Below are positions 1 to 7,647 of a stretch of DNA of 7,647 nucleotides, one piece after another. The stretch lies in the IMG/VR virus record IMGVR_UViG_2690316243_000010, one strand, 5' to 3'. The DNA comes from a virus (lineage: Duplodnaviria > Heunggongvirae > Uroviricota > Caudoviricetes). The notes beneath the pieces are model-generated. The model was not told the origin of the DNA and did no database searches. It worked only from the letters and a program-made list of their open reading frames with translations. Positions within the stretch are counted from its first letter, which is position 1. Every line of letters starts with the position of its first letter. The position numbers and the translations under genes were made by a program.

Positions 1-47
1 TACACTAAATCAGTAAGTTGGCAGCATCACCACAGTGCTGAACTTAA

Positions 48-587
48 TTATTCAGATTTTGGATTATGCTTTCTCTTCACGAAGTTCCGATTGGCGAGAA
101 CACTCATCAGANNNNNNNNNNNNNNNNNNNNNNNNNNNNNNNNNNNNNNNNNNNNNNNNNNNNNNNNNNNNNNNNNNNNNNNNNNNNNNNNNNNNNNNNN
201 NNNNNNNNNNNNNNNNNNNNNNNNNNNNNNNNNNNNNNNNNNNNNNNNNNNNNNNNNNNNNNNNNNNNNNNNNNNNNNNNNNNNNNNNNNNNNNNNNNNN
301 NNNNNNNNNGGATCAACCACAGATGGTTTCTTCAGCTTTGCCCTCGAGAGTTTTTTGCGGGCGTTTTGCCAGTCCTTACGAGCCTGTTCAGACGGGAATA
401 ACCCGTAGCCAGAGTTGTATACATCCCCACTGGCAACCAGCTCTCTGGCGAGAACGCTTATTAAATATCTTGTCGCCCCGGTTTTAGCTTCCAGTTGTCG
501 TAACGTCTCGCGCCCACTCTGGCGTACGAGTTCAACAACCTGCCCCTTAATTTTTTCCCGCTCTTCCTGTGTAAATACTTTTGCCAT
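48..587 (-). CDS. Hypothetical prophage protein, about 179 aa, with 66 codons masked by the N run; likely start ATG at 587..585
   Basis: Open frame continuous across the N gap (gap length 198 is a multiple of 3). ATG at 587..585 lies 15 nt downstream of the stop of the upstream gene on the same strand, preceded by a G-rich stretch. The visible N-terminal 97 aa and C-terminal 20 aa are not recognisable to me. The TTG at 602 used in the ORF track is less likely. Confidence 0.45.
   Translation of the reverse strand: MAKVFTQEEREKIKGQVVELVRQSGRETLRQLEAKTGATRYLISVLARELVASGDVYNSGYGLFPSEQARKDWQNARKKLSRAKLKKPSVVDXXXXXXXXXXXXXXXXXXXXXXXXXXXXXXXXXXXXXXXXXXXXXXXXXXXXXXXXXXXXXXXXXXXLMSVLANRNFVKRKHNPKSE
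112..309. other. Run of 198 undetermined bases (assembly gap or masked sequence)
   Basis: Directly seen: n characters from 112 to 309. Length is divisible by 3, so the flanking minus-strand reading frame is preserved. Confidence 1.
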
Positions 588-602
588 AAGCGCCCCCGGC
601 AA

Positions 603-1328
603 TCACTTTTCCGACACAATACGACCGGAGGAATCGACAATCTGTCGAACAATATCCCGGTGCTTGTTCAGCTCCCGCAACGCGGCGCAGACACGCTCCC
701 ACTTCTGGACATGACTTTTCGCCCGACGCAGTTCGCGGTTTGCCATATGCAGCGATGGTAAAATCAGGTCATCCGCTTGCGTTTCGGTGAACGATGGCAA
801 CGACTGCACAATGTCCGCCACAGTTTCTGTTTTAATTTCTTCCTGTGTTGCAGCTTCCTGTACCGGTAACGCAACACCTGCTGGCTGAGGAAAGACTTTA
901 CCATCCGTTTCCGCTATGGATGCGGCTTTCGGCTCTGCCGGTAAATCAGCGCCCGGTATGCAGTACCGAAATTTACCGCCCTGATTCACGCGAATCAGAC
1001 GCCCTTTGCTGATTGCCATGGCCAGCGATGAATTCGCCCGGCGGGAGGTAATCCCGAACATCAGTGCCAGCTCATCCGCCGTTTGTGGGCCATGTTGTTC
1101 AATCGCCTCAGTCAGCATTTGCGCTGTCACTTTCGGTACCGGTGACACTGGTTCACTTTCACCAGCCTGAATCAGCCACCACATCGAACCCTTGTTATCC
1201 GCTTCACCACGGCGCTTCAGTTTCCACAGTTCGTTGACCGCATCTTCACGGCTGATTCCAAGGCGGGACGCCACCACATGTGAAGAGGCTCTTTTCAGTG
1301 CTTTCAGTGCGTCAAATACAGTTTCCAT
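603..1328 (-). CDS. Prophage protein of unknown function, DUF1627-like, about 241 aa
   Basis: Long minus-strand ORF. ATG at 1328..1326 is preceded by GGAGG about 8 nt upstream (reverse complement of 1337-1341). It lies 21 nt downstream of the DnaC-like gene stop. The N-terminal region ([14 protein letters not shown]...[25 protein letters not shown]) looks like a winged-helix domain, and this class of protein commonly follows the replication genes in lambdoid prophages. Family name is from memory. Confidence 0.7.
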
Positions 1329-1349
1329 TAAAACATCCTCCAACAAAAA

Positions 1350-2096
1350 TTACTTCACAACTCCCGGAAAGCTGACATTTGAACGCCAGCTATCCCAGTT
1401 AAACGTCACCCACCGACAACCGTTCATGGTCATGCGGTCCATAATCCTCTCACCAAGAAGCGTGCTCATTGCGGCATGATTCAGGTTTGTTAACATCCCG
1501 ACACTGCACAGTGATGCTGTCCGGCGATCAATTATCTGGTGCAATACCACCTGCTCGTTTTTCGTCTCCCGCTGAATGCCTATTTCATCCAGGACCAGCA
1601 AATCAACCCCGCAAAGCTCCTGTAAAAATTTTTCACCGGATTTGCCGTTGTCGTAGCTGTCATGCAACACGCTCATGACATCAGACTCGGTGACGATAAT
1701 CACGCTGCGCCCCTTCGCCATCAGCCGGTTACCCATCGCCGCTGCAAGGTGATTTTTCCCGGTGCCGGTTTTACCGCTGAACACAAAATTCGTGCACCCG
1801 GTCATCAGTTCGTCAGCTATGGATTTGGCCTGGCTCAGCGCGTATTTTTGCCCGTCGTTCTGCACCTGATAATTCGCAAACGAGCATTTGCTGTGCAGAG
1901 GCTGGATGCCCGAACGATTCAGGATTTTTTCCACCCGCAACTGGCGATTCTGGCGGTTAATCTCCTCGCTGCGTTTTCGTCCTTCAGCAAGTTGCCATTC
2001 CCGCCACTCCTCCACCGTCCGGTACGGTGGAACCGCCCCCTGTGGTGCAAGTCTGTGAATACGTTCAAGAACCCCGGCTGCCGCAATGTTTTTCAT
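1350..2096 (-). CDS. DnaC-like replicative helicase loader (AAA+ ATPase; YdaV-like; functional analogue of lambda P)
   Basis: 248 aa. Walker A region FSGKTGTGKNHLAAA and Walker B LLVLDEIG, plus a C-terminal WVTFNWDSWRSNV tail, all closely resemble host DnaC as I recall it. Start ATG at 2096..2094 lies 6 nt after the upstream gene stop, with AGGGGG inside the upstream coding sequence, so translational coupling is likely. Confidence 0.9.
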   Translation of the reverse strand: MKNIAAAGVLERIHRLAPQGAVPPYRTVEEWREWQLAEGRKRSEEINRQNRQLRVEKILNRSGIQPLHSKCSFANYQVQNDGQKYALSQAKSIADELMTGCTNFVFSGKTGTGKNHLAAAMGNRLMAKGRSVIIVTESDVMSVLHDSYDNGKSGEKFLQELCGVDLLVLDEIGIQRETKNEQVVLHQIIDRRTASLCSVGMLTNLNHAAMSTLLGERIMDRMTMNGCRWVTFNWDSWRSNVSFPGVVK

Positions 2097-2102
2097 GCCA
2101 CA

Positions 2103-3167
2103 TCACCCCCTGAATCCCGGCGGAATTTCGGTATCCGGTTCAGAAATATGATTCACACAACGCTGGTTGTTCGTGCCGCTTACCGGGAGCAACCAGGGGT
2201 TTTCAAAATTCCGGTCCGGCCCAAAAAACGTCGTCGCTCGCTGAACAAATTCCGTTCCCGCTTTCCCGGTCGCCGCCAGGTATCTCGCGTAACGCCTCAC
2301 ACCATCCAGCATGGTCTCTGGTGGCACCCCCTCGCGCAATCTGGCCTTCCAGGCACTGAATGCGGATTTCTTCGGGTTTGCCCCGGCACGCAACGGGTAT
2401 TCCCGCCAGACCTGTTCGAACACATCCGGATAATCCACTCGTCCCACAGGCTGCCCGGTGTTTTCCGGGGCTACCCGATCGGCTTCCCGCTGAATGGCGG
2501 AATCGGCTTCAGGCTGCTGCAGTTGGAGTGATTGCTCCGGCCTTGCGGTCATCACCTGCTGCACAGCGCCCGAATCGGCTTTCAGCGCATACGCTGAATC
2601 GGCTTCCGGTGTCGAGCCTGCTGGCTGACCAGGATTGACGGTCTGAACATCCCCTGCCTGGTTCGTGGCGTTTTTTACGCCATGGACCATAGTGTTTTGA
2701 TCTTCTTTATCTGTATCTTTATCTGTATCTGTCGTGACTCGTCGTGACATGTGCGTGACATTTCGTGACGCGCCGTGACAATCGCCATTTTGTTCCCGCT
2801 TTCTTTCCCTCTCTCGCTGCGCCCTCTTGCGCTCTGCAGGAGATTTTGCGGTTTGCGAAATATTGCCGTTGTCCTCTTTAAGCACCTGGCGTTTTTCCCA
2901 TCCAGTGATTAAATCACCATCAAGTACCCGCCCCTGCATCGTCTGCAAAATTGAATCAATTACCTCTTCTGTCACGTCGAGCGCACTTGCCAAATCTTCT
3001 GTCGTGACATCAATGTGACCTCGCGTGACATTTCGTGACGCGCTCACCAGGAGGTGGATATACACTGCCATCACTGTTGCAATTGGCTGCCCTGACACCC
3101 TGGCAATTGTTCGCCACTTAGGGTCATTTGGCATGTCATGCCATAATCTGAGCCAGGCGTTAGCCAT
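2103..3167 (-). CDS. Replication initiator, lambda O functional analogue (YdaU/DUF1376-like N-terminal domain with DnaT-like C-terminal domain), about 354 aa
   Basis: Minus-strand ORF immediately upstream of the DnaC-like gene. ATG at 3167..3165 is preceded by GAGGTGA. The ORF-track start is a GTG at 3173 that overlaps this Shine-Dalgarno, so the ATG is preferred. The C-terminal region (YPDVFEQVWREYPLRAGANPKKSAFSAWKARL...) looks like the DnaT/primosomal-type domain seen in phage initiators. The gene contains phased CGTGAC iterons (see repeat features), as lambda O contains ori-lambda. Confidence 0.85.
   Translation of the reverse strand: MANAWLRLWHDMPNDPKWRTIARVSGQPIATVMAVYIHLLVSASRNVTRGHIDVTTEDLASALDVTEEVIDSILQTMQGRVLDGDLITGWEKRQVLKEDNGNISQTAKSPAERKRAQRERERKREQNGDCHGASRNVTHMSRRVTTDTDKDTDKEDQNTMVHGVKNATNQAGDVQTVNPGQPAGSTPEADSAYALKADSGAVQQVMTARPEQSLQLQQPEADSAIQREADRVAPENTGQPVGRVDYPDVFEQVWREYPLRAGANPKKSAFSAWKARLREGVPPETMLDGVRRYARYLAATGKAGTEFVQRATTFFGPDRNFENPWLLPVSGTNNQRCVNHISEPDTEIPPGFRG
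2705..2728. repeat. 12-bp tandem direct repeat, two copies of CTTTATCTGTAT, AT-rich
   Basis: Directly seen: CTTTATCTGTAT at 2705-2716 and 2717-2728, immediately left of the first CGTGAC cluster. Encodes the TDKDTDKD low-complexity linker of the initiator. Confidence 0.8.
2733..2779. repeat. Iteron cluster A: five CGTGAC copies at 10-11 bp spacing (candidate prophage origin of replication)
   Basis: CGTGAC at 2733, 2743, 2754, 2764 and 2774. Helical-phase periodicity. Located inside the initiator gene. Confidence 0.75.
2971..3043. repeat. Iteron cluster B: CGTGAC-family repeats at 10-11 bp spacing, including an exact 20-mer shared with cluster A
   Basis: GTCACG (inverted) at 2971; CGTGAC at 3003, 3024 and 3034; TGTGAC at 3014. 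The 20-mer CGTGACATTTCGTGACGCGC at 3024-3043 is identical to 2754-2773. Confidence 0.75.
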
Positions 3168-3238
3168 ACTCACCTCTTCTGATACCGAATCTTTTTACTC
3201 ACGAGTTGCCGGGAGCGATTCGATATGGCTATTGTCAG

Positions 3239-3664
3239 TCAATGTACTGCCACAGCATTTCCTGCCGGGCCACCACGGTTCATCTGATTGAAACCGGCGA
3301 TTGCCACTGCGACAAAATCATCAGCGTCTCTCACCAGTCGTTCATGCGTCTCCACCAGTTCCCGAAAATAAGCTGAACTGTGGCTGCGCATTCGAGCCAC
3401 CAGCGGAGGTGGCATTGCCCTTTCGATCGCAGGTAACAACGCCTGAATTTTTTCAACAGCGTCAGGGGTGTCTTTATCCAGCCAACGGAAAATCTTTTGG
3501 GTGTTGAGATAAAGTGTGTTGTGCTTGCTGTCGTTATGCAGAACCGGAAACGTCATTCCCAGTTCGAAATAAACCCTGGTTATTTCAGCTGCCGGAACTT
3601 TTTCACCGTCCGGATGCGCCCAGGCTTTCATCGCCATGCGGATGTGTTCATGCTTGATTTTCAT
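3239..3664 (-). CDS. ydaT: YdaT-family protein (reported functional equivalent of CII in a CP-933P-type cryptic prophage), 141 aa
   Basis: N-terminus MKIKHEHI matches my recollection of YdaT proteins. Start ATG at 3664..3662 overlaps the stop of the upstream Cro-like gene (ATGA overlap), so it is translationally coupled. Position between the cro-like gene and the replication genes mirrors lambda cII. Confidence 0.8.
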   Translation of the reverse strand: MKIKHEHIRMAMKAWAHPDGEKVPAAEITRVYFELGMTFPVLHNDSKHNTLYLNTQKIFRWLDKDTPDAVEKIQALLPAIERAMPPPLVARMRSHSSAYFRELVETHERLVRDADDFVAVAIAGFNQMNRGGPAGNAVAVH

Positions 3665-3924
3665 GAATCAACCCCCGCCGATGGTTGTGTGTTAGCCTGA
3701 AACTCAGCAGGCAAGCCGTCAGTTGGGTTGGGGTAGGTTTTACTGTCAATCTCATGTGGGGTCACCACCCATCCCGTTGCTTCACACCAACGTAATATTT
3801 TTTCTCCTGTAAGTTTTGCACGCCCCGTTATAACGTGGCTGACCATCCCTTGGGATGCGCCAACAATCTCAGCAAATGAACTCTGGGTTATATGAAAATG
3901 ATGCAAATATTCTCCAAGATTCAT
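3661..3924 (-). CDS. ydaS: Cro-like HTH DNA-binding protein (YdaS family), about 87 aa
   Basis: Small minus-strand ORF diverging from the repressor gene. ATG at 3924..3922 is preferred over the TTG at 3951 used in the ORF track, with AGGGCGG upstream. Helix-turn-helix-like segment SSFAEIVGASQGMVSHVITGRAKL. First gene of an operon followed by ydaT and the replication genes. Confidence 0.8.
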   Translation of the reverse strand: MNLGEYLHHFHITQSSFAEIVGASQGMVSHVITGRAKLTGEKILRWCEATGWVVTPHEIDSKTYPNPTDGLPAEFQANTQPSAGVDS

Positions 3925-3960
3925 AATCCGCCCTATGTGATGTGTTACCAATGCATAATT

Positions 3961-4000
3961 AATAGCACTGTTATTTTTAAAAGTAAATAGTGATGCTATT
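3961..4000. promoter_or_regulatory. OR-like operator pair in the divergent promoter region: two 15-bp sites of the AATAGC-N3-GCTATT family
   Basis: AATAGCACTGTTATT at 3961-3975 and AATAGTGATGCTATT at 3986-4000, centres 25 bp apart, in the 111-bp gap between divergent ydaS-like and repressor starts. Same motif family as the 5098-5138 pair. Confidence 0.7.
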
Positions 4001-4035
4001 TCAAAGTGATTAGCAATCTTATTAGAATTGGATGT

Positions 4036-4536
4036 ATGAAAAGAAAATCATTGTCAGACACCGACCTCAACGCCGCCAGAAGACTGAAAGAAATCTGGAT
4101 GGCAAAGAAATCTCAGTTGGGATTGACTCAGGAACGTGCGGCGGAAATTATGGGGTTTTCAACACAAGGGGCGGTAAGTCACTACCTAAATGGTCAAACC
4201 CCACTAAACCTTGAGGCTGTTCTAAAGTTTGCTGGCTTACTGAAAGTTCCCCCTGAGTCAATCAGGCCAGACATGGTAGATTTGCTGCAAATTGCAAGGA
4301 TGTATTGTCGAGAACCACAGCAAGATAACATAGTCGCATTACCAGCAGACACAGAACAAACAGAGGATGAACTACCGTTTGCCGTAGAGCCGATGGAACG
4401 AGATTTAATCCATACGTTCAGAGCTTTTCCGAAAGAAGATCAAGAACACATGCTTCAGGAGATGAAAGATAAAAAAGAATCAATGGATCGTACGGTTGCG
4501 CGGTGGTTAGCTGCACAAAAAGGCCGTCGCGCCTAA
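4036..4536 (+). CDS. paaR2: CI-like prophage repressor lacking an S24 peptidase domain (PaaR2/RacR-type HTH regulator), about 166 aa
   Basis: ATG at 4036 (MKRKSL...) rather than the ORF-track start at 4006. The N-terminal HTH (LGLTQERAAEIMGFSTQGAVSHYLNGQTPLNLEAVLKFAGLLKVPPESI) is lambda CI/XRE-like. The roughly 100-aa C-terminal region is acidic with no Ala-Gly cleavage site or GDSM-type serine motif that I can see. Diverges from the cro-like gene and is followed by the TA pair. Symbol assigned by resemblance from memory. Confidence 0.75.
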   Translation: MKRKSLSDTDLNAARRLKEIWMAKKSQLGLTQERAAEIMGFSTQGAVSHYLNGQTPLNLEAVLKFAGLLKVPPESIRPDMVDLLQIARMYCREPQQDNIVALPADTEQTEDELPFAVEPMERDLIHTFRAFPKEDQEHMLQEMKDKKESMDRTVARWLAAQKGRRA

Positions 4537-4555
4537 ATCAGAGGAGATATGTAAA

Positions 4556-4750
4556 ATGAGTACAGTCCTTTCCCCAATGGTTTCAGAATTTGAGACAGTT
4601 GAGCAAGAAAATAGTTACAACGAATGGCTGCGGGCCAAAGTAGCAGCAAGCCTCGCGGATCCCCGCCCGGCGATTCCGCATGATGAGGTAATGGCGGAAA
4701 TGGAACAAATTATTGCCCAAATTGCTGCTGCAACTCACAGAGGTGAATAA
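4556..4750 (+). CDS. paaA2: Antitoxin of the ParE-family toxin (PaaA2-like), 64 aa
   Basis: Small acidic protein. GAGGAG Shine-Dalgarno at 4541-4546. Stop TAA overlaps the toxin start (TAATG at 4748-4752). Sits immediately upstream of a RelE/ParE-fold toxin gene. Confidence 0.8.
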   Translation: MSTVLSPMVSEFETVEQENSYNEWLRAKVAASLADPRPAIPHDEVMAEMEQIIAQIAAATHRGE

Positions 4751-5040
4751 TGTTACCCGTTTTATGGCTACCATCTGCTCGTGATGATTTGCGCCAGATC
4801 GTAGCCTACATAGCTAAAGAAAATCCCGCGGCAGCACGCAGAATGAAAATTCGAATTGAAACATCCGTTTTGCCGCTCACAGAGCATCCTTACCTGTATC
4901 CTCCAAGCGAGCGAGTTCTTGGTCTTCGTGAAATTGTAACTCATCCTAACTACATCATCCTTTACCGAGTAACAGCATCAAGCATAGAAGTAGTAAATAT
5001 TGTGCATTCTCGAAGACAGTATCCAGGCAAAAACAGTTAA
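4750..5040 (+). CDS. parE2: ParE/RelE-superfamily toxin (ParE2-like), 96 aa
   Basis: Size, 1-nt overlap with the upstream antitoxin, and sequence character (basic C-terminal region ...IVHSRRQYPGK) are typical of ParE/RelE toxins. Followed by an intrinsic terminator. Confidence 0.85.
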   Translation: MLPVLWLPSARDDLRQIVAYIAKENPAAARRMKIRIETSVLPLTEHPYLYPPSERVLGLREIVTHPNYIILYRVTASSIEVVNIVHSRRQYPGKNS

Positions 5041-5056
5041 TTATTCCCGCCGACAG

Positions 5057-5078
5057 AACCACCTTAGGGTGGTTTTTT
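5057..5078 (+). terminator. Rho-independent terminator of the repressor-TA operon
   Basis: Stem AACCACC (5057-5063), loop TTAG, stem GGTGGTT (5068-5074), followed by a T run to 5078. Begins 17 nt after the parE2-like stop. Confidence 0.8.
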
Positions 5079-5097
5079 CTTGCCCCAACAAAAAACA

Positions 5098-5138
5098 ATA
5101 GCGATGCTATTTACATCAAAAAAAATAATGATGCTATT
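5098..5138. promoter_or_regulatory. OL-like operator pair: AATAGCGATGCTATT (perfect palindromic arms) and AATAATGATGCTATT
   Basis: Sites at 5098-5112 and 5124-5138, centres 26 bp apart, immediately downstream of the terminator and upstream of the rightward small-gene operon. Same motif as the 3961-4000 pair about 1.1 kb away. Confidence 0.7.
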
Positions 5139-5319
5139 GTTTCAGGCGTCAACCCACCCCGCCCCACAGAATGCAGGGCAATACTTCGAGTTACCAGACA
5201 GTGGTCAGGGGTTAAGTAGCCAGCCCGAGGCGTAAGAACATGACGGCAGGGTTCAATCTTTAACTATGCAGCAGGTTTTTTGTTCCGCCACCCCGGCGTT
5301 AAGGGGAAATGAGGTCAGC

Positions 5320-5472
5320 ATGGATACTATCGATCTTGGCAACAACGAATCTCTGGTGTGCGGCGTGTTCCCTAACCAGGATGGAACGTTTACCGCCATG
5401 ACGTATACCAAAAGCAAAACGTTTAAAACCGAATCTGGCGCGCGTTGCTGGTTAGCCAGAAACACTGACTGA
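5320..5472 (+). CDS. Small prophage protein, YdaF-like (DUF1391-type), 50 aa
   Basis: ATG at 5320 with GAGGT Shine-Dalgarno 4 nt upstream; the longer ORF-track start at 5266 lacks a Shine-Dalgarno. Stop overlaps the next start (TGATG). Position and size match the small genes left of the repressor in Rac-type prophages. Family assignment from memory, moderate. Confidence 0.6.
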   Translation: MDTIDLGNNESLVCGVFPNQDGTFTAMTYTKSKTFKTESGARCWLARNTD

Positions 5473-5849
5473 TGAGGCTGACGATGGAATTTAAAGATTT
5501 ACCGTCTGATGTACAGAAAACAGCAGCTCATACATTGCATTCTGTGCTGCGAGAAATCGGGAAAGATATTGCAAGCGAGCCAGCAAAAGATCTGGCCCGG
5601 AAAATCAAGACCGCTTTCGTTGAGCTTTATAATGTTGGCACTGACTCTGAAACTGTCGAGACCAAGACCGTAAGTTCACCAATATTCTCACTTGAGCCAA
5701 GCGTATTATCAGGTGAAATATGCACCGAGATTTCCAGCGAACTGCTTCCGGTAATACGAGAAGCAATTCGCCGTCGCGGTTTGGATGGAAGTTATGATCA
5801 TGACGTTCTGCAAGTTCTCAGGACAATGGTGACTTCACTGGGGATTTGA
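5472..5849 (+). CDS. Hypothetical early-left protein, 121-125 aa (start at 5472 by coupling, or at 5484 with a GAGG Shine-Dalgarno)
   Basis: ORF coupled to the upstream small gene. Acidic and not Arg-rich, so not an obvious N-type antiterminator. No family recognised. Confidence 0.55.
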   Translation: MRLTMEFKDLPSDVQKTAAHTLHSVLREIGKDIASEPAKDLARKIKTAFVELYNVGTDSETVETKTVSSPIFSLEPSVLSGEICTEISSELLPVIREAIRRRGLDGSYDHDVLQVLRTMVTSLGI

Positions 5850-6018
5850 TCCCTGCGTCCTCTAAGCTTTTGATATAGCGGTCCTCCAAGAAGCGGTAAA
5901 TTTTGTCGAAATCATCTTTTCCCTCTGGTTTATTCAGAGGATTACAGGACCCGTAAGTAGCGGCATACATTTCAACCGTTTTATCAAAAATATAAGAGAC
6001 AAATTCTTCTTTAGTCAT
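5818..6018 (-). CDS. Small hypothetical protein, 66 aa, convergent with and overlapping the 3' end of the upstream + strand gene
   Basis: ATG at 6018..6016 with AAGGA Shine-Dalgarno about 8 nt upstream. Coding region visibly more AT-rich than its neighbours. Hydrophilic, no transmembrane segment. A possible -35/-10 pair (TTTAAC, 17 nt, TATCCT on the minus strand) lies about 25 nt upstream. The 5' extension in the ORF track is probably not translated. Confidence 0.5.
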   Translation of the reverse strand: MTKEEFVSYIFDKTVEMYAATYGSCNPLNKPEGKDDFDKIYRFLEDRYIKSLEDAGIKSPVKSPLS

Positions 6019-6218
6019 ATAGATTTCCTTCTTGGTTATTCGGGATAAGAAGGATACCACCTCGCCTGACGTGGTTAAAAGCAGGCACACAACGCGAAAT
6101 GACGCGGCGGTAAGTATGGCGGAGTTATTCCTTCCCCGTTGAGGACACCGGGTTGTCAGGTTGACCATACGCTTAAGTGACAACCACGCCACAACACTCC
6201 ATGTTGATTGGTACCTTT

Positions 6219-6259
6219 GGCGGCATCAGTTTCATTGCTGGCTGATGTCCGCCCTTTTT
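6219..6259 (+). terminator. Rho-independent terminator, + strand only
   Basis: 11-bp stem GGCGGCATCAG (6219-6229) pairs with CTGATG(T)CCGCC (6242-6253) with one bulged T and a 12-nt loop, followed by CTTTTT. The opposite strand has no U run after the hairpin. Confidence 0.7.
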
Positions 6260-6260
6260 A

Positions 6261-6427
6261 AAGTGAATTTTGTGATGCGGTGAATGCGGCTCAGCGCACG
6301 CGGCACAGTTAAAAAGCGATTAGTTCCCCCGTATCGGGTGGTTATGGGTTTCCCTGTATCCGGCGTTAATTGTTAACTGGTTAACGTCACCTGGAGGCAC
6401 CAGGCACCGCATCAACAAAGTTCACTT
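6261..6427. repeat. Imperfect 22-23 bp inverted repeat flanking a 122-bp repeat-rich segment
   Basis: Left arm AAGTGAATTTTGTGATGCGGTG at 6261-6282. The reverse complement of the right arm at 6405-6427 is AAGTGAACTTTGTTGATGCGGTG (21 of 23 positions, one indel). The interior holds GTTAAC-TG-GTTAAC (6372-6385), hairpin CCTGG-AGGCA-CCAGG (6390-6404) and direct repeats CCGTATCGGG / CTGTATCCGG. Confidence 0.6.
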
Positions 6428-6746
6428 CGGTGATGAAAGGAAAGAGAAAATGTTGAATGTAGCTATTGAAAACCAGAACGGGTGGAATTATAGTGCACCT
6501 GCACCTTATAAAACGGGTGCCGGGCGTGGAAACCCGAACGTTACTCGAGCGCATAGCCGCGCTGAAGCGGTTTTTTTATGCGTAATGCACAGCTCCATTC
6601 AAATTATGGTGGGATGTGCAGGGCAGTCGCAAGACTGGCCGGGTTCTCGAGTGACCGGTATTTCCACCCCTGTACGTCTCACCACCCTTATGGTCGTGGA
6701 AAACCTCGGTGGTGAGTTAATTAACTTATCACTCGAGGATGCCATC

Positions 6747-7304
6747 ATGGCTACTATCCCTGCCCTTTCTCACCCTGACGTAACCATCGAAAATGGTCGC
6801 GCTGTCACTACGTCTATTGCGATCGCAGAGTTCTTTGGCAAGCGTCACGACAATGTGTTACGTGCCATCGCAAATACTGAATGCTCACCTGAATTTAACG
6901 CCCTCAATTTTGAGGACGTCACCTACACTGACGCCAAAGGCGAAAAACGCCCGATGTACCAAATCACCAAAAACGGCTTCGTTTTCCTGGTGATGGGATT
7001 CACTGGCAAAAAAGCCGCTGCATTTAAAGAAGCCTACATTGCTGAGTTCGATCGCATGGAGGCCGAACTGCGCCAGAATAACACCCCACCCACTGACAAA
7101 ATAATTCCAGGCGATGGCCGCACCCTGGTTGTTCACTTCGACGAACGCGGCAACATCAGATTCACCGAAACCGTTCCTGATGGCGCACGGGTCTGTACCA
7201 TGGAGACTTTCCGGTTTTATCTGGAAGAACAGGGATGGACTCTTGTTAACCGGGGCGCAATTAAAAATATGACTGTAGAGCAATTACTCAAAATTCATTG
7301 TTGA
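6747..7304 (+). CDS. Rha-family phage regulatory protein (Phage_pRha domain), about 185 aa
   Basis: ATG at 6747 with GAGGA Shine-Dalgarno 7 nt upstream. Sequence block AIAEFFGKRHDNVLRAIAN...MYQITKNGFVFLVMGFTGKKAAAFKEAYIAEFDRME is characteristic of Rha/ORF6N-type phage regulators as I recall them. The in-frame upstream extension to 6450 has a possible Shine-Dalgarno but non-protein-like composition, so the start is uncertain. Confidence 0.8.
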   Translation: MATIPALSHPDVTIENGRAVTTSIAIAEFFGKRHDNVLRAIANTECSPEFNALNFEDVTYTDAKGEKRPMYQITKNGFVFLVMGFTGKKAAAFKEAYIAEFDRMEAELRQNNTPPTDKIIPGDGRTLVVHFDERGNIRFTETVPDGARVCTMETFRFYLEEQGWTLVNRGAIKNMTVEQLLKIHC

Positions 7305-7314
7305 GGACGCGATA

Positions 7315-7503
7315 ATGGAAACGTTATTACCAAACGTTAATACGACTGAAGGTTGTTTTGAAATTGGTGTCACTATCAGTAACACGGTATTTACTGAAGA
7401 TGCCATTAACAAGAGAAAACACGAACGGGAGTCATTAAATAAAATATGCATTGTTTCAATGCTGGCTCGTTTGCGTCTGATGCAAAAAGGATGCTGGCGA
7501 TGA
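7315..7503 (+). CDS. Small hypothetical protein, 62 aa
   Basis: ATG at 7315 with GAGG 8 nt upstream, right after the Rha stop. Its stop overlaps the next start (ATGA at 7500-7503). The coupling supports it being real; no family recognised. Confidence 0.45.
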   Translation: METLLPNVNTTEGCFEIGVTISNTVFTEDAINKRKHERESLNKICIVSMLARLRLMQKGCWR

Positions 7504-7647
7504 ATACAGCATTTGCACTCGTTCTGACCGTTATTCTTAATACGGGCGAACCAGCTGAACTGGTTACCGGAGTATACAACTCCATGAAAGAATGCGTGGC
7601 TGCTGCAGCTGAACAGAAAATTCCCGGTAACTGTTATCCGGTTGATA
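7500..7647 (+). CDS. Hypothetical protein, 5' partial (runs off the window), with a hydrophobic N-terminal segment
   Basis: Starts MNTAFALVLTVILNTGEPAELV..., a possible signal or membrane anchor. Open to the window end. Translationally coupled to the upstream small ORF. Confidence 0.5.
   Translation, partial: MNTAFALVLTVILNTGEPAELVTGVYNSMKECVAAAAEQKIPGNCYPVD

Follow-up and report, generated by a model that had tools for sequence, protein, structure and literature searches.

A predicted replication origin inside the initiator gene of a lambdoid-style Escherichia coli prophage, with a second array of the same iteron

Does the initiator gene of this prophage contain the prophage's own replication origin, and if it does, why does the gene carry two separate arrays of the same short repeat? 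The question concerns a stretch of 7,647 nucleotides from a tailed virus (IMG/VR record IMGVR_UViG_2690316243_000010), here called the window, for which a preliminary description made from the letters alone had proposed a lambda-like origin with iterons in two clusters. In the literature we found no binding, footprinting or replication experiment for this initiator protein family, and no description of its iterons or origin.

Two phased arrays within one initiator gene

On the + strand, CGTGAC (GTCACG on the gene strand) begins at 2733, 2743, 2754, 2764 and 2774, at spacings of 10, 11, 10 and 10 bp, exactly the five copies at 10-11 bp spacing that had been listed for this cluster. Four more copies had been claimed for 3003-3039: three are exact (3003, 3024 and 3034), but the fourth, TGTGAC at 3014-3019, has one mismatch; spacings in this second cluster are 11, 10 and 10 bp, and 224 bp separate it from the first (2779 to 3003). 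The inverted copy reported at 2971 is present, the exact 20-mer said to be common to the clusters proved to be 21 nt at its full length (2753-2773 = 3023-3043), and the adjacent AT-rich 12-bp tandem duplication was located at 2704-2727 (TCTTTATCTGTA, twice), inside the AT-rich tract of Table 1. Chance clustering was rejected as an explanation: CGTGAC occurs ten times in the window against 3.5 expected, a number reached in 0 of 200 shuffles, and its maximum of five within 50 bp compares with at most two in all 1000 first-order Markov simulations, none of which placed more than three copies of any hexamer within 50 bp. A search of Rfam gave no RNA family in the region, and a promoter scan gave one weak promoter-like match inside the linker array, on the non-gene strand, no more than in shuffles.

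Table 1. Features of the predicted origin region and the genes around it (window coordinates)
Feature	Position	Strand	Details
DnaC-like helicase loader gene	1350..2096	-	6 bp after initiator stop codon
Initiator gene, 'phage replisome organizer'	2103..3167	-	354 aa; ATG at 3167, stop at 2103-2105
Imperfect palindrome, TGGTTCGTGGCGT-TTTTT-ACGCCATGGACCA	2659..2689		Far side of AT-rich tract
AT-rich tract	2690..2732		72% A+T against 50% in the window; A-rich on gene strand
Linker array	2733..2779	-	Five GTCACG iterons (gene strand), spacing 10, 10, 11, 10 bp
Conserved basic helix, aa 110-128 (AERKRAQRERERKREQNG)	2784..2840	-	Just upstream of linker array; predicted by AlphaFold2
Inverted iteron	2971..2976	+	CGTGAC; encodes D64-V65-T66, start of predicted recognition helix
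N-terminal array	3003..3039	-	GTCACG at 3034-3039, 3024-3029 and 3003-3008; GTCACA at 3014-3019

The protein encoded across both arrays matches phrog_3729 'replication initiation protein' (E=3e-250) and also PHROG 'replisome organizer' families (2e-5 and 4e-4); at NCBI the family is named 'phage replisome organizer'. Against Pfam the whole protein gave no match at E<=0.01, Phage_rep_O being absent, and its N-domain alone matched only HTH_Crp_2 and PF09681 Phage_rep_org_N, the latter at 16.6 bits (E=0.008), below the cutoff of 23.3, over profile positions 1-119 of 121. In the AlphaFold2 model aa 1-128 form an N-terminal domain, a disordered linker runs over about aa 129-220, and the rest is a helical C-terminal domain; the low mean confidence of the model (pLDDT 60) is due to that linker. 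The N-terminal domain is modelled as one winged-helix-like unit plus a basic helix and is predicted to be a winged-helix DNA-binding fold; a Foldseek comparison of the model with the PDB returned only non-significant winged-helix regulators, all with E-values of at least 1.3, and no Rep, RepE or pi. Within the basic helix, R113 and R118 are invariant across all iteron classes described below, and positions 114-121 vary by class (RKReQRER, RAKxWRE or RVxxYRE), which makes the helix a candidate for DNA contacts with a possible part in specificity. The next gene encodes a DnaC/IstB-like AAA+ ATPase (PF01695 IstB_IS21, E=3e-19; phrog_50 'DnaC-like helicase loader'; NF009043 at 499 bits; a below-cutoff DnaC match at E=1.9e-88), and the gene order is cI-like, cro-like, CII/YdaT-like, initiator, DnaC-like loader.

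The two arrays occupy very different parts of the coding sequence. The linker array spans codons 130-145, directly after the conserved N-domain and within the predicted disordered region, and encodes C-H-G-A-S-R-N-V-T-H-M-S-R-R-V-T, GTCACG being read in three frames as C-H, S-R and V-T. It is joined by the AT-rich tract, and the least stable 40-bp window of the whole initiator gene starts at 2689, ranking 30th of 7370 in the window as a whole. The N-terminal array encodes aa 43-55 (A-S-R-N-V-T-R-G-H-I-D-V-T), which in the AlphaFold2 model cover the last part of helix 29-49 and the loop preceding the helix-turn-helix, and the DNA that follows it is ordinary coding sequence for the helix-turn-helix.

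Iteron classes, codon use and the evolution of the arrays

The module occurs in 1647 of 5426 complete E. coli genomes, with up to four copies per genome, and also in prophages across Gamma- and Betaproteobacteria and beyond; a search of viral contigs gave only near-identical E. coli prophages. In a comparison with the iterons of related prophages, where an array was scored as at least two copies of one of four hexamers, the arrays recur: 63 of 72 dereplicated homologues have one at the linker position and 57 have arrays in both zones, while the linker array stands alone in six and the N-terminal array alone in one. Counted by species, about 25 have both arrays. The linker hexamer changes by clade, distant homologues carrying GTAACG, GAACGC or GTGACG in place of GTCACG, and one of these four hexamers was common to both zones in 57 of 57 genes, a perfect covariation that reflects only about three independent switches because the iteron classes coincide with clades. 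Closely related hosts can differ in class, with GTCACG in Escherichia and GTAACG in Enterobacter and Pantoea.

Mosaic phages separate the repeats from other parts of the gene. Pseudomonas phage phita81A has only the N-domain in common with the prophage studied here (69.5% identity), its host, C-domain and neighbouring genes all being different, and it carries two GTCACG arrays and an A-rich tract as in the window. Stx phage 75/02 has only the C-domain in common and lacks GTCACG. The repeats are inherited with the N-terminal domain in different hosts and vary in step with it, although arrays inside the gene would do so whichever protein binds them.

The repeats are under selection at the DNA level, as their reading in three frames and their frozen synonymous sites attest. 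Across 19 species, the N-terminal array has frozen synonymous codons where the rest of the gene varies freely (relative codon entropy 0.18 against 0.83, p=1.4e-6), and the GAACGC class repeats the result (0.10 against 0.69, p=1.4e-5). The codons for V47 (GTC), T48 (ACG), G50 (GGT), H51 (CAC), V54 (GTC) and T55 (ACG) are the same in 19 of 19 and those for A43 (GCG) and S44 (TCA) in 18 of 19, while R49 is free at its spacer position. TCA, CGA and AAT are frozen even in GC-rich Pseudomonas, while flanking invariant residues use all their codons. In about 15 homologues of class 1 the inverted copy keeps its place in the gene (nt 191, or 179 if the match starts 12 nt into the gene), and the D64 codon is GAC in 15 of 19.

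The surroundings of the linker array are conserved in kind. Among E. coli prophages the array spacers mutate and the hexamers stay constant, and the copy number of the AT-rich repeat ranges from 1.5 to 6; in most homologues (GATAAA/GATACA)n or purine-rich runs come after the array. In 23 of 41 homologues a perfect stem of 6 bp or more follows the array within 130 bp, as against 25% of control segments (Mann-Whitney p=6e-5), and the palindrome of the window recurs identically in Shigella phage 75/02 Stx.

Two further relations between the arrays were considered and set aside. Their mutual helical phasing (period 10.0, R=0.65) is significant but confounded by homology and shared ancestry, as well as by whether the first linker copy is present and by linker indels in 9-bp steps, and is not counted as evidence. 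Concerted evolution of the two arrays is not general, the longest exact inter-array match being only slightly greater within genes than between them (12.0 against 10.1, 14.3 against 9.6 and 11.9 against 11.7); in some lineages, namely the window with its 21-mer and those labelled L114, L124 and L130, the sequences are suggestive of it. In the 46-kb phage Tritos the linker and N-terminal arrays are the sole GTCACG clusters, and there is no third, oriR-like array elsewhere in that phage.

Comparison with known origins

The origin of lambda lies in the middle of gene O, with iterons followed by an AT-rich tract (PMC7466680). As in lambda, which was compared together with the Stx phages P27 and 933W, the origin predicted here falls in the linker-encoding stretch after a DNA-binding N-domain, with cro and cII-like genes ahead of the module and the helicase-loader gene directly behind the initiator gene. 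Lambda ori also has a palindrome after its AT-rich tract. The lambda ori/O arrangement seen in the preliminary description therefore holds for the layout (iterons, AT-rich tract and linker position) but not for the protein, which has no Phage_rep_O match and only weak ones to PF09681 and winged-helix families; because the initiator is not a lambda O homologue, the likeness is one of layout only. Lambda iterons are about 19 bp long, have internal dyad symmetry and are bound by initiator dimers, whereas the units here are 10-11 bp with a 6-bp conserved core, variable spacers and no internal dyad. The loader is lambda P there and a DnaC-like AAA+ protein here, and lambda is not known to have a second array in the region coding for its N-domain.

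A second embedded origin, proven by experiment, is oriL of Bacillus phage SPP1, in gene 38. There the replisome organizer G38P binds direct repeats, the 'AB boxes', next to an AT-rich unwinding element, and the origin works in a reconstituted in vitro system (PMC5737612, PMC6316719). In the gene 38 sequence we located, mid-gene, repeats with an AACG core (GAAACGACA...) and an A-rich tract (GATAAACAACAATGATAACAA), and no N-terminal array was evident; gene 38 matched only Phg_2220_C, and homology of its N-domain with that of the initiator here was not demonstrated. [quoted passage not shown] As in replisome-organizer origins, a loader gene adjoins the organizer gene here, although phage Tritos lacks the DnaC-like loader gene.

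Two arrays for one initiator are familiar from iteron plasmids. P1 (incC/incA), F (incB/incC), R6K and the phage-plasmid P4 (ori/crr) each have two arrays of short, helically phased repeats, one adjoining the unwinding element and the other regulatory or auxiliary. The presence of the same hexamer in two separate arrays, in every two-array gene and in all four classes, is a point of likeness and would imply a single binder here as well. Plasmid arrays, however, are non-coding and flank rep, or in P4 lie kilobases away, whereas both arrays here are translated, and the Rep-type WH1-WH2 fold was not found in the Foldseek comparison with the PDB. SaPI origins have two sets of 6-8-bp iterons flanking an AT-rich region, with an initiator encoded by the mobile element; there the AT-rich region lies between the sets and the origin is downstream of rep, whereas here the AT-rich tract falls outside both arrays, which are separated by normal coding DNA.

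The predicted origin and the second array

The layout of array, AT-rich tract and palindrome matches that of SPP1 oriL and lambda ori. We conclude that the region probably serves a lambdoid-style E. coli prophage as its origin of replication, located inside its own initiator gene, and we propose that the second array serves the same protein. The original proposal of an origin within the initiator gene is supported by the identity of the initiator, the adjoining DnaC-like loader, the DNA-level selection and the covariation of the arrays. The linker array, the AT-rich tract and the palindrome probably make up the core origin, with the linker array as the proposed core initiator-binding array and the tract at 2690-2732 as the proposed DNA unwinding element. 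We infer that the initiator itself binds the repeats: its N-terminal domain, a predicted winged helix with a basic helix, would occupy the iterons side by side, and with iterons one helical turn apart the bound initiators would sit on one face of the DNA. This complex would melt the AT-rich tract, and the C-terminal domain would then recruit the DnaC-like loader with host DnaB.

The second array (3003-3039 with the inverted copy at 2971), about 230 bp upstream, is on sequence grounds proposed to be a conserved accessory binding array for the same initiator and not an origin; it appears dispensable in some lineages, since six homologues work without it. The preliminary description had offered two explanations for the split clusters, of which two initiator-binding arrays fits and a duplicated origin does not, the unwinding element being found only at the linker array. 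Our preferred, though tentative, suggestion is that the N-terminal array acts together with the linker array, by oligomerisation of the initiator and looping of the DNA, to strengthen or control firing. Initiator bound in the gene's 5' part could at the same time dampen transcription of initiator and loader, which is compatible with cooperation.

If damping were the main function, the N-terminal array would be an autoregulatory operator or roadblock: initiator bound in the first 170 nt, possibly as dimers on direct-plus-inverted copies, would limit initiator and loader transcription and have no direct role in firing. The array does lie within the gene's 5' part, where transcription heading towards the origin passes; it has an inverted copy, joined in several lineages by a GTCACGTGAC palindrome, where the linker array is usually purely direct, and homologues that lack it retain a complete linker origin. 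The contrast between the arrays is also like that in iteron plasmids, where iterons and inverted-repeat operators are separate. Yet there is no promoter at the N-terminal array, which is direct and helically phased like the origin array, and we regard a purely regulatory role as possible but doubtful; it does not exclude cooperation, and computation does not separate the two. More improbable is that a host protein or another phage regulator binds the arrays for transcription control or packaging. Arrays inside the gene are inherited with the N-domain, and this alone does not tell which protein binds them, but the arrays persist in phita81A despite a different host, C-domain and set of neighbouring genes, the array, AT-rich tract and palindrome occupy the place in the gene that they have in SPP1 oriL and lambda ori, and the difference in hexamer class between closely related hosts argues against a conserved host factor.

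That the gene holds two full origins about 260 bp apart, each firing on its own, is very improbable and was rejected. The 21-mer, the reading frame and the similar peptides (ASRNVT...VTT) common to both arrays suggest that one arose from the other, but a low-stability AT-rich tract and a palindrome follow the linker array only, leaving the N-terminal array without an unwinding element, and the linker array stands alone in six homologues against a single one for the N-terminal array. Scarcely credible, and likewise rejected, is the idea that the repeats are a by-product of a needed peptide motif (SRNVT, VT) and have no function as DNA. ASRNVT and VTT do recur, conserved, in both zones; the hexamer, however, is read in three frames, its spacing of 10-11 bp being no multiple of 3, the linker peptide falls within a predicted disordered region, and synonymous positions are frozen in two iteron classes.

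Returning to the accessory array for the same initiator, a more far-reaching version, which we hold to be unlikely though possible, would make the N-terminal array dual-coding, its 40 nt encoding a helix-loop of a folded domain as well as a regulatory binding array; the two arrays would form an initiator-bridged loop that sets firing and initiator dosage, and the iteron class would act as a prophage compatibility group. It is conceivable that the need for binding sites then dictates the residues, ASRNVTRGH in GTCACG phages and ASNATERGR in GAACGC phages. That the iteron-encoded loop itself reads specificity is unlikely, because one homologue (L120) combines class-3 iterons and a class-3 basic helix with a different loop peptide.

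These results give a precise, testable origin annotation to a module labelled only 'hypothetical protein' or 'phage replisome organizer', and they present an unusually clean case of overlapping codes, in which a proposed binding-site array freezes synonymous sites and would dictate residues of a folded domain. The four natural iteron classes are usable for specificity swaps, and the second array offers a compact system for the roles of auxiliary arrays in looping, autoregulation and control of fork direction. The classes would also predict which co-resident prophages can cross-activate or titrate each other's initiators, which bears on prophage induction, on replication like that of Stx phages and on in-situ amplification of neighbouring host DNA; if the dual-coding interpretation is true, iteron class would define compatibility groups among the prophages of one cell.

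Repeat arrays and their constraint at the DNA level

Ten copies of CGTGAC (GTCACG on the gene strand) occur in the window where 3.5 are expected, a count reached in 0/200 shuffles, and five of them fall within 50 bp, a span in which 1000 Markov-1 simulations gave at most two copies of this hexamer and at most three of any hexamer. The preliminary description, which read this region from sequence alone as a candidate prophage replication origin, had reported five copies at 10-11 bp spacing, an inverted copy and an adjacent AT-rich 12-bp tandem duplication, and all of these are present inside the initiator gene. It had also counted four copies in a second cluster, of which three are exact and the fourth has one mismatch; the exact 20-mer said to be common to the clusters is real and extends to 21 nt (2753-2773 = 3023-3043). 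The duplication lies inside a tract (2690-2732) of 72% A+T, against 50% for the window.

Features of the initiator gene and its candidate origin region
Feature	Position	Strand	Remark
Initiator ORF, 354 aa	2103-3167	-	contains both repeat arrays
DnaC-like AAA+ loader gene	1350-2096		downstream of initiator
Linker array, five CGTGAC	2733, 2743, 2754, 2764, 2774	+	spacings 10, 11, 10, 10
N-terminal array, exact CGTGAC	3003, 3024, 3034	+	
N-terminal array, TGTGAC	3014-3019		one mismatch
Inverted CGTGAC copy	2971-2976		
Tandem duplication of TCTTTATCTGTA	2704-2727		
Palindrome	2659-2689		after AT-rich tract

Each array carries the hexamer in three reading frames, TGT CAC G (C-H), G TCA CG (S-R) and GTC ACG (V-T). 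Among 19 homologues from different species, with G+C of the first 300 gene nt ranging from 41% to 65%, invariant residues of the N-terminal array are encoded by GCG, TCA and AAT in 18/19 each and by GTC, ACG, GGT, CAC, GTC and ACG in 19/19 each, while invariant residues elsewhere in the N-domain use all synonymous codons (mean relative codon entropy 0.18 in the array versus 0.83 elsewhere in the domain, Mann-Whitney p=1.4e-6). The sole free third position in this array belongs to R49 and lies in a spacer. The effect recurs in eight genes from another iteron class (0.10 versus 0.69, p=1.4e-5). In E. coli prophages the linker array varies at six spacer positions versus two hexamer positions, each of those two in a single locus, and one other locus lacks one copy of the N-terminal array. 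The three-frame reading and near-fixed synonymous codons mark the repeats as DNA signals rather than peptide repeats.

The initiator and its genomic setting

The initiator matches phrog_3729 'replication initiation protein' (E=3e-250), is named 'phage replisome organizer' by NCBI, and is likely a member of the PF09681 (Phage_rep_org_N) replisome-organizer family, whose profile is matched from end to end with a score below the family cutoff. An AlphaFold2 model built from 44 homologues confidently predicts an N-domain of helices 2-10, 16-25, 29-49, 56-63 and 67-77, a beta-hairpin (81-88) completing a winged-helix-like unit, and a basic helix at aa 110-128, and after it shows a disordered linker (~aa 129-220) and a helical C-domain. 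A Foldseek search with this model gave no significant match, and the non-significant ones were all winged-helix regulators. In the model the linker array codes for aa 130-145, the start of the disordered linker, and the N-terminal array for aa 43-55, which span the last part of helix 29-49 and the loop leading into the helix-turn-helix. The disordered linker also contains a repeated P-E-A-D-S peptide, encoded by three copies of GAATCGGCTTC(A/C)GG (at 2500, 2572 and 2596, within 2500-2609), and similar copies occur in Shigella phage 75/02 Stx (L004, about 2600-2700). The C-terminal tail ISEPDTEIPPGFRG (aa 340-354; 2106-2150) is kept in homologues with otherwise unrelated C-domains and shows a weak match to the C-terminal end of primosomal protein DnaT (NF002770, E=0.0016); it may serve as a motif on which the helicase or its loader docks.

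The initiator is preceded by a CII/YdaT-like gene, a cro-like gene and, in divergent orientation, a cI-like gene; lambdoid early-right operons are ordered in this way. The initiator gene is present at >=80% coverage in 1647/5426 complete E. coli genomes, and isolated coliphages such as Tritos and Evi carry it at 97% identity; no origin was annotated at it in the database records examined. In Tritos (L138, 32105-33638) the same initiator with both arrays is followed by a gene for a 140-aa hypothetical protein that is not DnaC-like, so the module also occurs without its own loader.

Elsewhere in the window, Rfam gives two matches above gathering score, isrK (61 bits) and C4 antisense RNA (77 bits), at 6501-6577 and 6602-6689. 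Both sit at the 5' end of the 6450-7304 (+) ORF, which has Phage_ASH and Phage_pRha domains, and the whole resembles a c4/ant antirepressor immunity element of the P1/P7 type. Between the immunity region and the Rha/Ash gene, a ParE-family toxin ORF (4750-5040, +; PF05016, E=2e-17) directly 3' of a small ORF (4556-4750, +) likely forms a toxin-antitoxin pair with it. Near the left end the sequence is masked by 198 N (112-309), and ORF calls across this stretch are meaningless.

Iteron classes and the N-domain

The initiator is modular. Pseudomonas phage phita81A, with a different host, C-domain and neighbouring genes, shares only aa 1-138 (69.5% identity) and carries four GTCACG at the N-terminal position and four at the linker position, followed by an A-rich tract. 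With Stx phage 75/02 only aa 156-354 are shared (about 65% identity); that phage has no GTCACG and carries (GAACAG)n instead. These comparisons place the repeats with the N-domain, and that with 75/02 seems to put the junction between recombined N and C modules at the AT-rich tract. In 75/02 (2460-2560) the (GAACAG)n repeat occupies the equivalent linker position, and an almost identical palindrome, TGGTCCATGGCGAAAAAATCGCCACGGACC, comes after it.

The two-array layout recurs in homologues: with one genome scanned per species, it appeared with GTCACG in about 25 Gamma- and Betaproteobacteria species, and more distant homologues without GTCACG have GTAACG, (C)GAACGC or GTGACG at 10-11 bp spacing in both zones. 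After dereplication at 95% nucleotide identity, and counting as an array at least two copies of one scored hexamer in a zone, 57/72 genes have both arrays, and the same hexamer dominates both zones in 57/57 (24 GTCACG, 8 GTAACG, 24 GAACGC, 1 GTGACG); of the rest, six carry the linker array alone, one carries the N-terminal array alone, and eight have other motifs. Iteron classes coincide with clades, and the covariation thus amounts to no more than a few independent switches. In Erwinia phyllosphaerae (L110) an unusual run of overlapping copies 5 bp apart, GTCACGTCACGTCACG, is common to both arrays (gene nt 159-175 and 411-427), which points to sequence exchange between them.

From class to class the N-terminal array codes for different peptides (ASRNVTRGH, ASNATERGR or CNAVKRGE), with only R49 and G50 constant. 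The classes are discriminated at three sites: the iteron-encoded residues 46, 48, 51 and 66, whose differences are forced by the coding; an indel at 101-110; and the basic helix at 114-121 (RKReQRER, RAKxWRE or RVxxYRE). Locus L120 has linker iterons and a basic helix of class 3, but its loop peptide differs and the N-terminal array is absent, so the loop peptide is not needed for specificity, and we infer that the iterons are more likely read by the basic helix.

The probable origin core and possible roles of the second array

The linker array, which with the AT-rich tract and palindrome makes up the proposed origin core, is the more widespread (63/72 genes, against 58 for the N-terminal array, over four scored hexamers). 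The least stable 40 bp of the initiator gene follows it (start 2689; rank 30 of 7370 in the window), and in most homologues the AT-rich tract is a GATAAA/GATACA-type repeat. Stems of at least 6 bp occur within 130 bp after the linker array in 23/41 homologues, against 25% of control segments (p=6e-5). In near-identical E. coli prophages (loci L005-L085, L137) the 12-bp unit of the tract, GATAAAGATACA (2704-2727), is a variable-number tandem repeat of about 1.5 to 6 copies, and the length of the proposed unwinding element is therefore polymorphic. The two arrays are the sole GTCACG clusters in the complete 46-kb Tritos genome.

In the lambda origin a palindrome follows the AT-rich tract. Iterons, AT-rich tract and palindrome stand here in the same order and likewise in the interdomain linker, so that the lambda ori/O arrangement proposed in the preliminary description agrees in layout; the initiator itself is not a member of the O family, from which its N-domain, iteron type and loader all differ. 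Iterons and AT-rich tract are documented for lambda (PMC7466680), and SPP1 oriL, reconstituted in vitro (PMC5737612, PMC6316719), has the present layout within an interdomain linker, its mid-gene sequence showing GAAACGACA-type repeats and then GATAAACAACAATGATAACAA. By analogy of layout, the region would work like lambda ori/O and SPP1 oriL/G38P.

The split had been taken to mean either two initiator-binding arrays or a duplicated origin. By A+T composition no AT-rich tract adjoins the N-terminal array, the sequence after it codes for a helix-turn-helix in the model, and it is absent from some lineages with a complete linker origin (e.g. L120, L135 and L166); the N-terminal array is therefore not a duplicated origin, and two initiator-binding arrays appear the better reading. 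The array shares the orientation and phasing of the linker array and is usually accompanied by an inverted copy 26 bp downstream; a GTCACGTGAC palindrome lies within it in some lineages. We tentatively favour its participation in a cooperative, looped initiator complex, a reading short of even odds. An autoregulatory roadblock, which is compatible with such a loop, is a somewhat less probable alternative, and by analogy with SPP1 oriR (PMC6316719) the array might possibly be a fork barrier setting the direction of replication.

In full-text literature searches, neither iterons nor an origin was found described for this initiator family. As judged by comparison of homologues, what is new is a conserved second array that co-varies with the first and lies within the coding sequence of a folded domain, its synonymous sites frozen.

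What the first reader, a model, noticed from the sequence alone, without database searches (positions are those of the whole stretch)
3661..5138. Lambda-style bistable immunity switch with a ParE-type toxin-antitoxin pair in the rexAB position
A CI-like repressor gene (+) diverges from a Cro-like plus YdaT (CII-analogue) operon (-). The repressor is followed, in one operon with 1-nt stop/start overlaps, by a ParE-family antitoxin-toxin pair, then a terminator and a second operator cluster. This is the lambda pRM-cI-rexAB / OL architecture with a TA module as cargo. It matches what I recall of the paaR2-paaA2-parE2 three-component module and its ydaS-ydaT neighbours in an E. coli O157 cryptic prophage, so it is probably a described system and not a new one. 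It remains the biologically richest part of the window, because toxin expression is wired to the prophage decision circuit.
Basis: partly seen in the sequence, partly recalled or inferred. Interest (0 to 1): 0.5.

Follow-up and report, generated by a model that had tools for sequence, protein, structure and literature searches.

The report
Prophage immunity switch carrying PaaA-ParE toxin-antitoxin
This is the on/off control region of a lambda-like prophage of E. coli/Shigella with a ParE toxin-antitoxin pair riding behind the repressor gene: a kind of system already described in E. coli O157:H7, seen here as an uncharacterised version with a different DNA-recognition specificity.

Summary
A repressor gene (4036-4536, +) diverges from a cro-like/ydaT operon (3239-3924, -). 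The repressor is followed by a PaaA antitoxin (4556-4750), a ParE toxin (4750-5040), a terminator and a second operator cluster (5097-5138).

One detail is wrong. Only the antitoxin/toxin junction overlaps by 1 nt. The repressor and antitoxin genes are 19 nt apart, with a GAGGAG ribosome-binding site between them.

The locus belongs to the described paaR-paaA-parE / ydaS-ydaT immunity-region family of O157:H7 prophages CP-933P and CP-933M, but it is neither allele:
- The toxin-antitoxin pair is closest to the second O157 locus, taken here to be ParE1/PaaA1 (86% and 78%). It is 67% and 75% identical to ParE2/PaaA2.
- The repressor is a chimera: a lambda-CI-type N-terminal DNA-binding domain, a disordered linker, and the PaaR/DicA-type C-terminal helical tail. 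It has no LexA-like cleavage domain.
- It has its own operators (AATAG-N5-CTATT), three at OR and two at OL. Their half-sites are invariant in five related loci.
- The YdaT (CII-analogue) site TTGATT-N6-AATCAA is present exactly at the cro/ydaT junction.
- The repressor mRNA is predicted to be leaderless.

All genes are under strong purifying selection. Bistability and toxicity are inferred by homology, not tested. I rate it a new member of a known kind, of modest interest.

The parts
3239..3664 (-). ydaT: CII-analogue transcription activator ('YdaT toxin' is a misnomer)
   Evidence: PF06254 E 5e-9. PDB 3c4r E 4e-79 and CP-933P YdaT 8bt1 E 3e-70. PHROG 163 'CII-like transcriptional activator' E 3e-40. 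dN/dS 0.14-0.21.
3654..3671 (.). YdaT high-affinity operator (OM-type), TTGATTTTCATGAATCAA, spanning the cro stop and the ydaT start; marks the PRE-equivalent region
   Evidence: Exact match to TTGATT-N6-AATCAA and the only exact one in the window. This motif and its position were footprinted in CP-933P (PMC9986795). Conserved in L002, L003 and L004; one mismatch in L001.
3661..3924 (-). cro-like HTH regulator, 87 aa, first gene of the rightward (-) operon
   Evidence: HTH_3 at 20.8 bits, below the cut-off of 23. PHROG 35 'transcriptional repressor' E 8e-17. 36% identity over 67 aa (BLASTP, E 7e-14) to the L003 YdaS and 29% to CP-933P YdaS. Identical protein annotated in L001.
3959..3987 (-). 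PR-like promoter: -35 TTTACT (3987-3982), 17-nt spacer, -10 TATTAA (3964-3959)
   Evidence: Read from the sequence and conserved in the 6-locus alignment. Consensus-level prediction only.
3961..3975 (.). OR1-like operator AATAGCACTGTTATT, overlapping the PR -10 and spacer
3986..4000 (.). OR2-like operator AATAGTGATGCTATT, between the PR -35 and the PRM -35
   Evidence: Perfect half-sites. The central 5 nt differ in each of 6 related loci while the half-sites are invariant.
4009..4023 (.). OR3-like weaker operator ATTAGCAATCTTATT, inside the PRM spacer
   Evidence: 2 mismatches to the motif. Position is conserved in relatives, 23 bp from OR2.
4000..4028 (+). PRM-like promoter: TTCAAA, 17 nt, TAGAAT. 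The -10 ends 8 nt before the ATG at 4036, which predicts a leaderless repressor mRNA
   Evidence: Promoter scan hit. Both hexamers and the spacing to the ATG are invariant in 6 loci. Leaderless paaR2 and cI are documented in PMC8630535.
4036..4536 (+). Repressor, 166 aa: lambda-CI-type N-terminal domain (aa ~1-91), disordered linker (~93-117), PaaR/DicA-type C-terminal helices (119-164); no S24 peptidase domain
   Evidence: PDB lambda CI N-terminal domain E 3e-9. AlphaFold model with N-terminal pLDDT 85-93; the ten best Foldseek hits are all lambda CI N-terminal domain, TM 0.84-0.93 for the stand-alone N-terminal-domain chains. C-terminal 52% identity to PaaR2 (E 5e-15) and 56% to PaaR1 (E 6e-23). 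DicA C-terminus hit NF007257. dN/dS 0.08.
4541..4546 (+). Shine-Dalgarno GAGGAG for paaA, in the 19-nt repressor-paaA spacer
   Evidence: Sequence. Conserved in relatives.
4556..4750 (+). paaA antitoxin, 64 aa, with no DNA-binding domain
   Evidence: PF21217 E 3e-23 and NF050103 E 3e-27. PDB PaaA2 3zbe E 1e-23. 78% identical to PaaA1 and 75% to PaaA2. dN/dS 0.05-0.11.
4750..5040 (+). parE toxin, 96 aa; its start overlaps the paaA stop by 1 nt
   Evidence: PF05016 E 2e-17. PDB ParE2 5cw7 E 7e-37, gap-free over 93 aa. 86% identical to ParE1 and 67% to ParE2. dN/dS 0.05-0.07.
5055..5081 (+). Intrinsic terminator of the repressor-paaA-parE operon (CCACC-TTAG-GGTGG core followed by TTTTTTCTT)
   Evidence: -15.1 kcal/mol, z -3.26. 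Stem conserved and loop variable in relatives.
5097..5111 (.). OL1-like operator AATAGCGATGCTATT
   Evidence: Perfect half-sites with a variable centre across loci.
5124..5138 (.). OL2-like operator AATAATGATGCTATT
   Evidence: 1 mismatch.
5110..5140 (+). PL-like promoter: TTTACA ... TATTGT, with the same hexamer pattern and operator placement as PR. The spacer is 19 nt here and 17 nt in five relatives
   Evidence: Alignment. Spacer-length polymorphism. Prediction only.

Best explanation
The region is the immunity (lysis/lysogeny) switch of a Rac/Qin-type lambdoid prophage of the E. coli/Shigella lineage. It is a heteroimmune member of the paaR-paaA-parE / ydaS-ydaT family.

Proposed mechanism:
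1. The 166-aa repressor binds the 15-bp palindromes AATAG-N5-CTATT at three OR sites and two OL sites through a lambda-CI-type N-terminal domain. It self-associates through the PaaR/DicA-type C-terminal helices.
2. Bound at OR1/OR2 and at OL, it shuts off PR (cro-ydaT and the replication genes) and PL (ydfA through dicB). From OR2, which abuts the PRM -35, it probably stimulates its own leaderless transcript. OR3 allows autorepression at high concentration.
3. The Cro-like protein made from PR competes for the same operators and gives the opposite stable state.
4. YdaT binds TTGATT-N6-AATCAA at the cro/ydaT junction. From a PRE-like promoter there it drives leftward transcription into the repressor operon.
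5. paaA-parE is co-transcribed behind the repressor, up to the terminator at about 5055-5081. PaaA has no DNA-binding domain, so expression of the toxin-antitoxin pair depends entirely on the phage switch.
6. The stable ParE toxin and labile PaaA antitoxin make the immunity region addictive, so cells that lose it are killed.
7. The repressor has no RecA-cleavable domain, so it is not directly inducible by the SOS response.

Shown here: gene identities, domain architecture, operator statistics and conservation, the YdaT site, the mosaic boundaries and purifying selection. Inferred by homology to CP-933P and lambda: promoter activity, the leaderless start, competition between the two regulators and bistability, activation from OR2, toxicity and addiction.
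For: Gene families.

Homology to the two O157 loci: one search gives ParE 86%/67%, PaaA 78%/75%, YdaT 81%/77% and repressor C-terminal domain 56%/52%.

Published mechanism for CP-933P:
- leaderless paaR2;
- OR and OL operator clusters;
- mutual repression by PaaR2 and YdaS, and bistability;
- YdaT activation of PRE;
- addiction through ParE2 and protease-labile PaaA2.

Operators: 4 sites with at most 1 mismatch, found only in the two intergenic regions, with 0 of 5000 shuffles reaching that count. Half-sites are invariant and centres variable in 6 loci. The operators sit on the PR, PRM and PL hexamers as in lambda.

YdaT site: exact match at the expected position.

Repressor N-terminal domain: lambda CI fold. 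In the alignment, the acidic residues at lambda's positive-control positions Glu34 and Asp38 are Glu33 and Glu37 here. The assignment of those two lambda positions as the positive-control patch comes from established knowledge of lambda CI.

No S24 domain: protein length and Pfam results.

Mosaic boundaries: only 3736-4408 (cro N-terminal part, OR, repressor N-terminal domain) lacks homology to the PaaR1 locus, and the OL operators differ as well. The L003 (PaaR1) and L004 (PaaR2) loci carry different repeats at the same positions.

Selection: dN/dS is 0.05-0.11 for parE, paaA and the repressor at saturating dS.

Cargo origin: PaaA-ParE exists as a stand-alone two-gene cassette in Bartonella, Acetobacteraceae, sphingomonads and others, which supports its status as inserted cargo.
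Against: - No experiment was done on this allele.
- Promoters are consensus-level matches. The scan found 3 against 3.8 expected by chance. PR and PL have weak -10 hexamers.
- The PL spacer is 19 nt in the window, which would weaken it.
- OL shows two sites, not three.
- The Cro-like protein does not reach any Pfam or NCBIfam cut-off and is only distantly related to YdaS.
- The PRE promoter itself could not be located, because its sequence is not held in the text.
- In near-identical genomes IS1 interrupts the locus just downstream. The prophage may therefore be cryptic and the 'decision' vestigial.
- In CP-933P no ParE2 activity was detected in either switch state, so 'toxin wired to the decision' may have no phenotypic consequence.
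Confidence: 0.85

Rival explanations
1. The toxin-antitoxin pair is primarily an anti-phage exclusion or abortive-infection module, a functional equivalent of rexAB. The lysogen would express it to kill infected cells, and prophage addiction would be secondary.
For: It occupies the rexAB position in the repressor operon and is expressed in the lysogenic state. Toxin-antitoxin systems are frequently defence systems (general knowledge).
Against: None of the repressor, PaaA or ParE matches any PADLOC defence model. The published phenotype of the homologues is plasmid stabilisation and post-segregational killing. No trigger is known.
Confidence: 0.1
2. It is a self-contained three-component toxin-antitoxin system. 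The upstream HTH protein would be merely the split-off DNA-binding half of the antitoxin, and the neighbouring cro/ydaT genes would be unrelated.
For: This was the original view of paaR-paaA-parE, summarised in PMC8630535. PaaA lacks a DNA-binding domain.
Against: The same operator motif recurs downstream of the operon in front of a PL-like promoter. The operators overlap the divergent PR-like promoter. The N-terminal domain is a lambda CI homologue. The C-terminal tail is shared with DicA, a prophage repressor whose family hit carries no toxin-antitoxin pair. Replication genes and dicB flank the region as in lambdoid phages. Stand-alone PaaA-ParE pairs elsewhere have no PaaR.
Confidence: 0.03
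3. It is a decayed remnant: the genes are present but the switch and the toxin no longer function.
For: Near-identical copies are interrupted by IS1 downstream. The PL spacer is non-optimal at 18-20 nt in this lineage. Only 1 of 50,697 phage records carries a close ParE homologue, and none carries this repressor type at 60% identity or more.
Against: All five ORFs are intact and full length against solved homologues. dN/dS is 0.05-0.2. Operators, PRM hexamers and the YdaT site are conserved. The exact repressor protein is listed in 6004 blocks of the collection.
Confidence: 0.07

Closest known systems
paaR2-paaA2-parE2 / ydaS-ydaT immunity region of cryptic prophage CP-933P, E. coli O157:H7 (PMC8630535, PMC9986795); locus L004 here
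   Same: Gene order and orientation. PaaA (75%), ParE (67%) and YdaT (77%). The repressor's C-terminal 44 residues (52%). The YdaT operator at the cro/ydaT junction. OR and OL operator clusters. A terminator after parE. A predicted leaderless repressor. No S24 domain. ydfC and dicB lie downstream at L004; the window instead has a DUF1391/ydfA gene and dicB.
   Different: The repressor N-terminal domain is lambda-CI-like, with no detectable similarity to the PaaR2 N-terminal domain (PDB 7nkv). The repressor is 166 aa rather than 123 aa. The Cro-like protein is only 29% identical to CP-933P YdaS. The operators are AATAG-N5-CTATT rather than GTTTAGTAA repeats. OL has two sites rather than three.
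paaR1-paaA1-parE1 locus of O157:H7 (CP-933M according to PMC8630535); locus L003 here. The assignment to CP-933M is inferred: L003 is the second O157 copy
   Same: The closest toxin-antitoxin pair (ParE 86%, PaaA 78%). Repressor C-terminal 64 residues 56% identical. DNA homology runs from inside the repressor C-terminal domain through parE into ydfA (window 4409-5463) and over ydaT.
   Different: PaaR1 has an unrelated Xre-type N-terminal domain. Its operators are AAAAACTGT/ACAGTTTTT-type repeats. Its Cro-like protein is 36% identical.
Bacteriophage lambda PRM-cI-rexA-rexB / OR / OL / cro-cII
   Same: Homologous repressor N-terminal domain (34-40% identity in the ten best Foldseek hits; TM 0.84-0.93 for the stand-alone N-terminal-domain chains). 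Three OR operators about 24 bp apart, placed on PR and PRM in the same way. OL cluster with a PL-like promoter. Leaderless repressor mRNA. Non-essential cargo genes co-transcribed after the repressor.
   Different: The C-terminal domain is a short helical tail rather than the S24 autoprotease and dimerisation domain. The cargo is a ParE toxin-antitoxin pair, not Rex. The CII analogue is YdaT (POU-like, inverted-repeat site). The Cro-like protein and operator sequence are unrelated to lambda's.
DicA/DicC immunity region of the E. coli K-12 Qin prophage
   Same: The same prophage family and downstream genes (ydfA/DUF1391, DicF-like RNA, dicB). The repressor C-terminal residues 106-162 match positions 74-130 of the DicA model.
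   Different: By my recollection of the K-12 map, Qin has no toxin-antitoxin pair between the repressor and ydfA; this was not checked here. The whole-protein DicA score is 32 bits against a cut-off of 101, so this repressor is not a DicA family member.
Classical ParD-ParE (RK2-type) type II toxin-antitoxin systems
   Same: ParE/RelE-fold toxin (PF05016). Antitoxin gene first, translationally coupled to the toxin.
   Different: The antitoxin is of the PaaA type with no DNA-binding domain. Transcription is controlled by separate phage regulators and not by the antitoxin-toxin complex alone.

Membership tests
ParE toxin (PF05016; ParE1/ParE2 subgroup) | Profile match above the curated cut-off and full-length alignment to solved ParE2 | tested here: met
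   64.1 bits against a cut-off of 23. 5cw7 E 7e-37, residues 1-93 gap-free.
ParE toxin (PF05016; ParE1/ParE2 subgroup) | Toxic when expressed without its antitoxin | not testable with these tools
   Only indirect support: an intact ORF and dN/dS of 0.05-0.07.
PaaA antitoxin (PF21217) | Profile match above the cut-off; small protein with no DNA-binding domain, encoded immediately upstream of parE | tested here: met
   81.9 bits against a cut-off of 27. NF050103 94.3 bits against a cut-off of 50. PaaA2 3zbe E 1e-23. 1-nt overlap with parE.
PaaR regulator (third component of paaR-paaA-parE) | HTH regulator encoded directly upstream on the same strand as paaA-parE, with no terminator between | tested here: met
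   19-nt gap containing only a Shine-Dalgarno sequence. No terminator was called in the gap.
PaaR regulator (third component of paaR-paaA-parE) | C-terminal (oligomerisation) region homologous to PaaR1/PaaR2 | tested here: met
   52% over 44 aa, E 5e-15 (PaaR2). 56% over 64 aa, E 6e-23 (PaaR1).
PaaR regulator (third component of paaR-paaA-parE) | N-terminal DNA-binding domain homologous to that of PaaR2 (PDB 7nkv, 8c3k) | tested here: not met
   No alignment outside the C-terminal region. The PDB search with the window protein finds lambda CI, not 7nkv. 7nkv is absent from the top 50 Foldseek hits.
Lambda CI repressor family | CI-type N-terminal HTH domain | tested here: met
   1lmb E 3e-9. 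The ten best Foldseek hits are all lambda CI N-terminal domain: TM 0.84-0.93 for the stand-alone N-terminal-domain chains, rmsd 1.1-2.5 A.
Lambda CI repressor family | C-terminal S24 (LexA-like) autocleavage and dimerisation domain | tested here: not met
   No Peptidase_S24 hit. The protein ends at residue 166 with two helices.
YdaT (CII functional analogue) | PF06254 match and homology to solved YdaT | tested here: met
   36.9 bits against a cut-off of 21. 8bt1 E 3e-70.
YdaT (CII functional analogue) | TTGATT-N6-AATCAA operator at the cro/ydaT junction | tested here: met
   Exact match at 3654-3671. The motif is from PMC9986795.
YdaS / Cro-type regulator | Profile membership (YdaS PF15943 or HTH_3 above the cut-off) | tested here: not met
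   Best hit is HTH_3 at 20.8 bits, below the cut-off of 23. No YdaS-family hit at E up to 1. Still 36% identical (E 7e-14) to the L003 YdaS, and in the Cro position.
Lambdoid bistable immunity switch | Divergent promoters sharing multiple operators bound by both regulators | tested here: inconclusive
   Operators and promoter-like hexamers are arranged as required and are conserved. Binding was not tested.
Lambdoid bistable immunity switch | Two heritable, mutually exclusive expression states | not testable with these tools
   Shown only for CP-933P.

The most novel reading that the evidence does not exclude
The conserved recombination block runs from the repressor's C-terminal tail through paaA-parE (window about 4409-5040 and beyond). 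It is shared by at least three immunity specificities whose DNA-binding domains, Cro proteins and operators are unrelated. The most novel reading is that this linkage is functional: the PaaA-ParE complex would act through the conserved repressor tail as a co-repressor or sensor. Toxin-antitoxin stoichiometry would then feed into the lysis/lysogeny switch, and addiction would force every immunity swap to keep that tail. The 244-aa tandem-HTH proteins would be intermediates of such swaps.
Probability: 0.12. Interest if true: 0.55.

Novelty: new member of a known kind. Interest (0 to 1): 0.3.

Why it matters
It shows that the published O157:H7 case is one of several heteroimmune versions of one design. 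In that design a ParE toxin-antitoxin pair has no regulator of its own and is controlled by a prophage's lysis/lysogeny switch. The toxin-antitoxin pair, the repressor tail and YdaT are kept while the DNA-recognition parts are exchanged.

This allele has a lambda-CI-type DNA-binding domain and clean palindromic operators. That makes it a convenient comparator for the less tractable PaaR2 system. It could be used to ask how non-cleavable repressors are switched and whether the toxin-antitoxin pair protects immunity regions against recombination. The locus is also very common in Shigella sonnei and E. coli genomes. It does not change current understanding.

Tried and rejected
- **Repressor scan of species-representative genomes.** No relatives were found.
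- **Promoter-like match inside the repressor gene (4123-4151).** Not conserved in relatives, so treated as chance.
- **Minus-strand promoter-like match at 5152-5125, antisense to parE.** Its -35 is not conserved in relatives, so treated as chance.
- **LexA box search.** Only 1-mismatch hits at chance frequency, so there is no evidence for SOS control.
- **PADLOC defence models.** No hit for the repressor, PaaA, ParE or YdaT. The Cro-like protein gave only two marginal hits (E 6e-4 and 4e-3).
- **Rfam.** Nothing credible inside 3661-5138. AS-pc02 at E 0.77 is chance.
- **Covariation in the conserved PL leader.** Too little sequence variation: 1 compensatory pair.
- **PRE promoter location.** The paper's promoter table and figures are not held as text.
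- **Literature search for the PaaR2 crystallisation paper.** Nothing useful.
- **Alternative GTG start at 4006 for the repressor (176 aa).** Rejected for three reasons. It lies inside the predicted PRM. RefSeq annotates the ATG equivalent. The lambda CI alignment starts at residue 2 of the ATG form.


Full report
**Observation**

The window is a Rac/Qin-type lambdoid prophage segment. On the minus strand, reading leftward from the switch, it carries:
- a DnaT-like/O-type replication initiator (2103-3173);
- a DnaC-like loader (1350-2096);
- a DUF1627 protein (603-1346).

On the plus strand, right of the switch, it carries:
- a DUF1391/ydfA gene;
- an unknown 125-aa ORF;
- small RNAs;
- a Rha-family gene;
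- dicB.

The finding's core lies between these two sets:
- ydaT (3239-3664, -) and a cro-like gene (3661-3924, -) form one operon with a 4-nt ATGA overlap.
- A 111-bp intergenic region follows (3925-4035).
- Then come the repressor (4036-4536, +), paaA (4556-4750, +) and parE (4750-5040, +).
- A hairpin with a T-run follows at 5055-5081 (-15.1 kcal/mol, z -3.3).
- A second pair of operators lies at 5097-5138.

Only paaA/parE overlap by 1 nt. The repressor and paaA genes are 19 nt apart, with a conserved GAGGAG between them.

**Identity of the proteins**

- ParE: PF05016 at 64.1 bits (cut-off 23). It aligns gap-free over 93 residues with solved ParE2 (5cw7, E 7e-37).
- PaaA: PF21217 at 81.9 bits (cut-off 27). 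It matches PaaA2 (3zbe) at E 1e-23.
- YdaT: E 3e-70 against CP-933P YdaT (8bt1).

I fetched the two O157:H7 loci.
- L004 starts its repressor with MQKKE, the N-terminus determined for PaaR2. It is therefore the paaR2 locus.
- L003 is the paralogous copy. I take it to be paaR1-paaA1-parE1 of CP-933M.

| Window protein | Identity to L003 (PaaR1 locus) | Identity to L004 (PaaR2 locus) |
|---|---|---|
| ParE | 86% | 67% |
| PaaA | 78% | 75% |
| YdaT | 81% | 77% |

The toxin-antitoxin pair is therefore ParE1-like, not ParE2-like.

**The repressor is a chimera**

- Its last 44-64 residues match PaaR2 (52%, E 5e-15) and PaaR1 (56%, E 6e-23). They also match the C-terminus of the DicA model.
- Its first ~90 residues match the lambda CI N-terminal domain by sequence (1lmb, E 3e-9).
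- They also match it by predicted fold. The N-terminal pLDDT is 85-93. The ten best Foldseek hits are all lambda CI N-terminal domain, with TM 0.84-0.93 for the stand-alone N-terminal-domain chains, rmsd 1.1-2.5 A and 34-40% identity.
- The solved PaaR2 N-terminal domain (7nkv, 8c3k) is not detectably related to it.
- Residues 93-117 are predicted to be disordered. Residues 119-164 form two helices.
- There is no S24 peptidase domain. Like PaaR2, this repressor should not be RecA-cleavable.
- In the alignment, lambda's positive-control residues Glu34 and Asp38 correspond to Glu33 and Glu37. This is compatible with activation of PRM from OR2. That step is an inference resting on established lambda knowledge.

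**The Cro-like protein**

The Cro-like protein is an HTH protein below all curated cut-offs. It is 36% identical to the L003 YdaS (E 7e-14) and 29% identical to CP-933P YdaS.

**Operators and promoters**

A 15-bp palindrome, AATAG-N5-CTATT, occurs with at most 1 mismatch at 3961, 3986, 5097 and 5124 and nowhere else in the window. In 5000 shuffles the mean count was 0.19 and none reached 4. A third, weaker OR site lies at 4009-4023. Spacing between OR sites is 25 and 23 bp.

I aligned six loci carrying this repressor type at 77-99% protein identity (window, L001, L002, L005-L007). The half-sites are invariant. The central five bases of OR2 and OL1 differ in almost every locus. This is the pattern expected of a dimer-binding site.

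The L003 and L004 loci carry different repeats at the same positions:
- L003: AAAAACTGT/ACAGTTTTT.
- L004: GTTTAGT, the published consensus.

These are therefore three immunity specificities.

Promoter-like hexamers sit on the operators as in lambda:
- PRM: TTCAAA (4000-4005), 17 nt, TAGAAT (4023-4028). Its -35 abuts OR2 and OR3 lies in its spacer. The ATG at 4036 is 8 nt after the -10, invariantly in all six loci. This predicts a leaderless mRNA, as shown for cI and paaR2.
- PR: TTTACT (3987-3982), 17 nt, TATTAA (3964-3959). OR1 lies over the -10 and spacer.
- PL: TTTACA (5110-5115) and TATTGT (5135-5140). OL1 lies just upstream of the -35 and OL2 lies over the -10. The design is the same as PR, echoing the CP-933P observation.

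All promoters are predictions.

**The YdaT site**

The footprinted high-affinity YdaT site TTGATT-N6-AATCAA is present exactly once, at 3654-3671. It spans the cro stop and the ydaT start. It is conserved in the related loci.

**Mosaic structure**

Against L003, DNA homology covers 3241-3735 (ydaT and the cro 3' end) and 4409-5463 (the repressor tail, paaA, parE and on into ydfA). It is absent from 3736-4408, which holds the cro HTH region, OR and the repressor N-terminal domain and linker.

The exchanged 'immunity cassette' is therefore about 670 bp, plus the OL operators. The toxin-antitoxin pair travels with the repressor tail.

**Selection**

| Gene | dN/dS |
|---|---|
| parE | 0.05-0.07 |
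| paaA | 0.05-0.11 |
| repressor | 0.08 |
| ydaT | 0.14-0.21 |

These values were obtained at high synonymous divergence. All components are being maintained.

**Distribution**

- The whole module (at least 80% coverage) is in 72 of 5426 complete E. coli genomes.
- Toxin-antitoxin-like DNA is in 842 of them.
- The exact repressor protein is listed in 6004 blocks of the assembly collection and is named from Shigella sonnei by NCBI.
- Genomes found through it are 99.9% identical to the window over 310-5981.
- Among 50,697 phage records, only phage Evi carries a close ParE homologue (E-value limit 1e-10), in a PaaR2-type locus. No phage record has this repressor above 60% identity; the best hits are lambda cI at 31%.
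- Outside the enterics, PaaA-ParE pairs with PaaA 45-80% identical to the window's occur as two-gene cassettes. No PaaR, YdaT or Cro is detected next to them. This supports the idea that the pair was inserted as cargo behind a prophage repressor.

**Mechanism**

The mechanism is given under the best explanation. It rests on direct sequence evidence for the parts and on the CP-933P experiments for the dynamics. Those experiments showed:
- competition of the repressor and the Cro analogue for shared operators, which gives two heritable states;
- YdaT activation of a PRE-like promoter;
- addiction through stable ParE2 and protease-labile PaaA2, with no toxin activation detected in either state.

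**Verdict**

This is an uncharacterised heteroimmune member of a described family. It is ordinary in kind. Its one instructive feature is the domain-swapped repressor, with a lambda CI head on a PaaR tail. Interest is 0.3.

Noticed in passing
window 6488-7304: A P1/P7-style antisense immunity element lies upstream of a Rha-family ORF (about 6747-7304; PF09669 E 2e-32). It consists of the c4 targets a1b1 (6488-6540, 24.8 bits, below cut-off), isrK (6501-7577 region: 6501-6577, 61.2 bits against a cut-off of 50) and C4 antisense RNA (6602-6689, 76.7 bits against a cut-off of 45). The Rha-family ORF also matches PHROG anti-repressor (Ant) families. It could be an antirepressor route for switching a repressor that lacks an autocleavage domain.
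   Followed up: partly
window 5118-5125 (inside the PL-like promoter 5110-5140): The poly-A tract in the PL spacer varies in length. The spacer is 19 nt in the window, 18-20 nt in genomes 99.9% identical to it (L045-L050), and 17 nt in five more distant relatives. This is either homopolymer assembly error or slipped-strand variation that detunes PL and changes the OL1-OL2 spacing (27 bp against 25 bp).
   Followed up: partly
window 5150-5320: The leader between the PL-like promoter and ydfA is about 90% conserved across all immunity types, including PaaR1, PaaR2 and phage Evi loci. It is more conserved than the neighbouring coding DNA. It has no Rfam match and too little variation to test a structure. 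It may be a nut/put-like or regulatory RNA element.
   Followed up: partly
proteins P0013, P0018, P0020, P0022: These 243-255-aa proteins from public assemblies join this repressor's CI-like N-terminal domain (65-75% identical) to a complete PaaR1-like protein (second HTH plus tail). They are tandem-HTH repressors and look like fusion intermediates of the domain swap.
   Followed up: no
loci L009-L044: PaaA-ParE pairs whose PaaA is 45-80% identical to the window's occur in Bartonella, Acetobacteraceae, Sphingomonadales, Rhodocyclaceae and others. They are stand-alone two-gene cassettes with no PaaR, YdaT or Cro detected next to them. How they are regulated without a DNA-binding antitoxin is unclear.
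   Followed up: partly
window 6206-6254 and 7315-7503: A DicF-like sRNA (38.8 bits, below the cut-off of 48) and dicB (PF05358 E 2e-36) lie downstream in the PL-side operon, as in the Qin prophage.
   Followed up: no
window 5973-5981: In several near-identical genomes (L045, L050, and probably L047 and L048) an IS1 copy is inserted here with a 9-bp duplication. The window is the uninterrupted form.
   Followed up: partly
window 4121-4132 / 4252-4263: A perfect 12-nt inverted repeat (GATTGACTCAGG / CCTGAGTCAATC), 119 nt apart, lies inside the repressor coding region. Its left arm is not conserved in relatives.
   Followed up: no
window about 107-316: A run of masked or unknown bases (translated as X in all frames) interrupts the leftmost ORFs.
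   Followed up: no
L002 3966-4333: In the O145:H28 relative no cro-like CDS is annotated between ydaT and the repressor, and the sequence contains a C8 run. This suggests a frameshifted cro in that copy.
   Followed up: no

Follow-up and report, generated by a model that had tools for sequence, protein, structure and literature searches.

The window, that is, the whole 7,647-nucleotide stretch of DNA that was analysed, carries two palindromes between its divergent cro-like and repressor genes. We consider it very likely that these palindromes are the strong sites of a three-site OR region, matched by a two-site OL region further downstream, in a putative immunity switch of a lambdoid prophage. 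This reading is supported by site statistics, conservation, co-inheritance, homology, and the existence of an experimentally characterised sister system in prophage CP-933P. The type of switch is already well known, while searches of the phage collection and of the literature did not turn up its immunity specificity. The new specificity, as predicted from the sequence, consists of the AATAGC-N3-GCTATT operator, a repressor in which a lambda-like N-terminal domain (NTD) is joined to a PaaR2/DicA-type C-terminus, and a Cro-like protein of its own. Genes were assigned by Pfam, PHROGs, and PDB searches, and the features are listed in Table 1.

Table 1 Predicted features of the immunity region and its neighbours, with positions counted from the first letter of the window.
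Feature	Position	Strand	Details
ydaT (CII equivalent)	3239-3664	-	Pfam YdaT_toxin; PDB 8bt1 E = 3e-70, 3c4r E = 4e-79
YdaT operator, perfect, TTGATTTTCATGAATCAA	3654-3671		cro-like/ydaT junction; motif search, 1 match vs 0.07 expected
Cro-like HTH protein, 87 aa	3661-3924	-	Pfam HTH_3, weak; PHROG 35 transcriptional repressor, E = 8e-17
Predicted PR-type promoter, cro-like/ydaT operon	-35 TTTACT 3987-3982; -10 TATTAA 3964-3959	-	17-bp spacer; read by eye
Putative OR1-like operator AATAGCACTGTTATT	3961-3975	.	1 mismatch to AATAGC-N3-GCTATT
Putative OR2-like operator AATAGTGATGCTATT	3986-4000	.	1 mismatch to AATAGC-N3-GCTATT
Predicted PRM-type promoter	4000-4028	+	TTCAAA (4000-4005), 17-bp spacer, TAGAAT (4023-4028); consensus scan 9/12
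Putative weak OR3-like site ATTAGCAATCTTATT	4009-4023	.	3 mismatches; overlaps PRM -10
Repressor, 166 aa	4036-4536	+	Pfam HTH_3
PaaA2-type antitoxin	4556-4750	+	Pfam PF21217; 75% identical to CP-933P PaaA2
ParE-type toxin	4750-5040	+	Pfam PF05016; 67% identical to CP-933P ParE2
Intrinsic terminator of repressor-paaA2-parE operon	5055-5082	+	Hairpin of -15.1 kcal/mol, then U-tract
Putative OL-type operator, perfect palindrome AATAGCGATGCTATT	5097-5111	.	2-bp overlap with PL -35
Predicted PL-type promoter	5110-5140	+	TTTACA, spacer, TG-n-TATTGT; predicted to drive the ydfA(DUF1391)...dicB-type operon
Putative OL-type operator AATAATGATGCTATT	5124-5138	.	2 mismatches; overlaps PL -10; conserved

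Direct reading of the sequence and the pattern search both confirmed that two sites, each one mismatch away from AATAGC-N3-GCTATT, lie between the divergent starts as the original prediction had described, with centres at 3968 (AATAGCACTGTTATT) and 3993 (AATAGTGATGCTATT), 25 bp apart. The prediction had counted only these two; both are present, but a weaker third site, centred 23 bp from the OR2-like site, brings the number to three. All three are contained in the 111-bp gap between the ATG of the Cro-like gene (3924, minus strand) and that of the repressor (4036, plus strand). The OR1-like site is the closest of them to the cro-like gene and overlaps the predicted -10 element of PR, and the OR2-like site adjoins the -35 element of PRM and shares 2 bp with that of PR. 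The position of the OR3-like site was kept in every related locus, with only 2 mismatches in the metagenomic locus L018, although this conservation could come from promoter function alone.

Across the whole window, the pattern search found 3 sites with no more than one mismatch, against 0.01 expected, and this number was reached by none of 200 dinucleotide shuffles. An independent Markov-1 simulation at the same threshold gave an expectation of 0.0135, and 0 of 2000 simulated sequences reached the observed count. When up to two mismatches were allowed, 4 sites were found in the window against 0.26 expected (again matched by 0 of 200 shuffles), and all four are confined to the two non-coding stretches on either side of the repressor operon. 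The consensus of the sites is a 15-bp core, or 17 bp with its flanks, that reads aAATAGC-AwT-GCTATTt.

Sites of the same consensus are present at a second promoter beyond the repressor operon, over TTTACA/TATTGT elements, 1.1 kb from OR and after the genes for the repressor, PaaA2, and ParE. One of them is the perfect palindrome of which the OR sites had been called imperfect versions. That relation holds, and the palindrome proves to be one of an OL-type pair over a PL-type promoter; only its coordinates, given earlier as 5098-5112, were one base off and should read 5097-5111. The AATAGCGATGCTATT-type site is conserved in related loci, where it also lies downstream of the repressor operon. 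The two OL sites are spaced by 27 bp in the window, by 25 bp in the E. coli loci L001-L005 and L012, and by 24-26 bp in the metagenomic loci L010, L018, and L019. The PL promoter was called by the promoter scan in L001 and L002 (9/12, with an extended -10 TG). Its spacer measures 19 bp in the window versus 17 bp in relatives, and two extra A's are the reason why the scan did not call it in the window. The terminator lies directly before OL/PL; it is conserved and was called by the scan in L002. Rightward past this second site pair follows a ydfA (DUF1391)-type operon with a Rha-family gene among its members. The ydfA leader (5141-5268) is highly conserved, but its RNA structure was no stabler than that of shuffled sequence (z = 0.3), and a literature search on put-type antiterminator RNAs yielded nothing. 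A search of the whole window against Rfam returned nothing in or near the operator regions and only isrK and C4, further downstream.

For comparison we used related loci from E. coli (L001-L006 and L012), Salmonella (L008 and L009), and metagenomes (L010, L018, and L019), together with two control loci, L007 (CP-933P) and L020, which have the same C-terminal repressor module and PaaA2/ParE with another NTD and cro gene. In six E. coli loci, whose genes are 77-87% identical to those of the window except in L001 (98.6%), both OR sites, the third site, and both OL sites are kept, with conserved arms and varying central three bases; in several relatives the OR2-like site is a perfect palindrome. 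In relatives, the OR core (88-93% identity) is better conserved than the flanking genes (77-82%). More distant carriers comprise Salmonella diarizonae (repressor 47% identical, HigBA cargo), a contig of metagenomic origin that carries HipA_2/DUF3037, and two loci that encode two-HTH repressors. Every locus with this repressor NTD has a pair of sites spaced by 25-26 bp at -75/-50 from the ATG, the offset of the OR1-like site being fixed at -75 in all related loci, and one or more OL-type sites after the operon; the latter are paired in all such loci except Salmonella L008 and L009, where one was found. The motif travels with the repressor NTD and the Cro-like gene in eight further independent sequence types. 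Thus, the scan of related prophages that had been proposed as a check found both sites conserved alongside this repressor NTD. Among the controls, L007 is devoid of AATAGC-N3-GCTATT sites, and the single match in L020, with 2 mismatches, falls outside the regulatory intergenic region. The types of the flanking genes, the conserved arms, the co-occurrence with the repressor NTD, and this absence from the two control loci all bear out the earlier view of the palindromes as operators like those of lambda OR.

A profile built from 25 distinct strong sites in nine loci showed that AATA and TATT are invariant (2 bits), while the GC/GC positions hold 0.9-1.5 bits and the central three positions 0.3-0.8 bits. 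The profile is symmetric, which is the signature expected of a dimeric HTH protein. It also bears on whether the palindromes are chance inverted repeats, or plain promoter elements, that have no dedicated regulator. The region is indeed AT-rich and the right arms overlap -10- and -35-like hexamers, but the excess of observed over expected sites, the symmetric information profile, and the co-inheritance of the motif with one DNA-binding domain across genera make this explanation extremely improbable. Equally far-fetched is the idea that the PaaA2-ParE complex binds the palindromes as autoregulatory operators in classical type II style. The sites do flank the toxin-antitoxin (TA) operon, and palindromic operators are typical of TA autoregulation. 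Nevertheless, the motif follows the repressor NTD whether the cargo is PaaA2/ParE, HigBA, HipA_2/DUF3037, or absent, and it is missing from the regulatory regions of L007 and L020, both of which are PaaA2/ParE loci. PaaA2 itself is a protein of 64 aa that matches only the PaaA2 domain in Pfam and has been reported to be without a DNA-binding domain. PaaA2 and ParE are predicted to be cargo that is co-transcribed with the repressor in one operon.

The favoured reading, in which the sites are repressor operators, agrees with the layout of the repressor. Its DNA-binding domain, at the N-terminus, is lambda-CI-like and has a basic arm; a disordered linker follows, and the protein ends in a helical hairpin of the PaaR2/DicA type. 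In a phmmer search of PDB, residues 2-81 were aligned to the NTD of lambda CI (1lmb) with E = 3e-9. The alignment covers the basic N-terminal arm (MKRKS in the repressor, STKKKP in lambda) and pairs acidic residues of the repressor with E34 and D38 of lambda. An AlphaFold (AF2) model with a mean pLDDT of 78 predicted five N-terminal helices, a disordered linker at residues 94-111, and a hairpin at residues 119-165. Structures of the lambda cI NTD ranked first in Foldseek (1rio, 1lmb, and 3kz3; TM 0.81-0.93, approximately 39% identity), and the top match was 1rio, the complex of the cI NTD with sigma region 4 and DNA. A Pfam search gave no Peptidase_S24 match in the repressor, the C-terminus of which is a two-helix structure. 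This C-terminal domain shares 52% identity with the final 44 aa of PaaR2 (BLASTP, E = 5e-15) and the module is 29% identical to DicA of Qin over 51 aa (E = 2e-6); the hairpin is also common to 132-aa repressors with yet another N-terminal HTH. An assignment of the repressor as PaaR2 was rejected, as only the C-terminal 44 aa match and the structures of the PaaR2 NTD (7nkv and 8c3k) were not matched.

The sister system is that of CP-933P in E. coli O157:H7, with operators OR933P and OL933P (Jurenas et al. 2021, PMC8630535), the locus of which was retrieved by BLAST with published primer sequences as query. Gene order and strands are the same as in the window: a cro-type gene and ydaT point leftward, and the repressor, paaA2, and parE point rightward and are followed by a terminator and by a PL-type promoter that has operators. 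The YdaT proteins of the two are nearly the same, and the same YdaT operator, a motif taken from PMC9986795, stands at the gene junction. Both intergenic regions are short (111 bp in the window, 97 bp in CP-933P), and in both a -10 hexamer lies immediately upstream of the repressor ATG. On the other hand, the repressor NTD of the window is lambda-CI-like and unrelated in sequence to that of PaaR2 (7nkv/8c3k), and its AATAGC-N3-GCTATT operators differ from the GTTTAGTAA-type inverted repeats (GTTTAGT-type) of CP-933P, none of which was found in the intergenic region of the window. DNA similarity between the two breaks over 3676-4470, which covers cro, OR, and the repressor NTD, and over approximately 4998-5149, which covers the terminator, OL, and PL. 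Judged from the alignment, these breakpoints form the classic pattern of a swapped immunity module. Because the NTD, the Cro-like protein, and the operators all differ, the window and CP-933P are predicted to be heteroimmune. In CP-933P, the footprints of PaaR2 and YdaS span both divergent promoters and overlap each other, and both proteins also repress OL1-3/PL933P, which lies beyond the TA genes; PaaR2 forms octamers and has no peptidase domain, and the locus is bistable (PMC8630535).

The repressor NTD is a homologue of its lambda counterpart, down to the basic arm and the acidic residues of helix 2, and the site centres lie at -68, -43, and -20 from the repressor ATG, compared with -66, -42, and -19 for OR1, OR2, and OR3 according to the annotation of the lambda record. 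As in lambda, a second operator set is located at PL, beyond genes co-transcribed with the repressor. The half-site, however, is AATAGC in the window and TATCAC in lambda, and in place of lambda's S24 peptidase/RecA-cleavage domain the repressor has a two-helix hairpin. Furthermore, two OL sites were found in the window, unlike in lambda, the OR-OL distance is 1.1 kb rather than about 2.3 kb, and a ParE toxin-antitoxin pair stands where lambda has rexAB. The DicA/DicC system of Qin in E. coli K-12 resembles the window in its divergent repressor and cro-type genes and in the downstream ydfA-ydfB-ydfC...dicB operon. Its regulatory regions have TGTTAG...CTAACA-type repeats and lack the motif of the window, and it has no TA cargo. 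An assignment to the DicA immunity type was rejected because the NTD is not similar and the operators differ.

PRM was called by the scan in L001 and L002 as well as in the window. On the opposite strand we infer a PR-type promoter that matches the consensus at 8/12 positions, which is under the scan threshold, and that would start transcription near 3952; its operator-promoter layout is the same as that of PL. It had been suggested that a TATTAG hexamer at 4020-4025 would place a start only a few nucleotides before the repressor ATG. The hexamer exists, but as the -10 element it is replaced by TAGAAT, which has A at position 2, T at position 6, and a 17-bp spacer to TTCAAA, and which is conserved. 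Moreover, a start directed by TATTAG would land on the ATG at 4032, which is out of frame and lacks conservation among relatives. A repressor start at the GTG at 4006 was rejected too, as this codon falls within the spacer of the promoter and the reading frame of relatives either meets a stop there or is not extended; the NCBI PGAP annotation likewise starts the repressor at the ATG.

In every diverged relative a -10-like hexamer occurs 6-7 nt upstream of the repressor ATG, and the bases between them differ. A4036 of the ATG is the eighth base past TAGAAT, and its counterpart in more distant relatives is the seventh. No usable Shine-Dalgarno sequence was seen ahead of the ATG in the window or the relatives. 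PRM transcription likely starts at or within 1-2 nt of the ATG, giving a predicted repressor mRNA that is leaderless or has a 1-2-nt leader, because the distance from the -10 element to the ATG is conserved, the intervening bases are unrelated, and a usable Shine-Dalgarno sequence is missing. As the -10 element sits 7 nt from the A of the ATG and not the usual 6, a 1-2-nt leader is equally possible. The lambda cI mRNA is leaderless, and the earlier suggestion had been made by analogy to it. For CP-933P paaR2, a leaderless mRNA was found by 5' RACE and N-terminal sequencing (PMC8630535). Together with the conserved -10 spacing and the missing Shine-Dalgarno sequence, this lends computational support to a leaderless or near-leaderless repressor mRNA.

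In the mechanism that we propose, a dimer of the 166-aa repressor would read each site symmetrically. Bound at OR1 and OR2, it would cover the -10 and -35 elements of the leftward PR, which would serve the cro-like gene, ydaT, and the replication genes (a replication initiator and a DnaC/IstB-like loader follow leftward after YdaT). Bound at the OL pair, it would cover the PL-type promoter of the ydfA...dicB-type operon. From an OR2 site centred at -43, the acidic helix-2 residues E33 and E37, which are retained from lambda CI, could contact sigma region 4 and stimulate PRM; given the near-lambda positions of the sites, occupancy of the OR2-like site could therefore activate PRM via the conserved acidic patch, by analogy with lambda biology and the 1rio structure. 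The weak OR3 over the PRM -10 element may provide negative autoregulation or be the preferred target of the Cro-like protein. The PaaR2/DicA-type hairpin in place of S24 is presumed to give dimer-dimer cooperativity, possibly with OR-OL looping, and the swap would make the switch independent of RecA cleavage.

The Cro-like protein very probably reads the same sites as the repressor, since the recognition helices of the two are similar (SQGMVSHVITG and TQGAVSHYLNG, respectively), and in lambda, 434, and P22 two regulators likewise read one set of sites. Variation in the Cro-like protein follows that of the operators and of the repressor NTD, and its helix GASQGMVSHVITGR is conserved. It could be argued that the repressor operators are genuine but are not used by the Cro-like protein, so that there is no competition of the lambda type. 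The Cro-like protein has no detectable similarity to YdaS of CP-933P or to DicC and was assigned to neither, and even in CP-933P the exact sequences bound by PaaR2 and YdaS are unresolved (PMC8630535). We nevertheless regard this possibility as quite unlikely, given that the motif is accompanied by the Cro-like gene at every locus, its HTH helix staying identical, that the two recognition helices are alike, and that the footprints of PaaR2 and YdaS overlap in CP-933P (PMC8630535).

This element probably represents a cryptic Shigella sonnei prophage, with a regulatory region that is perhaps drifting. Its copy in the window looks slightly degraded, with an arm mismatch in site 2, a 27-bp OL spacing, and a 19-bp PL spacer, so that normal working of the switch may have been lost in the cryptic prophage. 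The A-run in PL has 8 bases in the window, which accounts for both of these lengths; the run is 8-9 long in complete genomes whose repressor is identical, and 6 long in E. coli RMDEC465. In the same complete genomes, site 2 reads AATAGTGATACTATT, a symmetric double change by which the palindrome is retained, and in one genome a T is added between OR1 and OR2. Homopolymer runs vary among near-identical prophages, with T5-6 between OR1 and OR2 and A6-9 in the PL spacer. Instead of reflecting decay or sequencing noise, these runs could tune or phase-vary operator phasing and PL strength.

These observations also allow the sites to be seen as relics of an active ancestor, left in a cryptic prophage with a drifting regulatory region where the switch no longer acts as described. 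The long A-run between the OL sites, with its effect on PL and on the site spacing, the arm change of site 2 in the window and the double change in L014-L017, the extra T in one genome, and the IS elements nearby would all suit decay. On the other hand, the reading frames of the repressor, the Cro-like protein, YdaT, and the TA pair are all intact, the exact repressor protein is kept in thousands of assemblies, and OR1, OR2, and PRM show essentially no damage. The palindrome survives the double change seen in L014-L017 (AATAGT...ACTATT), and CP-933P is also cryptic, yet its switch is functional (PMC8630535). We therefore consider a relic unlikely, although the possibility carries more weight than the alternatives discussed above.

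Within the preferred OR/OL reading, one further proposal is that the switch is run by a natural chimera, made of a lambda-CI-type NTD, complete with N-terminal arm and sigma-contact patch, and a short PaaR2/DicA-type oligomerisation hairpin without a protease, with the homopolymer runs as possible tuners. Taken jointly, these parts make a tentative and rather doubtful proposal. If true, it would describe a RecA-independent, bistable switch of lambda geometry and uncharacterised immunity specificity that gates a ParE toxin-antitoxin pair and a dicB/kil-type operon.

A deposited phage with this immunity type was not found in a collection of 50,697 phage genomes: megablast of 3600-5300 gave flank matches only, with coverage of 13% or less, and tblastn of the repressor gave nothing better than lambda cI (31%). 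The literature search returned no description of the motif as an operator, and the matches (Pf4r, a staphylococcal repressor, and Borrelia Hbb) appeared unrelated. The region would represent a second, predicted heteroimmune version of the CP-933P-type switch controlling a ParE toxin-antitoxin pair, with a much cleaner operator than that of CP-933P, a simple palindrome of 15-17 bp, and with a DNA-binding domain homologous to that of the best-understood repressor, lambda CI. It also offers two natural experiments, one in which lambda operator geometry is combined with a 44-residue helical module in place of the S24 cooperativity/cleavage domain, and one in which immunity modules (cro, OR, repressor NTD, and OL) are swapped as units between prophages. 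The finding changes no concept, and the element is common. Of 5426 complete E. coli genomes, 72 have the whole region, and approximately 6000 blocks of the assembly collection list the exact repressor. The source names of the sequence cluster are Shigella sonnei, and IS elements occur nearby in genomes with an identical repressor.

The window carries, besides the divergent repressor and cro-like genes, the CII-equivalent arm of the circuit of CP-933P, an E. coli O157:H7 prophage. A predicted YdaT operator straddles the junction between the cro-like stop and the ydaT start, and the adjoining bases (3637-3656) are the same as those of the published PRE933P primer. The operator and the identity with the primer together indicate that this arm is present.

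Predicted operator and RNA features in the window
Feature	Position	Strand	Basis
YdaT operator (predicted), TTGATTTTCATGAATCAA	3654-3671		Perfect match to published motif TTGATT-N6-AATCAA
isrK RNA match	6501-6577	+	Rfam, 61 bits
C4 antisense RNA match	6602-6689	+	Rfam, 77 bits

In four complete genomes whose repressor protein is identical to that of the window (L014-L017), the site resembling OR2, the one of the two strong operator-like sites that is nearer the repressor gene, reads AATAGTGATACTATT; it is located 50 bp before the ATG of that gene. It carries one change in each arm, at mirror positions, so that the palindrome is preserved. Homopolymer runs between operator sites also differed. 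Among near-identical prophages (window 5117-5125, the 98.6%-identical E. coli locus L001, and L014-L017), the A-run in the spacer of the predicted PL-type promoter was 6, 8 or 9 long; the 8 of the window give a PL spacer of 19 bp and an OL operator spacing of 27 bp. L015 has one T more between OR1 and OR2. These differences in run length could reflect slippage at homopolymers, decay or assembly error.

Between the PL-type promoter and ydfA lies a leader (5146-5265) that showed 92-95% identity in relatives, versus approximately 80% for their genes, and 93% identity to CP-933P. Most of the 3,728 E. coli genomes that match in part probably do so through this leader, as judged from the phage matches confined to it. 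Its predicted RNA fold was no more stable than that of shuffled sequence (z = 0.3), and Rfam gave no match there.

Further along the PL-type operon, the isrK and C4 matches both fall in the 5' part of an ORF of 284 aa (6450-7304). The Pfam 'Ash' match comes from this same part, and the Rha domain begins only at about residue 120. The Ash-like part may represent RNA genes rather than protein. If so, a P1 immI-like antirepressor control module would lie inside the PL-type operon of a repressor without a cleavage domain. A masked run of N (107-316) breaks the ORFs in the leftmost part of the window.

Relatives, including a Salmonella locus (L008) and three metagenomic loci (L010, L018 and L019), differ in the cargo that they carry between the repressor gene and the OL sites: PaaA2/ParE, HigB/HigA, HipA_2 with DUF3037, two small unknown ORFs, or none. 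This slot looks like a moron insertion point co-transcribed with the repressor. The repressors of the three metagenomic loci (P0018, P0022 and P0020, respectively; 243-255 aa) have a tandem pair of HTH domains N-terminal to the C-terminal hairpin common to related repressors. The lambda-like HTH comes first, and the second corresponds to the sole HTH of the 132-aa repressors.

Follow-up and report, generated by a model that had tools for sequence, protein, structure and literature searches.

Several repressors of lambdoid prophages in Escherichia coli O157 lack a peptidase domain, and this lack has been linked to the failure of mitomycin C to induce these prophages (Asadulghani et al. 2009, PMC2669165). 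PaaR2 of the cryptic prophage CP-933P (Sp12) in E. coli O157:H7, a protein devoid of the peptidase motif and described as unresponsive to mitomycin C, forms octamers in solution and binds to the intergenic region; together with YdaS and YdaT it makes up a bistable switch resembling that of CI, Cro and CII; 5' RACE places the paaR2 mRNA among leaderless transcripts (Jurenas et al. 2021, PMC8630535). DicA of the cryptic Qin prophage in E. coli K-12 has no Ala-Gly bond; its antirepressor, Rem, relieves repression, and stochastic switching independent of any antirepressor also occurs (Ragunathan et al. 2023, PMC10448788). The Gifsy repressors GfoR, GfhR and GtgR, lambdoid immunity repressors of ~140-150 aa, are not cleaved on induction, being inactivated instead by the antirepressors GfoA, GfhA and FsoA, and the LexA-controlled antirepressor operons of these prophages sit outside the immunity region (Lemire et al. 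2011, PMC3121763).

Here, we analyse a repressor gene carried by a stretch of 7,647 nt (the window), the content of which is the early/immunity region of a lambdoid prophage. We consider it likely that this gene, in a lambdoid prophage resembling CP-933P and Qin, encodes the immunity repressor equivalent to CI and that it belongs to the PaaR/DicA class, in which the repressor does not cleave itself and the switch is thrown through the YdaS and YdaT arms and possibly by an antirepressor. That such a repressor is non-cleavable is not a new idea, having already been stated for PaaR2 (PMC8630535) and for several O157 prophage repressors (PMC2669165).

The minus strand of the window carries a DUF1627 gene (603-1346), a gene for a DnaC/IstB-like helicase loader (1350-2096), an O-like replication gene (2103-3173), ydaT, encoding a CII analogue of 141 aa (3239-3664), and ydaS, encoding a Cro-like HTH regulator of 87 aa from ATG 3924 (3661-3924). 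Divergently, on the plus strand, lie the repressor gene (4036-4536; 166 aa, ATG start, TAA stop), a paaA-type antitoxin gene (4556-4750; 64 aa) and a parE-type toxin gene (4750-5040; 96 aa), and beyond them a ydfA-like gene and an unknown ORF, an isrK-family sRNA with terminator (6501-6577), a C4 antisense-RNA family element (6602-6689), and the gene of a Rha-family regulator directly downstream of the latter; both RNA elements were recognised with Rfam. A 96-aa reading of ydaS from TTG 3951 is possible, and bases 112-309 of the window are N-masked. An alternative repressor start at GTG 4006 (176 aa) was rejected: it has no Shine-Dalgarno sequence, it falls among the candidate operators, and the relatives in RefSeq are annotated with 166 aa.

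Gene for gene, this order is that of CP-933P (DUF1627, DnaC-like, O-like, ydaT and ydaS on one side; repressor, paaA and parE on the other), and PaaR2 has the same position and orientation in its immunity region as the repressor described here. Identity with CP-933P is 87% for the DnaC-like protein, 77% for YdaT, and 67% for both PaaA and ParE, whereas the repressor head has diverged, as have YdaS and the O-like protein (29% each). The assignment of the two small downstream genes is also supported by Pfam (PaaA2, E=3e-23; ParE_toxin, E=2e-17) and by matches in the PDB (PaaA2, E=1e-23; ParE2, E=7e-37). Since paaA begins 19 nt past the repressor stop with its own Shine-Dalgarno sequence, and the parE start overlaps the paaA stop (TAATG), we treat repressor, paaA and parE as one operon, of which a hairpin with T-run after parE (5052-5079, plus strand, -15.1 kcal/mol) is the likely end. 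At 3654-3671, where ydaS ends and ydaT starts, lies an exact YdaT operator, TTGATTTTCATGAATCAA; it follows the consensus TTGATT-N6-AATCAA, is identical to the YdaT operator of CP-933P, and has the same position as OM of that prophage (PMC9986795). The isrK, C4 and rha module downstream, by contrast, sets the window apart from CP-933P. Qin offers a second parallel, with the divergent Cro-like gene dicC and with ydfA...dicB after dicA, where the window has the Cro-like ydaS and a ydfA-like gene; unlike the window, however, Qin has no toxin-antitoxin pair after dicA. Lambda carries rexA-rexB as accessory genes where the window carries paaA-parE.

Closest matches to the repressor come from Shigella sonnei and a minority of E. 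coli. The protein matches a partial S. sonnei entry (P0001) at 100% identity and a full-length one (P0002) at 99%. Among complete E. coli genomes the best match is RMDEC465, with 96.7% identity across 1.9 kb, and its YdaS homologue is 100% identical to that of the window. A locus covering at least 80% of this 1.9-kb query occurs in 72 of 5,426 complete E. coli genomes.

By sequence and predicted fold, repressor residues 2-90 are an N-terminal domain of the lambda CI type, which agrees with the lambda-type N-terminal HTH that an earlier note on this DNA had described. Residues 27-74 match Pfam HTH_3 (E=8e-9), the sole phmmer matches in the PDB are to the lambda CI N-terminal domain (repressor residues 2-81/90, E=3e-9), and hhalign aligns the profile of the repressor family with full-length lambda CI at 98%, the alignment being confined to CI residues 2-82. 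The AlphaFold2 model, for which 39 homologues served as input (mean pLDDT 77.6), consists of a helical head (8-91), a disordered stretch (92-112, pLDDT <50) and helices at 119-129 and 133-165 (pLDDT 81-92). In Foldseek, the modelled head superposes on structures of the lambda CI N-terminal domain with TM scores of 0.82-0.93, normalised to the target, and 37-40% identity, and full-length CI (3bdn) is aligned to the model across only ~103 columns. Taken by itself, the head (residues 2-90) is closest, at 52% identity, to CI proteins of Stx phages, which are full-length and bear S24.

The correspondence with lambda CI does not extend to the C-terminal half. The earlier note held that the repressor contains no S24 domain and proposed a profile search against Peptidase_S24 as a check. 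This search is negative: Peptidase_S24 was not found with Pfam in the full repressor at E<=1, and residues 81-166 gave zero matches at E<=10, whereas the domain was recovered from lambda CI, the positive control, in the same run (E=6.8e-29). Nor did the repressor match any LexA/S24 model in NCBIfam, and PF00717 is present in 0 of 65 database homologues. In Smith-Waterman comparison, residues 91-166 against CI 93-237 scored 32 versus 24±3.9 in 1,000 shuffles (p~0.05), which is shuffle level, whereas comparison of the N-terminal domains of the two proteins gave z=23.6. The AlphaFold2 model contains zero beta strands and its tail is all-helical. A tblastn alignment to lambda cI that reaches CI residue 144 was set aside as a gapped extension, unsupported past residue ~90. 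A hidden S24 domain was likewise rejected, given that Pfam, NCBIfam, profile-profile comparison, shuffled Smith-Waterman and the structure model are all negative.

Lambda CI has an S24 domain, a linker Ala-Gly and a Ser/Lys dyad, and the repressor of the window is without all three. The absence of a Ser/Lys peptidase motif, also part of the earlier account, is borne out by the lack of any Pfam or NCBIfam peptidase match and by the presence of a single serine, S149, in the tail. The statement that there is no Ala-Gly site needs qualification: one such pair, A66-G67, does exist, but away from the linker, within a helix of the HTH domain where KFAGLLKV aligns with LLAKILKV of lambda, and no peptidase domain is present to cut it. 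A sequence scan found neither a Cys-Gly pair in the repressor nor an Ala-Gly pair in the linker. Because the repressor lacks an S24 autopeptidase domain, RecA-stimulated self-cleavage is, judging from sequence and model, very unlikely, as had been proposed.

In place of the peptidase domain, the repressor has a tail of 86 aa (residues 81-166; pI 4.98, net charge -5). Its earlier description as about 100 acidic residues was accurate only for the linker (~92-122), which is strongly acidic; the tail as a whole is shorter and moderately acidic, and its last ~25 residues are basic. A disordered acidic linker (92-112/122) is followed by a conserved two-helix module (~113-166) of PaaR type, ...LLxxFxAFPEEDQ...KKESM...ARWLAAQKxRRA. 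For comparison, the PaaR2 sequence was recovered from an O157:H7 genome with a 37-nt query consisting of two published primers joined; the recovered protein begins MQKKE, in agreement with the published start of PaaR2 (PMC8630535). Its C-terminal 44 aa are 52% identical to those of the repressor (E=5e-15). The 31% overall identity of the two proteins is confined to the tail, and the heads, that of PaaR2 of ~55 aa (in a 123-aa protein) and the ~90-aa lambda-CI-type HTH of the 166-aa repressor, are unrelated and do not align. As with PaaR2, a peptidase domain is lacking, a candidate promoter is placed as if for a leaderless mRNA, and there are clusters of candidate operators of OR and OL type. 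Foldseek returned nothing informative for the tail, all good matches being to the head, and no PDB entry for PaaR2 was retrieved by sequence.

The tail is also homologous to that of DicA, which is likewise short and without an Ala-Gly/S24 arrangement, and which differs in its HTH head. Identity with K-12 DicA is 29% across 51 aa (BLASTP E=2e-6), and positions 74-130 of the NCBIfam DicA model match the tail (E=7e-8), a match that, owing to the different head, does not reach the cut-off set for the whole protein. DicA itself is similar to Gifsy-2 GtgR (E=4e-12) through an LLxLFNxLPE motif. BLASTP of the repressor directly against GtgR gave no significant match (E=1.7); in hhalign the family profile aligns to GtgR with 96.7% probability, the LLxxFxxLPE motif included, although that profile includes tandem-HTH relatives, and the other link to the Gifsy class runs via DicA. 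In the Gifsy repressors LLxxFxxLPE stands at the start of the tail, as it does here, and the features of the DicA/GfoR/GtgR class (~135-165 aa, an HTH head, and a short helical tail with this motif) are all found in the repressor. The tail is common to at least three unrelated heads: the lambda-CI type, the PaaR2 type, and a PaaR1/DicA-like type that occurs in 132-133-aa proteins of E. coli, Salmonella, Serratia and Pluralibacter. Relatives of 244 aa have two tandem heads ahead of it. Among sequenced phages, the tail was detected at E<=0.01 in phage Evi only.

Between the divergent repressor and ydaS genes lies an OR-like cluster of three candidate operators of the form AWTAG-N5-YTATT (3961-3975, 3986-4000 and 4009-4023), the centres of which are 25 and 23 bp apart. 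Two more (5097-5111 and 5124-5138) form an OL-like pair past the terminator-like hairpin of the operon and ahead of the ydfA-like gene, which we read by analogy with OL/PL933P (PMC8630535). On both strands of the window the motif has 10 matches versus 1.2 expected, a number reached in 0 of 200 shuffles. E. coli relatives that have this head keep the sites, and CP-933P lacks them; its operators are GTTTAGTAA-type repeats and its intergenic DNA is unrelated to that between repressor and ydaS in the window. This pattern fits putative operators with an immunity specificity different from that of CP-933P. A PRM-like promoter match (4000-4028, plus strand; -35 TTCAAA, 17-nt spacer, -10 TAGAAT) precedes the repressor. 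Because its -10 element ends 7 nt ahead of ATG 4036 and no usable Shine-Dalgarno sequence is present, the repressor mRNA is probably leaderless, like those of cI and paaR2. PR- and PL-like promoters did not pass the consensus scan and are read by eye only. The place in the genetic map, the OR-like layout of three candidate operators, the OL-like cluster and the probable leaderless mRNA are all as in lambda.

We propose the following switch, which extrapolates from PaaR2 in its operator binding, its leaderless translation and its oligomeric state, since the head of PaaR2 is unrelated and identity is confined to the tail. The lambda-CI-type head would bind AWTAG-N5-YTATT at the three sites of OR and the two of OL, and the C-terminal two-helix module would provide self-association, by analogy with the octamers of PaaR2. 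From the PRM-like, probably leaderless promoter the repressor would direct transcription of its own gene and of paaA-parE, and it would shut down both the divergent ydaS-ydaT operon and the leftward operon from ydfA to rha. As no S24 domain was found, RecA should be unable to trigger self-cleavage, and the switch is for that reason expected to flip via the YdaS (Cro-like) and YdaT (CII-like) arms, either stochastically or by growth phase, as in CP-933P. Binding of an antirepressor might also flip it, as with DicA and Rem and with the Gifsy repressors. Derepression through the Cro-like/YdaT arm or an antirepressor had been anticipated in the earlier note, and these routes are documented in relatives (PMC8630535, PMC10448788, PMC3121763).

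The same note went on to conclude that a non-cleavable repressor means an SOS-independent switch, which does not follow: the Gifsy prophages are induced by SOS through LexA-controlled antirepressors although their repressors stay uncleaved (PMC3121763). DNA-damage input depends on a LexA-controlled antirepressor elsewhere in the host, and none is visible in the window. An indirect wiring of this kind, in which a LexA-repressed antirepressor similar to GfoA, Rem or Tum, encoded outside the window by the same or another prophage, would bind the uncleaved repressor after DNA damage and strip it off DNA as in Gifsy-1, -2 and -3, seems to us a tentative proposition with perhaps a minor chance of being right. 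The tail speaks for it in two respects, being of the DicA type, with DicA and RacR grouped with GfoR and GtgR by Lemire et al. (PMC3121763), and being common to at least three different heads, as expected of a common docking surface. The LexA search, which spanned the window and a 42-kb part of the closest complete prophage, speaks against it. The window contains no perfect LexA box (CTGT-N8-ACAG), and its five one-mismatch matches are at chance level (2.2 expected); one of them, at 3968-3983, was discarded as lying inside candidate operator O1 and the AT-rich spacer. Within the 42 kb, there is no AT-rich LexA-type box and no annotated dinI or antirepressor gene, and the only two perfect palindromes were dismissed, as their spacers are GC-rich and neither dinI nor an antirepressor gene is close to them; nothing resembling the LexA-controlled dinI-antirepressor operons of Gifsy induction came to light in these stretches. 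In addition, the O157 prophages Sp6, Sp9 and Sp10, with repressors that lack a peptidase motif, are not mitomycin-inducible (PMC2669165), and PaaR2 is likewise described as unresponsive to the drug (PMC8630535).

A different source of derepression would be the window itself. The Rha-family gene that the earlier note placed 2 kb downstream was confirmed, its extent most likely being 6747-7304 on the plus strand (185 aa, ATG 6747, Shine-Dalgarno GAGGA), 2.2 kb past the repressor stop; a 284-aa ORF from 6450 runs through both RNA genes. From these sequence features and the analogies that follow, Rha is a reasonable antirepressor candidate, where DicA has a demonstrated antirepressor in Rem. The fuller reading, that isrK, C4 and rha form a cognate antirepressor cassette in which Rha inactivates the repressor by binding it and a C4-like antisense RNA holds off rha translation, as in P1 c4/ant or Gifsy-1 isrK-anrP, strikes us as improbable. 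The isrK and C4 elements stand immediately upstream of rha, in a gene order that mirrors isrK-orf45-anrP of Gifsy-1, where isrK stands ahead of the antirepressor-like anrP, the expression of which switches on the antQ operon; C4 is complementary over a long stretch to the ribosome-binding region of rha (-66.4 kcal/mol, against -39.7±4.9 in shuffles); and the Rha domain is common to PHROG anti-repressor/Ant families (phrog_373, phrog_63). However, the best PHROG and NCBIfam matches name only a transcriptional regulator or Rha family protein, CP-933P has a working switch and no annotated Rha gene at the corresponding place, and rha lies behind the OL-like operators in the leftward operon, so that it would be made after derepression and would act as feedback, unless isrK has its own promoter. 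Still more doubtful is control by regulated proteolysis, in which the conserved basic C-terminus (...AAQKGRRA-COOH) would be a degron for ClpXP or another host protease and the repressor level would follow protease activity. The ...AQK(G/C/S)RRA end is kept in the repressor, PaaR2 and a PaaR1-type protein, it loosely resembles the C-terminal ClpX degron RRKKAI of MuA (PMC8138137), and the partner antitoxin PaaA2 is a ClpAP/ClpXP substrate (PMC8630535); but the argument is one of resemblance only, the C-terminus of DicA differs, and C-terminally tagged PaaR2-His and the Gifsy repressors are functional and stable enough to be purified or detected (PMC8630535, PMC3121763). Finally, the view that the gene is a decayed lambda-type cI, with a truncated peptidase domain and a tail of no specific function, is effectively refuted. 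It could appeal to the Sp12 (CP-933P) repressor having been classed as 'disrupted' by Asadulghani et al. (PMC2669165) and to the S24-bearing Stx-phage CIs as closest relatives of the head. Against this, the tail is conserved behind unrelated heads in E. coli, Shigella, Salmonella, Serratia and Pluralibacter, is modelled with confidence as a pair of helices, matches the DicA model, and has no residual similarity to the CI C-terminal domain. Because the tail follows several heads and the nearest relatives of this head are full-length S24-bearing CIs, the gene looks like a domain replacement, not a truncation.

The earlier note implied that SOS-independent control of the switch would extend to toxin expression, and here CP-933P argues to the contrary: its paaA2-parE2 genes are transcribed whichever way the switch stands, and ParE2 is not activated (PMC8630535). 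By that analogy, and because the toxin-antitoxin genes of CP-933P are transcribed in either state, the state of the switch probably matters little for toxicity.

On a more speculative note, the two-helix module might be a portable regulatory handle that recombination has joined to three or more unrelated heads, as well as to tandem ones, and that may dock antirepressors or a protease; one signal could then derepress several heteroimmune PaaR/DicA-type prophages together with their ParE toxin-antitoxin operons, the signal in the present case being the isrK-C4-gated Rha. We give this extension a low likelihood.

The significance of these findings beyond annotation is little, and what is new is confined to the joining of a known PaaR/DicA tail to a lambda-CI-type head with a putative operator set of its own, a new immunity type as read from sequence. 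For the prediction of prophage inducibility, repressors of the PaaR/DicA class are not to be scored as SOS-cleavable; equally, they are not to be assumed SOS-blind before LexA-controlled antirepressors have been looked for. The tail of PaaR is now tied to that of DicA, and the paaR-paaA-parE immunity cassette of O157:H7 also exists with a lambda-CI-type head and a different set of putative operators, in Shigella sonnei and in ~70 complete E. coli genomes.

The 166-aa immunity repressor of the window (4036-4536, plus strand) ends in a basic AAQKGRRA (4513-4533), and a basic C-terminus of the form ...AQK(G/C/S)RRA is conserved in this protein, in PaaR2 (the repressor of paaR2-paaA2-parE2 in prophage CP-933P of E. 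coli O157:H7), and in the PaaR1-type protein; it bears a loose likeness to the ClpX degron of MuA, RRKKAI. Relatives of the window protein from Logan assemblies (P0013-P0023; 240-255 aa) are tandem-HTH repressors without an S24 domain, in which the window-type lambda-CI head is followed by a second HTH of the PaaR1/DicA type and then by the shared C-terminal module.

An exact match to the published YdaT operator consensus, TTGATT-N6-AATCAA, lies at 3654-3671, spanning the ydaS stop and the ydaT start. Two more copies of the OR operator motif (AWTAG-N5-YTATT) are found at 5097-5138, directly past the terminator-like hairpin of parE, in surroundings that resemble the PR-side layout (CTATTTAC...GCTATT); judged from sequence, this pair is a candidate OL-like site upstream of the ydfA-like gene. 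The closest complete prophage, that of E. coli RMDEC465 (L005), also has, approximately 5 kb from its paaR-paaA-parE locus, a second pair of this kind that is a canonical ParD-ParE (L005 15708-16270), immediately preceded by the perfect palindrome CTGTTGTCGTCAACAG.

Two RNA elements sit inside a 284-aa ORF (6450-7304): isrK at 6501-6577, scoring 61 bits, and an antisense RNA of the C4 family at 6602-6689, scoring 77 bits. RefSeq calls a 283-aa Rha protein for the counterpart of this ORF in the closest E. coli genome. Because the Rha domain begins past an ATG at 6747 that has its own Shine–Dalgarno sequence (GAGGA), the long rha start is probably over-called. The rha translation-initiation region is complementary to C4 (-66.4 kcal/mol, versus -39.7±4.9 for shuffles). 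Elsewhere in the window, the minus-strand ORF at 48-602 is unreadable because a run of 198 N (112-309) hides its middle.

At E≤0.01, the PaaR-type tail was found in just one of the 50,697 records of a phage collection, Escherichia phage Evi (L008, LR597642.1), the locus of which is PaaR2-type. Among 5,426 complete genomes of E. coli, approximately 590 have the PaaR2 tail sequence. The PaaR-type tail is therefore a module that is frequent in prophages and almost missing from isolated phages.

What the first reader, a model, noticed from the sequence alone, without database searches (positions are those of the whole stretch)
4556..5040. ParE-family toxin with a small acidic antitoxin, tightly coupled (TAATG overlap)
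A 64-aa acidic protein followed by a 96-aa basic ParE/RelE-like protein with overlapping stop and start is the classic type II TA arrangement. ParE toxins usually poison DNA gyrase. In a prophage immunity operon this can act as an addiction or abortive-infection-like module. Probably known (PaaA2-ParE2-like), but worth confirming as the defence or addiction cargo of this element.
Basis: partly seen in the sequence, partly recalled or inferred. Interest (0 to 1): 0.45.

Follow-up and report, generated by a model that had tools for sequence, protein, structure and literature searches.

The report
Known PaaA–ParE prophage toxin–antitoxin pair
The two small overlapping genes are a real toxin–antitoxin pair of the already characterised PaaA–ParE family, sitting behind the repressor gene of a lambda-like prophage (exact copies are common in Shigella sonnei), so the finding is correct but ordinary.

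Summary
ORFs 4556-4750 (64 aa, pI 4.6) and 4750-5040 (96 aa, pI 9.9) share a TAATG stop/start overlap, and each has its own Shine-Dalgarno sequence.

Both match their families far above threshold: Pfam PaaA2 at 82 bits and ParE_toxin at 64 bits. They align to the solved E. coli O157:H7 PaaA2-ParE2 complex (5cw7, 3zbe). The nearest relatives are the paralogous CP-933M pair, PaaA1 (77%) and ParE1 (82%), rather than PaaA2 (66%) and ParE2 (65%).

The exact proteins are RefSeq WP_005142544.1 and WP_014334020.1, seen on at least 1000 contigs, mostly Shigella sonnei. dN/dS is 0.05-0.14.

The pair is the distal part of a three-gene operon. It follows a CI-type repressor (4036-4536) whose N-terminal domain resembles that of lambda CI and whose C-terminal domain is PaaR-type. 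Divergent cro-like ydaS and cII-like ydaT lie upstream, and repressor-operator-like palindromes lie on both sides.

Most likely function, inferred from homologues: a prophage addiction module. A labile PaaA sequesters ParE, which damages DNA and induces SOS.

One caveat: the classical gyrase target is not established for this subfamily, because ParE2 did not bind GyrA. An anti-phage role is untested, and PADLOC gives no hit.

Novelty is low: a new member of a known kind.

The parts
3239..3664 (-). ydaT, a cII-like regulator (141 aa) and second gene of the divergent lytic-side operon
   Evidence: Pfam YdaT_toxin. PDB 3c4r E=4e-79 and 8bt1 (CP-933P YdaT) E=3e-70. PHROG 163, CII-like activator.
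3654..3671 (.). YdaT operator (OM-type inverted repeat TTGATTTTCATGAATCAA) at the ydaS/ydaT junction
   Evidence: Exact match to the published 5'-TTGATTN6AATCAA-3' site (PMC9986795), and the only zero-mismatch hit in the window. It occupies the same position as in CP-933P, at the end of ydaS.
3661..3924 (-). ydaS, a cro-like HTH regulator (87 aa from the ATG at 3924)
   Evidence: Pfam HTH_3 and PHROG 35 repressor. 100% identical to RefSeq WP_001048456.1 in L001. Only 26-28% identical to the YdaS proteins of CP-933M and CP-933P.
3961..4023 (.). Three operator-like 15-bp palindromes, AATAG-N5-CTATT, at 3961-3975, 3986-4000 and 4009-4023 in the ydaS-paaR intergenic region (an OR-like arrangement)
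   Evidence: There are 7 matches with up to 2 mismatches against 2.4 expected, and 5 of the 7 cluster at the two ends of the paaR-paaA-parE operon. Their function as operators is inferred.
4000..4028 (+). PRM-like promoter, TTCAAA-17-TAGAAT. The paaR-like ATG at 4036 starts 8 nt after the -10 element, which would give a leaderless mRNA.
   Evidence: Consensus scan; promoter-like hits overall are not above chance. The geometry matches the leaderless paaR2 and lambda cI described in PMC8630535. Inferred.
4036..4536 (+). CI-type immunity repressor (166 aa), the PaaR-like third component of the operon. It combines a lambda-CI-like N-terminal HTH domain with a PaaR/DicA-type C-terminal domain and has no S24 peptidase domain.
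   Evidence: Pfam HTH_3 only. PDB lambda CI N-terminal domain, 1lmb E=3e-9, residues 2-81. NCBIfam DicA C-terminal part, E=9e-8. The C-terminal ~48 aa are conserved with PaaR1 and PaaR2. DNA homology to CP-933M resumes at 4409.
4556..4750 (+). paaA, a PaaA-family antitoxin (64 aa, acidic) with no DNA-binding domain
   Evidence: Pfam PF21217 PaaA2, 81.9 bits. NCBIfam NF050103 equivalog, 94.3 bits. PDB 3zbe/5cw7 PaaA2 E=1.4e-23. Identical to WP_005142544.1. dN/dS 0.05-0.14.
4750..5040 (+). parE, a ParE-family toxin (96 aa, basic), translationally coupled to paaA through the TAATG overlap
   Evidence: Pfam PF05016, 64.1 bits. PDB 5cw7_B ParE2 E=6.7e-37. 82% identical to CP-933M ParE1. Identical to WP_014334020.1. 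dN/dS about 0.06.
5055..5078 (+). Intrinsic terminator-like hairpin (AGAACCACC-UUAG-GGUGGUUUU) followed by a U run, 15 nt after the parE stop codon
   Evidence: RNA fold -15.1 kcal/mol, z = -3.3. The simple pattern scan missed it.
5097..5138 (.). Two further copies of the AATAG-N5-CTATT palindrome, at 5097-5111 and 5124-5138, downstream of the operon (an OL-like arrangement)
   Evidence: The placement is analogous to the PL/OL region that PaaR2 and YdaS regulate in CP-933P (PMC8630535). Inferred.

Best explanation
This is a PaaA-ParE type II toxin-antitoxin cassette. It forms the promoter-distal part of the immunity (repressor) operon of a lambdoid prophage, in the slot where lambda carries rexA-rexB.

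Shown here:
- The two genes are intact, translationally coupled and under purifying selection.
- They are 65-82% identical to the experimentally characterised PaaA1/ParE1 and PaaA2/ParE2 of E. coli O157:H7.
- They lie downstream of a CI-type repressor gene, with divergent cro-like ydaS and cII-like ydaT.
- An exact YdaT operator is present, and repressor-operator-like palindromes lie at both ends of the operon.

Inferred from the homologues:
- The repressor, not the antitoxin, supplies DNA binding. The operon is transcribed from a PRM-like promoter, probably as a leaderless mRNA, and from a YdaT-dependent promoter.
- PaaA, an intrinsically disordered truncated ParD, folds around ParE and neutralises it.
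- PaaA is degraded by ClpXP/ClpAP. If the region is lost, the longer-lived ParE is freed, associates with the nucleoid, causes DNA damage with SOS induction and kills the cell.
- The net effect is addiction, that is, stabilisation of the prophage immunity region.

The molecular target is probably a type II topoisomerase-DNA complex, but it is not established for this subfamily.
For: Family and structure matches:
- Pfam PaaA2 81.9 bits and ParE_toxin 64.1 bits.
- NCBIfam NF050103 equivalog 94.3 bits.
- Solved complex 5cw7/5cze/3zbe: ParE2 E=7e-37, PaaA2 E=1e-23.

Identities: ParE 82% to ParE1 and 65% to ParE2. PaaA 77% to PaaA1 and 66% to PaaA2.

Selection and conservation:
- dN/dS 0.05-0.14 for both genes.
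- Exact proteins on at least 1000 contigs each, mostly Shigella sonnei.
- RefSeq annotates the same gene order in E. coli RMDEC465.
- PaaA lies immediately upstream of ParE in 7 of 7 distant loci.

Context:
- YdaT 3c4r E=4e-79.
- Exact YdaT operator at 3654-3671.
- Repressor N-terminal domain similar to lambda CI and C-terminal domain shared with PaaR1 and PaaR2.
- Five clustered palindromes flanking the operon.
- Terminator hairpin after parE.

Functional data on the homologues, from PMC8630535 and PMC4803016 (the latter citing Hallez 2010):
- ParE toxicity is neutralised only by the cognate PaaA.
- Post-segregational killing depends on ClpXP/ClpAP.
- ParE2 induces SOS and co-localises with the nucleoid.
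- The region stabilises a mini-F plasmid.
- paaR2 is leaderless.
Against: - No experiment exists on this allele; toxicity, neutralisation and addiction are all transferred from 65-82% identical homologues.
- The regulator is only 24-33% identical overall to PaaR2 and PaaR1, so its operator specificity and regulatory details must differ.
- Jurenas et al. detected no ParE2 activity in steady state in either transcriptional state (PMC8630535), so the natural trigger is unknown.
- The promoter assignment rests on a consensus scan that is not above chance (3 hits found, 2.7 expected).
- The target is unknown: ParE2 did not bind GyrA or GyrA59 (PMC8251345, PMC10886550, bioRxiv 10.1101/2025.07.24.666505).
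Confidence: 0.85

Rival explanations
1. The cassette is primarily an anti-phage exclusion or abortive-infection module. On this view it is a functional replacement for lambda RexAB, and ParE is released when a superinfecting phage shuts down host transcription or degrades PaaA. This is not exclusive of the addiction role.
For: - The cassette occupies the rexA-rexB slot of the immunity operon, downstream of the repressor and before the OL-like sites (PMC9986795 makes the same point for CP-933P).
- It would be expressed in the lysogen.
- Both families are present in phage and prophage genomes (PHROG 3936 and 2455).
- A sequenced phage, Evi, carries the paaR2-paaA2-parE2 version.
Against: - PADLOC-DB gives no hit for PaaR, PaaA or ParE.
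- None of the papers I read reports phage protection by a PaaA-ParE pair.
- The published phenotype is addiction and stabilisation (PMC8630535).
Confidence: 0.2
2. ParE here is a classical gyrase poison, as in RK2 ParE and Vibrio cholerae ParE2. It would trap the gyrase cleavage complex through contact with GyrA.
For: - It belongs to the ParE family.
- The homologue ParE2 induces SOS and co-localises with the nucleoid (PMC8630535).
- V. cholerae ParE2 binds gyrase only in a DNA-dependent way through its alpha-hairpin (bioRxiv 10.1101/2025.07.24.666505). A negative result with isolated GyrA is therefore not conclusive.
Against: [quoted passage not shown]
- The key Trp25 of VcParE2 is not conserved in EcParE2, which is only 15% identical to VcParE2 (same preprint).
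- The window ParE has no Trp in the alpha1-alpha2 loop region; its only Trp is W6.
Confidence: 0.3
3. The downstream protein is a RelE-type ribosome-dependent mRNA interferase rather than a ParE-type toxin.
For: NCBIfam TIGR02385 RelE_StbE gives 29.3 bits, just above its cut-off of 27.9. ParE and RelE share one fold.
Against: - All PDB matches at E<=0.01 are ParE proteins (5cw7, 5czf, 6x0a, 5ceg), with no RelE, YoeB or HigB among them.
- 65-82% identity to ParE2 and ParE1, which induce SOS (PMC8630535).
- The partner is a PaaA (truncated ParD) antitoxin (PMC8251345).
Confidence: 0.03
4. The pair is an inactive relic: a non-toxic ParE, or a decayed module carried passively in a cryptic prophage.
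For: - Cryptic prophages accumulate defects; the CP-933P copy in L004 and L005 has many frameshifted neighbouring genes.
- One distant locus, L013, has a frameshifted parE.
- Attenuated ParE toxins are known (PMC10886550).
Against: - Both ORFs are intact and have Shine-Dalgarno sequences.
- dN/dS is 0.05-0.14 while dS exceeds 1.
- Identical protein sequences occur on at least 1000 contigs.
- The residues invariant across the family are all present.
Confidence: 0.07

Closest known systems
paaR1-paaA1-parE1 of cryptic prophage CP-933M, E. coli O157:H7 EDL933 (Hallez et al. 2010, as cited in PMC8630535 and PMC4803016)
   Same: - Closest characterised relative: ParE 82% and PaaA 77% identical.
- Same TAATG overlap.
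- Same gene order: ydaT, ydaS, then repressor, paaA, parE, ydfA.
- DNA homology is continuous from inside the 3' part of the repressor gene through ydfA (4409-5463).
- Same charge class: acidic PaaA tail paired with a basic ParE hairpin.
   Different: - The repressor's N-terminal DNA-binding domain, the operators and the cro-like gene are unrelated. The imm block 3736-4408 has no DNA homology, the repressors are 33% identical and the YdaS proteins 28%.
- The repressor here is 166 aa, with a lambda-CI-like N-terminal domain, against 133 aa in CP-933M.
paaR2-paaA2-parE2 of CP-933P / Sp12 (structures 3zbe, 5cw7, 5cze, 5czf; PMC8630535; PMC9986795)
   Same: - Same three-gene architecture in a lambdoid immunity region, with divergent ydaS-ydaT.
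- Identical YdaT operator motif.
- PaaA lacks a DNA-binding domain.
- The repressor's C-terminal ~48 aa are conserved.
- The inferred repressor start suggests a leaderless mRNA, as shown for paaR2.
   Different: - Only 65% (ParE) and 66% (PaaA) identical.
- The PaaA C-terminal tail and the ParE N-terminal alpha-hairpin carry opposite charges to those of the window pair. This fits the reported lack of cross-neutralisation between systems 1 and 2.
- paaA2 and parE2 do not overlap (TAAAATG).
- PaaR2 is 123 aa and 24% identical, and its reported operator consensus (GTTTAGTAA half-sites) differs from the AATAG-N5-CTATT motif here.
Canonical ParD-ParE modules (RK2, Caulobacter crescentus, Vibrio cholerae)
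   Same: The ParE fold, with its N-terminal alpha-hairpin. The antitoxin's toxin-binding segment wraps the toxin in the same way (PMC8251345).
   Different: [quoted passage not shown] PaaA lacks this domain, and regulation is delegated to a separate phage repressor.
- Gyrase poisoning is shown for RK2 and Vibrio ParE but not for the PaaA-associated ParE2 (PMC10886550).
Lambda cI-rexA-rexB immunity operon
   Same: Positional and regulatory analogy. In both, accessory genes are co-transcribed with a CI-type repressor, apparently leaderless here, between OR-like and OL-like operator clusters. The repressor's N-terminal domain is homologous to that of lambda CI.
   Different: - The cargo is a TA pair, not RexAB.
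- The repressor has no S24 autocleavage domain.
- The cII analogue is YdaT, a POU-type protein.

Membership tests
PaaA-ParE (PaaR-PaaA-ParE) three-component TA systems | The toxin is a ParE-family protein closely related to ParE1 and ParE2 | tested here: met
   Pfam PF05016 64.1 bits against a cut-off of 23. 5cw7_B E=6.7e-37 over residues 1-93. 82% identical to ParE1 and 65% to ParE2.
PaaA-ParE (PaaR-PaaA-ParE) three-component TA systems | The antitoxin is of the PaaA family: a short, acidic, truncated ParD with no DNA-binding domain, encoded immediately upstream of parE | tested here: met
   PF21217 81.9 bits against a cut-off of 27, covering residues 16-48, with no other domain. NF050103 94.3 bits. 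3zbe E=1.4e-23. 64 aa, pI 4.55. TAATG overlap.
PaaA-ParE (PaaR-PaaA-ParE) three-component TA systems | A third gene, paaR, encodes an HTH regulator directly upstream in the same orientation (same operon) | tested here: inconclusive
   An HTH repressor gene ends 19 nt before paaA, and no terminator was detected between them. It shares the conserved C-terminal ~48 aa with PaaR1 and PaaR2. Its N-terminal DNA-binding domain, however, is lambda-CI-like and unrelated to theirs (24-33% overall identity). Co-transcription was not tested.
PaaA-ParE (PaaR-PaaA-ParE) three-component TA systems | Location in a lambdoid prophage immunity region, with divergent ydaS (cro-like) and ydaT (cII-like) genes and a YdaT operator | tested here: met
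   The flanking genes are O-like and DnaC-like replication genes on one side and ydfA, Rha and dicB on the other.
PaaA-ParE (PaaR-PaaA-ParE) three-component TA systems | ParE is toxic, the cognate PaaA neutralises it, PaaA is degraded by ClpXP/ClpAP, and the locus mediates post-segregational killing | not testable with these tools
   Known only for the O157 homologues (PMC8630535, PMC4803016). Intact ORFs and dN/dS of 0.05-0.14 support retained function.
Gyrase-poisoning ParE toxins (RK2 ParE, V. cholerae ParE2) | Binds gyrase and stabilises the cleavage complex, with the key aromatic residue (VcParE2 Trp25) in the alpha1-alpha2 loop | tested here: inconclusive
   The biochemistry cannot be tested here. 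The only Trp in the window ParE is W6, and the alpha1-alpha2 loop region reads KENPAA. The closest characterised homologue did not bind GyrA (PMC8251345, PMC10886550). The residue equivalent to Trp25 is hard to assign in this subfamily (bioRxiv 10.1101/2025.07.24.666505).
RelE-type mRNA interferases | Closest sequence and structure relatives are RelE, YoeB or HigB, paired with a RelB-type antitoxin | tested here: not met
   PDB hits are ParE proteins only. The antitoxin matches PaaA2, not a RelB structure. The NCBIfam label 'RelB family antitoxin' for NF050103 is only a name; its best structural relatives are PaaA2 entries.
Catalogued anti-phage defence systems (PADLOC-DB v2) | The proteins match a model of a known or candidate defence system | tested here: not met
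   No PADLOC hit for the repressor, PaaA or ParE at E<=0.01.

The most novel reading that the evidence does not exclude
PaaA-ParE pairs fall into two electrostatically inverted specificity classes.

- In 5 of the 10 pairs examined, an acidic PaaA C-terminal tail (net -2) accompanies a basic ParE alpha-hairpin (+3 to +4). This group includes the window pair and CP-933M.
- In the other 5, the signs are reversed: tail +3 to +6, hairpin -3 to -6. This group includes CP-933P and the Paracoccus, Acetobacter, Komagataeibacter and Pseudomonas loci.

If the tail and hairpin are in contact, a simple charge swap would be the insulation switch. It would let several prophages in one cell each keep an orthogonal addiction module, while the imm region around them (3736-4408 here) is freely exchanged.

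The window pair would then be cross-neutralised by PaaA1-class antitoxins but not by PaaA2-class ones. This may already be implicit in the 5cw7 structure paper, which I could not read.
Probability: 0.45. Interest if true: 0.3.

Novelty: new member of a known kind. Interest (0 to 1): 0.15.

Why it matters
It matters little beyond correct annotation.

- The cassette is an uncharacterised orthologue, widespread in Shigella sonnei, of a TA system already studied genetically, structurally and at the single-cell level in E. coli O157:H7.
- It shows that the same paaA-parE cargo, together with the 3' end of the repressor gene, is shared between heteroimmune lambdoid prophages. That fits the published idea that the TA protects the immunity region against loss by recombination.
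- It is a second, charge-inverted allele class that could be used to map PaaA/ParE specificity.
- The real open question for the subfamily is the cellular target of the PaaA-associated ParE toxins. Sequence analysis here does not advance it.

Tried and rejected
- Consensus promoter and terminator scan of 3500-5400. Promoter-like hits were at chance level (3 found, 2.7 expected). The scan also missed the obvious hairpin after parE, which folding then confirmed. I could not identify a convincing + strand PL-like promoter next to the OL-like palindromes. The only consensus hit there (5152-5125) is on the minus strand and is not trusted.
- PADLOC scan for a defence-system assignment: no hit.
- Phage collection. 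DNA search found only flanking homology, 30% coverage. tblastn found a single phage, Evi, with a ParE2-class copy.
- The genome-contig scan returned only 8 loci because it relies on exact peptide patterns, so it says nothing about true taxonomic breadth. In those loci no PaaR-like gene was found by tblastn. The two loci I inspected show an ordinary chromosomal setting and a plasmid-like setting.
- First attempt to fetch CP-933P failed on the length limit. The next stretch (L004) held the late genes only. The locus was found in L005.
- The RelE-interferase reading was rejected.
- A TA-specific role for the repressor's C-terminal domain was rejected. The same domain type matches DicA, which is not linked to a TA, and no three-protein complex was reported (PMC4803016).
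- Structure prediction was not run. Both proteins are 65-80% identical to chains of a solved complex, so a model would add nothing, and the tool cannot model the heterocomplex.
- L013 parE is frameshifted and was left out of the covariation table.
Full report

Yes. The ORF table lists 4556-4750 (+, 64 aa) and 4750-5040 (+, 96 aa). The sequence reads GGTGAATAATGTTA, with the stop TAA at 4748-4750 and the start ATG at 4750-4752.

GAGGAG at 4541-4546 precedes the first ATG by 9 nt. GAGG at 4740-4743, inside the end of the first gene, precedes the second ATG by 6 nt. Both genes therefore have ribosome-binding sites and the second can be translationally coupled to the first. The calculated pI values are 4.55 and 9.89.

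ORFs of this size are common in the window: there are 60 of at least 40 aa. The ORFs alone prove nothing, so the case rests on homology, selection and conserved adjacency.

**2. What the two proteins are**

- The 64-aa protein matches Pfam PF21217 (PaaA2) at 81.9 bits, against a cut-off of 27. It matches the NCBIfam equivalog NF050103 at 94.3 bits.
- The 96-aa protein matches Pfam PF05016 (ParE_toxin) at 64.1 bits over the whole model.
- Against the PDB, the toxin aligns end to end with ParE2 of E. coli O157:H7 (5cw7_B, E=6.7e-37). The antitoxin aligns with PaaA2 (3zbe, 5cw7, 5cze, E=1.4e-23).
- No RelE, YoeB or HigB structure appears at E<=0.01, so the RelE-interferase reading is rejected. 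The TIGR02385 hit, at 29.3 bits against a cut-off of 27.9, is marginal.

I fetched both O157 loci from strain ATCC 43894: CP-933M (L003) and CP-933P (L005). The PaaR2 sequence in L005 begins MQKKE, as published in PMC8630535.

| Protein | vs CP-933M (system 1) | vs CP-933P (system 2) |
|---|---|---|
| ParE | 82.3% (ParE1) | 64.6% (ParE2) |
| PaaA | 76.6% (PaaA1) | 65.6% (PaaA2) |

**3. How common and how conserved it is**

- Both proteins are identical to RefSeq WP_005142544.1 ('RelB family antitoxin') and WP_014334020.1 ('RelE/ParE family toxin'), as annotated in E. coli RMDEC465.
- Each exact sequence occurs on at least 1000 contigs in the protein collection, overwhelmingly Shigella sonnei. 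The window is very probably from an S. sonnei prophage.
- Among 5426 complete E. coli genomes, 842 carry a recognisable homologue of the pair, but only 2 carry this allele at 99% identity or more.
- dN/dS against three homologous loci is 0.05-0.14 for paaA and about 0.06 for parE, with dS above 1. This is strong purifying selection and argues against a dead relic.
- A pattern-limited scan of species-representative genomes found 8 loci: Acetobacter, Komagataeibacter, Paracoccus, Pseudomonas, Sphingomonas and three MAGs. In all 7 with upstream DNA, a PaaA homologue sits directly upstream of ParE. No PaaR-like gene was detected in those loci.
- The Pseudomonas copy lies between ordinary chromosomal genes, and the Paracoccus copy is on a small plasmid-like contig.
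- The two-gene pair is therefore the conserved mobile unit. The three-gene form appears to be what results when the pair sits inside a lambdoid immunity operon. PMC8630535 proposed the same.

**4. Surroundings: a lambdoid immunity region**

Upstream, in the same orientation and ending 19 nt before paaA, is an HTH protein. It is 166 aa from the ATG at 4036, the start RefSeq uses for the 99.4%-identical WP_001343764.1.

- Its C-terminal part matches the C-terminal part of DicA (NCBIfam, E=9e-8).
- Its last ~48 residues are strongly conserved with PaaR1 and PaaR2, although overall identity is only 33% and 24%.
- It has no S24 peptidase domain, so like PaaR2 it is not expected to be cleaved after SOS induction.

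Divergently transcribed are a cro-like HTH gene, ydaS (3661-3924), and ydaT (3239-3664). YdaT matches 3c4r at E=4e-79 and 8bt1 at E=3e-70. It is the CII analogue (PMC8630535, PMC9986795).

The published YdaT operator 5'-TTGATTN6AATCAA-3' occurs once without mismatch, at 3654-3671. That is exactly the ydaS/ydaT junction, as in CP-933P (PMC9986795).

A 15-bp palindrome, AATAG-N5-CTATT, occurs three times in the 111-bp ydaS-paaR spacer (3961-3975, 3986-4000, 4009-4023). It occurs twice just after the operon (5097-5111, 5124-5138). Seven matches with up to 2 mismatches are found against 2.4 expected, and five of them cluster at these two places. I read these as OR-like and OL-like repressor/Cro operators. 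That is an inference.

A PRM-like TTCAAA-17-TAGAAT ends at 4028, 8 nt before the ATG at 4036. This would give a leaderless mRNA, as demonstrated for paaR2 and lambda cI (PMC8630535). The promoter scan as a whole is not above chance, so this too is an inference.

A hairpin followed by a U run at 5055-5078 (-15.1 kcal/mol, z=-3.3) ends the operon.

The flanking genes fit a lambdoid early region. On one side are O-like and DnaC-like replication genes. On the other are ydfA, a Rha-family gene and dicB.

**5. Mosaic structure**

Against CP-933M, DNA homology covers 3241-3735 (ydaT and the 3' end of ydaS). It then resumes at 4409, inside the repressor gene at about codon 124, and runs through paaA, parE and ydfA to 5463. 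The block 3736-4408 has no homology. It contains the cro-like N-terminus, the operators and the repressor's DNA-binding domain.

This is a classical heteroimmune imm substitution. It leaves the TA, and the repressor's C-terminal domain, in place.

**6. How it most likely works**

Everything here is transferred from the O157 homologues and is marked as inference for this allele.

- PaaA is a truncated ParD. It is largely disordered when free and wraps around ParE on binding (PMC8251345).
- PaaA2 is degraded by ClpXP/ClpAP. The locus mediates post-segregational killing and stabilises a mini-F plasmid as well as ccdAB does (PMC8630535).
- ParE2 co-localises with the nucleoid and induces SOS (PMC8630535).
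- PaaA1 does not neutralise ParE2, nor PaaA2 ParE1 (PMC4803016, PMC7354431).
- DNA binding is supplied by the repressor, with partial help from the PaaA-ParE complex (PMC4803016).

The best-supported function is therefore an addiction module that stabilises the prophage immunity region.

For this subfamily the target is not known. [quoted passage not shown] The DNA-dependence of the VcParE2-gyrase interaction means that negative result is not final.

An abortive-infection or exclusion role is suggested only by position, since the pair occupies the rexAB slot. PADLOC has no matching model, and I found no report of phage protection by this family.

**7. A small extra observation**

The differences between class 1 and class 2 pairs concentrate in two places: the PaaA C-terminal tail (after the motif PHDEV) and ParE residues 7-38, the N-terminal alpha-hairpin. 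The rest of both proteins is nearly invariant.

| Group | Pairs | PaaA tail charge | ParE hairpin charge |
|---|---|---|---|
| Window, CP-933M, E. coli 90-3040, two MAGs | 5 | -2 | +3 to +4 |
| CP-933P, Paracoccus, Acetobacter, Komagataeibacter, Pseudomonas | 5 | +3 to +6 | -3 to -6 |

In all 10 pairs examined, the net charges of the two segments have opposite signs. This coordinated charge inversion is a plausible basis for the reported orthogonality of systems 1 and 2.

Three limits apply. It rests on about three independent lineages. I could not check contacts in 5cw7. And it may already be known to the authors of the structure.

**8. Verdict**

This is an uncharacterised orthologue, common in S. 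sonnei, of a well-studied TA family in its known genomic setting. It is a new member of a known kind, and interest is low.

Noticed in passing
window 6501-6689 (within ORF 6450-7304): Rfam finds an isrK Hfq-binding sRNA (6501-6577, 61 bits) and a C4 antisense RNA (6602-6689, 77 bits), both above gathering score. They lie inside the 5' third of the 284-aa 'Rha family' ORF. The same stretch (aa 14-109) is what matches Pfam Phage_ASH, while the Rha domain only starts at aa 120 and an internal Met (MATIPAL...) lies near 6747. The N-terminal 'Ash' part of the annotated protein may really be a P1/P7-type C4/isrK RNA leader controlling a Rha/antirepressor gene.
   Followed up: partly
window 4036-4536: The immunity repressor is a hybrid. 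It has a lambda-CI-like N-terminal domain (1lmb, E=3e-9) fused to the ~48-aa C-terminal domain shared by PaaR1, PaaR2 and DicA, and no S24 autocleavage domain. The DNA-level recombination breakpoint with CP-933M lies inside the gene, at about 4409.
   Followed up: yes
window 112-309: A run of 198 N (masked or unsequenced) interrupts the leftmost ORFs, including the 184-aa minus-strand ORF at 48-602.
   Followed up: no
window 3239-3664 (YdaT residues ~40-53): YdaT is 77-87% identical to its homologues, but the segment VLHNDSKHNTLYL replaces ELYDDSHPEALAR. This falls in the long alpha2-alpha3 loop of the HTH, which PMC9986795 describes as highly variable. The exact OM operator is nevertheless retained.
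   Followed up: partly
L014 2501-2776 (Escherichia phage Evi, LR597642.1 24917-25192): The sequenced phage Evi carries a paaR2-paaA2-parE2-type cassette. The parE gene (67% identical to the window ParE) is not annotated at all, and paaA is labelled hypothetical.
   Followed up: partly
window 7315-7503: A 62-aa ORF corresponds to the cell-division inhibitor DicB, by position relative to the RefSeq annotation of L001 (dicB directly after the Rha gene). No DicF RNA was detected by Rfam at gathering threshold.
   Followed up: partly
window 5472-5849 (+) and 5818-6192 (-): Two ORFs have no Pfam or NCBIfam match but strong PHROG matches of unknown function (phrog_33007, E=5e-80; phrog_34441, E=1e-48). 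They replace the ydfB/ydfC genes found at this position in the closest E. coli relative, L001.
   Followed up: no
L013 3001-3244 (Sphingomonas populi): The parE homologue is split by a frameshift, matching in two frames (residues 10-56 and 55-92), while the upstream paaA is intact. This may be a decayed toxin with a retained antitoxin.
   Followed up: no

Follow-up and report, generated by a model that had tools for sequence, protein, structure and literature searches.

Looping of DNA between OL and OR by an octamer of lambda CI was reportedly worked out by Dodd, Shearwin and colleagues, and the DicA/DicC switch of the Qin prophage, together with its promoter dicBp, is said to have been originally described by Bejar et al. 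The immunity region of CP-933P (Sp12) from E. coli O157:H7 comprises paaR2-paaA2-parE2, ydaS-ydaT, the promoters PR933P and PRM933P, and PL933P with the operators OL1 to OL3 (Jurenas et al. 2021, PMC8630535). There, PaaR2 and YdaS both footprint the divergent promoter region, and each represses PL933P about 100-fold (PMC8630535). In solution PaaR2 reportedly forms octamers, and an analogy with lambda looping was drawn by the authors for CP-933P; the protein protects a continuous 78-bp stretch, in which they see four equally spaced palindromes, and the paaR2 mRNA has been shown experimentally to be leaderless (PMC8630535). The YdaT operator has been defined as TTGATTN6AATCAA (PMC9986795). In Qin, the ydfA-dicF-dicB transcript starts at dicBp, operators have been described at both dicCp and dicBp, and deletion of dicA raises dicBp expression 22-fold; antirepressor-based induction has been described for DicA and for Gifsy repressors (PMC10448788).

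The DNA analyzed here (the window, i.e., the whole stretch of 7,647 nucleotides) is a lambdoid prophage immunity region, drawn opposite to the lambda map. Its genes, RNAs and YdaT site are as follows:

1350-2096, minus strand: DnaC-like loader
2103-3173, minus strand: replication initiator
3239-3664, minus strand: YdaT, CII analogue (Pfam YdaT_toxin, 5e-9)
3654-3671: YdaT site, TTGATTTTCATGAATCAA, a perfect match to TTGATTN6AATCAA at the ydaS stop / ydaT start junction
3661-3924, minus strand: YdaS/Cro-like HTH protein, 87 aa
4036-4536, plus strand: HTH repressor, 166 aa
4556-4750, plus strand: PaaA2-type antitoxin (Pfam PaaA2, 3e-23)
4750-5040, plus strand: ParE toxin (Pfam ParE_toxin, 1.8e-17)
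5320-5472, plus strand: ydfA (DUF1391)
5484-5849, plus strand: gene of no assigned function
6206-6254, plus strand: DicF-like RNA (38.8 bits, below the Rfam gathering score of 48 bits)
6501-6689, plus strand: isrK and C4 RNAs (isrK 61 bits, C4 antisense RNA 77 bits)
6747-7304, plus strand: Rha-family gene
7315-7503, plus strand: dicB homologue, named from the annotation of relative L001

The regulator, PaaA2 antitoxin and ParE toxin form a three-gene operon divergent from ydaS-ydaT, which is the CP-933P-type layout, and the antitoxin and toxin genes appear from the sequence to be co-transcribed with the repressor. The likeness to CP-933P takes in the whole order of ydaT, ydaS, repressor, PaaA2-type antitoxin, ParE toxin, terminator and PL, as well as the YdaT site at the ydaS/ydaT junction; in CP-933P, the control of a PRE-type promoter sits where the window has this site. 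Reading ydaS-ydaT as a toxin-antitoxin pair was dismissed on published evidence (PMC8630535, PMC9986795).

Judged from sequence and an AF2 monomer model, the repressor is a lambda-CI-like N-terminal domain joined to a PaaR2/DicA-type helical C-terminal domain. Over its first ~90 residues it is a homologue of the lambda CI N-terminal domain (E 3e-9), and Foldseek on the repressor model gave 37-40% identity and an rmsd of about 1.9 Å over most of that domain. When this half was compared with the PaaR2 N-terminal-domain structures 7nkv and 8c3k no match was found, lambda CI being matched instead, and in this respect the repressor differs from its CP-933P counterpart. The basic N-terminal arm of lambda CI is retained, and acidic residues are also retained in the alignment at the positions that we take to be lambda E34 and D38. 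In the model, a predicted disordered or flexible linker (residues 93-112) is followed by a short helix and a long helix (residues 119-165).

Homology to PaaR2 does not run the full length of the repressor, which aligns only over its C-terminal ~64 residues, where it shares 41% identity with a close homologue of PaaR2. The same module, shared with CP-933P, is 29% identical to the resembling domain of DicA and recurs in a modular family in which it is combined with differing HTH domains (alignment A1). PaaR2 itself (MQKKEIRRL...) was recognized through primers in the supplementary tables of PMC8630535, in which operator sequences were not found. No solved structure of the PaaR2 C-terminal domain was found, and a literature search on citations of the PaaR2 N-terminal-domain PDB entries gave nothing relevant. 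Domain search and the AF2 model revealed no S24 peptidase (lambda-type C-terminal) domain in the repressor, so that induction would have to run via an antirepressor, whereas lambda, with its unrelated S24 peptidase fold in place of this short helical module, is induced by RecA-stimulated cleavage. The exact protein is annotated in Shigella sonnei. Relatives P0013-P0023 are ~244-aa proteins with a lambda-like HTH, a second HTH and the same C-terminal module, and locus L048 has two tandem repressor genes (2821-3625) for a PaaR2-like protein of 123 aa and one of 132 aa; these arrangements suggest frequent shuffling and perhaps dual immunity specificity.

The original prediction held that a 15-bp operator motif recurs twice at 5098-5138, as a second pair beyond the repressor operon. 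Searched on both strands with up to three mismatches, AATAGCGATGCTATT had six matches, which fall on four positions of the 7.6-kb window (3961-3975, 3986-4000, 5097-5111 and 5124-5138), i.e., in two control regions only. Dinucleotide-preserving shuffles (n = 200) gave a chance expectation of 0.17 matches, and 0 of 200 got to 6. The region is AT-rich, and recurrence of AT-rich sequence by chance would be one explanation of the repeats; however, no shuffle reached the observed count, and in 55 loci the sites keep both their positions and their arms while their centres vary, by which this explanation is ruled out, its probability being negligible. The operator consensus is best given as AATAG-N5-CTATT. 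A search of the accessible literature for six exact operator sequences found nothing.

The operators, with the promoter and terminator elements around them, are the following:

3959-3987, minus strand: PR, -35 TTTACT (3987..3982), 17-nt spacer, -10 TATTAA (3964..3959), placed by alignment with PL
3961-3975, unstranded: OR1, overlapping the extended -10 of PR; minus-strand reading AATAACAGTGCTATT
3986-4000, unstranded: OR2, with perfect arms, overlapping the PR -35 and abutting the PRM -35
4000-4028, plus strand: PRM, TTCAAA (4000-4005)-17-TAGAAT (4023-4028), from a promoter scan
4009-4023, unstranded: possible weak OR3, ATTAGCAATCTTATT, 8/10 arm positions, between the PRM -35 and -10
5055-5081, plus strand: intrinsic terminator of the repressor-paaA-parE operon, hairpin and T-run, dG -15.1 kcal/mol, z -3.3
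5097-5111, unstranded: OL2, AATAGCGATGCTATT, perfect palindromic arms AATAG/CTATT, final two bases within the PL -35 hexamer
5110-5115, plus strand: PL -35 hexamer TTTACA, called in relatives L001 and L003 and read in the window
5118-5125, unstranded: A8 run within the PL spacer, between OL2 and OL1
5124-5138, unstranded: OL1, AATAATGATGCTATT, one arm mismatch (AATAA)
5132-5140, plus strand: PL extended -10 TGcTATTGT, read directly from the sequence
5143-5319, plus strand: transcribed leader, ~180 nt between PL and ydfA, start of the early-left (dicB-type) operon

Both sites of the second pair are thus real, with the left one starting at 5097 rather than 5098, and one copy has the perfect palindromic arms that had been noticed. 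The pair indeed lies directly after the terminator of the repressor operon, whose hairpin and T-run follow the parE stop codon, and ahead of the rightward operon, with ydfA starting ~180 bp on. The 26-bp spacing given for it needs correction to 27 bp (start to start). An equal number and spacing of sites in the two pairs was not borne out: OL has two sites in every locus and OR has two strong sites and at most a weak third, and the spacing within the OR pair is 25 bp in the window. The weak OR3 is confined to the subgroup with this repressor, plus L045. Upstream of 5097 we sought an OL3 and found none in any locus, the T-run of the terminator occupying that position. The lambda pattern of three operators per side is therefore absent, and CP-933P likewise differs in having three OL sites against the two of the window. 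As compared with lambda, the sites are 15 bp long with different half-sites.

At the divergent promoters, OR1 overlaps the extended -10 (TGcTATTAA) of PR, the promoter from which ydaS-ydaT and the replication genes are driven. The centre of OR2 is at ~-43 relative to the predicted PRM start, as it is in lambda (about -43). Since the PRM -10 ends 7 nt before the repressor ATG, the repressor mRNA is predicted to be leaderless, a further likeness to CP-933P.

PL and PR align well, with operators and hexamers in the same register. Read in this register, the second pair overlaps both the -35 and the -10 of a promoter that lies past the 3' end of the repressor operon and points outward; OL1 runs from within the PL spacer through the TG of the extended -10 (5132-5133) into the -10 hexamer TATTGT (5135-5140), taking in its first four bases. 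A consensus promoter scan called TTTACA-17-TATTGT with TG at the equivalent place in L001 and L003, and also a terminator equivalent to 5055-5081 in L003. The scan did not call PL in the window (TTTACA-N19-TGcTATTGT), because the A8 run makes the spacer 19 nt there. On the minus strand, a promoter-like TTGACG-16-CATTAT (5152 to 5125), pointing toward parE and overlapping OL1, was called in L001; the scan of L003 does not call it, and it is probably a chance occurrence.

Among relatives, the A-run ranges from A5 to A9, so that the promoter spacer comes to 16-20 nt and the operators are 24-28 bp apart, and its length varies even among loci with the same repressor (L001-L012, L044 and L056-L063), which accounts for the 24-28 bp range of OL spacing in identical-repressor loci. 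Loci without an A-run are nearly all fixed at a 17-nt spacer and 25-bp operator spacing. Slippage by which PL is tuned or silenced could explain the variation, or some of it may be due to errors in assembly. With its 19-nt spacer and 27-bp spacing, the A8 run may leave both PL and pairwise cooperativity weaker than in the 17-nt/25-bp relatives. A stronger form of this reading, which we regard as rather unlikely, is that PL is attenuated in this genome, with OL1 and OL2 two bp off the family register, as a decaying control element of a cryptic prophage whose sites are still intact. Of 47 relatives, 41 have a 17-nt spacer, and most loci with the exact repressor have one of 19-20 nt; IS1 insertions downstream in exact-repressor genomes and an IS end at the left edge of the window fit with decay; on the other hand, the extended -10 TG motif is kept, and the two operators and the genes for repressor, antitoxin and toxin all remain intact. 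A promoter with an extended -10 is less dependent on its -35 hexamer and less sensitive to spacer length.

Relatives were gathered by a viral contig scan and an exact-protein look-up, and a genome contig scan with the repressor yielded no confirmed relative. The comparison covered L001-L047 (repressor 77-100% identical) and L056-L063 (exact protein; n = 55). In all 55 loci the first site pair lies at -75/-50 from the repressor ATG and the second at about +1048 to +1089, and across them the operator arms are conserved and the central 5 bp variable. AATAG-N5-CTATT is absent in relatives with a different DNA-binding domain, which have palindromes of their own at both OR and OL: of the ACTTTAAAAGT type in L050 and L053, and of the GTTTAGTTA type in L048, which encodes a PaaR2-like protein and is the only locus with that type. 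The operator of CP-933P, of the GTTTAGTAA type, likewise differs from that of the window. Compared segment by segment with L048, L050 and L053, the window's ydaS, OR, repressor N-terminal domain and terminator-OL block have no homologous counterpart, whereas the repressor C-terminal domain, paaA, parE and the leader are 71-96% identical, as is ydfA in L050 and L053. Operators thus change together with the repressor DNA-binding domain in heteroimmune relatives, and such a joint switch of two non-adjacent islands is the mark of operators that are matched to a repressor. OL stays matched to the repressor despite the conserved toxin-antitoxin genes in between.

These patterns also bear on which protein reads the sites. 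That only the Cro-like YdaS, or a PaaA2-ParE complex, recognizes them, and not the CI-like repressor, is very improbable. YdaS also represses PL933P in CP-933P (PMC8630535), and in heteroimmune loci a change of operators is accompanied by a change of ydaS; the same holds for the repressor N-terminal domain, however, and in CP-933P PaaR2 and YdaS act on the same regions (PMC8630535). PaaA2 has been reported to be without any DNA-binding motif, which speaks against the complex. By analogy with CP-933P (PMC8630535), the YdaS-like 87-aa protein probably binds the same operators as the repressor, after derepression.

Taken together, sequence and analogy make it very probable that 5097-5140 is the OL/PL of a lambdoid immunity region, corresponding to dicBp in Qin and to PL933P in CP-933P: the promoter leads into ydfA, the DicF-like RNA and dicB, and on these grounds would be the PL/OL equivalent. 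The OL analogue of the original prediction is upheld by the promoter overlap, the conservation in 55 relatives, the co-switching with the repressor DNA-binding domain and the published experiments on CP-933P PL933P and Qin dicBp. With the OL/PL layout already shown experimentally in these two close relatives, the finding is correct but ordinary. Counting against it are the lack of a PL call by the promoter scan in the window and prophage decay (the IS end at 1-31, and IS1 in the PL operon of close relatives), through which the sites could be functional relics.

As in CP-933P, OL/PL repeats the elements of OR/PR and the leader past PL is conserved. Resemblance to Qin lies in a repressor gene followed by a repressor-controlled promoter that there drives ydfA-ydfB-ydfC-dicF-dicB, in the homology (89-95% identity) of ydfA and of the final ~40 nt of the leader, in a repressor that has no RecA cleavage domain, and in operators that flank the -35 and overlap the -10. 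Qin differs in its DNA-binding domain and operator sequence, has no toxin-antitoxin pair between repressor and PL, and has its OL and OR only about 0.5 kb apart. With lambda, the window shares a homologous repressor N-terminal domain and operators on either side of the repressor operon.

In the mechanism that we propose, dimers of the CI-like repressor would bind the 15-bp operators, in each of which the half-site centres are 10 bp apart, and adjacent dimers would bind cooperatively. Because OL2 overlaps the PL -35 and OL1 the extended -10, their occupancy would exclude RNA polymerase from PL and silence the early-left operon, i.e., ydfA, the DicF-like RNA, the Rha module and dicB. The same repressor would keep PR off and activate PRM from OR2, PL/OL being what looks like a near copy of PR/OR with the same promoter-relative layout, and the upstream terminator would insulate PL from PRM transcription. 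Bridging of OL and OR via the PaaR2-type C-terminal domain might be added to this explanation, which does not need it.

That bridging had been the further suggestion of the two operator pairs: a repressor octamer would join the OL and OR pairs, looping 1.1 kb as lambda CI does and tightening repression of both PR and PL, in a manner compatible with the OL/PL assignment. By analogy this is plausible, if somewhat short of probable, and it is not a new idea, being already in print for the PaaR2 system (PMC8630535). Each side has two strong sites, the regions being 1111 bp apart from OR2 to OL2 (the 1.1 kb of the window compares with about 2.3 kb between OL and OR in lambda), and the C-terminal 64 residues resemble those of a close homologue of PaaR2, the protein reported as octameric and for which looping was raised (PMC8630535). 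The predicted linker, helix and long helix would also be compatible in shape with an oligomerization module. Against this, the octamer state is published for PaaR2 only, an S24-type lambda C-terminal domain is lacking, and without an OL3 a lambda-style OL3-OR3 contact is impossible. The drift of OL spacing in identical-repressor loci argues against a tight geometric constraint, and since PaaR2 covers continuous DNA with four equally spaced palindromes in CP-933P (PMC8630535), its octamer does not require a loop. A more elaborate version, in which the chimera of lambda-CI DNA-binding domain and PaaR2-DicA-type helical module octamerizes and bridges two-site OL and OR over this distance, while the slippage-prone A-run (A5-A9) tunes PL strength and OL1-OL2 phasing as a heritable dimmer on a toxic dicB-type operon, is in our view unlikely. 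Were looping to occur, a lambda-like loop would be achieved with an unrelated C-terminal domain.

With this system, the prophage switches of the DicA/PaaR2 family gain one more immunity specificity, and the accepted picture of lambdoid immunity regions is left unchanged. Its CI-homologous DNA-binding half and PaaR2 oligomerization half would offer a convenient natural test of whether cooperativity or looping travels with the C-terminal module.

Several minor features were observed along the early-left operon. The leader is 86-96% identical across heteroimmune loci (rows L013 and L038 were left out of this alignment), with conservation starting a few bases past OL1, and it holds a short ORF (MTAGFNL) that is fused in frame to ydfA in some relatives. 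An Rfam scan of 5040-5320 had no match, and no known nut-like, put-like or other RNA family was found in the PL leader. The DicF-like RNA has a terminator-like hairpin at 6222-6249, and a sub-threshold STnc100-like match lies at 6266-6419. A P1 immI-like module spans 6466-7304 (5805-6656 in L001), in the order of a TTGAAA-17-TATAGT promoter-like site, c4 target sites, isrK, C4 and the Rha-family gene; it may be the antirepressor module for a non-cleavable repressor. RefSeq has a single 283-aa Rha ORF spanning the RNA genes, and the ATG at 6747 is more likely the true start.

The prophage is decaying and has been degraded differently among strains. Exact-repressor genomes (L056-L061, at about 4460-5160) carry an IS1 copy inside the PL operon, downstream of a 121-aa gene, and the window has no IS1 insertion at that position. 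Bases 1-31 of the window have matches at thousands of sites in genomes and plasmids of E. coli, which break off at base 32, as would be expected of an insertion-sequence terminal inverted repeat, presumably that of IS1. At 111-309 the sequence is masked (N). The replication initiator gene contains two clusters of CGTGAC(A) repeats, ~10-11 bp apart (2728-2779 and 2998-3045), and a TCTTTATCTGTA tandem pair at 2704-2727, which from their sequence look like origin iterons within the O-like gene, as in lambda.

Follow-up and report, generated by a model that had tools for sequence, protein, structure and literature searches.

A conserved 66-residue protein gene lies antisense to a dicBF-type early operon on a putative two-gene mobile prophage cassette

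On the minus strand of a 7,647-nt stretch of viral DNA (IMG/VR record IMGVR_UViG_2690316243_000010, Caudoviricetes; hereafter the window), a 66-codon open reading frame (ORF) faces the early-left operon of the plus strand. The locus raises the question of whether this ORF encodes a protein and, if so, what a small gene would be doing in such a position. It is currently annotated as a hypothetical protein of phrog_34441 and appears as WP_000159335.1 in the Qin prophage of E. coli B. No paper was found in the literature under the ORF accession or under Ybl81, the name given in UniRef to the convergent gene that it overlaps. A division-inhibitor screen in UTI89 was set aside, as it deals with the K-12-type ydfABC, which is different from the cassette described here. 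The features of the locus are collected in Table 1.

Table 1. Positions, in window numbering, of the features discussed in the text
Feature	Position	Strand	Details
Intrinsic terminator	5057-5080	+	AACCACCTTAGGGTGGTT with a T run after it; ends the repressor-PaaA2-ParE unit, upstream of the early-left promoter
oL-type operators	5097-5111 and 5124-5138		AATAGCGATGCTATT and AATAATGATGCTATT; match the oR operator at 3985-4001
ydfA homologue (DUF1391)	5266-5472	+	First gene of the dicBF-type operon
Cassette of ~610 bp, very probably mobile	5484-6093		Partner gene, 66-aa gene and upstream block; boundaries from blastn against L002, L007, L008, L066 and L010
Convergent partner gene ('Ybl81' in UniRef)	5484-5849	+	121 aa from ATG 5484; 125 aa if read from 5472
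Tail-to-tail overlap of the two coding regions	5818-5849		32 nt
66-aa protein-coding gene	5818-6018	-	MTKEEFVSYIFDKTVEMYAATYGSCNPLNKPEGKDDFDKIYRFLEDRYIKSLEDAGIKSPVKSPLS; ATG 6018-6016, stop 5820-5818; phrog_34441 member
IS1 target site (9 bp)	5973-5981		Otherwise identical prophage copies are interrupted here, after ORF codon 15
Upstream block (75 nt)	6019-6093	-	Travels with the ORF; forms the right-hand cassette boundary
Shine-Dalgarno	6026-6033	-	AAGAAGGA; 7 nt upstream of the ATG
Candidate extended -10 element	6051-6059	-	TGGTATCCT (TGnTAnnnT); predicted transcription start site (TSS) near 6044
Weak candidate -35 element	6073-6078	-	TTAACC; spacer of 13 nt to the TG of the extended -10 and 16 nt to TATCCT
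Divergent DicF-like sRNA	6206-6254	+	Terminator hairpin 6222-6249 followed by a T run

We regard it as virtually certain that the ORF is a real and conserved small-protein gene, which bears out the original prediction in this respect. The frame was found to be open in all nine of the sequences compared, where the other five frames contain between 1 and 10 stops. Start, stop and length are kept across the homologues. The dN/dS of the ORF is 0.08-0.29 (NG86), with synonymous sites saturated (dS >1) in distant pairs, and most pairs give this frame the lowest pN/pS (0.15-0.41) over the 55 non-overlapping codons. In two pairs the antisense frame with the same third positions scores equally low or marginally lower, but 3-5 stops interrupt it. 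A chance ORF, or an annotation artefact on the antisense strand of the DicF precursor, might be suspected, as the ORF is short, has no known domain and falls within what, in K-12, is called a long untranslated region (PMC5069750). The K-12 untranslated region is, however, not homologous to the cassette interval, the frame is uninterrupted in every lineage, even at 54% identity, and the same architecture recurs in one more homologue (HMMER E 1.7e-11). Together with the purifying selection and the single frame open in all nine sequences, this leaves an ORF by chance with hardly any probability and we consider it refuted. A longer product of 124 aa initiated at GTG (5818-6192) was also rejected because the conserved unit does not include its upstream part, which is not retained in other contexts.

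The AT-richness of the ORF, from which a separate acquisition of this gene had been suggested, is real but modest. The GC content is 40.3% in the ORF and 43.3% in the cassette against 49.0% in the window, a deviation in base composition of the kind sought in a moron, but 7.3% of the 201-nt windows are equally low (7th percentile). The repressor and toxin-antitoxin (TA) genes in the window are also low in GC (44-45%). The ORF was not acquired alone, as the mobile unit is larger: very probably, judging from sequence comparisons, the ORF, its convergent partner and the 75-nt block upstream form a two-gene mobile cassette of about 610 bp. Loci L007, L008 and L066 share with the window exactly positions 5484-6093/6099 in blastn, whereas K-12-type Tritos shares only 5200-5463 and 6093-6424, and both K-12-type Qin and Tritos are without 5464-6092. 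In K-12-type Qin the same interval is formed by ydfB-ydfC, both of which the cassette replaces, and neither cassette protein resembles YdfA, YdfB or YdfC. Presence or absence at one site, a further mark of a moron, is therefore seen when L007, L008 and L066 are compared with K-12-type Qin and Tritos.

The cassette was observed in seven backbones (the window, E. coli B Qin, L007, L008, L005/6, Cedecea and L090) with a fixed polarity, placed at the head of an early prophage operon, the partner running with this operon and the ORF against it. Several of these backbones (L005-L008, Cedecea and L090) have no DicF or dicB following the cassette, and in Cedecea it is located between cro and a CP76/cII-like gene. 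The ORF is present in 398 of the 5426 complete E. coli genomes. In the reverse check, 56 of the 62 viral contigs that contain the C-terminal domain of the partner carry the full ORF and the remainder are copies disrupted by IS1 or deleted. Copies in which the ORF is destroyed or deleted keep an intact partner. The 'truncated variants' L070-72 were considered as alternative alleles and rejected, being IS1 insertions instead.

The partner most likely starts at ATG 5484, because PGAP places the start there in E. coli B and homology between phages begins at exactly this position. The overlap of 32 nt proposed for the ORF and the plus-strand gene stands, while the length given for that gene, 125 aa, most likely has to be replaced by 121 aa. 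Overlaps elsewhere measure 35 nt (L090), 56 nt (L005/6) and 197 nt (Cedecea). A C-terminal domain of about 47 aa in the partner goes with the 66-aa gene in all copies down to 54% identity, and it was found in every full-length ORF locus. In Cedecea this domain is the only part of the partner that is retained with the ORF, having its own start codon and Shine-Dalgarno (SD), which suggests that the domain itself, beyond the overlapping codons, is kept with the ORF. No homology was detectable between the L090 partner and the C-terminal domain (BLAST E 0.47; hhalign probability 0.3%), and the conservation that can be read at this distance is that of the architecture only. A profile homology search with the 47-aa domain gave no significant matches, the profile being too short for the size of the database. 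The model of the partner consists of two helical hairpins and a disordered linker; it is poor (pLDDT 54.6) and was judged too weak to be used in a fold search.

The order of features in the window, from the oL operators through ydfA, the partner and the antisense 66-aa gene to DicF, is that of a dicBF-type early-left operon. The oL operators mark a repressor-controlled promoter of this plus-strand operon; shared oR/oL repeats were also found in L005, L006, L090 and L010, and the operator test at the chosen threshold failed in L007 and L008. The DicF-like match scores 38.8 bits (E 8e-6), under the gathering score of 48, and the E. coli B copy scores 72.5 bits. In E. coli B Qin the cassette is followed by dicF, dicB and ydfD; in the window dicB-ydfD is replaced by a C4/isrK plus Ash-Rha antirepressor module. 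The 5' end of DicF is made or processed from a polycistronic transcript (PMC5069750), and no plus-strand terminator was found between 5849 and DicF. Because DicF lies downstream on the operon strand, transcripts of the operon must cross the 66-aa gene in antisense. The original prediction had taken the early-left operon to end at the ORF, which does not hold since the operon reads through the ORF to DicF; the face-to-face transcription that it pointed out is, for the same reason, structurally unavoidable. The upstream block itself was ruled out as a part of the DicF precursor because it moves with the cassette into backbones that lack DicF.

The signals upstream of the ORF are of unequal quality. 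The good SD that had been noticed is confirmed, with AAGAAGGA located 7 nt before the ATG, and a strong SD was found in every lineage (GAAGGA, AAAGGA, GGGAGG and GGAGGA). The promoter described as plausible is not borne out as such: a sigma-70 consensus scan gave no promoter upstream of the ORF, its sole minus-strand match being inside the ORF, but an extended -10-like element (TGGTATCCT) is conserved in seven of seven lineages. In each of them TGnTAnnnT has a sole match within 120 nt upstream, at -40 to -47 from the ATG, and the motif is kept even in the otherwise unalignable L090 (chance about 1%). The candidate -35 and -10 elements together match 8/12 positions, which is below what the scan requires. 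No terminator was found for the ORF on the minus strand. In the L005/6 lineage the core of the upstream block is more conserved (83% identity) than neutral sites (48%; P about 1e-4), which indicates constraint. The extended -10 also overlaps an alternative reading as an anti-SD (UCCUUCUU, 6054-6047), where an anti-SD/SD hairpin shows three two-sided changes; a genuine hairpin would move the TSS farther from the ORF, beyond the conserved block. An inverted repeat, ACCAC-N10-GTGGT, overlaps the candidate promoter but is broken in L007 and Cedecea and shows no covariation. A leader with a pseudoknot or two hairpins (GCCUG/CAGGC and ACCAC/GUGGU) was rejected, as it showed no covariation and only unpaired departures.

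The product looks like a small, acidic, cytoplasmic or soluble two-helix protein. Its GRAVY of -0.63, pI of 5.0 and AlphaFold2 (AF2) model, a hairpin of two helices (H3-22 and H31-54) and a floppy tail (pLDDT 83.6), agree with its earlier description as soluble-looking. Scans of the ORF and partner with Pfam, NCBIfam and PADLOC gave nothing above threshold, and PADLOC-DB v2 returned no families for the ORF, the partner or ydfA (E <= 1). For the ORF, Pfam gave a sub-threshold Zn_ribbon_16 alone (E 0.04) and PHROGs gave phrog_34441 alone, to which no function is assigned there; neither resource showed sequence or profile homology to the SieB family. A HMMER profile search run exhaustively over 1.84 billion representatives yielded 12 matches, of which 10 reach E <= 1e-10. 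Most of the 12 are family members or fragments, and with them came one distant member (P0038) and two repetitive proteins. Profile searches against the sequences of solved structures (PDB) gave nothing significant and no structural neighbour was found for the 66-aa protein. The candidacy as a defence gene is therefore unsupported by PADLOC matches, by a Pfam or NCBIfam family or by structural neighbours.

The explanation that we favour is that the cassette is a noncontiguous operon whose products are mutually exclusive in time, and we give this reading as a whole a probability of about 0.45. Its central element, reciprocal expression by convergent transcription with the ORF expressed in lysogeny and the partner at induction, has in our view an even chance of being correct, given the arrangement of the genes and signals. 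In the lysogen, the repressor would hold the early promoter off, and the 66-aa gene would be transcribed from its own weak extended -10 promoter, with a TSS near 6044, and translated from the strong SD. At induction, strong early transcription would cross the 66-aa gene in antisense en route to DicF; polymerase collision and formation of an RNA duplex would shut this gene off while the partner is made. Whether the two proteins also form a functional pair is a separate matter and a protein-protein pairing seems doubtful, as physical linkage by itself would make two overlapping genes travel together and their co-inheritance is no proof of such a pair. More speculatively, the C-terminal hairpin of the partner might neutralise or replace the activity of the 66-aa protein at the lytic switch. 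A complete, minimal switch-coupled module of two proteins is an improbable extension: a lysogeny-phase 66-aa effector and a lytic-phase neutraliser (the C-terminal hairpin of the partner) would be so linked by convergent, overlapping transcription that either state shuts off the other; its effector might, for example, exclude incoming phage or damp early functions of the prophage itself.

It is also conceivable, though unlikely, that the ORF is a stand-alone accessory gene of the moron or superinfection-exclusion type, which acts alone on the host or on incoming phages in the lysogen, while the partner would be an unrelated early gene that co-travels only via the overlap. The slot and orientation match those of sieB in vB_EcoS-666R9, the ORF is missing from the closely related K-12-type Qin, its GC content is below that of the surroundings, and it has its own SD and conserved extended -10-like motif. 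In addition, since the L090 partner is not detectably homologous, the ORF may need no specific partner. The lack of any match in PADLOC, to SieB or to other families weakens this reading, as does the retention in Cedecea of the C-terminal domain alone with its own start codon and SD. Because no terminator was found, the ORF does not seem to be a self-contained transcription unit, and the copies disrupted by IS1 or deleted show no strong benefit to the host.

The convergent geometry and the absence of terminators on either strand would suit an RNA-first arrangement, where the convergent promoter and its antisense transcript dampen leaky toxic products of the early-left operon (DicF, DicB and Kil) and the protein is secondary. 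Toxic DicF and dicB are found downstream here and in E. coli B (PMC5069750), and antisense RNAs at lambdoid 3' ends have precedents in OOP/cII and sas/sieB (PMC7067206). This arrangement is nevertheless quite improbable: selection on the amino acids is strongly purifying, the start, stop and SD persist although synonymous sites are saturated, and the cassette occurs where neither DicF nor dicB follows. Slightly less probable still is an addiction pair resembling a TA system, in which one small protein is toxic, the other neutralises it and the prophage is stabilised. The two small genes are strictly co-inherited in a TA-rich region, with PaaA2/ParE immediately upstream, and the inverted repeat on the candidate promoter could serve as an autoregulatory operator. 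The genes are convergent and not bicistronic, however, with no homology to toxin or antitoxin families (Pfam, NCBIfam, PADLOC and PDB sequences) and no DNA-binding fold in either model, and the lack of covariation in the repeat and its loss in L007 and Cedecea also speak against an operator. Furthermore, copies that lack a working ORF, whether destroyed or deleted, but retain an intact partner are viable, contrary to what loss of one partner in a type II system would lead us to expect; this excludes the ORF as an essential antitoxin unless the partner is silent.

If the logic of the noncontiguous operon holds, the cassette would be a second, independent prophage case of an antisense-embedded small gene that ties an accessory function to the lysis-lysogeny state, and the first in enterobacterial lambdoid phages, with two tiny proteins that have no known domains. 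In some 7% of the complete E. coli genomes, the laboratory B/BL21 lineage among them, the dicBF operon should be read differently: there the 'long untranslated region' upstream of DicF holds a protein gene on the opposite strand. Because the gene is on the other strand of that region, the precursor transcripts of DicF are natural antisense RNAs to it. The cassette is easy to test, as it is native in BL21 and absent in K-12. Should the gene prove to be one more prophage ORF without an explanation, the practical gain would be no more than a corrected annotation of the region.

Among known systems, the closest backbone is the dicBF operon of K-12 Qin (ydfA-ydfB-ydfC-dicF-dicB-ydfD), which has the same DicA-like repressor, ydfA (DUF1391), DicF flank and DicF. 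There, ydfB and ydfC are on the operon strand, whereas the window has the cassette instead. The superinfection-exclusion gene sieB of Rac, lambda and P22-type prophages fills this slot in Rac/Qin-type early-left regions, where it runs counter to the early operon and ahead of kil or dicF, like the 66-aa gene. The sieB-type position assigned to the ORF is well founded, since sieB of vB_EcoS-666R9 (L092, 2908-3519, minus strand) occupies the equivalent slot in the same reverse orientation, tail-to-tail with a preceding small gene. With sieB in relatives and ydfB-ydfC in K-12-type Qin, the slot is, by comparison of these loci, a swap-prone one. SieB is a membrane protein of roughly 190 aa (203 aa in vB_EcoS-666R9), whereas the ORF product is predicted to be a soluble helical hairpin of 66 aa and shares neither its size nor its membrane character. 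To our knowledge, no obligate convergent protein partner has been described for sieB. The sieB system of P22 is under the control of an antisense RNA, sas (PMC7067206).

In lambda, the OOP and cII transcripts converge, and they overlap where an early gene of a repressor-controlled operon ends (PMC7067206), and the Cedecea cassette even sits between cro and a cII-like gene. OOP is, however, a short non-coding RNA with its own terminator, whereas the antisense unit of the cassette is protein-coding, with purifying selection on the product, and a search revealed no terminator for it. The noncontiguous operon Tha/Ith of Staphylococcus aureus prophages (Rostol et al. 2024, PMC11087260) contains a small gene that is antisense to and overlaps a prophage operon, and its product is the functional counterpart of a protein encoded by that operon; it offers a precedent for the logic proposed here. 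The cassette is alike in having a small antisense gene embedded in and overlapping a prophage operon, and the transcript that spans an opposite-strand gene in such an operon can be read here at the level of the sequence. In Tha/Ith it is the lysogenic cI operon that carries the embedded gene, and ith, on the antisense strand, comes on in the lytic cycle (PMC11087260). The polarity of the cassette is the inverse, as its operon is the repressed early-lytic one and the antisense gene would be lysogenic. The cassette proteins have no homology to Tha or Ith and no HEPN or other effector domain, and both are tiny and predicted to be helical. The switch-coupled module of two proteins, if it exists, would therefore be an enterobacterial counterpart of Tha/Ith with inverted polarity and no known domains, located in the dicBF operon of E. 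coli B/BL21.

The minus-strand 66-aa gene was found to be one half of a conserved convergent two-gene cassette of about 610 bp (5484-6093), which also contains the + strand partner and a 75-nt block upstream of the 66-aa gene. Only 5200-5463 and 6093-6424 are common to the window and K-12-type Tritos, the cassette of the window stands in place of ydfB-ydfC, and three loci with unrelated backbones (L007, L008 and L066) share exactly 5484-6093/6099 with the window. The left edge is the ATG of MEFKDL, the 121-aa start of the partner in the PGAP call of E. coli B, while the right edge lies 75 nt 5' of the ORF ATG. The original prediction had proposed a separate acquisition of the ORF, but these homology boundaries place the partner and the upstream block in the same unit. 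Neither cassette protein was similar to YdfA, YdfB or YdfC.

The C-terminal ~47 residues of the partner (…LPVIREAIRRRGLDGSYDHDVLQVLRTMVTSLGI) are encoded convergently with, and overlapping, the 66-aa gene at every locus with a full-length ORF. This C-domain is encoded in 62 viral contigs and 56 of them carry the full ORF. In three of the other six, IS1 interrupts the ORF at window 5973-5981 and 9 bp are duplicated; one (L097) ends at the residue where IS1 interrupts these three, and two have lost window 5866-6147 with the partner intact. Across L070-L072, L093, L094 and L098, IS1 has entered the AT-rich 5' region of the gene in either orientation, following codon 15 or 16. L093 matches window 4206-5981 and L072 matches window 5973-6500, each at 100% identity, which makes them copies of this very prophage disrupted by IS1. 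Two Shigella sonnei proteins, P0006 and P0007, are the fusions that arose from such insertions. In Cedecea (L003, about 3570-3896, minus) all that is left of the partner is the C-terminal domain, which has its own ATG and Shine-Dalgarno and was missed by the gene caller; its frame lacks the usual stop after SLG and continues for 197 nt, antisense across the whole 66-aa gene. P0038 (73 aa), which is the homologue furthest from the window ORF, is again convergent with a 63-aa gene located 3' of the gene in the repressor position and overlaps it by 35 nt; homology of this 63-aa protein to the window partner was undetected in sequence/profile comparison. As a side observation, the window opens with 31 nt of IS1 terminal inverted repeat (1-31), which match the IS1 end found at the L071 and L072 junctions with 100% identity, and an N run covers window ~107-316.

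The ORF, its good Shine-Dalgarno and its overlap with the last 32 nt of the partner were reproduced, and the ORF is a genuine gene. Homologues in different prophage backbones show 88, 86, 71, 57 and 54% amino-acid identity, keep start, stop and length, and give a dN/dS of 0.08-0.29 in every informative pair (Nei-Gojobori), where dS is above 1 in distant pairs and synonymous sites are thus saturated. Over the 55 codons outside the partner overlap, compared in nine sequences, no frame of the six but that of the ORF is free of stops throughout, and its pN/pS (0.15-0.41) is the lowest in most pairs; the antisense frame sharing its third positions ties or slightly beats it in two pairs and contains 3-5 stops. 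The ORF had been described as visibly AT-rich, and its lower GC (40.3% vs 49.0% for the window) is real but modest, with 7.3% of 201-nt windows equally low.

Features of the cassette and of the surrounding immunity region (window positions)
Feature	Position	Strand or reading	Basis or remark
66-aa ORF	ATG 6018 to stop 5818	minus	ORF reading
Shine-Dalgarno AAGAAGGA	7 nt 5' of ORF ATG	minus	sequence inspection
Alternative anti-SD UCCUUCUU	6054-6047	minus	pairs with SD; same nucleotides as extended -10
Candidate extended -10 TGGTATCCT	6059-6051	minus	TGnTAnnnT match
Candidate -35, TTAACC	6078-6073	minus	sequence inspection
oR copy of AATAG-N5-CTATT operator	3985-4001		
cI/DicA-like HTH repressor	4006-4536	+ strand reading order	
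PaaA2-type antitoxin and ParE toxin pair	4556-5040		directly after repressor gene, rexAB position
Intrinsic terminator	5057-5074 and T run		closes repressor-PaaA2/ParE unit
Palindromic operator AATAG-N5-CTATT, two copies	5097-5111, 5124-5138		3' of terminator
ydfA/DUF1391	5266-5472	+ strand reading order	
125-aa gene (partner)	5472-5849	+ strand reading order	
Full-length, sequence-divergent DicF	6206-6254	+	Rfam 38.8 bits, E 8e-6, below gathering score 48; terminator hairpin kept

The window covers the immunity region of a lambdoid prophage of the Qin/Rac type. The terminator is followed by operators matching oR and therefore ydfA and the genes downstream form a repressor-controlled early-left operon. 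The 66-aa gene had been placed at the 3' end of this operon; however, the operon passes 5849, since DicF lies downstream and no + strand terminator was found between the two. E. coli B has the same arrangement followed by canonical DicF (72.5 bits), dicB and ydfD. The K-12 dicBF operon comprises ydfA-ydfB-ydfC, a long untranslated region with dicF, and dicB-ydfD, and cleavage of the polycistronic RNA generates the DicF 5' end (PMC5069750). It follows that the 66-aa gene, in reverse orientation, is internal to the operon and does not face its end.

This polarity is fixed. In seven backbones (the window, E. coli B Qin, L007, L008, L005/6, L090 and Cedecea, where the cassette is located between cro and a CP76/cII-like gene) the partner runs along the early operon and the ORF against it. 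Operator-like repeats common to oR and to the gap 5' of ydfA or the partner were found, with 2-5 hits where about 0.01 would be expected, in L005, L006, L090, E. coli B and the window; at this threshold L007 and L008 gave none. The early operons are thus shown to be repressor-controlled by evidence from most backbones, and antisense read-through across the 66-aa gene would be unavoidable.

Several other elements were observed nearby. A YdaT-family protein in the cII position and the Cro-like HTH gene that it follows (3239-3664 and 3661-3951, 4-nt overlap) form a typical Rac/Qin-type early-right layout. A P1/P7 immI-like module (window 6450-7304) with C4 antisense RNA (76.7 bits), isrK (61.2 bits) and a1/b1 C4 target sites replaces dicB-ydfD, and L007 and Cedecea L003 have the module too, at another place. 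Its elements (with 6488-6540, 6501-6577 and 6602-6689) are situated inside or 5' of a 284-aa Ash plus Rha antirepressor ORF, and the start called for this ORF is probably placed too far 5'. Sub-threshold STnc100 matches (31.6-40.7 bits vs gathering 47) were found at window 6266-6419, just 3' of DicF, at L010 6565-6774, which is the dicF-dicB spacer of E. coli B, and beside the cassette in DicF-less L007 (3697-3908); STnc100 may itself be this conserved prophage spacer.

The plausible promoter of the original prediction was not reproduced in consensus form: a consensus scan 5' of the ORF found no sigma-70 promoter, but an extended -10-like element is kept in seven lineages. The 75-nt block moves together with the 66-aa gene, and in its core the window and L005/6 show 83% identity, with 48% at third codon positions (P about 1e-4). 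Cedecea retains only GGTGRTAYCCTT of this block, which includes the element TGnTAnnnT. This is the sole match in the 120 nt 5' of the ATG in all seven lineages, always at -40 to -47, even in L090, which cannot be aligned otherwise (probability by chance about 1%). The alternative anti-SD/SD helix is 90.6% paired in 12 sequences, with three pairs altered on both sides and U-G pairs that agree with a minus-strand RNA, although the changes trace to about three events that are independent, and the z-scores from folding are weak. The two readings would be mutually exclusive and we favour the promoter. Two further candidate helices showed no covariation and were rejected. An operator-like inverted repeat, ACCAC-N10-GTGGT (6071-6075 and about 6057-6061), straddles the candidate -35 and extended -10; it shows no covariation and is broken in L007 and Cedecea.

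The 66-aa protein is soluble-looking, as predicted: it is acidic (pI 5.0) and hydrophilic, and its AF2 model from a seven-sequence alignment is a confident two-helix hairpin (H3-22, H31-54; pLDDT 83.6, pTM 0.71) with a floppy C-terminal tail. This tail is encoded opposite the conserved C-terminus of the partner and therefore its conservation may be partner-imposed. The weak partner model (pLDDT 54.6) suggests two helical hairpins with a disordered linker between them, and the N-terminal ~50 residues match several PHROGs without assigned function. A defence role had also been put forward, but PADLOC, Pfam, NCBIfam and PDB-sequence searches with the cassette proteins gave no matches. The 66-aa protein belongs to phrog_34441 (E 2e-49); its E. 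coli B entry, from the Qin prophage, is WP_000159335.1, and the functional phage mEp460_ev081 carries it as VUF53565.1. The ORF DNA was found in 398 of 5426 complete E. coli genomes. The family is tiny, with ten proteins at E <= 1e-10 in a profile search through all 1.84 billion cluster representatives. The gene was thus already annotated as a hypothetical protein and uncharacterised; what is new is its place as half of a conserved convergent cassette within a dicBF-type operon, with a strict orientation rule.

From this layout we infer a noncontiguous-operon switch. While the early promoter is repressed, the 66-aa gene would be expressed from its own weak candidate promoter; upon induction, early transcription would cross and silence it and make the partner. 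Co-inheritance alone, including the bare C-domain retained in Cedecea, suggests that the two proteins might, speculatively, form a functional pair. That the 66-aa gene is instead a stand-alone sieB-like accessory gene is possible but unlikely. It is improbable that the cassette acts essentially at the RNA level as an insulator of toxic DicF, DicB or Kil, because protein-level selection is strong and the cassette occurs in DicF-less contexts. A toxin-antitoxin-like addiction pair is slightly less probable still, as the genes are convergent, show no homology to such systems and include viable ORF-less copies. A spurious ORF is refuted. The system is readily testable as E. coli B/BL21 has the cassette and K-12 is without it.

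The sieB-type position holds as a position, since sieB of vB_EcoS-666R9 occupies the same slot on the opposite strand ahead of kil, where it overlaps the preceding small gene by 4 nt; however, the 66-aa protein differs from the SieB family in sequence, size and membrane character. Like a moron, the gene occurs at this site in some phages, is missing there from others, and differs in composition, but of a promoter and terminator of its own only the extended -10-like motif was observed, and no minus-strand terminator was found in 5200-6500. At the sequence level, the arrangement fits what is called a noncontiguous operon. [quoted passage not shown]

Follow-up and report, generated by a model that had tools for sequence, protein, structure and literature searches.

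Does a G+C-rich hairpin followed by a run of T residues at positions 6219–6259 (plus strand) of a viral DNA of 7,647 nucleotides (IMG/VR record IMGVR_UViG_2690316243_000010; this whole stretch is called the window in the following) only terminate transcription, or does it form the 3' end of a small RNA related to DicF? DicF was among the first bacterial small RNAs to become known and is a standard example of prophage control of host cell division. We consider it likely that the element is the terminator of a small RNA in the DicF slot of a dicB operon, and hence the structural module at the 3' end of that RNA.

Read on the plus strand, 6219–6259 is GGCGGCATCAG-TTTCATTGCTGG-CTGATG-T-CCGCC-C-TTTTT. 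The segment GGCGGCATCAG (6219–6229) pairs with CTGATG (6242–6247) and CCGCC (6249–6253) in 11 Watson-Crick pairs, 8 of which are G-C, with a single bulged T at 6248, and RNAfold adds two further G-U pairs (6230–6231 with 6240–6241) which close a loop of 8 nt. The terminator hairpin hence spans 6219–6253 (5' arm 6219–6231, loop 6232–6239, 3' arm 6240–6247 and 6249–6253, bulged U 6248). It is followed by C6254, T5 at 6255–6259 and then AAA; the C spacer with the U5 tract (6254–6259) is by its sequence the expected termination zone and is invariant in an alignment of eight alleles. The element thus has the G+C-rich stem, the short loop and the U-run at 0–2 nt from the stem that characterize intrinsic terminators, the spacer being 1 nt. 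The region 6200–6265 folds with a minimum free energy of -21 kcal/mol (z = -2.7; 3 of 200 shuffles equally stable), and a consensus terminator scan of the window lists the 6219–6259 hairpin as well. The minus strand can form the hairpin too, but the sequence that follows it there, AAAGGUACC, lacks a U-run, and therefore the signal is confined to the plus strand. The first-pass annotation had described an 11-bp GC-rich stem with T5, active on the plus strand only, 370 nt beyond the last plus-strand gene and directly abutting an inverted-repeat block, and this description is borne out: 11 pairs and T5 are present, the minus-strand tail carries no U-run, the ORF in question ends at 5849, and the repeat arms (6261–6282 and 6405–6427) begin right after the T-run. 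Since the window as a whole shows no enrichment of motifs with terminator shape (10 versus 8.9 ± 3.3 expected), the shape of the hairpin alone is weak evidence. On sequence comparison it is homology, orthologous position and the retention of the hairpin in 22 alleles that lift 6219–6259 above chance, and by analogy with K-12 the element would probably terminate transcription in vivo.

Similarity searches assign the window to the immunity and early region of a lambdoid prophage with a Qin-type dicB operon. On the minus strand it carries DUF977, DUF1627, an IstB/DnaC-like ATPase, a 356-aa ORF, a YdaT-like gene and a cro-like HTH gene, and on the plus strand a cI-like HTH gene, a PaaA2-ParE toxin-antitoxin pair, a DUF1391 (ydfA-like) gene (5266–5472; Pfam E 3.3e-28; 90% identical to the K-12 ydfA region) and a 125-aa ORF (5472–5849), which in the ORF list is the last plus-strand ORF before the element, stands in the place of ydfB/ydfC, has no Pfam match and is a hypothetical protein in E. 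coli AMSCJX02. Next come a 66-aa minus-strand ORF (5818–6018, from the ORF list), which is antisense to the operon transcripts, has no Pfam match and is hypothetical in relatives, then the DicF-slot element, an isrK/C4/Rha module and the cell-division inhibitor gene dicB (7315–7503, plus strand; Pfam DicB E 1.7e-36, synteny). The K-12 order is dicC, dicA, ydfA, ydfB, ydfC, dicF, dicB, ydfD, and in most relatives dicB lies directly 3' of the DicF slot and its leader. The PaaA2-ParE pair (4556–5040), flanked by the genes of the cI-like repressor and the ydfA-like protein, belongs to the early-left operon or lies immediately 5' of it; K-12 Qin has no pair there.

The Rfam DicF model (RF00039) matches the plus strand at 6206–6254 over its full length (model 1–52 of 52) with 38.8 bits (E 7.8e-6), which falls below the gathering score of 48 bits. 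The same model gives 76.7 bits with K-12 DicF, 43.5 bits with an allele of E. albertii (L010) and 34.1 bits with another allele of the window's design (L023), which is called type-2 below, and it finds no match in the alleles L107 and L007. K-12 dicF aligns at the position of the window element, a similarity search finds an annotated DicF at the orthologous position of phage Tritos, and synteny with K-12 Qin, Tritos, mEp460 and AMSCJX02 places the element at the DicF position of the dicB operon. The 3' stem-loop with a GGCGG/CCGCC base and a following U-run, as required of the DicF family, is present. The other possibility raised by the first-pass annotation, that the hairpin is the 3' end of a small RNA, thereby takes shape as a DicF-slot RNA, on the Rfam match, orthology and the K-12 alignment. 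The window allele and K-12 Qin DicF share locus and operon, near-identical flanks, the GGCGG/CCGCC stem base, the C/U5 tail and the motifs AUCAGUUU and UUUGG. Unlike K-12 DicF, whose 5' tail is UUUCUGGUGACG, the window allele has the 5' tail UUGGUACC, a loop without the ACUCC anti-Shine-Dalgarno and a continuous stem of 13 pairs with one bulge. Because the curated score is not reached and both characterized pairing regions are absent, the window RNA is, as judged from sequence, a DicF homologue by position and residual sequence and not a plain family member. The missing DicF annotation in RefSeq was dismissed as a sign of novelty, as canonical alleles are likewise unannotated outside K-12. The type-2 kind of allele may already have been described as 'dicF-like', and the DicF likeness of the slot as such was noticed long ago, as the annotated 'dicF-like region' of phage P1 attests.

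Compared with K-12 Qin, the upstream block at 6093–6186 is identical at 91 of 94 positions (97%) and the sequence from 6255 onward at 87–93%, whereas the RNA body (6187–6254) agrees in 53 of 78 alignment columns (68%) and contains indels; on this alignment the divergence is restricted to the RNA body. Type-2 alleles differ from canonical DicF by a different and shorter 5' single-stranded region and by the absence of an anti-Shine-Dalgarno loop, and the hairpin of the window is more stable than that of canonical DicF (-21.0 versus -15.9 kcal/mol). Alleles were collected from public genomes and metagenomes by a scan for the anchors TAAGTGACAACC and TTTTTAAAGTGAA separated by a gap of 52–85 nt, which yielded 134 loci with 22 distinct bodies; canonical DicF accounts for approximately 120 of the loci and the type-2 design for a minority. 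This design consists of a constant CCATGTT, a hypervariable insert of 2–20 nt (GATTGGT in the window), ACCTTT(T)GGCGG, the hairpin GGCGGCATCAG...CTGATGTCCGCC, C and T5. Accordingly, the allele comparison divides the variable 5' single-stranded part of the window RNA (6187–6218, plus strand) into a constant CCAUGUU, a hypervariable GAUUGGU and a constant ACCUUU. All 22 alleles keep a hairpin between the same flanks (-12 to -21 kcal/mol), and their upper stems vary yet stay self-complementary, e.g., GGCGGGTATC/GATACCCGCC in L110; T5 belonged to the scan pattern, and its presence in the 22 alleles is no independent evidence. As the hairpin is kept in 22 of 22 alleles, the structure of the slot is maintained while its sequence is replaced. 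In E. albertii, one slot allele joins the canonical 5' tail to a window-like hairpin, and another has a short GGCGGA/UCCGCC hairpin.

Of 5426 complete E. coli genomes, 139 contain the 62-nt type-2 body and 4371 the region as a whole; the body is found in several prophage contexts, usually directly upstream of dicB or kil. An identical 106-nt segment has its sole match among complete E. coli genomes in a prophage of E. coli P393-F10 that adjoins ompW, a context unlike that of the window, where dicB comes next. At two type-2 loci (L141, 867–1088; L147, 817–1041), the slot and leader are followed by kil, which encodes a Rac-type FtsZ inhibitor, instead of dicB, so that two unrelated families of division-inhibitor genes are associated with the non-coding module. 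In E. coli O121 201805972 (L145, 536–640), a truncated ydfC runs straight into the type-2 hairpin, with deletion of the upstream block and the 5' tail and with a Rha gene downstream. Canonical E. coli DicF loci on contigs in metagenome-assembled genomes of Veillonella parvula and Collinsella (L013, L014) are probably due to binning contamination, and the host label of the 'Actinobacillus phage' record PP818812.1, which contains the same E. coli-type non-coding region, may be wrong.

The block at 6093–6186 (plus strand) upstream of the RNA body is a conserved structured RNA with three helices and is better conserved than the small RNA body itself. RNAalifold of 14 versions yields 20 pairs, 4 of them with compensatory changes, and an Rfam scan of 6093–6186 matched no family. 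The block also occurs in phages P1 and P7, approximately 40 nt 3' of the C1-controlled promoter Pban, and in Salmonella phage F1055, followed in both cases by a different terminator hairpin and T-run. The 'dicF-like region' of P1 (AF234173, 68472–68573) and its P7 equivalent resemble the window in having the same block with a hairpin and T-run within approximately 30 nt, in an early repressor-controlled operon (Pban). They differ in their own hairpin GCCCATCTTCGGGTGGGC, which is followed by G and T6 and is unrelated in sequence to that of the window, and in carrying tRNA genes downstream in place of the dicB leader, with an STnc100-like element approximately 1.2 kb further on. Candidate roles for the block are a processing signal, antitermination, attenuation or a recombination linker; a put-type antiterminator was rejected, as blastn-short of the block against the immunity/put region of HK022 (27000–36000) gave only chance matches of at most 10 nt. 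Compared with K-12, AMSCJX02 and mEp460, the window has lost approximately 79 nt of the spacer 5' of the block (at 6092/6093), with the short direct repeat (A)CGCGAAA at the borders of the deletion.

Canonical DicF pairs with the ftsZ ribosome-binding site (RBS) via its 3' region and with xylR via its 5' end, as known from the literature. Pairing with ftsZ was scanned in silico by accessibility-aware hybridization scored against 25 shuffled targets. For K-12 DicF, nt 32–53 pair with ftsZ -28 to -7 at a total energy of -9.3 and a hybrid energy of -22.7 kcal/mol (2 of 25 shuffles equal). For the window allele, the same scan finds no interaction with the ftsZ RBS, and its best ftsZ site joins the 5' tail to +20 to +35 at -6.7 kcal/mol, which 4 of 25 shuffled targets equal. 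In the homologous register 28 of the 37 K-12 ftsZ pairs are still possible, but the window allele has lost 3 of the 5 anti-Shine-Dalgarno pairs, and its register is displaced by indels. The heptamer AUUGGUA, which matches ftsZ codons 7–9, is unconserved among the other type-2 alleles. Given the missing RBS pairing, the lost anti-Shine-Dalgarno pairs and the unconserved heptamer, regulation of ftsZ is not claimed, and repression of ftsZ by the window RNA is unlikely. The canonical 5' seed UUUCUGGUGACG, which pairs with xylR in K-12, is absent, and the window has (GA)UUGGU-ACC, which is hypervariable in type-2 alleles; this hypervariability could mean that the 5' region is under no constraint and hence has no seed function. 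Within the window the 5' tail matches only its own antisense, and no cis target was found; its matches in the other fetched loci are at the level expected by chance for the 1 Mb searched. Plain RNAduplex and RNAcofold with shuffled small RNAs were abandoned, as they gave artefactual full-length duplexes and as shuffling destroys the hairpin, which makes the control unusable.

With no target found in ftsZ or in the window, the element could be a terminator or attenuator only, which sets how much transcription reaches dicB or kil as well as the recombination genes and releases an RNA without any role in trans, so that hairpin and tail are free to drift. Such drift would fit the very different hairpins that follow the same block in P1/P7, F1055 and E. 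albertii, as well as the variation in length and sequence of the type-2 5' region. We nevertheless judge it quite improbable: the stem base and the motifs AUCAGUUU and ACCUUUGG are common to the canonical and the type-2 alleles, at least 10 genome records share identical type-2 bodies, and canonical DicF, which resides in the same slot, is a proven Hfq-dependent regulator (PMC5069750). By analogy with the latter, the window RNA is probably still an Hfq-type trans regulator, one that would probably act by other means than the canonical pairing with the ftsZ RBS, and we lean slightly towards the view that a stable small RNA would accumulate from the window slot.

The element could also be a decaying remnant of canonical DicF, a functionless pseudo-sRNA in a defective prophage. 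The 68% identity to canonical DicF, the indels, the sub-threshold Rfam score and the loss of 3 of 5 anti-Shine-Dalgarno pairs are what such decay might leave behind. A remnant would not be expected to have a hairpin stabler than the canonical one and an intact U-tract, or to belong to an allele class that is common to many genomes and prophage backgrounds with its stem preserved, and the limitation of the changes to the RNA body between two nearly identical flanks points to allele replacement and not to uniform decay, which leaves this explanation very improbable.

The way in which a small RNA might arise from the slot is suggested by K-12. There, the 5' end of DicF results from an RNase E cut in a polycistronic transcript (PMC5069750), Rho-independent termination inside the dicB operon sets the 3' end of the 53-nt form (PMC5069750; PMC9438474), and a 72-nt form is produced by RNase III cleavage of read-through transcripts (PMC5069750). 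By analogy, transcripts in the window would start upstream at the repressor-controlled operon promoter and pass through the ydfA-like genes and then the structured block, some of them would terminate at 6254–6259, and trimming by RNase E would leave an RNA of approximately 50 nt, about 6208–6259. Read-through polymerases would reach the structured leader, which RNase III may cut, and then dicB; in the window they would meet the inserted isrK/C4/Rha module before dicB. The sequence elements for K-12-type DicF processing are all recognizable in the window. RNase E sites follow the rule RN↓WUU, and the best RNase E-like site, placed by eye in an A/U-rich single-stranded stretch, would be GA↓UU at 6207↓6208. 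As the hairpin exceeds the canonical one in stability by approximately 5 kcal/mol, it probably terminates no less efficiently; the U-tract of only 5 nt may in turn make it inefficient, and the short U5 followed by AAA predicts partial read-through, as the expression of dicB requires. Termination in vivo, processing by RNase E and RNase III, binding to Hfq and regulatory activity of the window RNA are all features that we infer from K-12 DicF. The proposed biogenesis from an operon transcript with an internal terminator and 5' trimming is also that of the 3'-UTR and intra-operon Hfq small RNAs SroC and CpxQ (PMC9438474), which, unlike the window RNA with its putative seed as the most variable part, are core-genome RNAs with conserved seeds.

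A simple scan, which also misses the known K-12 promoter and terminator, finds no promoter-like site on the plus strand at 5000–6465, in agreement with the failure of the first-pass annotation to place a sigma-70 promoter in 6050–6218 and with the excision of K-12 DicF by RNase E from the transcript of its operon. The hexamer TTGACC at 6161–6166 inside the conserved block would speak for an independent small-RNA gene, transcribed from a promoter within 6050–6218, as that annotation had proposed. Such a gene is very improbable, since the hexamer has no suitably spaced -10, this insensitive scan offers no other site and K-12 DicF derives from a processed operon transcript.

Downstream of the terminator, inverted repeats define a probable leader of the division-inhibitor gene (6260–6428, plus strand), in which a long-range helix of approximately 20 bp (6261–6282/6405–6427) encloses a multi-stem domain; the fold of 6085–6440 has z = -3.3. 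The STnc100 model (RF02076) matches 6266–6419 with 31.6 bits over part of the model, below its gathering score of 47 bits, and the K-12 dicF-dicB spacer with 34.4 bits over the full model. By analogy with K-12, the helix is the probable dicB leader and the probable RNase III substrate that gives rise to the longer DicF form, whose RNase III end (72-nt form) would map near window position 6273. In the leader helix, G-U wobbles of K-12 (GTGG/CTGC) correspond to Watson-Crick pairs (GCGG/CCGC) in the window. The U-tract region CTTTTTAA (6254–6261) is exactly complementary to TTAAAAAG (6309–6316), 47 nt 3', and this pairing could sequester the U-run in read-through transcripts.

The isrK/C4/Rha module spans 6430–7304 of the window, and the same insertion is present in E. 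coli AMSCJX02. The best promoter-like site of the window (6466–6494, plus strand; TTGAAA-17-TATAGT, 10 of 12 matches) lies just 5' of isrK and is a candidate for the module's own promoter. It is followed on the plus strand by an isrK-type RNA (6501–6577; RF01394, 61.2 bits, above the gathering score) with its own terminator at 6555–6572 and a T-run, by a C4-type antisense RNA (6602–6689; Rfam RF01695, 76.7 bits) and by the gene of a Rha-family regulator from an internal ATG at 6747 (6747–7304; Pfam Phage_pRha E 4.8e-32). A long ORF from 6450 overlaps the isrK and C4 RNA genes; within this ORF (6450–7304), Pfam Phage_ASH matches aa 14–109, i.e., nt 6489–6776, over the isrK/C4 genes. Either ATG 6747 is the true start of Rha, or Phage_ASH is in part a model of RNA genes in translation. 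In those fetched loci that extend far enough downstream, dicB follows directly in 4 of 5 type-2 and 90 of 98 canonical alleles, and the Rha module lies between slot and dicB in this window and in 4 of the 98 canonical-allele loci, these four being metagenome loci. A special link of the type-2 allele to the Rha module was discarded, as P393-F10 and most type-2 loci have dicB directly next. The first-pass annotation had likened the hairpin to a tL1 barrier ahead of the Rha operon. This stands in so far as, on the analogy with K-12 DicF, it is a terminator within an early-left operon, and it fails with respect to the Rha operon, as dicB comes next in P393-F10; on the locus counts and with its own promoter candidate, the Rha module is a later, independent insertion downstream, and the terminator was not built as a barrier to it. 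The window terminator is like the lambda-type tL of the pL operon in being an intrinsic terminator in an early-left operon 5' of recombination and division-inhibitor genes, and it is unlike tL in that no N/nut system is visible in the window and in that it doubles as the body of a small RNA.

A tentative extension of the DicF-slot reading, which we hold to be possible rather than probable, is that the DicF position is a swappable small-RNA cassette between two conserved structured blocks, the three-helix block upstream and the RNase III/leader domain downstream, and that type-2 alleles have been retargeted from the ftsZ RBS to host or phage mRNAs. Temperate phages may then swap terminated small RNAs in this slot or diversify them there, and the upstream block could be a processing or antitermination element which sets the share of RNA that ends at the terminator.

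Work on DicF has relied on alleles with an identity of more than 99% (PMC5069750). In approximately 2.6% of complete E. coli genomes, the slot holds a homologous RNA which keeps the terminator module and has a different tail and loop, and annotation by the family model therefore misses a part of the DicF repertoire. The existence of type-2 alleles also means that the presence of a dicF locus cannot be equated with repression of ftsZ in the manner of K-12. If type-2 RNAs have no new targets, the conserved role of the slot would be the metering of transcription upstream of dicB and kil; if they do have new targets, they would be a natural example of the retargeting of a small RNA by cassette replacement in prophages.

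Follow-up and report, generated by a model that had tools for sequence, protein, structure and literature searches.

The inverted repeat downstream of a prophage dicF-like gene closes a predicted RNA domain of the STnc100/PasD family and is probably an RNase III processing site

Introduction

The window analyzed here is the whole 7,647-nucleotide stretch of IMG/VR virus record IMGVR_UViG_2690316243_000010 (Caudoviricetes). At 6261-6427, ahead of a Rha-type open reading frame, two long arms that are nearly perfect reverse complements enclose a segment rich in smaller palindromes. What does so long a repeat do at this position, and to which neighboring gene does it belong? A first-pass annotation, made from the sequence alone, had offered several answers: a long-range RNA stem closing a structured leader, perhaps a nut-like or processive-antitermination-type element or a riboregulator of the Rha operon; a DNA platform for several proteins; or the footprint of a small inserted element. 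Here, we use homologues of the block, covariation analysis and covariance models to weigh these possibilities.

Results

The arms form the strongest inverted repeat in the window

The 5' arm (AAGTGAATTTTGTGATGCGGTG, 6261-6282) and the 3' arm (CACCGCATCAACAAAGTTCACTT, 6405-6427) pair as a 22-bp helix with 21 Watson-Crick pairs, one T/G (G-U) pair at 6268/6420 and one bulge, A6414. The count of 21 complementary positions among 23 in the first-pass annotation was therefore correct, with the T/G pair and the extra A6414 making up the difference. Inverted repeats in the window were ranked under rules that permitted a single mismatch, a single bulge and loops no longer than ~240 nt, and 100 shuffled sequences served as control. 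The arm pair ranked at the top with 21 matches, whereas the shuffles averaged 13.0 and never exceeded 16; the repeat search divides it into two repeats (I1 and I2) because of the indel. At the RNA level, the fold of 6255-6432 has a free energy of -70.2 kcal/mol, compared to -49.9 +/- 4.2 kcal/mol for shuffled sequences (z = -4.8), and none of 200 shuffles folded as well. The smaller elements noticed on first inspection are also present: GTTAAC-TG-GTTAAC lies at 6372-6385 and the hairpin CCTGG-AGGCA-CCAGG at 6390-6404. The flanks are likewise as described, with a terminator-like site (6222-6249) and a T run upstream and an ATG at 6450 downstream.

Sequence comparison places the block in a dicF cassette

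Upstream of the block lies a lambdoid set of genes for immunity and replication (encoding a DUF1627 protein, an IstB/DnaC-like ATPase, YdaT, a cro-like HTH protein, a repressor-like HTH protein and ParE), and the plus strand is therefore that of the left, dicBF-type early operon. The block is flanked by the following features:

6206-6254, plus strand: DicF-like small RNA (Rfam DicF, RF00039, 38.8 bits, E 2.9e-7, under the gathering threshold of 48 bits; aligns with K-12 dicF)
6222-6249, U-tract to 6259, plus strand: DicF terminator hairpin, directly 5' of the block (terminator scan)
6466-6494, plus strand: promoter-like site TTGAAA-17-TATAGT, outside the block and marking the module boundary
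6488-6540: C4 target site a1b1 (Rfam)
6501-6577: isrK with its terminator (Rfam, 61 bits)
6602-6689: C4 antisense RNA (Rfam, 77 bits)

The block, arms included, aligns with the dicF-dicB spacer of Qin, a prophage in E. coli K-12. A stretch comprising DicF and the block is found in 4638 of 5426 complete E. coli genomes (~85%), mostly at 80-90% identity, and in many phages. Homology among the prophages ends at the 3' end of the 3' arm (6427), and at least four unrelated modules follow it: dicB, a 77-aa ORF, a 94-aa ORF or, in the window, Ash/isrK/C4/Rha. The stop in homology and the unrelated modules beyond it argue that the block forms the 3' portion of a dicF cassette that is itself conserved, and that it is not part of the Rha operon. 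The Rha unit itself is a module of the P1 immI or Gifsy isrK kind with its own promoter-like site; its ORF (6450-7304) has Pfam matches to Phage_ASH (residues 14-109) and Phage_pRha (residues 120-204). Describing the block as "upstream of the Rha operon" is not specific: the promoter-like site at 6466-6494, isrK and C4 intervene before Rha.

Three observations on the cassette and its neighbors can be added. The stretch from 6466 to 6689 forms a complete control module like that of P1 immI or Gifsy-1 isrK, ahead of a Rha-type antirepressor. The DicF-like RNA at 6206-6254 has kept the terminator half of K-12 DicF while its 5' seed half has diverged, and judging by the altered seed half this variant may have a different target set. 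Copies of the DicF-block stretch with 83-85% identity to the window also occur in PP818812.1 and MT713136.1, deposited as Actinobacillus phage vB_Apl-pPE4 and Aeromonas phage AP1, respectively; these unexpected hosts could reflect contamination, mislabelling or real transfer.

The closing stem acts as plus-strand RNA

We aligned 59 distinct dicF-linked copies (alignment A2) and analyzed them with RNAalifold and by counting pairs. The stem formed by the arms, hereafter P1, has 19 consensus pairs in which 99.2% of cells are paired, compared to 31-46% when the partner strand is slid. Three of the pairs are doubly compensated, UA to CG in 5 sequences, AU to GC in 5 and CG to UA in 2. None of 500 shuffles reached the observed covariation score, which derives from a few lineages of closely related sequences in an alignment with a mean column identity of 79%. 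P1 contains 76 G-U cells, with at least one in each of the 59 sequences, and at one position G-U is the commonest pair (45/59). On the minus strand, pairing falls to 92.9%. G-U pairs in every homologue and the better pairing of the plus strand rule out a DNA palindrome and show that the stem functions as strand-specific RNA.

The arms have thus been kept as a compensatory pair among homologues, as expected for a long-range RNA stem closing a structured RNA. This part of the first-pass interpretation is borne out by the covariation, by the G-U pairs that exist on the plus strand only and by the covariance-model match described below; its more specific proposals (nut or processive antitermination, Rha riboregulator, protein platform and inserted element) are not supported, for reasons given in the Discussion.

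The arms enclose a predicted five-helix domain with a pseudoknot

Comparative modeling shows that P1 closes a folded RNA domain of ~145 nt, which comprises five helices (P1 to P5) in addition to a pseudoknot. Its predicted elements in the window are:

6261-6282, plus strand: P1 5' arm (inverted repeat, covariation)
6283-6285, plus strand: J1/2, the near-invariant AAU of the GGUGAAU motif (family alignments A3 and A4)
6286-6301, plus strand: P2 hairpin, GCGGC / GC(A)CGC, loop UCAGC (covariation, family alignment)
6302-6361, plus strand: P3 region, a 3-bp closure of 6302-6304 with 6359-6361 around a variable small-hairpin insert (A2)
6306-6312, plus strand: pseudoknot 5' strand CAGUUAA (repeat I5, partner-swap test)
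6362-6388, plus strand: P4 hairpin, 6362-6370 with 6380-6388, loop 6371-6379 (covariation)
6373-6379, plus strand: pseudoknot 3' strand UUAACUG, in the P4 loop (partner-swap test)
6390-6404, plus strand: P5 hairpin CCUGG-AGGCA-CCAGG, abutting the P1 3' strand (family alignment)
6405-6427, plus strand: P1 3' arm (covariation; homology ends here)

This fold accounts for the smaller palindromes. The "double HpaI palindrome" of the first-pass annotation corresponds to the P4 loop and the P4 3' strand, and the loop also holds a pseudoknot strand; the "boxB-sized hairpin" is P5, the invariant helix of the family described below. In the P3 closure, one pair (alignment columns 50/121) changes from AU to CG in 9 sequences, and the insert that it encloses differs in length and sequence among homologues.

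The pseudoknot joins a strand located 2-4 nt after P2 to the P4 loop, and more than 25 different complementary helix sequences occur at this same position. Because the register of the helix shifts by ~1 nt among members, which makes column counting unsuitable, we used a per-sequence partner-swap test. Strands formed a mean of 7.08 bp with their own partner and 5.36 bp with swapped partners, and none of 1000 permutations reached the observed value. In the window, the loop strand ends 8 nt before the UCACC at 6387, where 7-8 nt is expected of the family.

Because GTTAA is present three times in copies linked to dicF, their pseudoknot 5' strand (A)ACAGUUAA (6305-6312) can alternatively pair with UUAAUUGU(U) (6366-6373), the P4 5' strand. 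This pairing would compete with P4; it may represent a switch, or it may simply result from the repeats. Copies with an altered P4 strand (L050, L135 and L199) retain only the loop pairing. The stacking of P5 on P1 and the five arms suggested tRNA-like mimicry as a further candidate, and ARAGORN finds nothing.

The spacer in K-12 Qin is a direct homologue of the block, located at the same place directly after the DicF terminator and with arms, P2, P4, P5 and pseudoknot sequences in common. By comparison, the window differs in its P3 insert, in an extra bulged base and an outer extension in the 3' arm, in its divergent DicF and in its downstream module (isrK/C4/Rha instead of dicB).

The domain belongs to a temperate-phage RNA family that includes STnc100 and PasD

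A scan of viral contigs with the P5 motif returned more than 120 loci. Most of them represent another sequence class, NNN-GGTGAATCCCCCTGTGCGGAGGGGC ... TCACCGGGAGGCACCCGGCACC-NNN, whose members are free-standing small genes: a promoter-like region precedes the folded domain, and a single-stranded stretch of ~25 nt leads from it to a terminator. These copies lie after Q, after stx2B and before the esterase gene, or directly after a late promoter; a Klebsiella phage locus (L126) provides an example of the last, with a family member directly after a late promoter and ahead of terminators. The free-standing class matches STnc100 and PasD of the literature. STnc100, PasD1 and PasD2 are Hfq-dependent prophage sRNAs of Salmonella, EHEC and EPEC, and PasD was detected on Northern blots as a discrete Hfq-dependent sRNA (PMC8550237).

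We built a covariance model (R1, 124 positions) solely from 37 STnc100/PasD-type sequences, with no dicF-linked ones among them. In the window, R1 matched 6269-6418 over model positions 1-124 of 124 with 56.9 bits (E about 3e-16), covering P1, P2, P4 and P5. Full-length matches were also obtained in the K-12 dicF-dicB spacer (L002 2450-2587, 56.1 bits) and in the ban operons of phages P1 (L123 2494-2627, 58.6 bits) and P7 (L124 2494-2623, 67.5 bits). The Rfam model of STnc100 (RF02076) scored the block at 31.6 bits over model positions 22-154 of 206, under its gathering threshold of 47; Rfam scans of the window gave no match to a riboswitch or ribozyme family, and the block matched only STnc100 at this sub-threshold score.

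The helices are compensated between the classes. All five pairs of P2 are exchanged, from CCCCC/GG(A)GGG in the STnc100 type to GCGGC/GC(A)CGC, and P5 shows a double compensatory change from CCGGG/CCCGG (STnc100 type) to CCUGG/CCAGG, so that the window has the fully compensated variants of both. In other members, the P2 and P5 variants assort independently. Window and STnc100/PasD share a P1 that ends in GGUG/CACC, the AAU, a P2 of 5 bp that carries a pentaloop and a bulged A, a P4 loop that forms the pseudoknot and a P5 of the form CCNGG-AGGCA-CCNGG stacked on P1. These data show that the domain belongs to a broad family of temperate-phage RNAs of which STnc100 and PasD are the described members.

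The window copy differs from these sRNAs in its setting. STnc100 and PasD lie between Q and the lysis genes, whereas the window copy lies in the early-left operon after DicF. Unlike them, it is without its own promoter and without a 3' single-stranded tail and terminator: it begins 2 nt past the DicF U-tract, and no terminator precedes the promoter-like site at 6466-6494, in contrast to the free-standing copies in L010 and L016. Its P1 is 22 bp long, compared to about 8 bp in STnc100/PasD.

Other arrangements of the family were also observed. STnc100/PasD-type copies form tandem arrays with a period of ~250 nt, each copy with its own pseudoknot and P3 sequence; such arrays occur in L065 (4374-5465 and 8374-8521, six copies), L010 (2320-3356, four copies), L017 (367-994), L015 and L048. 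The ban operon of phage P1 (L123; AF234173) has an annotated "dicF-like region" at 1212-1313 (AF234173 68472-68573) and a copy of the domain with a short P1 at 2494-2627 (AF234173 69754-69887), directly 5' of tciA. The corresponding short-P1 copy of phage P7 (L124 2494-2623) is directly 5' of terB. In both operons the domain lies ~1.2 kb 3' of the dicF-like region, beyond two tRNA genes, so that P1-type phages have the cassette split into its two parts.

A long P1 accompanies DicF and is a probable RNase III site

The length of P1 depends on genomic position. A DicF-type terminator directly precedes 62 unique copies, and in 61 of these P1 measures 20-29 bp; the remaining one is a recombinant. 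In all 87 copies elsewhere P1 is 4-13 bp long, most often 8. A long P1 is therefore tied to adjacency to DicF. At 22 bp, with one bulge and one G-U pair, the stem of the window reaches the duplex length recognized by RNase III (~two turns, about 20 bp or more).

In K-12, the 72-nt DicF is attributed to RNase III (Faubladier 1990, as cited in passages of PMC5069750 and PMC9438474). The annotated 53-nt dicF (NC_000913.3:1649382-1649434) ends at 1649434, which puts the end of the 72-nt species at 1649453; within the 5' arm of 22 nt, this is base 13. Transferred by alignment to K-12, the end given in those passages falls at ~6273 of the window. In Table S1 of Gordon 2017, position 1649470 appears as a coverage peak dependent on rnc and labeled "dicF-dicB", with 26 reads in the rnc deletion and 0 and 0 in the wild type; its coverage is low, and it stands among many similar low-count entries. 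Ragunathan 2023 (PMC10448788) credits RNase III with forming the 5' end of a DicF species of 190 nt and leaves a 3' cut unmentioned, and secondary accounts of the role of RNase III thus differ from those that cite the 72-nt RNA. Inspected by eye, the K-12 stretch upstream of dicF showed no complementarity to the 5' arm that would pair it with the site of the 190-nt 5' end.

We favor, as the probable explanation, that P1 is an RNase III processing site that parts DicF from the downstream RNA and frees the STnc100/PasD-family domain. Transcripts would contain the block only where RNA polymerase has passed the DicF terminator. In copies directly after DicF, P1 spans ~22 bp in place of the usual ~8 bp, and this length, roughly two turns of double-stranded RNA, would make it an RNase III substrate. 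The enzyme would then cut in mid-arm, at about 6273/6274 and about 6416/6417. RNase III cuts with a 2-nt stagger, and it is this stagger that predicts the partner cut near 6416/6417.

Processing of this kind would have three consequences. The DicF portion of read-through transcripts would acquire a 3' end, that of the 72-nt species in K-12. The inner domain would be freed with a P1 stub of ~9 bp, the P1 length of the free-standing members. The downstream RNA would receive a new 5' end just before the ribosome-binding site of the next gene. RNase III dependence and the approximate cut site are carried over from the literature on the K-12 homologue, and it is by this analogy that we infer cleavage in the present prophage, release of the domain and an effect on the downstream gene. 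Since the DicF terminator of the window looks strong and a separate promoter-like site serves the isrK/C4/Rha module, polymerase may seldom read across the block, and processing may be minor for Rha.

Comparable stems are well known. The long-range helices that flank 16S and 23S rRNA, the lambda N-leader and the sites in T7 early mRNA are RNase III stems, and their duplexes are likewise of ~2 turns. Like them, P1 of the window flanks a structured RNA, and a staggered double cut would free this RNA and part the cistrons. Unlike them, it encloses a domain of ~130 nt, and its 3'-arm cut and the release of the domain are predictions.

Discussion

The repeat could also work without being cut. The stem might serve as a structural clamp in cis that lets the domain fold inside a long mRNA, with RNase III cleavage incidental or absent in this prophage, and the folded block could then act on its own transcript, for example as a 5' stabilizer or as a modulator of ribosome access. 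The position of the block fits such a role: the next ribosome-binding site begins 10-25 nt after the 3' arm, and the distance from the conserved core to the next start codon is 25-45 nt whichever of the four downstream variants follows, so that the block always precedes the ribosome-binding site. The minimum-free-energy fold of 6200-6450 even extends the pairing, from the DicF U-tract to the purine-rich stretch before the ATG at 6450, but this extension is not kept in the K-12 type. A clamp leaves unexplained why the 72-nt DicF of K-12, as described in a passage of PMC5069750, ends inside the arm and why stems of ~22 bp are limited to copies adjacent to DicF. Moreover, the downstream genes are mutually unrelated and one module brings its own promoter-like site. 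We regard a clamp as unlikely. The same observations speak against a riboregulator dedicated to Rha, since the block also precedes dicB or two other unrelated genes and Rha has its own promoter-like site, isrK and C4. Another alternative assigns the activity to the pseudoknotted core, as a sensor, a catalyst or a binder of protein or RNA polymerase (riboswitch, ribozyme or put-like antiterminator) that steers downstream read-through or processing, the long stem being simply its P1. The complexity of the fold, with five helices and a pseudoknot, speaks for such a function, as do the unpaired GGUGAAU, GCGG/CCGG and loop AGGCA, which are near-invariant while the stems covary. Some members, such as that of the Klebsiella phage, directly follow a late promoter ahead of terminators, and the alternative pairing between the 5' strands of the pseudoknot and P4 in class-a copies could provide a switch. 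However, the block is located after the DicF terminator and not before it, neither a candidate ligand nor a cleavage site can be named, and no riboswitch or ribozyme family of Rfam matches. Strong antitermination is difficult to reconcile with an evidently working terminator ~25 nt after the free-standing members or with PasD as a discrete Hfq-dependent sRNA on Northern blots (PMC8550237). Overall, we consider control of this kind improbable.

Antitermination elements of known type can be assessed more directly. They resemble the family in being cis-encoded structured RNAs of early or late phage leaders, and some members follow promoters as putL does. Lambda nut needs boxA and boxB, which are absent here, and the block lies 3' of the terminator it adjoins. 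A search of the window for boxA (CGCUCUUA-like) gave chance-level matches, none of them on the plus strand near the block. Lambda-type boxB has a GNRA-like pentaloop, from which we take the P5 loop AGGCA to differ, as it presumably does from that of P22; the AGGCA hairpin is instead the invariant helix of mostly free-standing sRNA genes. A nut-like role is therefore discounted. The put element is a ~70-nt RNA with two stems (PMC9378689), whereas the domain of the window is ~145 nt long with five helices and a pseudoknot. Run with filters off on the whole HK022 genome, R1 returned a best score of 8.2 bits (E 0.62), and none of the matches listed fell between the transposase gene (27580) and gene O (30029), the interval to which we infer that the immunity region with pL and pR should map. 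With nothing found in HK022 and a different architecture, relatedness to put is not supported. Two explanations at the DNA level were also weighed. The palindromes (GTTAAC twice, CCTGG/CCAGG) and the immunity-type module nearby would suit an operator or cruciform bound by a phage regulator, but the palindromes are P4, the pseudoknot and P5, and compensatory substitutions change them in such a way that a binding sequence is not kept. The strand-specific G-U pattern, with at least one G-U pair in the stem of every homologue, also points to pairing in RNA; a palindromic operator, and with it the protein-binding platform of the first-pass annotation, is thus highly improbable. Terminal inverted repeats of ~22 bp around ~120 bp, present in thousands of genomes and several contexts, might instead recall a small non-autonomous mobile element of the MITE kind. 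A check for target-site duplications found none (the flanks are TTTTTA and CGGTGA), and long arms occur only beside DicF, while the short arms of other copies differ and covary, with no single sequence kept. The stem has obligatory G-U pairs, and the interior is a conserved RNA fold common to sRNA genes with promoter and terminator. An inserted element is accordingly the most improbable of the explanations we weighed. RNase III processing at P1 remains the reading we prefer.

Collectively, these data indicate that the inverted repeat is real and functional, yet mostly accounted for by known biology. RNase III processing of DicF and the STnc100 family were already known. The placement of the dicF spacer in the STnc100/PasD family and the pseudoknot with a P1 of context-dependent length appear to be absent from the literature we searched; a search with the P5 sequence string returned no matching papers. 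DicF is a textbook prophage sRNA, and the spacer after dicF has nevertheless been handled as anonymous. It can now be placed in the STnc100/PasD family, and the coincidence of the extended P1 with the RNase III end of the 72-nt DicF offers a structural basis for that step. The analysis also predicts a further RNA product that is directly testable. The covarying pseudoknot, the invariant unpaired nucleotides and the tandem arrays suggest that abundant Hfq-bound prophage sRNAs of EHEC, EPEC and Salmonella carry a conserved domain. More speculatively, and with considerable reservation, we propose that the dicF cassette yields three products, DicF, the downstream protein and an RNase III-excised, pseudoknotted RNA of ~140 nt of the STnc100/PasD family. 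In this tentative proposal the conserved core of the family, which often occurs in tandem with as many as six copies in one phage, would serve specifically in binding (of a protein, RNA polymerase or a ligand) or in catalysis (self-cleavage) and not as a passive scaffold for base-pairing sRNAs.

Additional features of the locus

Several observations concern the surroundings of the cassette. About 100 nt 5' of DicF, TAAGTATGGCGGA (6111-6123) complements the 3' half of the DicF terminator (6248-6260). Its K-12 counterpart pairs L002 ~2276-2298 with the 3' half of dicF, and in the minimum-free-energy fold of K-12 this long-range upstream pairing replaces the DicF terminator hairpin. Such pairing could be connected to the RNase III cut reported for the 190-nt DicF precursor. 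Just 5' of the DicF precursor region, a minus-strand ORF of 66 aa (5818-6018) converges on the plus-strand operon; it has a good ribosome-binding site, AAGGAAAT, before its ATG at 6018 and no Pfam match. Further upstream, the early-left operon includes a ParE-family toxin (4750-5040), preceded by a small ORF (4556-4750) that could encode its antitoxin; both lie after the repressor-like gene and before the dicF cassette. Near the left end of the window, 198 positions (112-309) are a run of N, masked or unsequenced. On the other side of the block, the ORF at 6450-7304, which is called "Rha family protein" in RefSeq-style annotation, reads through the isrK and C4 RNA genes. Judged from the sequence, Rha could in truth start at 6747, where an in-frame ATG follows a GAGGA ribosome-binding site. 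The Phage_ASH match of this ORF covers exactly the isrK/C4 RNA region, and the "Ash" protein domain may here largely represent translated conserved RNA genes.
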